This document shows, in pieces, positions 1-27,379 of a stretch of 27,379 nucleotides of DNA. The stretch comes from a virus. Taxonomy: Duplodnaviria > Caudoviricetes. The position numbers were made by a program, and so were the translations under genes. The stretch is taken from positions 1 through 27,379 of the IMG/VR virus record IMGVR_UViG_3300017774_005853, one strand, 5' to 3'. The notes below the pieces were generated by a model, which did no database searches, was not told the DNA's origin, and saw only the letters and a list, made by a program, of their open reading frames with translations. How positions within the stretch are numbered: position 1 is the stretch's first letter; the number at the start of each line of letters is the position of its first letter.

Positions 1-22
1 GGAGGATAGACGCCGCTCCTCC
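1..22. other. Candidate cos (packaging) site: 6-bp inverted repeat around a 10-nt spacer
   Basis: GGAGGA (1-6) and TCCTCC (17-22) flank TAGACGCCGC, about 60 bp upstream of terS, where HK97-like phages carry cos. It lies at the window edge, so upstream context is missing. Confidence 0.35.
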
Positions 23-83
23 ACGAGACACGCGCCTGTCATTTTTTCAACTTTTAGTACAAAACTTTCAATAAATACTGAAA

Positions 84-527
84 ATGAGTAAGCCGATTTC
101 ACAGCATCGTTCCGACGGAACCTACCGAAAAGACCGCCACGGCAAGAAAAACCAGGTCGAGCCATTGACAAGCATGCCCAAAATGCCAGCAAACCTACCT
201 GATCTTTGCCGCGATATATGGCGCATGGAGGTGTCAAACCTAATCGAATGTAGGCTAATCGCCCGCAAAGACCTTCCAGCGGTAGCCGAAATGGTGCGTA
301 ACATTTTCCTTATGCAGACCACTACGGAGTTGATTGATAAGTATGGGGCGCTGATTGAAAACGATAAGGGCGGCTTAATGCGCAACCCTGCTTTTACAAC
401 GCTTGAAAAAGCGCAGTCCTTTGTACTCCAGTACCGCAAAGAGTTTGGTTTAACTTCTTTGAGCGGCCAAAAACTGGATAAGAAGGAGCCTGCCGAGGAG
501 CAAAACGAACACGACGACCTTTATTAA
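84..527 (+). CDS. terS: Terminase small subunit, P27 family
   Basis: N-terminal GTYRKDRH, PKMPANL..W, and C-terminal RNPAFT..EFGLT are typical of P27-type TerS; the gene precedes TerL. Confidence 0.9.
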   Translation: MSKPISQHRSDGTYRKDRHGKKNQVEPLTSMPKMPANLPDLCRDIWRMEVSNLIECRLIARKDLPAVAEMVRNIFLMQTTTELIDKYGALIENDKGGLMRNPAFTTLEKAQSFVLQYRKEFGLTSLSGQKLDKKEPAEEQNEHDDLY

Positions 528-536
528 AAAAGCAAA

Positions 537-1172
537 ATGAGCAAATTTATATTAGGCGATTGCATGAATGCGGAAACGGGCTTGCCGTCTTACCCGGATA
601 AGTATTTCGATCTGGCAATTGTTGACCCGCCGTATGGCAATACGGATGCAATTGGATTGACAGATAATAAAAAAACGGAAAGCCAAAAAGCAAAAAGAAC
701 AGGGTATCGGTTATTTGAGAATATTGCGCCTGACAATAGGTATTATATTGAATTAGAAAGAGTTTCTAAAAACCAAATAATTTGGGGTGGTAATTTTTTG
801 GGGCTTTGTGGTGGGGCTATTGTGTGGCAAAAAAATGGTACTTGTTTTGGGGAGGCTGAAATTGCAATTTGCTCAACCCATAAAAGTGTAAGGGTTGCGG
901 AGTACACGTGGAATGGGATGATTCAATCCAATATGAAGCACAAAGAAAACCGCATACACCCAACCCAAAAGCCCGTCGCTCTATACCGCTGGCTGCTTGA
1001 AAACTATGCCAAGCCCGGCCAACTAATCCTGGACACGCATGTTGGCAGCGCATCGAGCCTGATTGCCTGCGAAAGCATGGGCTTTGATTATGTAGGCTTT
1101 GAGATCGACTCGGATTATTATGCCGCCGCTTGCAATAGAATGAGCAAGGGTATTCAAATGGTCATGATTTAA
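537..1172 (+). CDS. DNA amino-methyltransferase (N6-adenine/N4-cytosine, beta class)
   Basis: Catalytic DPPY lies N-terminal to HPTQKP and the SAM-binding ILDTHVGSASS...GFEID motifs. Confidence 0.92.
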   Translation: MSKFILGDCMNAETGLPSYPDKYFDLAIVDPPYGNTDAIGLTDNKKTESQKAKRTGYRLFENIAPDNRYYIELERVSKNQIIWGGNFLGLCGGAIVWQKNGTCFGEAEIAICSTHKSVRVAEYTWNGMIQSNMKHKENRIHPTQKPVALYRWLLENYAKPGQLILDTHVGSASSLIACESMGFDYVGFEIDSDYYAAACNRMSKGIQMVMI

Positions 1173-1182
1173 AAACCGCTTT

Positions 1183-2256
1183 ATGCTACTCGAAAAGTAC
1201 AAGCGCTATATGAGTGATGTGCAGACCGGCAATGTGCTGGCTTGCAAGTACGTCAAACAGGCGGTAGAGCGGCAAGTGCGGGATTTATCCAGGCAAAAAA
1301 CAGACACCTTTCCGTACTACTTTGATGAAAAGGAGGCTGAAAAAAGCCTAAAGTTATTTTCCCTGCTTAAGCATACCAAAGGCGAATGGGCTACCAAGTG
1401 CCTAAATTTTCAATTGCAGGACTTCCAGGCGTTCGAGATTGCTTGCGTGTTTGGATGGAAAAAACAGCATAGCGCCTTGCGCCGCTTTACGCGGGTGTAT
1501 TCGGAGACAGCCCGAAAGTCCGGCAAGACGGAAAAGTGCGCAGGTATTCAAATCATTGGCGCGGTTGAAGGTGAAGGCGGCGCAGAGGTTTACAGTGCAG
1601 CAACAACACGCGACCAAGCGCGGATCGTATTTGACGCGACAAAGCACATGGCCAAGGAATTAAAACGCGATGGGTATAAATGGGCGAAGCCCTTTGTGGT
1701 GCAGGCGAACGATATAAAGTACGAAGCGTGTGTGATTAAGGCGCTGAGCGCAGAGGCTAAAACGCTGGATGGTAAAAACCCGCATTTTGTAATTATCGAC
1801 GAATTCCACGCGCACCCAAGCGCGGATGTGGTAAACGTAATGGAAACGGGCATGGGTGCCAGGGCGCAGCCACTTTTGTATATCATCACAACAGCGGGCT
1901 TCAACATTGAATCGCCTTGTTACGATTTGAGAAAGACGGCAACCGAAATACTGGCGGGCATTAAAGACGATGAAAGTTTTTTTACGGTGATCTATACGCT
2001 TGATGATGAGGACAATTGGGAGGATGAAACAAACTGGATAAAGGCAAACCCCAACATTGGCGCAACGCCTAAATGGGACTGGATGCGGGAACAGTTTGTA
2101 AAAGCAAAAAACGAAGGCTTTGCAAAGCGGGTGGAGTTTCTGACTAAGAACCTCAATTTGTGGCAAAACCAAAAAGAAACATGGATTGCCGATGAAGTTT
2201 ACCAGGAATGCGCAAGCGAGGATTTGTTTTTGAGTTGGGCTAAATATTTGAACTGA
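1183..2256 (+). CDS. terL: Terminase large subunit, N-terminal ATPase part
   Basis: Walker A ARKSGKT, Walker B VIIDEFH, coupling motif IITTAG, and WIKANPNIG. The ORF stops in the inter-domain linker. Confidence 0.93.
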   Translation: MLLEKYKRYMSDVQTGNVLACKYVKQAVERQVRDLSRQKTDTFPYYFDEKEAEKSLKLFSLLKHTKGEWATKCLNFQLQDFQAFEIACVFGWKKQHSALRRFTRVYSETARKSGKTEKCAGIQIIGAVEGEGGAEVYSAATTRDQARIVFDATKHMAKELKRDGYKWAKPFVVQANDIKYEACVIKALSAEAKTLDGKNPHFVIIDEFHAHPSADVVNVMETGMGARAQPLLYIITTAGFNIESPCYDLRKTATEILAGIKDDESFFTVIYTLDDEDNWEDETNWIKANPNIGATPKWDWMREQFVKAKNEGFAKRVEFLTKNLNLWQNQKETWIADEVYQECASEDLFLSWAKYLN

Positions 2257-2909
2257 TGGATTTGCAATACTGCTATGCTGGTTTAGACCTTGCCGCCACA
2301 AATGACTTTAACGCTGCAAGTTTCCTTTTCCCGCCCACATACGGGCAGGCAAAGCCACTGCTTACGCGGTTTTTCTGGATACCAGAAGCGAAGGCAGAGC
2401 AGCGCATAAAGAACAATCCAAGTTTCAAAAAATGGGAGGATGAAGGCTATTTGGAAATAACACCGGGCAATGTCACGGACTACGACTACATAAGGGCGGT
2501 GTTTAACAAAATCCGGGATCGAGGTATTGATATTCGGGTGATTGCTTTTGACCCCGCCTACTCCTATTCATTGATACCTGGATTGATGGCCGATGGGTTT
2601 ACGTGTGAAAAATTCTCTCAATCGCTCATGTCGATGGGGCCAATGGTAAAGGAGTTGGAAAAATTGTTGATTTCCGGCGAAATCATGCACGATGGTAGCC
2701 CCGTTTCACGATGGATGTACGGGAATGTAGAATTGTACATGGGGCCAAACGACCTATATAGGCCAATCAAAAACGCCAAAAAGCCAGAAGCAAAAATAGA
2801 CGGCGTGGTCGCCGATATCATGGCCGTTGGCCAATGGAAAGCAGAGGACAGTAAACCAAAAGCCGGATCGTATTTGTTCGAGGAAGGCGCAAAATTAATA
2901 GCACTATGA
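2256..2909 (+). CDS. terL: Terminase large subunit, C-terminal RNase H-like nuclease part (separate ORF)
   Basis: CYAGLDLA, AFDP and KIDGVVA nuclease motifs; the ATG overlaps the upstream stop (TGATG, 2254-2258). Confidence 0.9.
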   Translation: MDLQYCYAGLDLAATNDFNAASFLFPPTYGQAKPLLTRFFWIPEAKAEQRIKNNPSFKKWEDEGYLEITPGNVTDYDYIRAVFNKIRDRGIDIRVIAFDPAYSYSLIPGLMADGFTCEKFSQSLMSMGPMVKELEKLLISGEIMHDGSPVSRWMYGNVELYMGPNDLYRPIKNAKKPEAKIDGVVADIMAVGQWKAEDSKPKAGSYLFEEGAKLIAL

Positions 2910-3505
2910 AATTCCAAGAAAGCGCCACGGCGCACTACTACCTTGATGGGCTTAACGGCATCGAAATTGGCGGCAGCGCACACAATGCATTTGGCTTAAA
3001 TACGCTCAACGTAGACAAGTTTGGCTCAACCGATCCACGCTCCGCGCACTACCGATCTGAGCAAATACGCATTACCTCAATGGACGGCGGTACGCCCGAA
3101 ATAATGGCGGTGGACGTAATTGCGCCGGGTGATAAGTTGCCGTTCCCAAATAAAAAATTTGACTTTGTAATTAGTTCCCATGTGCTGGAGCATTTTTATG
3201 ACCCGATTGCTGCATTAAAAGAATGGATGCGTGTAGCCTCTAAGTACATTTTCTGCATTGTGCCTAAACGCGATGCGCTGCCAAGCGATGTTGGGCGCGA
3301 TGTGACAACCATTGCAGATCTAATCGAGCGCCACAACTCCAAAGAAAGCCTACCGGATACGGATGAACACCACACTGTATTTGATACCGGACTAATCCGG
3401 GATATTGCCGAACATCTTGGCGTAGAAATGCACATCTGGGAAACGGATGATAAGGCCGGAAACGGCCACGCTTTTTTGATTGACCTAAACGCCCCATTGA
3501 AATAA
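2906..3505 (+). CDS. Class I SAM-dependent methyltransferase (Methyltransf_11-like)
   Basis: GIEIGG motif I and LPFPNKKFDFVISSHVLEH..DP..ALKEWMRV; ATGA overlap with the terL nuclease ORF. Confidence 0.88.
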   Translation: MKFQESATAHYYLDGLNGIEIGGSAHNAFGLNTLNVDKFGSTDPRSAHYRSEQIRITSMDGGTPEIMAVDVIAPGDKLPFPNKKFDFVISSHVLEHFYDPIAALKEWMRVASKYIFCIVPKRDALPSDVGRDVTTIADLIERHNSKESLPDTDEHHTVFDTGLIRDIAEHLGVEMHIWETDDKAGNGHAFLIDLNAPLK

Positions 3506-3511
3506 GACCAA

Positions 3512-4447
3512 ATGAGAAAGATATTAGTTTATATTCCTGATGGCATGTCCGGCGTAGGATACTGGCGCTTTTACCGCCCATTTGCCGAAATGAGAAAGCA
3601 GTTCCGGGGCGAACTGGAGTTCGAATACCGGAACAAGATGTATATAGACGACATCTACAAATTTGACCTTGTAATCTTTTCGCGCCCTTCGGATGATAAC
3701 GCCCTAAATGCAATGCGCGTCTGCGCGGGCGCGGGCATTCCAACAATTTTGGACATTGACGACGATTTGATAAATTTACCAAAAGAGCATCCGCTTTTCT
3801 GGGACTATTACACGGCAAAAAACAATCTGATTGAATCCTTTTCGCTGGCAAACGCCATTTGGGTAAGTACTGAGCAGTTGCTTTATGTTACTGATTCATT
3901 GAAAAAAGGGGTAATTGTAAAAAATGCTATCCTCCCAAGTGAACTGCCGGACAAGCCCGCTCCTTTTACAAACAAATGGTGCTGGCGCGGCGGCATTGCA
4001 TCGCAGGCCGATTTATACTTTGCCCGTGACTGGTACGATGAATTAAAAACACAGGCTTCTGAGTTTCATTTCATCGGCTACGACGGTATGCTTTTTTTGA
4101 AGCACGGGCCGTCCTACCGCTTTAAAAGATGGGAAAGGAATACAGAGGCGTATATGGAAGGCATCAAAAAGGGCGGCTTTAATGTGATCTGGAAGCCACT
4201 GGAGGACAATGCTTTTAACCGCTCAAAGTCAAATATTGCCTGGATAGAAGCTACAATGGGCGGCGGGGCGTGTTTGACCAATTTACAAAGTGATGGATGG
4301 ACAGAGTCGATCTGGAGAGATTCGTGTATTGATAAAGAAACCATTGACGGACATTGGGAGGATTCCGCAGGATGGATAAAAAAATACTACAACCTCCATA
4401 CCGAAAACCAAAAGCGTTTTGAGGTGATAAAAGCGCTATGCCCATGA
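3512..4447 (+). CDS. Glycosyltransferase, GT-B fold (GT4-like, phage type)
   Basis: SGVGYWRFYRP, ILDIDDDL, IWVSTEQL and PLEDNAFNRSKSNIAWIE motifs. Confidence 0.85.
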   Translation: MRKILVYIPDGMSGVGYWRFYRPFAEMRKQFRGELEFEYRNKMYIDDIYKFDLVIFSRPSDDNALNAMRVCAGAGIPTILDIDDDLINLPKEHPLFWDYYTAKNNLIESFSLANAIWVSTEQLLYVTDSLKKGVIVKNAILPSELPDKPAPFTNKWCWRGGIASQADLYFARDWYDELKTQASEFHFIGYDGMLFLKHGPSYRFKRWERNTEAYMEGIKKGGFNVIWKPLEDNAFNRSKSNIAWIEATMGGGACLTNLQSDGWTESIWRDSCIDKETIDGHWEDSAGWIKKYYNLHTENQKRFEVIKALCP

Positions 4448-4980
4448 AAACACATATTCTTATTGACTGTATTGGCCCCGCTTGCAACGAATGGGCAAAA
4501 GGCGTGTATCTTATAAAAGGAGATTCCGGCTGGAGAAAAATAGGCTTTTCAAATGACGTGTTTGATCGCTGCTATGGGACAAGACCAAGCGCTTTGCAAA
4601 ACGGCCTTTTGTGGCCTATATTTCCATTATATAACTATCAATCAGTTGCGTTTAGAGGTATCGAGTGGCGATTGCATAAAAAATTTGAAAAAAACAAAAA
4701 GTGCCCGCCAAACCATTTTGCATCTGGAACATCGGAGTGGTTTTATTTTGACGACCCATCTTATATTGATAATAACTTTATAGAGGAGTGTATAGCGGCA
4801 GAGATTGATGATCTTAAAAATTCCTGTTTTGATCTTAAAAAGAAAACAGTGGTTCGCCATATCCCGTTTGAGCATGAGTATGCGCCTGATTGGTACGTGG
4901 TAGATATGGTCAATAAGGTAGATGATATAAAAATGCGAAAAACCTTGGATGTATTTGCTAATATAAAGATAGGAAGATGA
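4444..4980 (+). CDS. GIY-YIG superfamily nuclease, T5orf172/MUG113-like
   Basis: VYLIK..KIGFS..R, IEWRLHKKF and SEWF; AT-rich. Start set at the ATGA overlap at 4444 (track starts at 4438). Confidence 0.75.
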   Translation: MKTHILIDCIGPACNEWAKGVYLIKGDSGWRKIGFSNDVFDRCYGTRPSALQNGLLWPIFPLYNYQSVAFRGIEWRLHKKFEKNKKCPPNHFASGTSEWFYFDDPSYIDNNFIEECIAAEIDDLKNSCFDLKKKTVVRHIPFEHEYAPDWYVVDMVNKVDDIKMRKTLDVFANIKIGR

Positions 4981-5234
4981 AAAAAATAACATTCGAGCAG
5001 TTTGAAAAAGTCTACATCGACTGCCTGGGCGCGTTTTCGGAAGATCGAAACCCATGCTTTAAAGCCTTTGAGGCAGCGCGGGCAATCGTTGCTGAAAAGT
5101 ACGGCAATCCCAAGTACAACAGCTATGAAGCGTTCAAAGCGTGCCTTTCGCGCCATCGCAAAGCCCGCCGAAGCGCCGTAATGCTTAAACAGGTTAGCAT
5201 AAGCGTGAGCGAGGTTAGCAAAACACTAAATTAA
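4977..5234 (+). CDS. Small basic hypothetical protein, possibly DNA-binding
   Basis: 85 aa, ATGA-coupled, helical, with KYNSYEAFK and a basic C-terminus. Confidence 0.65.
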   Translation: MKKITFEQFEKVYIDCLGAFSEDRNPCFKAFEAARAIVAEKYGNPKYNSYEAFKACLSRHRKARRSAVMLKQVSISVSEVSKTLN

Positions 5235-5235
5235 C

Positions 5236-5247
5236 GCCTATATAGGC
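5236..5247. promoter_or_regulatory. Perfect 12-bp palindrome upstream of the portal gene
   Basis: GCCTATATAGGC in the intergenic gap, followed by CATTTTTG, one mismatch from the Bacteroidota -7 element TAnnTTTG. Confidence 0.3.
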
Positions 5248-5272
5248 CGCATTTTTGTACTTAAATACAATC

Positions 5273-6598
5273 ATGCGGCTTTTCGGCTTAAATATATCAT
5301 GGGGTAAAACCCAGCAGGAGCAAGACAACAGTTCCCGCAGCGCACAAGGTGCGTTTGAGTGGCCGTGGGGCAATCTAAATGCGCCTTATCAACCCATGAA
5401 TGGGGCGGATGTGTTTGTTTCTCAGGAAACCGCGCTTAGTGTTCCTGCTATCTGGTCGGCAGTCAATGTGGTCGCCAATACTTTGGCCGCTTTGCCTTTT
5501 GATTTGTACGATAAGACAGACGCAGGCGCAGAACTTGCTATTAGCCATCCGCTTTACTACCTCACCAAAACAGAGCCAGACGATTATGTGACGGGCTTTG
5601 AGTTTCGCCGCAATCTTTTTGTAGATGCCTGCTTTGGCAATGCTTATGCCCGCATCTACCGAAATGGTATTGGCCGTCCGTACAAATTTGAGTACATACC
5701 GCGCCGCCGTGTAATGCCTTACAAGGATAGCCAAGGCAAGCCGTTTTATTTTGTGACAATGCGGGACGGGTCGGTTGATACGTTGCAGCCTTACGAGATT
5801 TTGCACATCAAAGGCATTTCCTTAGATGGCTTTATCGGCGAGGATATAACGGTCCGCCACAGCACAAGTATTTCCACCTCTATCGCAGCCGATAAATACG
5901 GCAACTACTTTTTTGGCAACGGCGCCAACCCTTCCGGAGTGATTGGGTACCCTGGTGTGTTAAGCGCCGCTCAACGTTCCATCCTGGAAGATAATTTCAA
6001 CCGGCGCAACGCAGGCGTGCAAAATGTAGGGAAAAACCTGGTCATTGACGGCGGCATGACCTATACAAAAATAGGCCAAACGCCAGAGGAAGCAATGCTG
6101 AATGAAACGCGCAACTTCCAGGTGAACGAATCTGCCCGAATCTTTGGCGTTCCTGCGCACCTGCTCCAACAACTCGACCGCGCAACCTTTAATAACATTG
6201 AAACCATGAACATTCAGTTTGTGGTACTATGCTTGAAGCCGTGGGCGGTGCAGTTTGAGCAGGAAATGTTTATTAAGACGCTGACCAAAGCCGAAAAGGT
6301 AAACTCTGGTTTTTTCTACCGCTTAAACCTAACCGGACTGCTCCGTGGTGACACGAAGGCACGGACAGAGATGTATGCGAGTGGCATTCTAAACGGATGG
6401 CTTACGCGCAACGAAGCGCGGACAATGGAAGACTTAAACATTATTGAAGGATTAGACAGCCCGCTTATGCAGGCTAACATGTCAATTATTGACGAATCGG
6501 GCAATGTGAAACTGCCGGAAACGCCAGACAGTCAAAGTGCACAAGATCAAACACAAACAAACACTACCGATGCACAACAGCCGCAAGCAAGCAAATAG
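5273..6598 (+). CDS. Portal protein, HK97 family
   Basis: ALSVPAIWSAV, EILHIKG, FFGNGANPSG, IFGVPAHLL, ATFNNIE, LLRGD and TRNEAR. Start set at ATG 5273 (track uses TTG 5255). Confidence 0.96.
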   Translation: MRLFGLNISWGKTQQEQDNSSRSAQGAFEWPWGNLNAPYQPMNGADVFVSQETALSVPAIWSAVNVVANTLAALPFDLYDKTDAGAELAISHPLYYLTKTEPDDYVTGFEFRRNLFVDACFGNAYARIYRNGIGRPYKFEYIPRRRVMPYKDSQGKPFYFVTMRDGSVDTLQPYEILHIKGISLDGFIGEDITVRHSTSISTSIAADKYGNYFFGNGANPSGVIGYPGVLSAAQRSILEDNFNRRNAGVQNVGKNLVIDGGMTYTKIGQTPEEAMLNETRNFQVNESARIFGVPAHLLQQLDRATFNNIETMNIQFVVLCLKPWAVQFEQEMFIKTLTKAEKVNSGFFYRLNLTGLLRGDTKARTEMYASGILNGWLTRNEARTMEDLNIIEGLDSPLMQANMSIIDESGNVKLPETPDSQSAQDQTQTNTTDAQQPQASK

Positions 6599-7508
6599 CC
6601 CGCAGGTGCGATACGCCTTTTGCGAACAGTCGCAGGCGCGTGTCGTATCGGAAGAAAGCCGCACGATTCGCGGTTATGGTGTAGTATTCAATAAACCATC
6701 GGTGCAACTGCGCATTGCTGGTAAAATCTGCCGTGAAATCATCCGGCCCGAAGCCGTGACTGGCGTAGACTTGTCGCGCTGCCTTTCAATGCACAACCAT
6801 GACGCAAACCGCCTGCTTGGCAATGCCGAAGCAGGCACCATGCGCACGGGCGTTGATGAAATTGGCGTGTGGTACGAAGTTGATCTACCAAACAGCCCAA
6901 CGGGCGAGGATGTGCTCGAAAGCGTAAAGCGTGGCGACACCAAAGGCAGTTCCTTCCAATTTGATTTGGCGGCAAATGGTTCGACCATGCAAAGCCGCGA
7001 TGGCGGTCTTATCCATGAGGTAACACAATTCGGAAACGTGTACGAAATGGGGCCGGTAACTACACCCGCATACCCCGACACCACCGCCTCCAAGCGCCTG
7101 AAGTTTTTCCGTGATGATATGGAAGGCGAAGGCGGCGAAATGCCATCGGCAGAAGAAATGATGGAGCCTTCTTGGCAAATTGGATACATGGTATCAATGG
7201 CCGCATGGTCATTGCAAGACCTAAACTATATCATTGGTTGCGCAAACGATCAAATGGGAACCATTGAAAGCGTAGCCGCAGGCGGCACCGCAAATGCAGG
7301 TGTTTTTTCAGCGCTTATGCAGCCTTTGCAGGACTTGAAAAGTGCTGCCCAAAGAGTAATTGACGGCTATGCCGATTCTATAAAAACATTGAATAATTCA
7401 CCGGCGCGAAGCGCTGATATTCCAAATCAAATTCATTCTTTAATTGAGGCGCGCAAAAGAGACCTGGACTTGTTGCAAGTTTGGGCCGACGCCATAAAAT
7501 CAAATTAA
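6570..7508 (+). CDS. Prohead maturation protease, HK97 family, with an extended C-terminus
   Basis: IRGYGVVFN, HNHD..LLG, VKRGD..GSSFQF and PVTTPAYPDT. Start uncertain (6537 or 6570). Confidence 0.92.
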   Translation: MHNSRKQANSPQVRYAFCEQSQARVVSEESRTIRGYGVVFNKPSVQLRIAGKICREIIRPEAVTGVDLSRCLSMHNHDANRLLGNAEAGTMRTGVDEIGVWYEVDLPNSPTGEDVLESVKRGDTKGSSFQFDLAANGSTMQSRDGGLIHEVTQFGNVYEMGPVTTPAYPDTTASKRLKFFRDDMEGEGGEMPSAEEMMEPSWQIGYMVSMAAWSLQDLNYIIGCANDQMGTIESVAAGGTANAGVFSALMQPLQDLKSAAQRVIDGYADSIKTLNNSPARSADIPNQIHSLIEARKRDLDLLQVWADAIKSN

Positions 7509-7509
7509 A

Positions 7510-8766
7510 ATGTCTAAACTACTTGAATTGCAAGCGCGCCTCGATGCAAACATACGCGCTGCACAATCATTGAATGCACGGGCAAATCCCGAAACCGGCG
7601 GCTTCGCTGACGACCTTGACAAGCAGCAGTATCTTCGGTTGACGACTGAAATTTCCGAAATTCGCGAAAGCGTTTCCCGCTTCAAGGCGATGGAAGAAAT
7701 GGAAAAGCTGGCTGCCGAAACGGAATACCGCACTGCGAAAAACGCAAGCAGCACCGAGCCAATGACCTACGAGCGGGCGTTCGACAAATGGCTTTGTTTA
7801 GGCAAAGACCAGGTGCTTGACCCCGAAGCGAAGCGGATGCTCGAAACCCGCGGCACTTCTACGCAGATCACAACCACAAACAGCCTTGGCGGTTTCTTGG
7901 TGCCTGTGTCGTTTTCCAACCAATTGGAAAATATGATGAAGTACTACTCCAGTATGCGTGCTTACTGCCAGATTTACGCGGACACCATTGGCGGCACCTT
8001 GAATTATCCAACCGGCGACGATACCTCGGTAACGGGTAACGTAAATACCGCAGCAAACCAGGCGGCAGACCGTACCGTTTCCGATTTGACCTTTGGCAAT
8101 GTTACCCTTGGGGACTGGATCATTGATTCGGGTATCATCAAGGTGAACCAGGCGCTTTTGAATGATGAACGTGTAGGGCTTTTGCAAAACGTCCTGCTTG
8201 AAAACCTGTCTAACCGTATCGGCCGCCGTGAAAACACAATGCTTACCAACGGCACAGGCACCAACCAGTCTTACGGCTTAACCGTCGCGTCTACCGCGAC
8301 TGGTATCACTACCGCAGCGGCTACCGCAATCACTAAAAACGAGTTGACGCGCTTAATTTACAGCGTTGACCGCGCTTACCGCGTAGGCCCGAAGGTCGGC
8401 TGGATGATGCACGATTCAATCCTTGGCTACTTGCGCACGCTTGATTTTACAGCGTCGCAGTATACCAATATTTTTGTACAGGGCAATCTGATTACTGGAG
8501 AGCCTGACCGTTTGCTTGGCTATCCGGTGTTTATCAATAACGATTTACCCGCAGCCACAGGCGCGACCGGCCTGCCAGTCACCGCAACAAAGCACATTTA
8601 CTTTGGTGACTTCTCCAAGTACGTGATCCGTACCATCCAAAATGTTTCCATTTCGCGCAACGACCAATTGTATTGGGCGGGATTAAACGTTGGCTTTATG
8701 GGTTACGAGCGCCTGGACGGTAACTTGATTAATCAAAACGCAATCAAGCCACTGCTTCAAGCATAA
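7510..8766 (+). CDS. Major capsid protein, HK97 fold, with N-terminal delta domain
   Basis: Coiled-coil N-terminus, GGFLVP, NGTGT, WMMH, LLGYPV, YFGDFSKY and ERLDG. Confidence 0.96.
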   Translation: MSKLLELQARLDANIRAAQSLNARANPETGGFADDLDKQQYLRLTTEISEIRESVSRFKAMEEMEKLAAETEYRTAKNASSTEPMTYERAFDKWLCLGKDQVLDPEAKRMLETRGTSTQITTTNSLGGFLVPVSFSNQLENMMKYYSSMRAYCQIYADTIGGTLNYPTGDDTSVTGNVNTAANQAADRTVSDLTFGNVTLGDWIIDSGIIKVNQALLNDERVGLLQNVLLENLSNRIGRRENTMLTNGTGTNQSYGLTVASTATGITTAAATAITKNELTRLIYSVDRAYRVGPKVGWMMHDSILGYLRTLDFTASQYTNIFVQGNLITGEPDRLLGYPVFINNDLPAATGATGLPVTATKHIYFGDFSKYVIRTIQNVSISRNDQLYWAGLNVGFMGYERLDGNLINQNAIKPLLQA

Positions 8767-8775
8767 ATATAAATA

Positions 8776-9366
8776 ATGCAAACCGTCTACTCAATAACTG
8801 CCGCAAGTTTTGAACCCGTTACCCTCAAAGAGGCGTGTGACTGGCTCAAACTCAATATGGGCGACGATGATGATGTTGTCCGGGCATTGATAAGCGCAGC
8901 GCGTGAATACGCTGAAAGCGCTACTTCGCGGCAGTTATTGAGCAAAACGGTTACTGAATATTGGGACTTTTTCCCGATTTTATACGCAAACAGAAACGAC
9001 TTTCGGGTAATAACCTTGGGAGCCATGCCACTAAACAGCACAACCGTGACCCTGTCATATTTGGCAACCACGGGCGGCGCTTACACGGTTTTTGCATCCT
9101 CAAACTACGATGTGGACATTGTGAGCACGCCAGCGCGGATTGTGCTGCATAGTAATGCTACTTGGCCCAATGCAGTGCTTGAGGCAAATGCGGTAAAAGC
9201 GGTTTACACCGTTGGCAGCGCAACGCCTACGGACGTAGCGGCAAGCATAAAAGTAGCGATGCGGTTATTGATTGCCTTTTGGTATGAAAACCGGGAAGAT
9301 ATGGCGATAAAATCGGGCGTAAGAAGTGCCGACGCATTGCTTTCGAAATGTAGAATTTCTTTTTAG
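8776..9366 (+). CDS. Head-tail connector (gp6-like)
   Basis: EPVTLKEA..WL..DDD..LISAAREYAE and LLIAFWYENRE. Confidence 0.9.
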   Translation: MQTVYSITAASFEPVTLKEACDWLKLNMGDDDDVVRALISAAREYAESATSRQLLSKTVTEYWDFFPILYANRNDFRVITLGAMPLNSTTVTLSYLATTGGAYTVFASSNYDVDIVSTPARIVLHSNATWPNAVLEANAVKAVYTVGSATPTDVAASIKVAMRLLIAFWYENREDMAIKSGVRSADALLSKCRISF

Positions 9367-9378
9367 CACTTTCGAGCC

Positions 9379-9729
9379 ATGCCAACAAAGAACTTGCAAC
9401 AAGGGCCGTATATCGGCCAAATGGATACGAGGATTGTATTTGAACGTGTGACAGAAACGCTCAGCAGCACAGGAACGCCCGTGGAAACGTGGGCAACGCT
9501 GCGCGAATGCTTTGCTTATCGTGAAATGCAAAAAGCGGGCAGCGATGAAGCCTTCCAGGCAGACCAAATGACCTCAATTACTGCGCAGGTTTTTATTGTG
9601 CGCTATTTTGAGGGACTGACCGAAAAAGACCGCATAAGCATAAGCGGGGTAGTTTACTACATTTTGAACATTGACGACACGCTTGGGAGGAAACGCTTTT
9701 TGAAAATATACGCTGAAAAACGAGCATAA
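9379..9729 (+). CDS. Head closure protein (SPP1 gp16-like)
   Basis: IGQMDTRIVF, ETW, FIVRY and DRI..YYILNI pattern; synteny. Confidence 0.88.
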   Translation: MPTKNLQQGPYIGQMDTRIVFERVTETLSSTGTPVETWATLRECFAYREMQKAGSDEAFQADQMTSITAQVFIVRYFEGLTEKDRISISGVVYYILNIDDTLGRKRFLKIYAEKRA

Positions 9730-10133
9730 TGGTAGGCATTGGTACATGGATGCGGGCAAAAATTGCAGCAAACGCAACACTTGCGGGATTAATCGGAACG
9801 CGGTTTTACCCAACATGGATACCGCAGTTGGTTGATACTTACCCATCTGTTACCTACAAAGCAACCTACACGGATGCAGACCCCAATAAAACGCAGCGCA
9901 TAACGGCGTACAACGTGACGGTAGAAATTACGATCTGGGGCAAGCATGAGCAGTATGACACAATTGAAACGGTTGACTTTGCAATGCAGAACGTATTTGA
10001 CTTCGGAGAAAGCACAACGGCGGGCCTTGAGGTTGTGACTGCATACCATCAAAGCAGCGCAGATAGCGAGGATGAAAGAATGGAGTATTTGGCGCGGGTG
10101 TGTACCTATCAATTTAGGATCAAACGCACATAG
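9729..10133 (+). CDS. Tail terminator/completion protein (DUF3168-like)
   Basis: LAGLIGTRFYP..PQ...YPSVTY pattern; size and position. Confidence 0.75.
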   Translation: MVGIGTWMRAKIAANATLAGLIGTRFYPTWIPQLVDTYPSVTYKATYTDADPNKTQRITAYNVTVEITIWGKHEQYDTIETVDFAMQNVFDFGESTTAGLEVVTAYHQSSADSEDERMEYLARVCTYQFRIKRT

Positions 10134-10135
10134 AC

Positions 10136-10636
10136 ATGACGCTGGAAGAAGAAGTGCAAGAAGTGATAAAGCGGCTGCGTAAAATGCCCGCAGTGCTCGC
10201 AAAAGAGCGGCCACGTATAAACGCCCTGGCGGGTGCTTATATGGCTTCCACGCTGGAAGCAGCGGCGCCACGCGGCAAGCGCATACACAAGCGGTACAGC
10301 ACCGCAAAAGTAAATAAGCGCATGAGAGCGCCTAAAGGCATGGGAACGGTAGTGGCTACTTATTACCCTGGGAACCTGGCTATGTCCGAGCAGGTGCTCA
10401 AACTAAACCGCGCTAAAGCATTTGTCTACGTGGGCGCAAAACTGGCAAAGGGAAGCGGAAGCAAAGGCACATTTGGCATCGGCAAACGCGCGGACGGTTA
10501 TTATCTGGCGATGGTGCATAAAAGAACGCCGTTTGTACCCCAAGCGGTTGAAAGATCGAAAAACCGCATTTACAAACTGATGATTGGGGAGTATTTGCGC
10601 GTGATCGAAAAGTATAAAATTGAAAACGGCTTTTAA
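10136..10636 (+). CDS. HK97 gp10-like neck/tail-completion protein
   Basis: Basic; AAAPRG..GNLAMS..GYYLAMVH..PFV resembles the gp10 pattern AP..TG.L..S..Y...V...PF. Confidence 0.7.
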   Translation: MTLEEEVQEVIKRLRKMPAVLAKERPRINALAGAYMASTLEAAAPRGKRIHKRYSTAKVNKRMRAPKGMGTVVATYYPGNLAMSEQVLKLNRAKAFVYVGAKLAKGSGSKGTFGIGKRADGYYLAMVHKRTPFVPQAVERSKNRIYKLMIGEYLRVIEKYKIENGF

Positions 10637-10656
10637 CCAACCCTTAATCTGCGCCC

Positions 10657-10908
10657 ATGAAAGTAAAACTAACAAAACGCTGGTATAGCGGATCGGATTG
10701 GAAGGAGGCAGGCTGGACGGTCGAAGTATCGGACGCAGACGGCGCGGCAATGGTTGCCGATGGACATTTGCAAGTTCCAGACGGTACGCCAGCACGGAAA
10801 AACCCGGAGATGTATGCATTTAGTTGCAATCCGGTTATACCCGAAAATCAAATTGAAAATAAGGCGCTTGCGCCCGAAAATAACATTGTCAAACCTAAAA
10901 AAAGATAG
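10657..10908 (+). CDS. Small hypothetical virion-module protein
   Basis: 83 aa, fills the gap between gp10 and the tail tube; MKVKL..AG.TVEV.D..G pattern and lysine-rich end. Confidence 0.7.
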   Translation: MKVKLTKRWYSGSDWKEAGWTVEVSDADGAAMVADGHLQVPDGTPARKNPEMYAFSCNPVIPENQIENKALAPENNIVKPKKR

Positions 10909-10910
10909 AT

Positions 10911-11315
10911 ATGCCCACAGTTGGTATAGTAAATTCAAAATTGCTTAAGGTTTATGTCGGAGCAACGGCAATTACTTGCCAGACCGATGCAACCCTTTCT
11001 TTTAACAACGACACCCGGACAACCACTTGCAAAGATAGCGGCCAATATTCCGAGGCGCTTTATGCAATGTCGAACTGGGAAATTTCCGGCACCGCCTTGG
11101 TTGCCTACGATTCATCCCAAGGGTTCAAAGAACTCATGGTGCTTGCGCAGGCGCAGACCGTGTCTACCGTGTCTTTCAAAACTGCCGTGTCAGGCGACCC
11201 GATTTATACGGGCGATGTTCTCTGGCAAAAGGTGGAGTGCTCAAGCCCAAACACGAATGAGAACGTTACGTTTTCCTTCACCGCATTAGGCACCGGCCCT
11301 TTGACGGTTTCTTAA
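10911..11315 (+). CDS. Tail tube (major tail) protein, TP901-1-like family
   Basis: TTCKDSG, NWEISG, YTGD and VTFSFTALGTGPLT. Confidence 0.9.
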   Translation: MPTVGIVNSKLLKVYVGATAITCQTDATLSFNNDTRTTTCKDSGQYSEALYAMSNWEISGTALVAYDSSQGFKELMVLAQAQTVSTVSFKTAVSGDPIYTGDVLWQKVECSSPNTNENVTFSFTALGTGPLTVS

Positions 11316-11353
11316 TCGACCTTACCATTTTTCGTTGCATATAAATGCGCATA

Positions 11354-11386
11354 GGCGGGTTTGCTGTAAAGCGCCCGCCAATTTTT
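11354..11386 (+). terminator. Possible intrinsic terminator or attenuator after the tail tube gene
   Basis: GGCGGG (11354-59) pairs with CCCGCC (11374-79), followed by AATTTTT. Confidence 0.45.
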
Positions 11387-11417
11387 AACATTATACCACC
11401 TTTAATACCACACTATC

Positions 11418-11783
11418 ATGGTCAATCAAATTGAACTTGGCGGGAAAGTCCGGCCAATACTTTTCGGAAATTATGTTTTCCGGAAAATGAAAACGGAACA
11501 AGGGATTGGGCTTGCTGAAATCCTAAAAGGTTTAGACACCTTTGAAGTAATGGATTTTAACATCCTTTCAAACATGGTTTATTATGCGCTTCGCGCAGGC
11601 GAAATGGCAAACAGTCTAAGCCCTGACACATTTACAGCCGACAACGTTTCAATCTGGATGGATTTAGAACAAGGGGTTTTATTGAAGATCCTGCCTTGGG
11701 TTAATGAATCCATCACTTCAATGGTAACGGACAAAGACGCACCCGTGCCAAGCGAAGCGGAGGACGCAAAAAAAAAGAATTAA
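11418..11783 (+). CDS. Tail assembly chaperone (lambda gpG analogue)
   Basis: Lies between tail tube and tape measure; IELGGKVRPILFG start; ends at a slippery A-run (AKKKN). Confidence 0.88.
   Translation: MVNQIELGGKVRPILFGNYVFRKMKTEQGIGLAEILKGLDTFEVMDFNILSNMVYYALRAGEMANSLSPDTFTADNVSIWMDLEQGVLLKILPWVNESITSMVTDKDAPVPSEAEDAKKKN
11771..11777 (+). other. Programmed -1 ribosomal frameshift site A AAA AAG
   Basis: In-frame A_AAA_AAG heptamer two codons before the stop; the -1 frame is open into ORF 11819..12136. Confidence 0.88.
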
Positions 11784-12136
11784 ACCCTGACGCAAACTCT
11801 GATTTTGATTGGTCTGAAATGATCCAGGCGGCGGGCAAGATGGAGTGGAACGAAATGCAGTTTTATCTAACTACGCCCGCTTTTTTCATGGCCGCTTATC
11901 AAGGGCATTTAGCGCAGGAACATGACCGGCAAATTGAAGCGCTCAGGGCCGCAAGAATGGTTGCTTACTACGCAGTTGCGCCGCACTTAGATGCAAAAAG
12001 CAAGTTTAGCATGACAGACATCATCGAACTGCCTGGCGATCAAAAAGAAATAAAGTTTGCCCCTATTTCGATGGAAGAAATAGAGGCGTTTAGTAAACGC
12101 TCTGATGAAATAATAGGATGGCAGCAGCCCAGTTAA
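11774..12136 (+). CDS. Tail assembly chaperone frameshift extension (gpT part of gpGT)
   Basis: The -1 frame reads KELNPDANSDFDWSEMIQAAG without a stop; the FYLTTP..F motif is typical of gpT-like regions. Confidence 0.82.
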   Translation, partial: KELNPDANSDFDWSEMIQAAGKMEWNEMQFYLTTPAFFMAAYQGHLAQEHDRQIEALRAARMVAYYAVAPHLDAKSKFSMTDIIELPGDQKEIKFAPISMEEIEAFSKRSDEIIGWQQPS

Positions 12137-14754
12137 ATGTACAGATTGGCGCTCAGATTAAAGAGCTGCAAAAAGGAATCCGGGAAGCGGAGAAAGAACT
12201 GCGCCGGGCTTCTTCATCGCTTGGCGGTGCGGCCAAAGACCTATCTACCTATATCACACTACCGCTCTTAGGTGTTGGCGTCGCAGCGATCAAATCAGCG
12301 GGCGAAATGGAAGCGCTCAGTAAAGCAATGTCTGCAACCTTCCAGGGCGCAGGGCGCAGCGTAGGCGAAGCAAACGCCGAACTCCAGGCGCTTAAAAAAG
12401 CAGCCGAAGCGCCGGGCCTTGATTTTCCGCAGGCCGTCCAGGCATCGCTTCGCCTCCAGGGCGTAGGATACAGCGCAGAAAAATCGCGCGGCATAATTGT
12501 GCAACTGGCAAACGCCATCGCCACCACGGGCGGCACCGCCGAAAACCTTTCGGGCGTAACACGCCAATTTGCGCAGATCATATCCAAAGGCAAGGTTCTT
12601 ACCGAGGACTTAAACATCATCAAGGAAAACATGCCGGGCCTTGCTAAAGTCATGCAGGACACCTTTGGCACCACCACGGCAGAAGGTATCCGCGCCCTTG
12701 GCGTTGATGGTAAAGAGTTTGTGGATAAAATCACGGTTGCACTTGAAAAGTTGCCACGTGTATCGGGGGGTATTTCAAACAGCATTGTAAACGCGGGAAC
12801 TGCCGTAAAAACTTTTCTTGCAAGCGTTGGTGATTCGCTCAATAAAACCTTTGATGTTTCCGGGAAACTGGACGCATTTAGCACGTATTTGACCGGCCTT
12901 GGTGATAAGTTTTCGGGCTTGAGTGATTCAACCAAAAATACCGTTTTCAGTGTAGGCGTGTTTGCCCTGGCGCTTGGCCCTGCCTTGAAAGCCGCACAAT
13001 TACTTGTTACGGGTATTGTATCGGCACGTAGTGCGCTGCTTGCCTTTAAGGCGCAGTCCCTTGCCATCCAGGCCACGGGCCTTGTGGAATGGTTTAAAAG
13101 CCTAAGCCTTGCCACAAAATTGACCGGCATAGGCGCTGCCGTTGCGGTTGCCGGGGCGCTTTACTTGGCCTATAACAGCGTTGGAGATTCTATTCAGTCG
13201 GTCACGGATGCCTATTCAAGTGCTAATACCAAGGTCGCGGAATCCAAGGTAAAGACAGATGCTTTAATTGCGACCATTAAGAATGAGAATCTTAGTTACG
13301 CAGAGCGCAAAAAGGCGCTGGATACTTTACAGGAAATTGCGCCAACTTATTTTAAAAACCTTTCCCTTGAAAAGGGCGGGCTTGAGGCTATCGGCACAGC
13401 GCAGGCTGCATATCTGGAGAACCTAAAAAGAATGGCACTTGCGCAGGCAGCGCAGGAAAAACTTGTCGATGTAAACAAGCGGCTGCTTGATGCACAGGCG
13501 GGTCTTGGCGGTAGTGCAAATCTGATTGAAAAAGCCTATGCAGGCGTAGCCGTTGGCGTTTCCTACCTAACCGGACAGCAATTGGCCTATACCGATGCGG
13601 TTGCGGCTTATTCGGAAGAAAACGCCAAAGGTAAAATACCATCGCTGGAGGCTGAAAAAAAGAAGATTGAGGAGTTAATATCGGCTAACGCTGGCGCGGT
13701 CACATCTGCCACCGAAATTGTAAAAGCCACAAACGGCGCAAGCGAGAGTAGCAAGGAAAGAACAAAACGTTTAAAAGAGGAGGCCAAAACACTAAAGGAA
13801 GTCCAGGCGGAAAACGCGGAGATTATCGAGCAATTGCTGCTTGAAAATCAAATGGACGAAGATTCTAAAAAGCGCCAGGCGCTTCCGAAAATCCCAACAG
13901 GCGCACAGCGGGCGAGTAAATCCAATATTGATATTGGCATAAATTACGCCTTACCAGATGTGCAAATGACTGCGCAAACGATGGCGCAGTACGAAAGCAT
14001 TATAAAAGGGAAACTTGCGTCTGTAAGCATTGCAGCGCAGAGCGCATCGGCTGCGCTTATGTCGCCAGCCGAAAAGATTGGCGCGTTTTGGGAAAAGTCC
14101 GGCGCAGCCATCGAGCAATACGTAAGCCTTGCAAAATCGGCGCTCTCCTCCATTGACGGGATTGTGCAAGGTAATTTGCAACGCAAGATTACTGCGTTGG
14201 ACGCTGAAACACAGGCCCAACAAGACGCGCTGCAAAAGCAGCAAGATTTTGAACTGCTCCAGGCAGGCAATAGCCGGACAGCAAAAGACCAGATCAATGC
14301 GGCGTATGAAGCACGGCGGGCAAGCCTGACACGGCAAGCCGAAGAAAAAAAGACTGAATACGAACGTAAAGCCGCGATTGCACGTAAAGGCATCGCCATT
14401 GCGGAGGCAACGGTGAATACTGCCGTTGCTGTCACAAAGGTAATTGCAAACCCGATTCTTGCGGGCATTGTGGCTGCGCTTGGCGCTGTCCAAATCGCTG
14501 CCATTGCAGCAACCAAATACGCCACGGGTACAAACAGTGCCAAAGGCGGCATGGCGCTTGTGGGCGAATACGGGCCGGAAATGGTCAATCTGCCACGCGG
14601 TAGCCAGGTGGTCGCGGCAAACAAAACACAGGCAATGCTACGCGGAAGTATGGCGCAAAACACGGTAGTTGTTACGGGCGAGTTCCGCATCAAAGGCACC
14701 GATCTGGTTTTAACACTTGAGCAAGCGCAGGCTCGTAATAACCGGATACGATAA
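12118..14754 (+). CDS. Tail tape measure protein
   Basis: 878 aa, Ala-rich and helical; QIISKGKVLTEDLN tape-measure motif; C-terminal YATG..ALVGEYGPE. Confidence 0.95.
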   Translation: MAAAQLNVQIGAQIKELQKGIREAEKELRRASSSLGGAAKDLSTYITLPLLGVGVAAIKSAGEMEALSKAMSATFQGAGRSVGEANAELQALKKAAEAPGLDFPQAVQASLRLQGVGYSAEKSRGIIVQLANAIATTGGTAENLSGVTRQFAQIISKGKVLTEDLNIIKENMPGLAKVMQDTFGTTTAEGIRALGVDGKEFVDKITVALEKLPRVSGGISNSIVNAGTAVKTFLASVGDSLNKTFDVSGKLDAFSTYLTGLGDKFSGLSDSTKNTVFSVGVFALALGPALKAAQLLVTGIVSARSALLAFKAQSLAIQATGLVEWFKSLSLATKLTGIGAAVAVAGALYLAYNSVGDSIQSVTDAYSSANTKVAESKVKTDALIATIKNENLSYAERKKALDTLQEIAPTYFKNLSLEKGGLEAIGTAQAAYLENLKRMALAQAAQEKLVDVNKRLLDAQAGLGGSANLIEKAYAGVAVGVSYLTGQQLAYTDAVAAYSEENAKGKIPSLEAEKKKIEELISANAGAVTSATEIVKATNGASESSKERTKRLKEEAKTLKEVQAENAEIIEQLLLENQMDEDSKKRQALPKIPTGAQRASKSNIDIGINYALPDVQMTAQTMAQYESIIKGKLASVSIAAQSASAALMSPAEKIGAFWEKSGAAIEQYVSLAKSALSSIDGIVQGNLQRKITALDAETQAQQDALQKQQDFELLQAGNSRTAKDQINAAYEARRASLTRQAEEKKTEYERKAAIARKGIAIAEATVNTAVAVTKVIANPILAGIVAALGAVQIAAIAATKYATGTNSAKGGMALVGEYGPEMVNLPRGSQVVAANKTQAMLRGSMAQNTVVVTGEFRIKGTDLVLTLEQAQARNNRIR

Positions 14755-17700
14755 TGGGAAAAAGATACACATGCACCGCACCGTCCTATAAAGGAATATC
14801 TTACACCATTGAGATATATGACAGCGTTTATGCGGGCGGGGTAACGACATTTAAGGCCGGGCCTGACCTGTTTACGCTCAATTACGCCAACGAAAACGGC
14901 AAGCGCTGGACGCCGATTGTCGGATCTGAATTGTCCTTTACCTTTTACGTCGAAGATTCGGGCGGGGAACAATTTATGGCCGACATTGCAAGCGGCACCA
15001 TAAACCGATTTACGGTTAAAGTACTGTCTGGCTCCTCCATTTTTTGGACGGGCATTATTACGCCCAATAGCACAGAGCGGGATGATTACGACTACCCGAT
15101 TAGTTTTGATATTCGCGCTACGTGCGGAATATCCATCCTAAAAAATATACCCTATCTTAATTCGGGAGCGCTCTATACAGGCGTTGCATCCTTCAAATCG
15201 CACTTAGTTAATGCGCTTTCTAAGTTGGGAACCGCAGCGCTTTACGGCGTCTCAGATGTATTTTTACGTACTTCGGTTGATTGGTGGGATACGAATGTGA
15301 CTGTTTTTAATGGCACCGATCCGCTCGACAAATACGGTGTCGACCACTGGACATTTTACCAGTTTAACACCACCGGCGGCGTCGAAGAAGATGTAATGTC
15401 CTGCTATGAAGTAATAAGCGAGGTATGTAAGGCAATGGGGTCCCGCATCTATATGATGAATGGCTCTTTTTGGGTAGAGCAAATTTCATATAAAACTGGA
15501 AACTTTGTAAGCCGCAACTACACCAAAACAGGTACATACTTAACCTTTGATTCTTTCTCAGGGGCTAACGTACTAAACCGGACAACCACGGGCGCTCGGA
15601 ACATTGGCGGCGGCGGGTACTTTTCTTATTACCCCGCACTGCGCAGGGTCGATGTGAATTACCACAGTTTTGCGCGGTACAACTTATTTGTAGGATCGCA
15701 GTTTGTTTCTAATCTTACGGTGCAGGACGTAAGCCGAAATATCACGTATGACATAACGGACAACAGCGGCACTACAACCCTAAAGATCACGGGCAACATG
15801 CCTGTGCAGATCACAAACAATTCCTTTGTAGTTTCTGCGCAAAACCCGGTAAATGTTGTCTTTAAAGCGCGGATTGAGTTTGGGGGCTATCGCTGGACAA
15901 ACACGTTTACGCGGGTAAACAACGGCGTTTATTTTTCAAGCGGTGCCTGGACGGCGGCGGGCCTTGGTGGGTATTTTTATTACCAATGTGCGTTTAATTC
16001 GCTTCCAGCAATTGGCGCAAAGACTTCCAATTTTACGCCCGTTTCCATTATCACAGGCCCAATGATTGCAACGGGCGGAAGCCAGGTGTTTTCCATTGAA
16101 CTGGACAGCGTTCAAAAGGCTTACCAAATCTTTCCGCCGGAAGCGGCAACCATCACGGCATCGAGCGGCCCAACCGGCTCACCGCTTGATCTGGATATTG
16201 CCTACACGGTTGAAAACATATGGATTGAGGTTTTTGATGATGGCACCGCAGATTTGCGCGAGGACATTATCACATACCCAATTTTGGGCGATGTGGACAA
16301 TTACGAAAAGGAAACCGTAGATGTAAGGATTGGCGGTAGCGTACACCCTAATTTAGTGGGCCGTGTGCGGCGCTACACTGGATCTGCGTGGGTAGATGCC
16401 ACAACGTGGGGAACGGGCGGCGGGACTAAACTAAAGACGATTTCTGCGCTGCTTGGCCAAATAATCATCCAAGGCCAAAACATCAACATCCGCAAGATGC
16501 GCACAACCGCCTTTGGCAGTTTGACGCTTTACAAGCGCTACACTACTGACGGTGTAAACTGGCTTATGATGGGCGGCAGGTGGAATGCGCAGCGCGATGA
16601 ATTTACAGGCGAATTTTTTGAGTTGAATTACGGGCCGGAGGGCATTGCGTCTACGCCGGTCAAAGTTATTAGCACGGGAGGCATTAAACATCCAACTACC
16701 GCAGGCGGCGGCAATGGCACCGTGACAGTAGGAACGCCCACAACGTCTGGAAATCCAGGCTTTAATGTGTCATTCCCCCCTTCGGTACTTGATCCGCTTA
16801 AAAACAACACCACAGCCGCAGCAATAAGCAGCGGCGCAAGTATCACGAGCCTTTCTGTATCCGTTGCGCTTTCCGGCAATGATTACGCCGTGGGCGATAC
16901 TATTACCATTGTAAATCCGGTAACAGGACAGAAGGATGATCTGACGGTGACGGCAGCGCCAACAGCCGGGGCGTTTTCAATGTCTGTTTCTGGCACCGCA
17001 ACGGCGGCGTATCCGCAGGGCGCTTTTCTGATTAAAAAACCAATTGCTTACGCATTCAGTCTGCCAGCCACTACGGTTGGTAGTGTGCTGCGTTACAACG
17101 CCAGTACAAGTGCCTGGGAGGCTTACAATGGCGCTACGAACGGCCATGTGCTTACCTGGAACAACAGCACAAGCAAATGGGAAGCGGCTGCACCAGCAAC
17201 CGTTACGCCGGCCAATGTTACAGCCGCATCTACAAAAATCACGCTTGGCGGTACGCCCACGGGCGCTGCCTTGCAAGCATTCAGCATAGATGTAAATGAG
17301 GGCAATTTAACGCATAACAATATTGGCGGCACGCTTGGCATTGCCAAGGGCGGCACTAATTTGACCGCGCTTGGAAGTGCATCGCAATTGCTACGTGTAA
17401 ACGCGGGCGGTACTGCGCTGGAATACTTCACGTTTGCGGGTCTTACCGGATCGCTGACCGCTACGCGCATCCCTTTTGCTTCGGGCGCATCGGCATTAAC
17501 GGACGATTCGCAGTTGACATGGGACAATACCAACAAGCGCCTGGTGATTGGCGCGGGAACTTCGGCGGCGTTTTTAAATGTGTTCGCCGGGGCTATATCG
17601 GGCACAACCGAGTTTATAAGGTGCAGTGCCAATATAAACGGCAATATGGTAAACTCGCTGCTCAATAGCAATAATGGCTCAAGTGCCAATACCCTTCAGA

Positions 17701-18308
17701 CCATATCCGTAGGCGGATCGGGCGGCGCTTCGGCAGCGGGCGATCCAACTATCCAGTTTACAGTAAGCACGGTGCTTACAACCGCTATTGGCCTTGATAA
17801 TTCGGACGGTGATAAATTTAAGATTACGCCGGGCGCATCACTGCCGGGCGGCTCGGTAGATCGGGGCGTTTCTGTTACCAACGACGCTTCTTCGCGCGTT
17901 GGCATTAATAGAGACACACCACAAGACACGCTGCATGTGAATGGGCGGGTGCGGGCGCTGAATATTTACAACACGCAAGGCACGCCCACGATTGTGCTTG
18001 GGGCGGGCGCTGGCACAGGCGCAAGCGCTACGGTGGTAGGCGGCCCAAACTTCATGCAGGTAAATTTGACCACAGGCACTACACCAACGGTAAATCAGGC
18101 AATTTTTACTGTGACCTTTTCCAATGCGTTTGCCACCTCCAACAGCATATTGATTATGGATGGAGACGGTAATTATCGGGACAATATTGCCCGCTTTTAT
18201 CGCCAAACAATTAGCGCAAGCAATGTGGTTGTGACCAACAGGGCAACGGCGCTGCCCGCAAGCACGCTTTTCATTATATACTTATTTGTCGGCAACTGGT
18301 CGGCATAA
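14754..18308 (+). CDS. Large tail-tip protein: baseplate/hub-like N-terminus with fibre-like C-terminus
   Basis: Directly follows tape measure (TAATG overlap). The G/T/S/A-rich C-terminal half has fibre motifs GTLGIAKGGT, QLTWDNTNKRLVIG and VGIN..TP..TLHVNG. Confidence 0.8.
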   Translation: MGKRYTCTAPSYKGISYTIEIYDSVYAGGVTTFKAGPDLFTLNYANENGKRWTPIVGSELSFTFYVEDSGGEQFMADIASGTINRFTVKVLSGSSIFWTGIITPNSTERDDYDYPISFDIRATCGISILKNIPYLNSGALYTGVASFKSHLVNALSKLGTAALYGVSDVFLRTSVDWWDTNVTVFNGTDPLDKYGVDHWTFYQFNTTGGVEEDVMSCYEVISEVCKAMGSRIYMMNGSFWVEQISYKTGNFVSRNYTKTGTYLTFDSFSGANVLNRTTTGARNIGGGGYFSYYPALRRVDVNYHSFARYNLFVGSQFVSNLTVQDVSRNITYDITDNSGTTTLKITGNMPVQITNNSFVVSAQNPVNVVFKARIEFGGYRWTNTFTRVNNGVYFSSGAWTAAGLGGYFYYQCAFNSLPAIGAKTSNFTPVSIITGPMIATGGSQVFSIELDSVQKAYQIFPPEAATITASSGPTGSPLDLDIAYTVENIWIEVFDDGTADLREDIITYPILGDVDNYEKETVDVRIGGSVHPNLVGRVRRYTGSAWVDATTWGTGGGTKLKTISALLGQIIIQGQNINIRKMRTTAFGSLTLYKRYTTDGVNWLMMGGRWNAQRDEFTGEFFELNYGPEGIASTPVKVISTGGIKHPTTAGGGNGTVTVGTPTTSGNPGFNVSFPPSVLDPLKNNTTAAAISSGASITSLSVSVALSGNDYAVGDTITIVNPVTGQKDDLTVTAAPTAGAFSMSVSGTATAAYPQGAFLIKKPIAYAFSLPATTVGSVLRYNASTSAWEAYNGATNGHVLTWNNSTSKWEAAAPATVTPANVTAASTKITLGGTPTGAALQAFSIDVNEGNLTHNNIGGTLGIAKGGTNLTALGSASQLLRVNAGGTALEYFTFAGLTGSLTATRIPFASGASALTDDSQLTWDNTNKRLVIGAGTSAAFLNVFAGAISGTTEFIRCSANINGNMVNSLLNSNNGSSANTLQTISVGGSGGASAAGDPTIQFTVSTVLTTAIGLDNSDGDKFKITPGASLPGGSVDRGVSVTNDASSRVGINRDTPQDTLHVNGRVRALNIYNTQGTPTIVLGAGAGTGASATVVGGPNFMQVNLTTGTTPTVNQAIFTVTFSNAFATSNSILIMDGDGNYRDNIARFYRQTISASNVVVTNRATALPASTLFIIYLFVGNWSA

Positions 18309-18319
18309 ATGCAGAAAAT

Positions 18320-18628
18320 ATGATAACAACGAACGGAAATACAATTTTTGAGGCGGGGTCGATTGTGGAATACGACACGCCCAACATTATCACAATACCA
18401 ACGTACTACCCGCGCACGGGTGATGTGCTTTTGACGCTGCGTATAACACCAGGCGCAAGCCCTGACATCACAAGCGCTGAAGCAACGCTCCGCACAACCA
18501 AAACCGACATAGATGCCAAAACAGGCGCGGGAACGGGCGACACGGCAAAGTTTATGAATGCCGTGGAGCAAGTTGTAAAGGACTTGCTTTTGGTGCTTAA
18601 TCCATCCATCACGTTTACAATCGTATAA
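18320..18628 (+). CDS. Hypothetical tail-associated protein
   Basis: 102 aa, tightly packed in the operon, A-rich start context. Confidence 0.65.
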   Translation: MITTNGNTIFEAGSIVEYDTPNIITIPTYYPRTGDVLLTLRITPGASPDITSAEATLRTTKTDIDAKTGAGTGDTAKFMNAVEQVVKDLLLVLNPSITFTIV

Positions 18629-18641
18629 AGCATAATAAAGC

Positions 18642-18869
18642 ATGATACCAATACCACTCGAAATCAGACAGGCGCTTTTGGAAGCAGATGTGCAGCAAAA
18701 GCAGGCTTATGCAATGCTTCGCGGCTTCATGCTCGGCAGCGCGGAAGTTGACAAAGCAAAAGAGTATTCAATAACCAAGGATTTTTCAGCACTGACGCCG
18801 CAAGCGCCAGAAATTCCAAATAATACCCCAAGCGAAAGCAATGACAGCACCGATCTTAATACAAAATAG
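18642..18869 (+). CDS. Hypothetical protein, possibly a fibre chaperone
   Basis: 75 aa, short helical segment, operon packing; function inferred from position only. Confidence 0.55.
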   Translation: MIPIPLEIRQALLEADVQQKQAYAMLRGFMLGSAEVDKAKEYSITKDFSALTPQAPEIPNNTPSESNDSTDLNTK

Positions 18870-19212
18870 TACGCCTGGCGCGGTGAACCTCCAAATATGG
18901 CGTGGCGATTCATGGTCGCTTGTCATCAACTGCAATATTGCGGGTACGGCAATCAACTTCACCGGGTGGACTGCCAAAATGGAAATCCGCAACCAGTTGA
19001 CCAATGAACTTGCGCTGACGCTGACAACGCCCGCAAGCGGCATTGCCATGACAAGCGGCGGCGTAATTACGCTCTCGATCACGGCTGCGCAGTGTAATGC
19101 GCTTACCCAGGCGGTGTACGTGTACGACTTACAAACCACCTCCACAACGGGAGCGGTGCAGACATTTATCGCTGGCACCCTTGAAATCATCGAAGATAAC
19201 ACCGCAAACTAA
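18841..19212 (+). CDS. Ig-like fibre-anchoring/collar protein (LtfC/BppU N-terminal-like)
   Basis: RGDSW..INFTGWTAKMEIR..GVITLSITAAQ..YVYDLQ..GTL pattern seen in phage fibre-adaptor proteins. Confidence 0.65.
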   Translation: MTAPILIQNSTPGAVNLQIWRGDSWSLVINCNIAGTAINFTGWTAKMEIRNQLTNELALTLTTPASGIAMTSGGVITLSITAAQCNALTQAVYVYDLQTTSTTGAVQTFIAGTLEIIEDNTAN

Positions 19213-19217
19213 ACGAC

Positions 19218-19442
19218 ATGGCAGCGCTCACACTTGGCATTGATAATATCGCGCTCACGGTTACACTGCAAACAACAGAGGTAAACCTGACGCTTGGCGT
19301 GCTTGATTTAAGGACAATTCTTGAAAGCCTGCCTAAATACCAAAGCGATGCAGCCGCCACTGCCGCCGGGGTAGTGCTATACGTTACGGCAGACGGGCAC
19401 GAATCCTTGCCATATGGCGTGCCTAAACTTGCTAAATCCTAA
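19218..19442 (+). CDS. Hypothetical protein
   Basis: 74 aa; LPKYQSDAAATAAGV..LY resembles a short fibre-associated motif. Confidence 0.6.
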   Translation: MAALTLGIDNIALTVTLQTTEVNLTLGVLDLRTILESLPKYQSDAAATAAGVVLYVTADGHESLPYGVPKLAKS

Positions 19443-19467
19443 AGGAATCCTAAATGAATCCTAAATG
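19435..19467 (+). repeat. 11-bp tandem repeat, three copies
   Basis: AATCCTAAAGG AATCCTAAATG AATCCTAAATG. Confidence 0.9.
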
Positions 19468-19479
19468 AATTTTAAGAAC

Positions 19480-20880
19480 ATGAAACAGATACTTTTATTC
19501 TTATCGCTCGTTTTGTTTCAAACTGCGCTTTCTGCGCAGGTGAAAACAGCGGGCGTAAATTACAGCGTGGGCGCTCCAGCGTGGACGCCAAGCGTAAATA
19601 CAGGTAGTGAACTGGCCATAGATACAGTTTCAAAGCGCCTTTACTTATGGAACCGCAACACCGGCGCATGGGACATGCAAGGCCGGGGTGTTGACCAAAC
19701 ATCGGGATCTACGCCACCGGCATACACGCCAAACCAAACAGACAGTTATTTGGCGCTTAATAACGCCAACCCGCCAGAACTATACGCATGGACTGGATCG
19801 GCTTGGGCAAAGGTGGGCGGTACGGTGCAAACCATCGACACTTTTTCCGTGTCCGGTTCTATTGTTTCCCTTTCGCTTTCAGGCGATGCGCAGCCCGCAA
19901 AAACGATCACGCTGCCAGCGAGCGGTATTACTTCGCTCAACAGCCAAACAGGCGCAACCCAAGCCTTTGCGACGGGTACAACTGGCACAGATGTAGGTAT
20001 TGTTTCAAGTGCGAATACGCACACTTTTAATTTTCCAAACGCTTCCGCTTCGGCGCGGGGGCTGCTTACGAGTGCGGATTGGTCAACTTTCAATGGGAAG
20101 GTTGGTGGTAGTGGGGTTTCGGGGCAAGTAGGGTATTTTTCGGGCACAAGTACGCTTGCAGGAAATGCCGACTTTACCTATAATAATACGCAAAAATTAA
20201 TACTATTAACCAATTCAACATATAGCAGCACAGATAGAGGCATAAGGGTGCAGCAAAGCACAGGAGATGGCGCATCTGCTTTGATTACATTTCAGAAATC
20301 AAGAGCGGGGCTTGTAACGTCTGGAACCGGACTTGGTACGTTTGACGCGCAAGGATTTGACGGGGCGGCATATCAAATATCAAGTCGTATTTCATTTTCT
20401 GCATCTGGAACGCCAGCATCCGGTATAATACCTGGGATAATAACATTTTCGACTGCAAATACTTCCGGTGTATTAACTGCACGATCCTCAATAAACGAGG
20501 CGGGATTATTTTCAAATTTTGGAAATGTTCACATCGGCAACGGCACTAATGCCGCTCGCCTTCACGTCCAAGGCGCTGGCTCCACCTCCTCCACATTTAC
20601 GGCGCAGTTTCATAATTCGACGGGTACGAATAATGCGCTTATGGTGCGGGATGATGGAAACGTGGGGGTGGGGACGAGTGCGCCGTCTTCATCGGCATTG
20701 CTTGACGTTTCATCTACAGCCAAAGGTTTCTTACCTCCTCGCATGACAGCTACACAAGCAAGTGCCATTGCTTCGCCAGCCGAAGGATTAATGGTATATG
20801 TCACAAATACAAACGGCACATTTACCTCAAAGGGGTGGTGGGGCTACAACGGTGCCGCATGGGAAAAATTGAACAACTAA
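19480..20880 (+). CDS. Fibre/adhesin-like protein with a Sec signal peptide
   Basis: MKQILLFLSLVLFQTALSA|QV; fibre repeats; C-terminal GNVGVGTSAP.SSALLDVSST.KGFLPPRMT..GLMVY..WWGYNG.AW. Start set at 19480 (track uses 19465). Confidence 0.8.
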   Translation: MKQILLFLSLVLFQTALSAQVKTAGVNYSVGAPAWTPSVNTGSELAIDTVSKRLYLWNRNTGAWDMQGRGVDQTSGSTPPAYTPNQTDSYLALNNANPPELYAWTGSAWAKVGGTVQTIDTFSVSGSIVSLSLSGDAQPAKTITLPASGITSLNSQTGATQAFATGTTGTDVGIVSSANTHTFNFPNASASARGLLTSADWSTFNGKVGGSGVSGQVGYFSGTSTLAGNADFTYNNTQKLILLTNSTYSSTDRGIRVQQSTGDGASALITFQKSRAGLVTSGTGLGTFDAQGFDGAAYQISSRISFSASGTPASGIIPGIITFSTANTSGVLTARSSINEAGLFSNFGNVHIGNGTNAARLHVQGAGSTSSTFTAQFHNSTGTNNALMVRDDGNVGVGTSAPSSSALLDVSSTAKGFLPPRMTATQASAIASPAEGLMVYVTNTNGTFTSKGWWGYNGAAWEKLNN

Positions 20881-20895
20881 ACCAAACATACAAAC

Positions 20896-21513
20896 ATGAA
20901 ACAAACACTTTTTGTAATCCTGCTTTTCGCAGCATTCACCGCAAGTGCCCAAGTGCAAACGGTCACGCTCGACACGACATACATCGTAAATTCGGGAGGT
21001 AACTTTTTCGAAGTTTCCCGCATCGAATATTCAAACGGCGCATACAGCGAAAAGCGCGACTTTTTGGGCGACACCCTTACCATATTCAACAGATATGTGG
21101 CCAAAATCGAATCAGAGGCCAACGAAATCGCAGCAGCAGCCGCAACGGCATACCGTATGCGGCAAAAAACAACGGAGTGGGCGCGATTAGATACGTTGAC
21201 AGCCGCTCGGTTACTGCGCAGCCCGATCGCGGGTATTATGGACGTTTACGAAAAGGAATTTTTGTCGGGCAACTGGCAAATAGAATTTTCAGGAACAAGT
21301 ACAGCCGCAACATTTCCGCGTCTATCTTCCAACAAACGCATACGCTTACAAGCAAACGGCACGGCGCGCACCATGCTTTTATACGGAAAGGTTATGCGCC
21401 TTGTAAATTACCCATTCACGGGCCTAAACACGTTATTCCAGTTGCGCGAGGGCTACTGGATCAATTTGGAATTTGGCGACAGCGCCCGCCGTGTTGTGCT
21501 TCGCCGTATTTAA
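20896..21513 (+). CDS. Exported hypothetical protein (Sec signal peptide)
   Basis: MKQTLFVILLFAAFTASA|QVQ. Confidence 0.8.
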   Translation: MKQTLFVILLFAAFTASAQVQTVTLDTTYIVNSGGNFFEVSRIEYSNGAYSEKRDFLGDTLTIFNRYVAKIESEANEIAAAAATAYRMRQKTTEWARLDTLTAARLLRSPIAGIMDVYEKEFLSGNWQIEFSGTSTAATFPRLSSNKRIRLQANGTARTMLLYGKVMRLVNYPFTGLNTLFQLREGYWINLEFGDSARRVVLRRI

Positions 21514-21522
21514 AAAATAACA

Positions 21523-21615
21523 ATGCAACCTATCTGCATTTCAAATAGGCTGCAAGTAAAGATGCAAATAAAACTGGTAAGCAAATTACCCGCTTTAGTT
21601 GTTGATCTTCAATAA
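21523..21615 (+). CDS. Possible 30-aa small ORF, not in the ORF track
   Basis: AAAAAATAACA-ATG start context; reads MQPICISNRLQVKMQIKLVSKLPALVVDLQ*. Confidence 0.35.
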   Translation: MQPICISNRLQVKMQIKLVSKLPALVVDLQ

Positions 21616-21644
21616 CTTGGCGTAGTTTTTACTGTTAATGATGC

Positions 21645-21986
21645 ATGTCCGACACTCAGAAAATCACAGACGAAACTACCGAAGGGATGAGCGTACAAAC
21701 TCCCTTCAAAAAGGGGCTGTACCTGACCCTAATTGGTCTTTTAGTAAGCGCCGTTACAGCGCTTTGGCTTTCCTATTCGGCTGCGCTTAAACGCCTGGAT
21801 GATTGCCACTTTGCGCAGACGGTTGGAATGGAGCGGCTTAAAAACGAGCAGATACAGCAAATGCGGGAACAAGAAAAGCGGATTGCGGAACGTATTGCGG
21901 AAGTTGAAGAAAAATACAGGCAGATACTTTTCAATGTATCTGAGGCCAAGCGCGAATTGAAAAACAAATTAAAGCAAAATGATTGA
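21645..21986 (+). CDS. Single-TM coiled-coil membrane protein (i-spanin-like or holin-associated)
   Basis: TM segment LYLTLIGLLVSAVTALWLSY, then a charged coiled coil; first gene of the lysis region. Confidence 0.55.
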   Translation: MSDTQKITDETTEGMSVQTPFKKGLYLTLIGLLVSAVTALWLSYSAALKRLDDCHFAQTVGMERLKNEQIQQMREQEKRIAERIAEVEEKYRQILFNVSEAKRELKNKLKQND

Positions 21987-22299
21987 TAATCTATACACAT
22001 GGGTACTCCCTGGGCTTTTCTTTTTGCTTATGTCGTTTTGCTCCAATCGGCAACGCGGCATTGAGCAGTTAAAGGCAAGCGCAAGCACGAATCAAATGAC
22101 GGCATTAAACGTGCGGCTGCAAGTACTCAAAGGTAAATCCGATATGCTTTTTTTAAGCAGCGATGCCCTGCTTATGCAGGCGCGAAACGGGAAGGCAAGA
22201 AGGCCACTACAAAAACAAATCATTCACATGGTTGATTCAATCAATTATAACACAATTGACGGGATTGACCAGCAAAGCATTATAAAACATGAATACTGA
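21979..22299 (+). CDS. Membrane protein or lipoprotein (o-spanin candidate)
   Basis: Hydrophobic N-terminus ending LLMSF-C, a weak lipobox; overlaps both neighbours. Confidence 0.45.
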   Translation: MIDNLYTWVLPGLFFLLMSFCSNRQRGIEQLKASASTNQMTALNVRLQVLKGKSDMLFLSSDALLMQARNGKARRPLQKQIIHMVDSINYNTIDGIDQQSIIKHEY

Positions 22300-24274
22300 A
22301 AAAAAGAACCTGGTGCCGCCAACGGACGGGCCAAAAAGCCCCTTTCAAGGGACGAACCTTTACCTTTCTTTGCTTTTGCTTGTTGGCTCCTTTTGGGGCT
22401 TACAGGAGGGTTTAGCAAACCAAATCATCGGCTCCTTTGCTGGCTTGATTGCCGTTGTTGGGGCTACGCGCAACTGGGTAAAAATTGCCAAGCCGCGCGG
22501 ATTTAAGGAATACATTACCGACAAAAACACCTGGCAGTATATTTCTGTTGCCCTGCTTACTTTCTTGCCACAGGCAGACACCTTGGTGCCGCAACTTAAA
22601 AGCCTGGTAGATGCGCTTTTTACCGGCAATTGGACAGAAATTGTCAAAGCGGGTATTTCGCTCCTTACGATTCTGTATTTCCTTGTCATTAAGCCAAAGG
22701 GGCTTAAGGTGAGCAGCGCGGGCGTAATTGTATTCATCTTCATTTTTTCTGCCTCCAGCGCAGACGCGCAAGTGTTTAACCGCTACAAACGCCACCTAAA
22801 GCAAGCAGCCAAAGAAGTTGCAAAGGATACGTCCGACATTGTACTTGATCCAATCGAAAGTGTACCTTCAAAAAAAAACGGCTTCACAGCCGAAGCGGCA
22901 ACCAATTGGGGCGTACAGTATTTGCTGCCTGCCGATTTACGGCAGCGCCTTGTAAATGAATGTACCAACAAGGTTACGATCAAAGTGTACGACACGGCGG
23001 GTAAATCCGACCATGCAAGCCTTAAACAGGGCCAACTGCCGGGGAGTAATTACACCACATCCACGCGCATAGACGATTTACAAGGTCACGGCACCCACTG
23101 CGCAGGCATCATCGCTGCTGATGAATTAGGCCTTTGTGATGCCTTGGTAGATAAGGGGCTGGTGCGCTGGAAGCCGGTTAAAATCCTTGGTGATAATGGC
23201 AGTGGCTCATTTGATTGGGTGAAAACTGCAATTGCTGCCGAGCGGGCTGACGACCGTAACCGCATTGCCGCCGGGGAGTTTGTGGTGTGTAGCGGCTCCT
23301 TTGGGGGCGGCACCGGCATCATTGAAAATGTAGACAAAGAAATACAGGCAAGTACCGATTTTGGTGTAATATTTATCTTTGCTGCTGGCAATAGCGGCAC
23401 CGCAGGCGTGGGGTATCCAGGATGCGGCAAATACAGCATTGCATGCGGTAGTTTAGATCAAGGTATTACCCGCAGTTCATTCTCCTCTACGGGTGTAGAA
23501 GTTTGGGCAGGAATGCCCGGCAGAAACATAAATAGTACCTATTTAAACAATACATTTGCAACCCTTTCGGGTACGTCGATGGCAACGCCTTTTCTAAGTG
23601 GAGCGTGCGCAATTGCACTTTCTAAATGGGGTGGCAGACTTGCCAACTATCAAGTAATGAAAAACTACCTGGCATGGTGCTGCCAAGATTTGGGAGCGAA
23701 AGGGAAAGATAACGAAACCGGGTGGGGTATTGAACTGATTAAAAACATCTTGGACAGAAACCCCATAGACGCGCCCGACATGGGCAACCCTGGCAACCCT
23801 GGAAACCCAGACCCAGGAAACCCGCCAACACGGGAAAAAAGAATGCTCACTTTTGATATTGCCGGGCCGCTTGATGTGTATTGGTCAATTGTAGAAGGTA
23901 GCAGCCTAAAGAACAGTAAGGACTTAGCAACCGTTTACAAACTGAAAAAGGGTAAATCATCCGCCAGAGCGGCGCTTTCAAAAGTTACCATCGACAAAAT
24001 CGTAGTCGAATACGAAAGCACGACCGACATTAAAAACAGCGCTAAAGCCGTGCAGACAGCAGTAAAATCATTTTTCCAGGGGCGCGGCTTTGGCCTTGTG
24101 AGCGGCTCGGACAGCGCGGATGCCGTTTATTGGGCGTCTTACTTCCTGGAGTTGATTTTGGAAACACAGAACAAACCAGCGATTAAATTAGACACCATCA
24201 TCGTATCGGCAAAGGATCAAGACGGGGTGCCGATTGTATGGAGCAATAGGCTGCTTCATTATCCAAGAAATTAA
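22289..24274 (+). CDS. Multi-TM (holin-like) domain fused to an S8 subtilisin-like serine protease
   Basis: Triad VYDTAG / HGTHCAG / GTSMATP and oxyanion AAGNSG; about 5 hydrophobic segments in residues 1-160; PGN-repeat linker and a C-terminal domain. Confidence 0.9.
   Translation: MNTEKKNLVPPTDGPKSPFQGTNLYLSLLLLVGSFWGLQEGLANQIIGSFAGLIAVVGATRNWVKIAKPRGFKEYITDKNTWQYISVALLTFLPQADTLVPQLKSLVDALFTGNWTEIVKAGISLLTILYFLVIKPKGLKVSSAGVIVFIFIFSASSADAQVFNRYKRHLKQAAKEVAKDTSDIVLDPIESVPSKKNGFTAEAATNWGVQYLLPADLRQRLVNECTNKVTIKVYDTAGKSDHASLKQGQLPGSNYTTSTRIDDLQGHGTHCAGIIAADELGLCDALVDKGLVRWKPVKILGDNGSGSFDWVKTAIAAERADDRNRIAAGEFVVCSGSFGGGTGIIENVDKEIQASTDFGVIFIFAAGNSGTAGVGYPGCGKYSIACGSLDQGITRSSFSSTGVEVWAGMPGRNINSTYLNNTFATLSGTSMATPFLSGACAIALSKWGGRLANYQVMKNYLAWCCQDLGAKGKDNETGWGIELIKNILDRNPIDAPDMGNPGNPGNPDPGNPPTREKRMLTFDIAGPLDVYWSIVEGSSLKNSKDLATVYKLKKGKSSARAALSKVTIDKIVVEYESTTDIKNSAKAVQTAVKSFFQGRGFGLVSGSDSADAVYWASYFLELILETQNKPAIKLDTIIVSAKDQDGVPIVWSNRLLHYPRN
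23782..23826 (+). repeat. Coding Gly-Asn-Pro repeat linker
   Basis: GGCAACCCT GGCAACCCT GGAAACCCA GACCCA GGAAACCCG encodes GNPGNPGNPDPGNP. Confidence 0.8.
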
Positions 24275-24314
24275 GCGAGTTGTAAGACGCGAAATAACCA
24301 TAAAAACAGATACT

Positions 24315-24917
24315 ATGTCCGAATTACCACCACAAGCCGAGGCCCAAACCTTTTCATCCTTAATCACTGATGCTTTCCTGATAAAACTTGGCCGTGTTAC
24401 CAACGTACGTTTTTTTGAGGAGCAAACCCTTTGCGTGAACCTTGTTGCTGAGGAGTGCGACAAAATCAATGAGCAAGAAGGCGAAGGCGCAATTAACAAG
24501 CAGGAATTTGCGTACATTCTTGCCACCTTAAAGCATGAATGCGGCTTCCGGTCTATAAAGGAATACAAAGCGCCGGAAGGTACCAAGGTCTGGGATATGC
24601 AGAAGCGGTACTGGTTTACCGGCTTTTATGGGCGCGGTTACAGTCAATTGACCTGGCAAAAGAACTACGCCAAGTTTTCGCCCATTGTGGGTATTGATTT
24701 GGTGAAAAATCCCGATGAAGTTTTAAAGCCAAAAATTGGGGCTAAAATCCTGGTGTTTGGTATGTACAAAGGATTGTTTTCGGGAAAGAAACTGCGGGAT
24801 TATTTTAGCGATGCGGGAAACCCACGCTGGAATAGCGCCCGCCGAATAGTAAACGGCACCTTCCAGGCACAAAAGGTCACGGATGTAGCCATCAAGATAT
24901 TGCCGCTTTTGGCATAA
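24315..24917 (+). CDS. Endolysin, glycoside hydrolase family 19
   Basis: AYILATLKHEC, FYGRGYSQLTWQKNY, DLVKNPD and ARRIVNG. Start set at ATG 24315 (track uses TTG 24234). Confidence 0.9.
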   Translation: MSELPPQAEAQTFSSLITDAFLIKLGRVTNVRFFEEQTLCVNLVAEECDKINEQEGEGAINKQEFAYILATLKHECGFRSIKEYKAPEGTKVWDMQKRYWFTGFYGRGYSQLTWQKNYAKFSPIVGIDLVKNPDEVLKPKIGAKILVFGMYKGLFSGKKLRDYFSDAGNPRWNSARRIVNGTFQAQKVTDVAIKILPLLA

Positions 24918-24950
24918 ACAAAGGAGTGGTATTCTGTTTTTCATGCGGCG

Positions 24951-24976
24951 AAGCCTCGGAGTATTCCGGGGCTTTT
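24951..24976 (+). terminator. Intrinsic terminator between convergent operons
   Basis: AAGCCTCGGA-GTAT-TCCGGGGCTT: a 10-bp stem with one G-U pair, running into TTTT. Confidence 0.75.
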
Positions 24977-24991
24977 GCTGTTTAGTGCTGC

Positions 24992-25252
24992 CTATTTGTG
25001 TCGAATTGATCCCCGCGCCTTGCGCACCATGCTACTAAAGTAGTCAAGCATTTGCTCCGCCTCCCCAAGACTTAGTTTTACCTCGATGAAAGTAGCGACA
25101 CCTGTCTTAATTGATAGGATGAAAGGACGCCCATCCAAGGGTGTTTCCTGCTCATACAGCCCAACAGTAAACTCAGACGGCAGCCCATGTAAAACAGTTT
25201 GGCCTATTACAACAGTAGTCGAATAGGGTGGTAAGGAGATAGAAAATTCCAT
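24992..25252 (-). CDS. Hypothetical protein
   Basis: 86 aa with ATG start; last gene of the minus-strand cluster. Confidence 0.55.
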   Translation of the reverse strand: MEFSISLPPYSTTVVIGQTVLHGLPSEFTVGLYEQETPLDGRPFILSIKTGVATFIEVKLSLGEAEQMLDYFSSMVRKARGSIRHK

Positions 25253-25295
25253 TTGTTCGCGTGTGGAAGCGTTTGGATTAAATTAAATAAATATC

Positions 25296-26177
25296 TTATG
25301 CTTTCTGCAAAAGTCGGCTTTTCTTTGCAGCAAGATGCATTTTTATTTCGTTAATTTTTATGCGCCCATCCTTAACACTATGCGCCCGGAATATCCGCCC
25401 GTTTTGGCTGTAATACCCGTCAAAGCCGCTATTTAAATAATACGCTGGATTATTCCAACCTTGGTATAGCACCGCGTTTTCATCCGCCCCGATAAACGAA
25501 GGCGCAAACACGCACAAATAAACCTGGAGCGCATCACTGAGCGCCTTGCCTTTTGACCGATCCATCAAATACTTTTCGGTCAAATCCATTATGAAGGCCG
25601 TGTTTCTTTCACGGCATGCCTGCTTTACCTGCACTAAGTTATACCCAAGCCCTGTGAGGCCAACGGTAGTAAACTGAATCCATCCGGCGGCAACGCCGTC
25701 GGTTCGGATGCAAAAAGGGTCTAAGCCGCATTCGGAATGCGCCACCTCGTAAATCGCAAGCGGTGTCGATCCGGTCTTTGCCGCGATTTCTCGCGTCCTG
25801 CGGATCACTATTTCTGCTTCATCGGGCCGCACCTTTTTGCGTAGTTCATTTTCGTAGATGGATACGGCATAACTGGAAGTGTCCGAAACTTCGTAAGCGG
25901 GAATAAATACAAACTCAGCATACTGCAACGCATCGGCAAGCGGCAGGCGGCACACAAAAAGGATGGACGCCAGCGCTAAAATGTAAAATACGCGCCTGCC
26001 GATGGGCAGTACAATAAAACGCCGTATAAAGCCCCAGGAAAGGCGAACTACCTTTGCAAGCATACTGAGTAACGCAGAGGCTTGGATAAGGCACCATGCC
26101 AGCAAACAGCAAGCGGCAAAGCCAAATGCGCCTGGCATGGAAAGCAGGATTTGGACGGCGTCGGATAGGGGTTTCAC
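25296..26177 (-). CDS. Membrane-anchored lytic transglycosylase (lysozyme-like/SLT fold)
   Basis: Two N-terminal hydrophobic segments; HSECGLDP (catalytic Glu), AAGWIQFT, YLCVFAP..IG and Y..N.GFD..DG.I motifs. Confidence 0.78.
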   Translation of the reverse strand: MKPLSDAVQILLSMPGAFGFAACCLLAWCLIQASALLSMLAKVVRLSWGFIRRFIVLPIGRRVFYILALASILFVCRLPLADALQYAEFVFIPAYEVSDTSSYAVSIYENELRKKVRPDEAEIVIRRTREIAAKTGSTPLAIYEVAHSECGLDPFCIRTDGVAAGWIQFTTVGLTGLGYNLVQVKQACRERNTAFIMDLTEKYLMDRSKGKALSDALQVYLCVFAPSFIGADENAVLYQGWNNPAYYLNSGFDGYYSQNGRIFRAHSVKDGRIKINEIKMHLAAKKSRLLQKA

Positions 26178-26648
26178 TTAAAACAAATTTAGCGCCCACG
26201 CCGCCATCCAAAGCCCGCCCAAAATAAGCGCCCACTGGATGGCAGCGATAAGCAAAGTTAAAAGAATATAGTCAATTGGGAAAGGCACCATAAGCGCCAC
26301 CCAGGGAAGTAAAAACCACTTTTCACCCATGTAAAGGCGCAAGATAGAAAGCGCAACGCAGGTAAGGATATTCAGGCTCCAAAACCATTCCGTACCGCCG
26401 TTGGTGTGCTGTATCCCTCGGTATTGCATCTTTGCAAACCACCCATGTAGTTTACACTCAATCTGCCGGGCGTACAGCACAGGAAACCCAATGGCGTACA
26501 CCGCCACATTGCCAAACATGGGCCTAAGTTCGCTTTTGATTTGCTCCTTGCGCATCGCGGCTGCAATGCTGATACCAATCTTTGCCCGGTACGGTAGCGC
26601 ACCGGGCGCAAAGATGATGTATAGGTGTTCGAAGCGGGGCCAGTTCAT
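26178..26648 (-). CDS. T5orf172/GIY-YIG-like nuclease domain with C-terminal transmembrane helices
   Basis: LYIIF..KIGIS..R..IECKLHGWF..GGTEWF, then about 60 strongly hydrophobic residues. Confidence 0.72.
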   Translation of the reverse strand: MNWPRFEHLYIIFAPGALPYRAKIGISIAAAMRKEQIKSELRPMFGNVAVYAIGFPVLYARQIECKLHGWFAKMQYRGIQHTNGGTEWFWSLNILTCVALSILRLYMGEKWFLLPWVALMVPFPIDYILLTLLIAAIQWALILGGLWMAAWALNLF

Positions 26649-26806
26649 AAAACGTCAATTTCTATATCGTTCCACGTTTTCCCGTCGGTCGTGTATTTGC
26701 GCTGAACCAAATCATATACTACCATGCCGTCAATAAAATGATTTTCAGCATCAAAATAGTGAGTAAAAAATGGCGTTACGCTTTCAAAAGTTACTAAGTA
26801 CCTCAT
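26645..26806 (-). CDS. Small hypothetical protein (53 aa)
   Basis: MRYLVTFESVTPFFTHYFDAENHF..YTTDGKTW; its stop overlaps the next ATG. The track's longer start at 26902 overlaps the upstream gene. Confidence 0.65.
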   Translation of the reverse strand: MRYLVTFESVTPFFTHYFDAENHFIDGMVVYDLVQRKYTTDGKTWNDIEIDVL

Positions 26807-26823
26807 AGGTGCGTTTTTAAATG

Positions 26824-27378
26824 TTATCCGATTCTTGGGTATTTGCCAGGCGTTTGCGCCGGAAAGCCACCGCCCACAATGGGCATATCTGGAACAATCC
26901 AACTGGTAATTGATTCAGCAAAAAATAGAATTATAGCCCAAACAAGCAACACTACCCACATTGAGCAGCCTGCATACACAAGCCATAAATATACATTGAT
27001 TAGCAGGGTAATAATAACCACCCAGGCAATCACCATCAACACGCCGGCGGACCATTGGTGTACGCGCACAAGGAACGGGCCAAGGACGGGAACACCGTGA
27101 AAATTCACCGCGCTATCACTTGCCGCCGTTTTTGCCATATATCGAAGCAGCCCAGCAAGCCCGATTAATACCGGGAGCAAAAAGCCGGAAAAAAACCACA
27201 TCGCCAACTGCCAAAGCGGGGTAATACCACGTTTCACGCCGTTGGCCGTTTCGGTGATTTGCCGCTTCGCATTTTCGGCAAACTGCACCGCTTGCATGGA
27301 ATCCATAAGCACGCCGTTCCCCTCTGTTGGTAGCGCGCTAACCGGCGCATCGGGAACAGAAGCATGCCCACTTTCAAT
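26824..27378 (-). CDS. Multi-pass membrane protein, 5' end outside the window
   Basis: About 3 hydrophobic segments; the frame stays open upstream of 27312 to the window edge (IESGHASVPDAPVSALPTEGNGVLM). Confidence 0.7.
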   Translation of the reverse strand: MESGHASVPDAPVSALPTEGNGVLMDSMQAVQFAENAKRQITETANGVKRGITPLWQLAMWFFSGFLLPVLIGLAGLLRYMAKTAASDSAVNFHGVPVLGPFLVRVHQWSAGVLMVIAWVVIITLLINVYLWLVYAGCSMWVVLLVWAIILFFAESITSWIVPDMPIVGGGFPAQTPGKYPRIG

Positions 27379-27379
27379 A

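Follow-up and report, generated by a model that had tools for sequence, protein, structure and literature searches.

Phage lysis cassettes of the lambda S/R/Rz/Rz1 type consist of a holin, an endolysin and spanins, and the locus described here raises the question of why a phage would encode, beside its endolysin, a membrane domain and a subtilisin protease in a single chain. The window analysed is a stretch of 27,379 nucleotides (IMG/VR record IMGVR_UViG_3300017774_005853, positions 1 to 27,379). The reading that we favour, with a little better than even confidence, is that of a likely holin and a protease released by signal peptidase, the two being joined by an internal signal that the host is predicted to cleave.

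Organization of the fused gene and its surroundings

The fused gene lies on the same strand as the terminase, portal, capsid, tail tube and tape measure genes, which are located upstream in the window. The features discussed below are as follows.

21645-21986, plus strand: 113-aa protein with one transmembrane segment (residues 24-43) and a coiled coil, i-spanin-like or a single-span holin (PHROG match, gene slot)
21979-22299, plus strand: 106-aa protein, possibly an o-spanin-like lipoprotein (hydrophobic N-terminus ending in Cys)
22289-24274, plus strand: fused gene, 661-aa open reading frame
22289-22693, plus strand: residues 1-135, four-helix membrane domain of duplicated hairpins, likely holin, predicted N-in/C-in (phmmer, repeat test, charge alternation, AF2 model, neighbourhoods)
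22694-22768, plus strand: residues 136-160, internal Sec signal peptide with a predicted signal peptidase I site A158-D159-A160/Q161 (n-, h- and c-regions, match to free members)
22769-22966, plus strand: residues 161-226, short N-terminal extension or pro-region, kept in free members and without an I9 domain
22967-23728, plus strand: residues 227-480, subtilisin (S8) catalytic domain with D235, H267 and S430 (Pfam, solved structures)
23759-24274, plus strand: Pro-rich linker (491-514) and family-specific alpha/beta C-terminal domain (515-661) with a conserved core
24315-24917, plus strand: GH19-type endolysin without an export signal (Pfam, PHROG)

An intact catalytic triad is carried by an in-frame fusion, and a signal-less GH19 gene adjoins it. 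An artefact of assembly or sequencing, by which two genes would have been joined, is refuted, since 12 fused clusters come from ENA, JGI and Logan sources and the junction is spanned gap-free by contigs of runs X2, X3 and X4, which belong to three other studies; these independent assemblies confirm the 661-aa frame as genuine. An internal GTG at V141 was considered as a separate start and rejected, as it is not kept in the relatives P0002-P0004. The A9 run of the window (22870) was dropped as evidence of slippage because runs of nine or more were observed twice against 3.56 expected. An AF2 model of the whole protein from a four-sequence input was unusable (pLDDT 35), and the RNA data list no holder of the fusion.

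The subtilisin part belongs to a family of phage subtilases

The first-pass annotation had read a complete S8 triad from the sequence, and D235, H267 and S430, together with the oxyanion residue N368, are indeed invariant in all 35 family rows. Pfam Peptidase_S8 matches residues 227-480 at 103.7 bits (cut-off 21.8), and the closest solved structures are those of subtilisin BPN' (E 3e-35). Judged by triad, oxyanion Asn and profile score, this part is a subtilase of the S8 family. The top NCBIfam match, mycosin TIGR03921, scored 74.5 bits against a cut-off of 278.75, too low for membership. Triad order and motifs are those of subtilisin BPN'/Carlsberg (MEROPS S8A) and of Bacillus phage subtilases; unlike BPN'/Carlsberg, the protein has no Pfam match to the Inhibitor_I9 propeptide, in place of which stands a 66-residue extension (161-226) conserved among free members, and it has a C-terminal domain of its own. 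That domain shares a conserved RG-x-L...D-x-A-x-W core; residues 515-661 matched nothing in Pfam or NCBIfam, on which ground a T9SS sorting domain was rejected, and comparison with Atlas features gave no usable match (best TM 0.51-0.54).

The phage subtilase family comprises 221 clusters at E<=1e-60, and 108 of 120 proteases of this family are unfused. Related S8 proteins occur in 63 GenBank phage records, all below 60% identity and none (0/63) covering 80% of the query. True members made up 6 of the 120 loci found by a motif pattern scan, mostly ordinary subtilases were returned from 2 of the 64 parts of a genome collection, and either domain was present in 0 of 391 genomes in phylum-wide samples. 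The homologues found sit in phage contigs or prophage-like segments.

A duplicated-hairpin membrane domain, likely the holin

Residues 1-135 gave 87 phmmer matches (P0089 was left out as low-complexity), and 75 of the 86 family representatives are standalone proteins, nearly all of about 100-175 aa. These free members came from the phmmer search; a previous word-based search had found no free N-domain among 136 candidates, a viral-contig scan with a single protein gave no match, and the free membrane protein P0027 had none in GenBank phages. When family alignment A2 was split in two and its halves were compared by HHalign, the probability was 77% and E 2e-5 over 31 columns, against a best value of 8.7% among 30 column-shuffled control alignments, so that the likeness of the two aligned hairpins exceeds chance. 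The proposal of four hydrophobic segments in two similar hairpins thus holds for the repeat, but helix 3 (82-96) has only weak hydrophobicity in this protein (KD 0.95 vs 1.31 in the family) and failed a 19-residue scan at KD>1.3. Helices 1 and 3 are short, and residues 99-112, which separate helix 3 from helix 4, form an amphipathic helix. The mean charges in the family alternate along the chain (N-terminus +1.45, loop 1 -1.18, loop 2 +2.32, loop 3 -1.44, C-terminus +2.03), and the AF2 model of the domain is helical (pLDDT 76, pTM 0.39).

None of the curated holin families (PF23987 Pam3 gp28, PF04688 SPP1, PF16081, PHROG holins) matched the domain at cut-off. Below cut-off, PF23987 appeared weakly in 4 of 87 members and Holin_SPP1 in 1 of 87, while PHROG holins were matched by 3 of 66 members (E 0.013-0.09); neither carrier genome, G296 or G311, gave a PF23987 signal. 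A fold search of the model against viral structures returned 0 matches at E<=0.001, and Atlas holin clusters reached only 0.82, which is a lead. The traits of the holin functional class, namely a small membrane protein of 1-4 spans with a basic cytoplasmic C-terminus, are all predicted here, with helices 1 and 3 being short. Residues 1-135 are placed in a family of membrane proteins that has no name so far and is built of duplicated hairpins, and the four-helix domain is likely the holin of the phage.

The join recurs in related phages

The expectation of a conserved fusion was borne out by P0002-P0004 (82-85% identity) and by L087, where GH19 also comes next. The fused state requires five changes on the S8 tree and nine on the membrane-domain tree, and a single fused S8 clade is rejected (p-AU 7e-50). 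The same membrane domain occurs in fusion with other cargos as well, namely astacin lipoproteins, which carry Cys lipoboxes, and an SNase nuclease. The same join has likely been made several separate times in related phages, including with a metalloprotease and a nuclease. The likely cause of this recurrence is the basic cytoplasmic tail at the end of the membrane domain, since read-through into a downstream signal-bearing gene would then yield a correctly oriented, cleavable product.

The fusion may also be a tolerated accident, its parts working as they do in unfused phages; this view is compatible with the holin, export and cleavage steps and competes with selection for the join, and we regard it as a serious contender with somewhat less than an even chance. 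Stop-codon loss between the neighbours would be neutral, since the two parts are cut from each other by signal peptidase, and the permissive basic tail by itself would account for the recurrence. The free state of most of the proteases fits this view, as do the unfused sister loci that keep the same gene order (L085 and G363 with S8, L326 with astacin) and the nesting of fused rows among free ones on the S8 tree. Against it, the join persisted although the membrane domain was exchanged (47% identity there vs 92-97% in S8; the X2 contig carries a diverged 374-base replacement), one fused clade holds seven rows on deep branches, and no other N-terminal partner was found on the free S8 homologues (0/108).

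Neighbouring lysis genes and the identity of the holin

The most likely start of the GH19 gene is ATG 24315, giving 200 aa (202 aa in the L087 homologue). Its product has no hydrophobic segment and matches the PHROG endolysins (E 2.4e-18), with a Pfam E of 1.6e-5 just below cut-off; a viral-contig scan with GH19 gave no match. The first-pass annotation had placed the fused gene between two spanin-like genes and a signal-less GH19. The GH19 assignment stands, whereas 'spanin-like' is weak: the 113-aa protein reaches Rz-like spanins in PHROG at E 0.02, and the 106-aa protein matches no family, PHROG included. The upstream pair overlaps by 8 bases and the second protein has a Cys after its hydrophobic stretch, in a lipobox that is not canonical. 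Cys proteins occupy the slot of the 106-aa protein in L081, L082, L085, L326 and G363.

A cell-wall hydrolase lies at most four genes away in 10 of 14 flanked lineages of the membrane domain, a raw count without a background rate for late operons and with 7 further truncated loci outside it. Six kinds of hydrolase occur near these genes (GH19, M15, GH108, amidase_2, an amidase_3 fragment and glucosaminidase), including beside free homologues of the N-domain, which agrees with the suggested link to endolysins.

The earlier statement that the cassette holds no other obvious multi-span holin overlooked the upstream single-span coil protein as a rival candidate. Proteins of this type fill the same slot in most related loci, and the one in G296 matches BhlA holin (E 0.045). 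If this protein (21645-21986) were the holin, the four-helix protein could be an antiholin, an accessory lysis factor or a virion-membrane factor. The failure of the four-helix domain to reach any holin cut-off is consistent with this, as are the absence of a 106-aa-type putative second spanin from its slot in L003-L006, L091, L098 and L099 and the lack of a recognised same-strand endolysin in 4 of the 14 lineages (L088, L098, L209, L215/L242). However, Rz-like matches of the coil proteins, although weak (E 0.02 and E 0.011), point to a spanin, free four-helix genes directly adjoin endolysins in L082, L102, L313 and G202, and in G190 a different, 74-aa holin-like gene replaces the four-helix gene before a free protease that is followed by an amidase. 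In G202, a half-size family member with a single hairpin overlaps the amidase stop codon. We consider the single-span protein rather unlikely to be the holin, and retain the four-helix domain in that role.

Internal signal peptide and predicted export

The sequence SSADA/Q161 (residues 156-161) follows a basic n-region, an h-region (145-153) and a small c-region. The free member P0106 has SADA/QVFN, matching the site of the fusion, and Gln at +1 is nearly invariant in the protease family: 94 of the 108 free S8 homologues have a hydrophobic N-terminus, and in 91 of these 94 a small residue is followed by Gln. By motif and homology, the basic n-region, h-region, small -3/-1 residues and Gln+1 are those of a Bacteroidota Sec/signal peptidase I substrate, for which Gln at +1 has been described as a Q-rule (PMC5837995). 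SADA/Q161 thus appears to be the ordinary Sec signal of the free subtilases, retained mid-chain, in agreement with the site proposed in the first-pass annotation. Loop charges likewise predict a periplasmic protease, as had been suggested.

If the signal were cut slowly or not at all, the product would be a protease held at the periplasmic face of the membrane by five spans, where it would trim receptors, spanins or regulators of lysis on site. Mid-chain signals may be poor substrates, the mycosin match, far below cut-off, is the top one in NCBIfam, and the lipobox-bearing astacin fusions would remain anchored. We nevertheless hold tethering to be improbable: the A-x-A/Q site is identical to that of free secreted members, and the n-, h- and c-regions with a small residue and Gln are kept in 12 of 12 S8 fusions from five lineages.

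Proposed course of lysis

In the favoured reading of a holin and a released protease, the chain would insert N-in with four spans, the basic cytoplasmic linker serving as n-region for Sec export of the 501-aa pro-protease; the loop charges make this highly probable. Host signal peptidase I would then cut Ala160/Gln161, so that the holin stays in the inner membrane while the protease is freed to the periplasm; cleavage and pyroglutamate formation are very likely, given the free family members and the Q-rule. The membrane part would puncture the inner membrane and let GH19 out, which the neighbourhood renders fairly probable. Most family members are unfused and fusion is therefore not required for export; the join would fix co-production of both parts. 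The weakest step, put forward tentatively, is the last: the protease, released at lysis, may serve in escape by removing the protein barriers that surround the dying cell, be they of the sheath, the surface layer or the matrix. Maturation of exported virion proteins, another suggested role, is unlikely because the cargos are interchangeable.

The protease might instead act before or apart from lysis, in receptor destruction, superinfection exclusion or as a nutritional exoenzyme of the lysogen. In L001/L002 a free protease lies away from lysis genes, upstream of terminase and beside a large lipoprotein, and in L098 S8, SNase and another exported enzyme are grouped near an integrase-like gene. 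Here the protease is part of the same polypeptide as a late protein that is likely lethal, and the position between holin-like and endolysin genes is repeated in L085, G190 and G363, which leaves such a role with a small chance.

The host is probably a member of the Saprospiraceae. More speculatively, and doubtful as a whole, viruses of this family may use the duplicated-hairpin holin as a modular leader of signal-peptidase-processed polyproteins, stocking the periplasm beforehand with exchangeable enzymes for escape (subtilisin, astacin, nuclease), by which progeny would be cut free of biofilm or of filaments with a sheath, with one clade tuning the holin:protease ratio by T9 slippage inside the signal peptide. 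In two related phages (L005/L006) the two parts are not in frame at the junction, which has a T9 run, and the protease is still under purifying selection.

Comparison with known systems

The locus resembles the lambda-type cassette in its late-operon end, signal-less endolysin, small multi-span protein with a basic cytoplasmic C-tail and candidate two-part spanins; it differs in the duplicated hairpin, which matches no curated holin family and has an exported protease fused to it through a signal peptide. The Bradyrhizobium FbcH cytochrome b-c1 precursor is likewise a polytopic membrane protein followed by an internal signal peptide and a periplasm-facing second protein, and is cut by signal peptidase, but it belongs to a chromosomal respiratory complex, whereas the present case is a lysis gene of a phage, and its hydrolase cargos are exchangeable. 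In viroporin polyproteins of animal RNA viruses, such as alphavirus 6K-E1, the last span of a pore-type membrane protein leads the next protein and host signal peptidase cuts; this is an analogy that implies no homology, the present case having a bacterial host and an enzyme cargo. Type 10 secretion systems also tie a holin and a peptidoglycan hydrolase to the release of exported enzymes, and are domesticated bacterial systems, non-lytic in Salmonella (PMC13284979). The present locus differs in having its cargo in the same chain and in lying in a phage that encodes terminase, portal, capsid and tail proteins, not in a domesticated host locus free of virion genes. Among the listed matches of a literature search over titles and starts of abstracts, with most subscription journals beyond reach, no holin-subtilisin phage fusion appeared; within the same reach, nothing came up on holins fused to signal peptides in Bacteroidetes phages or on bacterial polyproteins that signal peptidase I cuts at an internal signal.

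If the favoured reading is true, this would be a phage polyprotein matured by host signal peptidase, in which a lysis timer is joined to an exported enzyme. An undescribed family of likely holins and an undescribed family of phage subtilases are named here, and the repeated presence of exported proteases and nucleases in lysis modules would mean that phage exit has a further step beyond membrane, wall and outer membrane. Natural fused, unfused and frameshifted versions make the question directly testable, with relevance to filamentous Bacteroidota in fresh water and activated sludge. The phage carrying the 661-aa fusion is itself a freshwater one.

A conserved fusion in the last gene block

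The window, a complete virus record of 27,379 bases, contains a late operon of siphovirus type (terminase, portal, prohead protease, major capsid, tail tube, tape measure and large tail-region proteins), and its final plus-strand block comprises four genes.

21645-21986, +, coiled-coil protein with one transmembrane (TM) segment, first of the block
21979-22299, +, small Cys-bearing protein, second
22289-24274, +, 661-residue fusion of a membrane domain and a subtilisin (S8) protease with a catalytic triad, third
24315-24917 (from ATG), +, GH19-type endolysin (PHROG endolysin match, E 2.4e-18)

The fusion proposed in the first-pass annotation proved to be real and conserved in homologues. It recurs in three further protein clusters (P0002-P0004, 82-85% identity) and in locus L087, where GH19 is again the next gene. 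Freshwater runs from other studies contain near-identical DNA to the window, and contigs of runs X2, X3 and X4 cross the junction without gaps, with run X1 left out of the count as a possible source. The window and P0002-P0004 are 47% identical in the membrane domain and 92-97% in the S8 domain, and an X2 contig has 22345-22720 exchanged for a diverged stretch of the same length: the membrane domain has been exchanged with the join left intact.

The internal signal peptide

The S8 family search (A3) yielded 221 clusters at E<=1e-60. Among the best 120 of these, the membrane domain is present in 12 and absent from 108; 94 of the 108 free proteases have a hydrophobic N-terminus, followed in 91 by a small residue and then Gln. 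No other N-terminal partner was found among these 108, whose catalytic His lies at or before residue 168. Around the predicted cleavage site, free protease P0106 (51% identical to the window protein over the mature chain) has SADA↓QVFNKYKR and the window SADA↓QVFNRYKR. Gln at +1 is the Bacteroidetes rule, applying to a mean 71% of signal peptidase I substrates according to PMC5837995. Given the signals of the free members and this rule, residues 136-160 read as the signal peptide of a free ancestor, kept mid-chain in the orientation predicted by loop charges. The basic n-region, the h- and c-regions and the Gln are kept in all 12 S8 fusions among the best 120 of 221 clusters, and this agreement, with the P0106 match, supports the predicted peptidase site before Q161; astacin fusions have Cys lipoboxes. 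Profile searches detected neither an I9 propeptide nor a T9SS sorting domain in the fusion protein, so the protease is likely to end in the periplasm until lysis. We infer the topology of the fusion protein from its loop charges, and its cleavage from the free members and the Gln rule. FbcH is a non-phage precedent for an internal signal; no published description of such a fusion was found in the portions of the literature searched.

The membrane-domain family

A phmmer search of 1.84 billion representatives with residues 1-165 gave 87 matches, one being low-complexity noise. Of the remaining 86, 75 are free-standing, 6 are fused to a catalytic domain (3 S8, 2 astacin M12A, 1 SNase), and the other 5 close with a signal-like segment and a short tail. 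In alignment A2, which sets the window domain beside 65 of the 75 free-standing proteins, the two halves align to each other (HHalign probability 77% at E 2e-5, against at most 8.7% in 30 shuffled controls), and the net loop charges alternate (+1.45, -1.18, +2.32, -1.44, +2.03). By the positive-inside rule, which relates loop charge to membrane topology, the domain is predicted to be N-in and C-in with four spans. Helices 1 and 3 are short, helix 3 being weak in the window protein, and the AF2 model is a helical chain (pLDDT 76, pTM only 0.39). A single-hairpin member in genome G202 matches 61 of 64 positions of the second-half profile (35 bits), and its gene overlaps the stop of an amidase gene. 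A 39-base in-frame deletion at L005:5031, relative to L006, takes out much of helix 1.

Evidence for a probable holin role

A cell-wall hydrolase lies within four genes of the membrane-domain gene in 10 of 14 lineages with flanks, a raw count; seven loci ending at contig ends (L081, L091, L099, L100, L210, L284, L326) are excluded.

Table. Hydrolases near the membrane-domain gene
window/L087: GH19
L003-L006; L082-L084: M15
L085; G363: phrog_894
L102: amidase_3 fragment (E 0.019)
L197: glucosaminidase
G296: GH108 or phrog_873
G311: GH108
G202: amidase_2

No same-strand hydrolase was found in L088, L098, L209 or L215/L242, the neighbours of L209 and L215/L242 being scanned in part. The GH19 endolysin of the window has no hydrophobic segment and requires an exit. 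The membrane domain has a single rival as holin within the cassette, the 1-TM protein; this has weak matches to spanins, and one same-slot relative has weak BhlA matches. The holin-like character suggested at first is supported by gene neighbourhood and not by similarity: no curated holin family was matched, and a fold search with the AF2 model returned no match. The closest Atlas clusters are viral hypothetical proteins of 131 residues (0.88-0.90), and the closest named ones are holins at 0.82, a lead only. We infer that the membrane domain is probably a holin. The comparison with type 10 secretion systems follows their definition in PMC13284979.

Likely repeated origin and possible function

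The fused state requires 5 changes on the S8 tree (119 rows: 114 of the best 120 clusters and 5 locus proteins), at least 4 of them forced by strong branches; 5 changes also fall within the bootstrap range of a careful 33-row tree, and a single fused clade is rejected (p-AU 7e-50). Signal-bearing forms require 9 changes, at least 7 forced, on the membrane-domain tree (89 rows, few columns). The counted changes may include losses, and fused rows are nested among free ones. The gene order is retained unfused for S8 in L085 and G363 and for astacin in L326, beside the fused L081; in L091 and L098 the module has free SNase genes on its flanks. In G190, a free protease lies between a different, 74-residue holin-like gene and an amidase two genes further. 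L001/L002, where the protease lies upstream of terminase genes, argue against a strict tie to lysis.

Since the free protease exports itself without a membrane partner, the join may be neutral, a reading we give somewhat less than an even chance. As to substrate, our guess is that the protease clears envelope or matrix rather than maturing specific proteins, because the cargos are interchangeable broad hydrolases.

A T9 run in the signal peptide

In L003-L006, a T9 run lies inside the internal signal peptide (L005:5400-5408, L006:5475-5483, L003/L004:5395-5403) and is the longest run in three of the four loci. L003/L004 carry the fusion in frame across it; in L005/L006 the membrane ORF ends just past the run, the protease continues in the -1 frame, and a single added T would bring the two back into frame. 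L005 and L006 share 90% identity, the two ORFs contain no further frameshifting indel, and their S8 parts give dN 0.022 and dS 0.337. According to PMC5574713, insertions during transcription become exponentially more frequent as A/T runs lengthen. The junction occurs in only these four contigs of the viral collection, and the signal sequence differs in their close relatives P0092-P0094. The odds are about even between a switch and either a homopolymer error or a deletion that is recent and shared. The A9 run of the window's own fusion gene, considered as a slippage site, is not enriched and was therefore not counted as evidence.

Host and further observations

Within the family of G001, taken to be Saprospiraceae, the membrane domain was found in 5 of 401 genomes and the protease (E<=1e-80) in 2 of 401; phylum samples gave 0 of 391 for each. 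The counts are small, and Saprospiraceae, which include filamentous and sheathed forms, are a likely host. All inspected copies in these genomes lie in prophage-like segments.

Integrated elements in L312-L316, L319 and L102 encode an integrase and numerous small membrane proteins and show no tail genes over the stretch examined; they are possibly tail-less viruses with this lysis module. G296 has three copies. Shortly before the module, five loci (L098:947-1366, L085:3528-3926, L088:2388-2828, L003:2193-2900, L315:11289-12181) encode members of an unnamed family of membrane proteins with the motif W-N-P...S-W-x-N-K-Y, a family not seen in the window's own cassette. A membrane-anchored lysozyme/transglycosylase-like protein (window 25296-26177, minus strand; PHROG matches, E 1e-8 to 2e-9) is kept downstream of the module on the opposite strand in L087, L088 and L089.

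The terminase large subunit of the window is encoded by two ORFs (1183-2256 and 2256-2909) sharing one base, the break falling within the nuclease domain (Pfam positions 3-85 and 95-284); this may be a split gene, a frameshift or an error. The packaging genes are interleaved with a DNA methyltransferase, a second methyltransferase and a glycosyltransferase (537-1172, 2906-3505, 3512-4447). Another A9 run (11768-11776) ends a 121-residue ORF ahead of a 105-residue ORF and the tape measure gene, the usual slot for a tail-assembly-chaperone frameshift. Two tail-region proteins (19465-20880 and 20896-21513), for which no family match was found, have Sec-like N-terminal signals with Gln at +1, and similar signal-bearing genes also occur in the tail regions of G296, G363 and G190.
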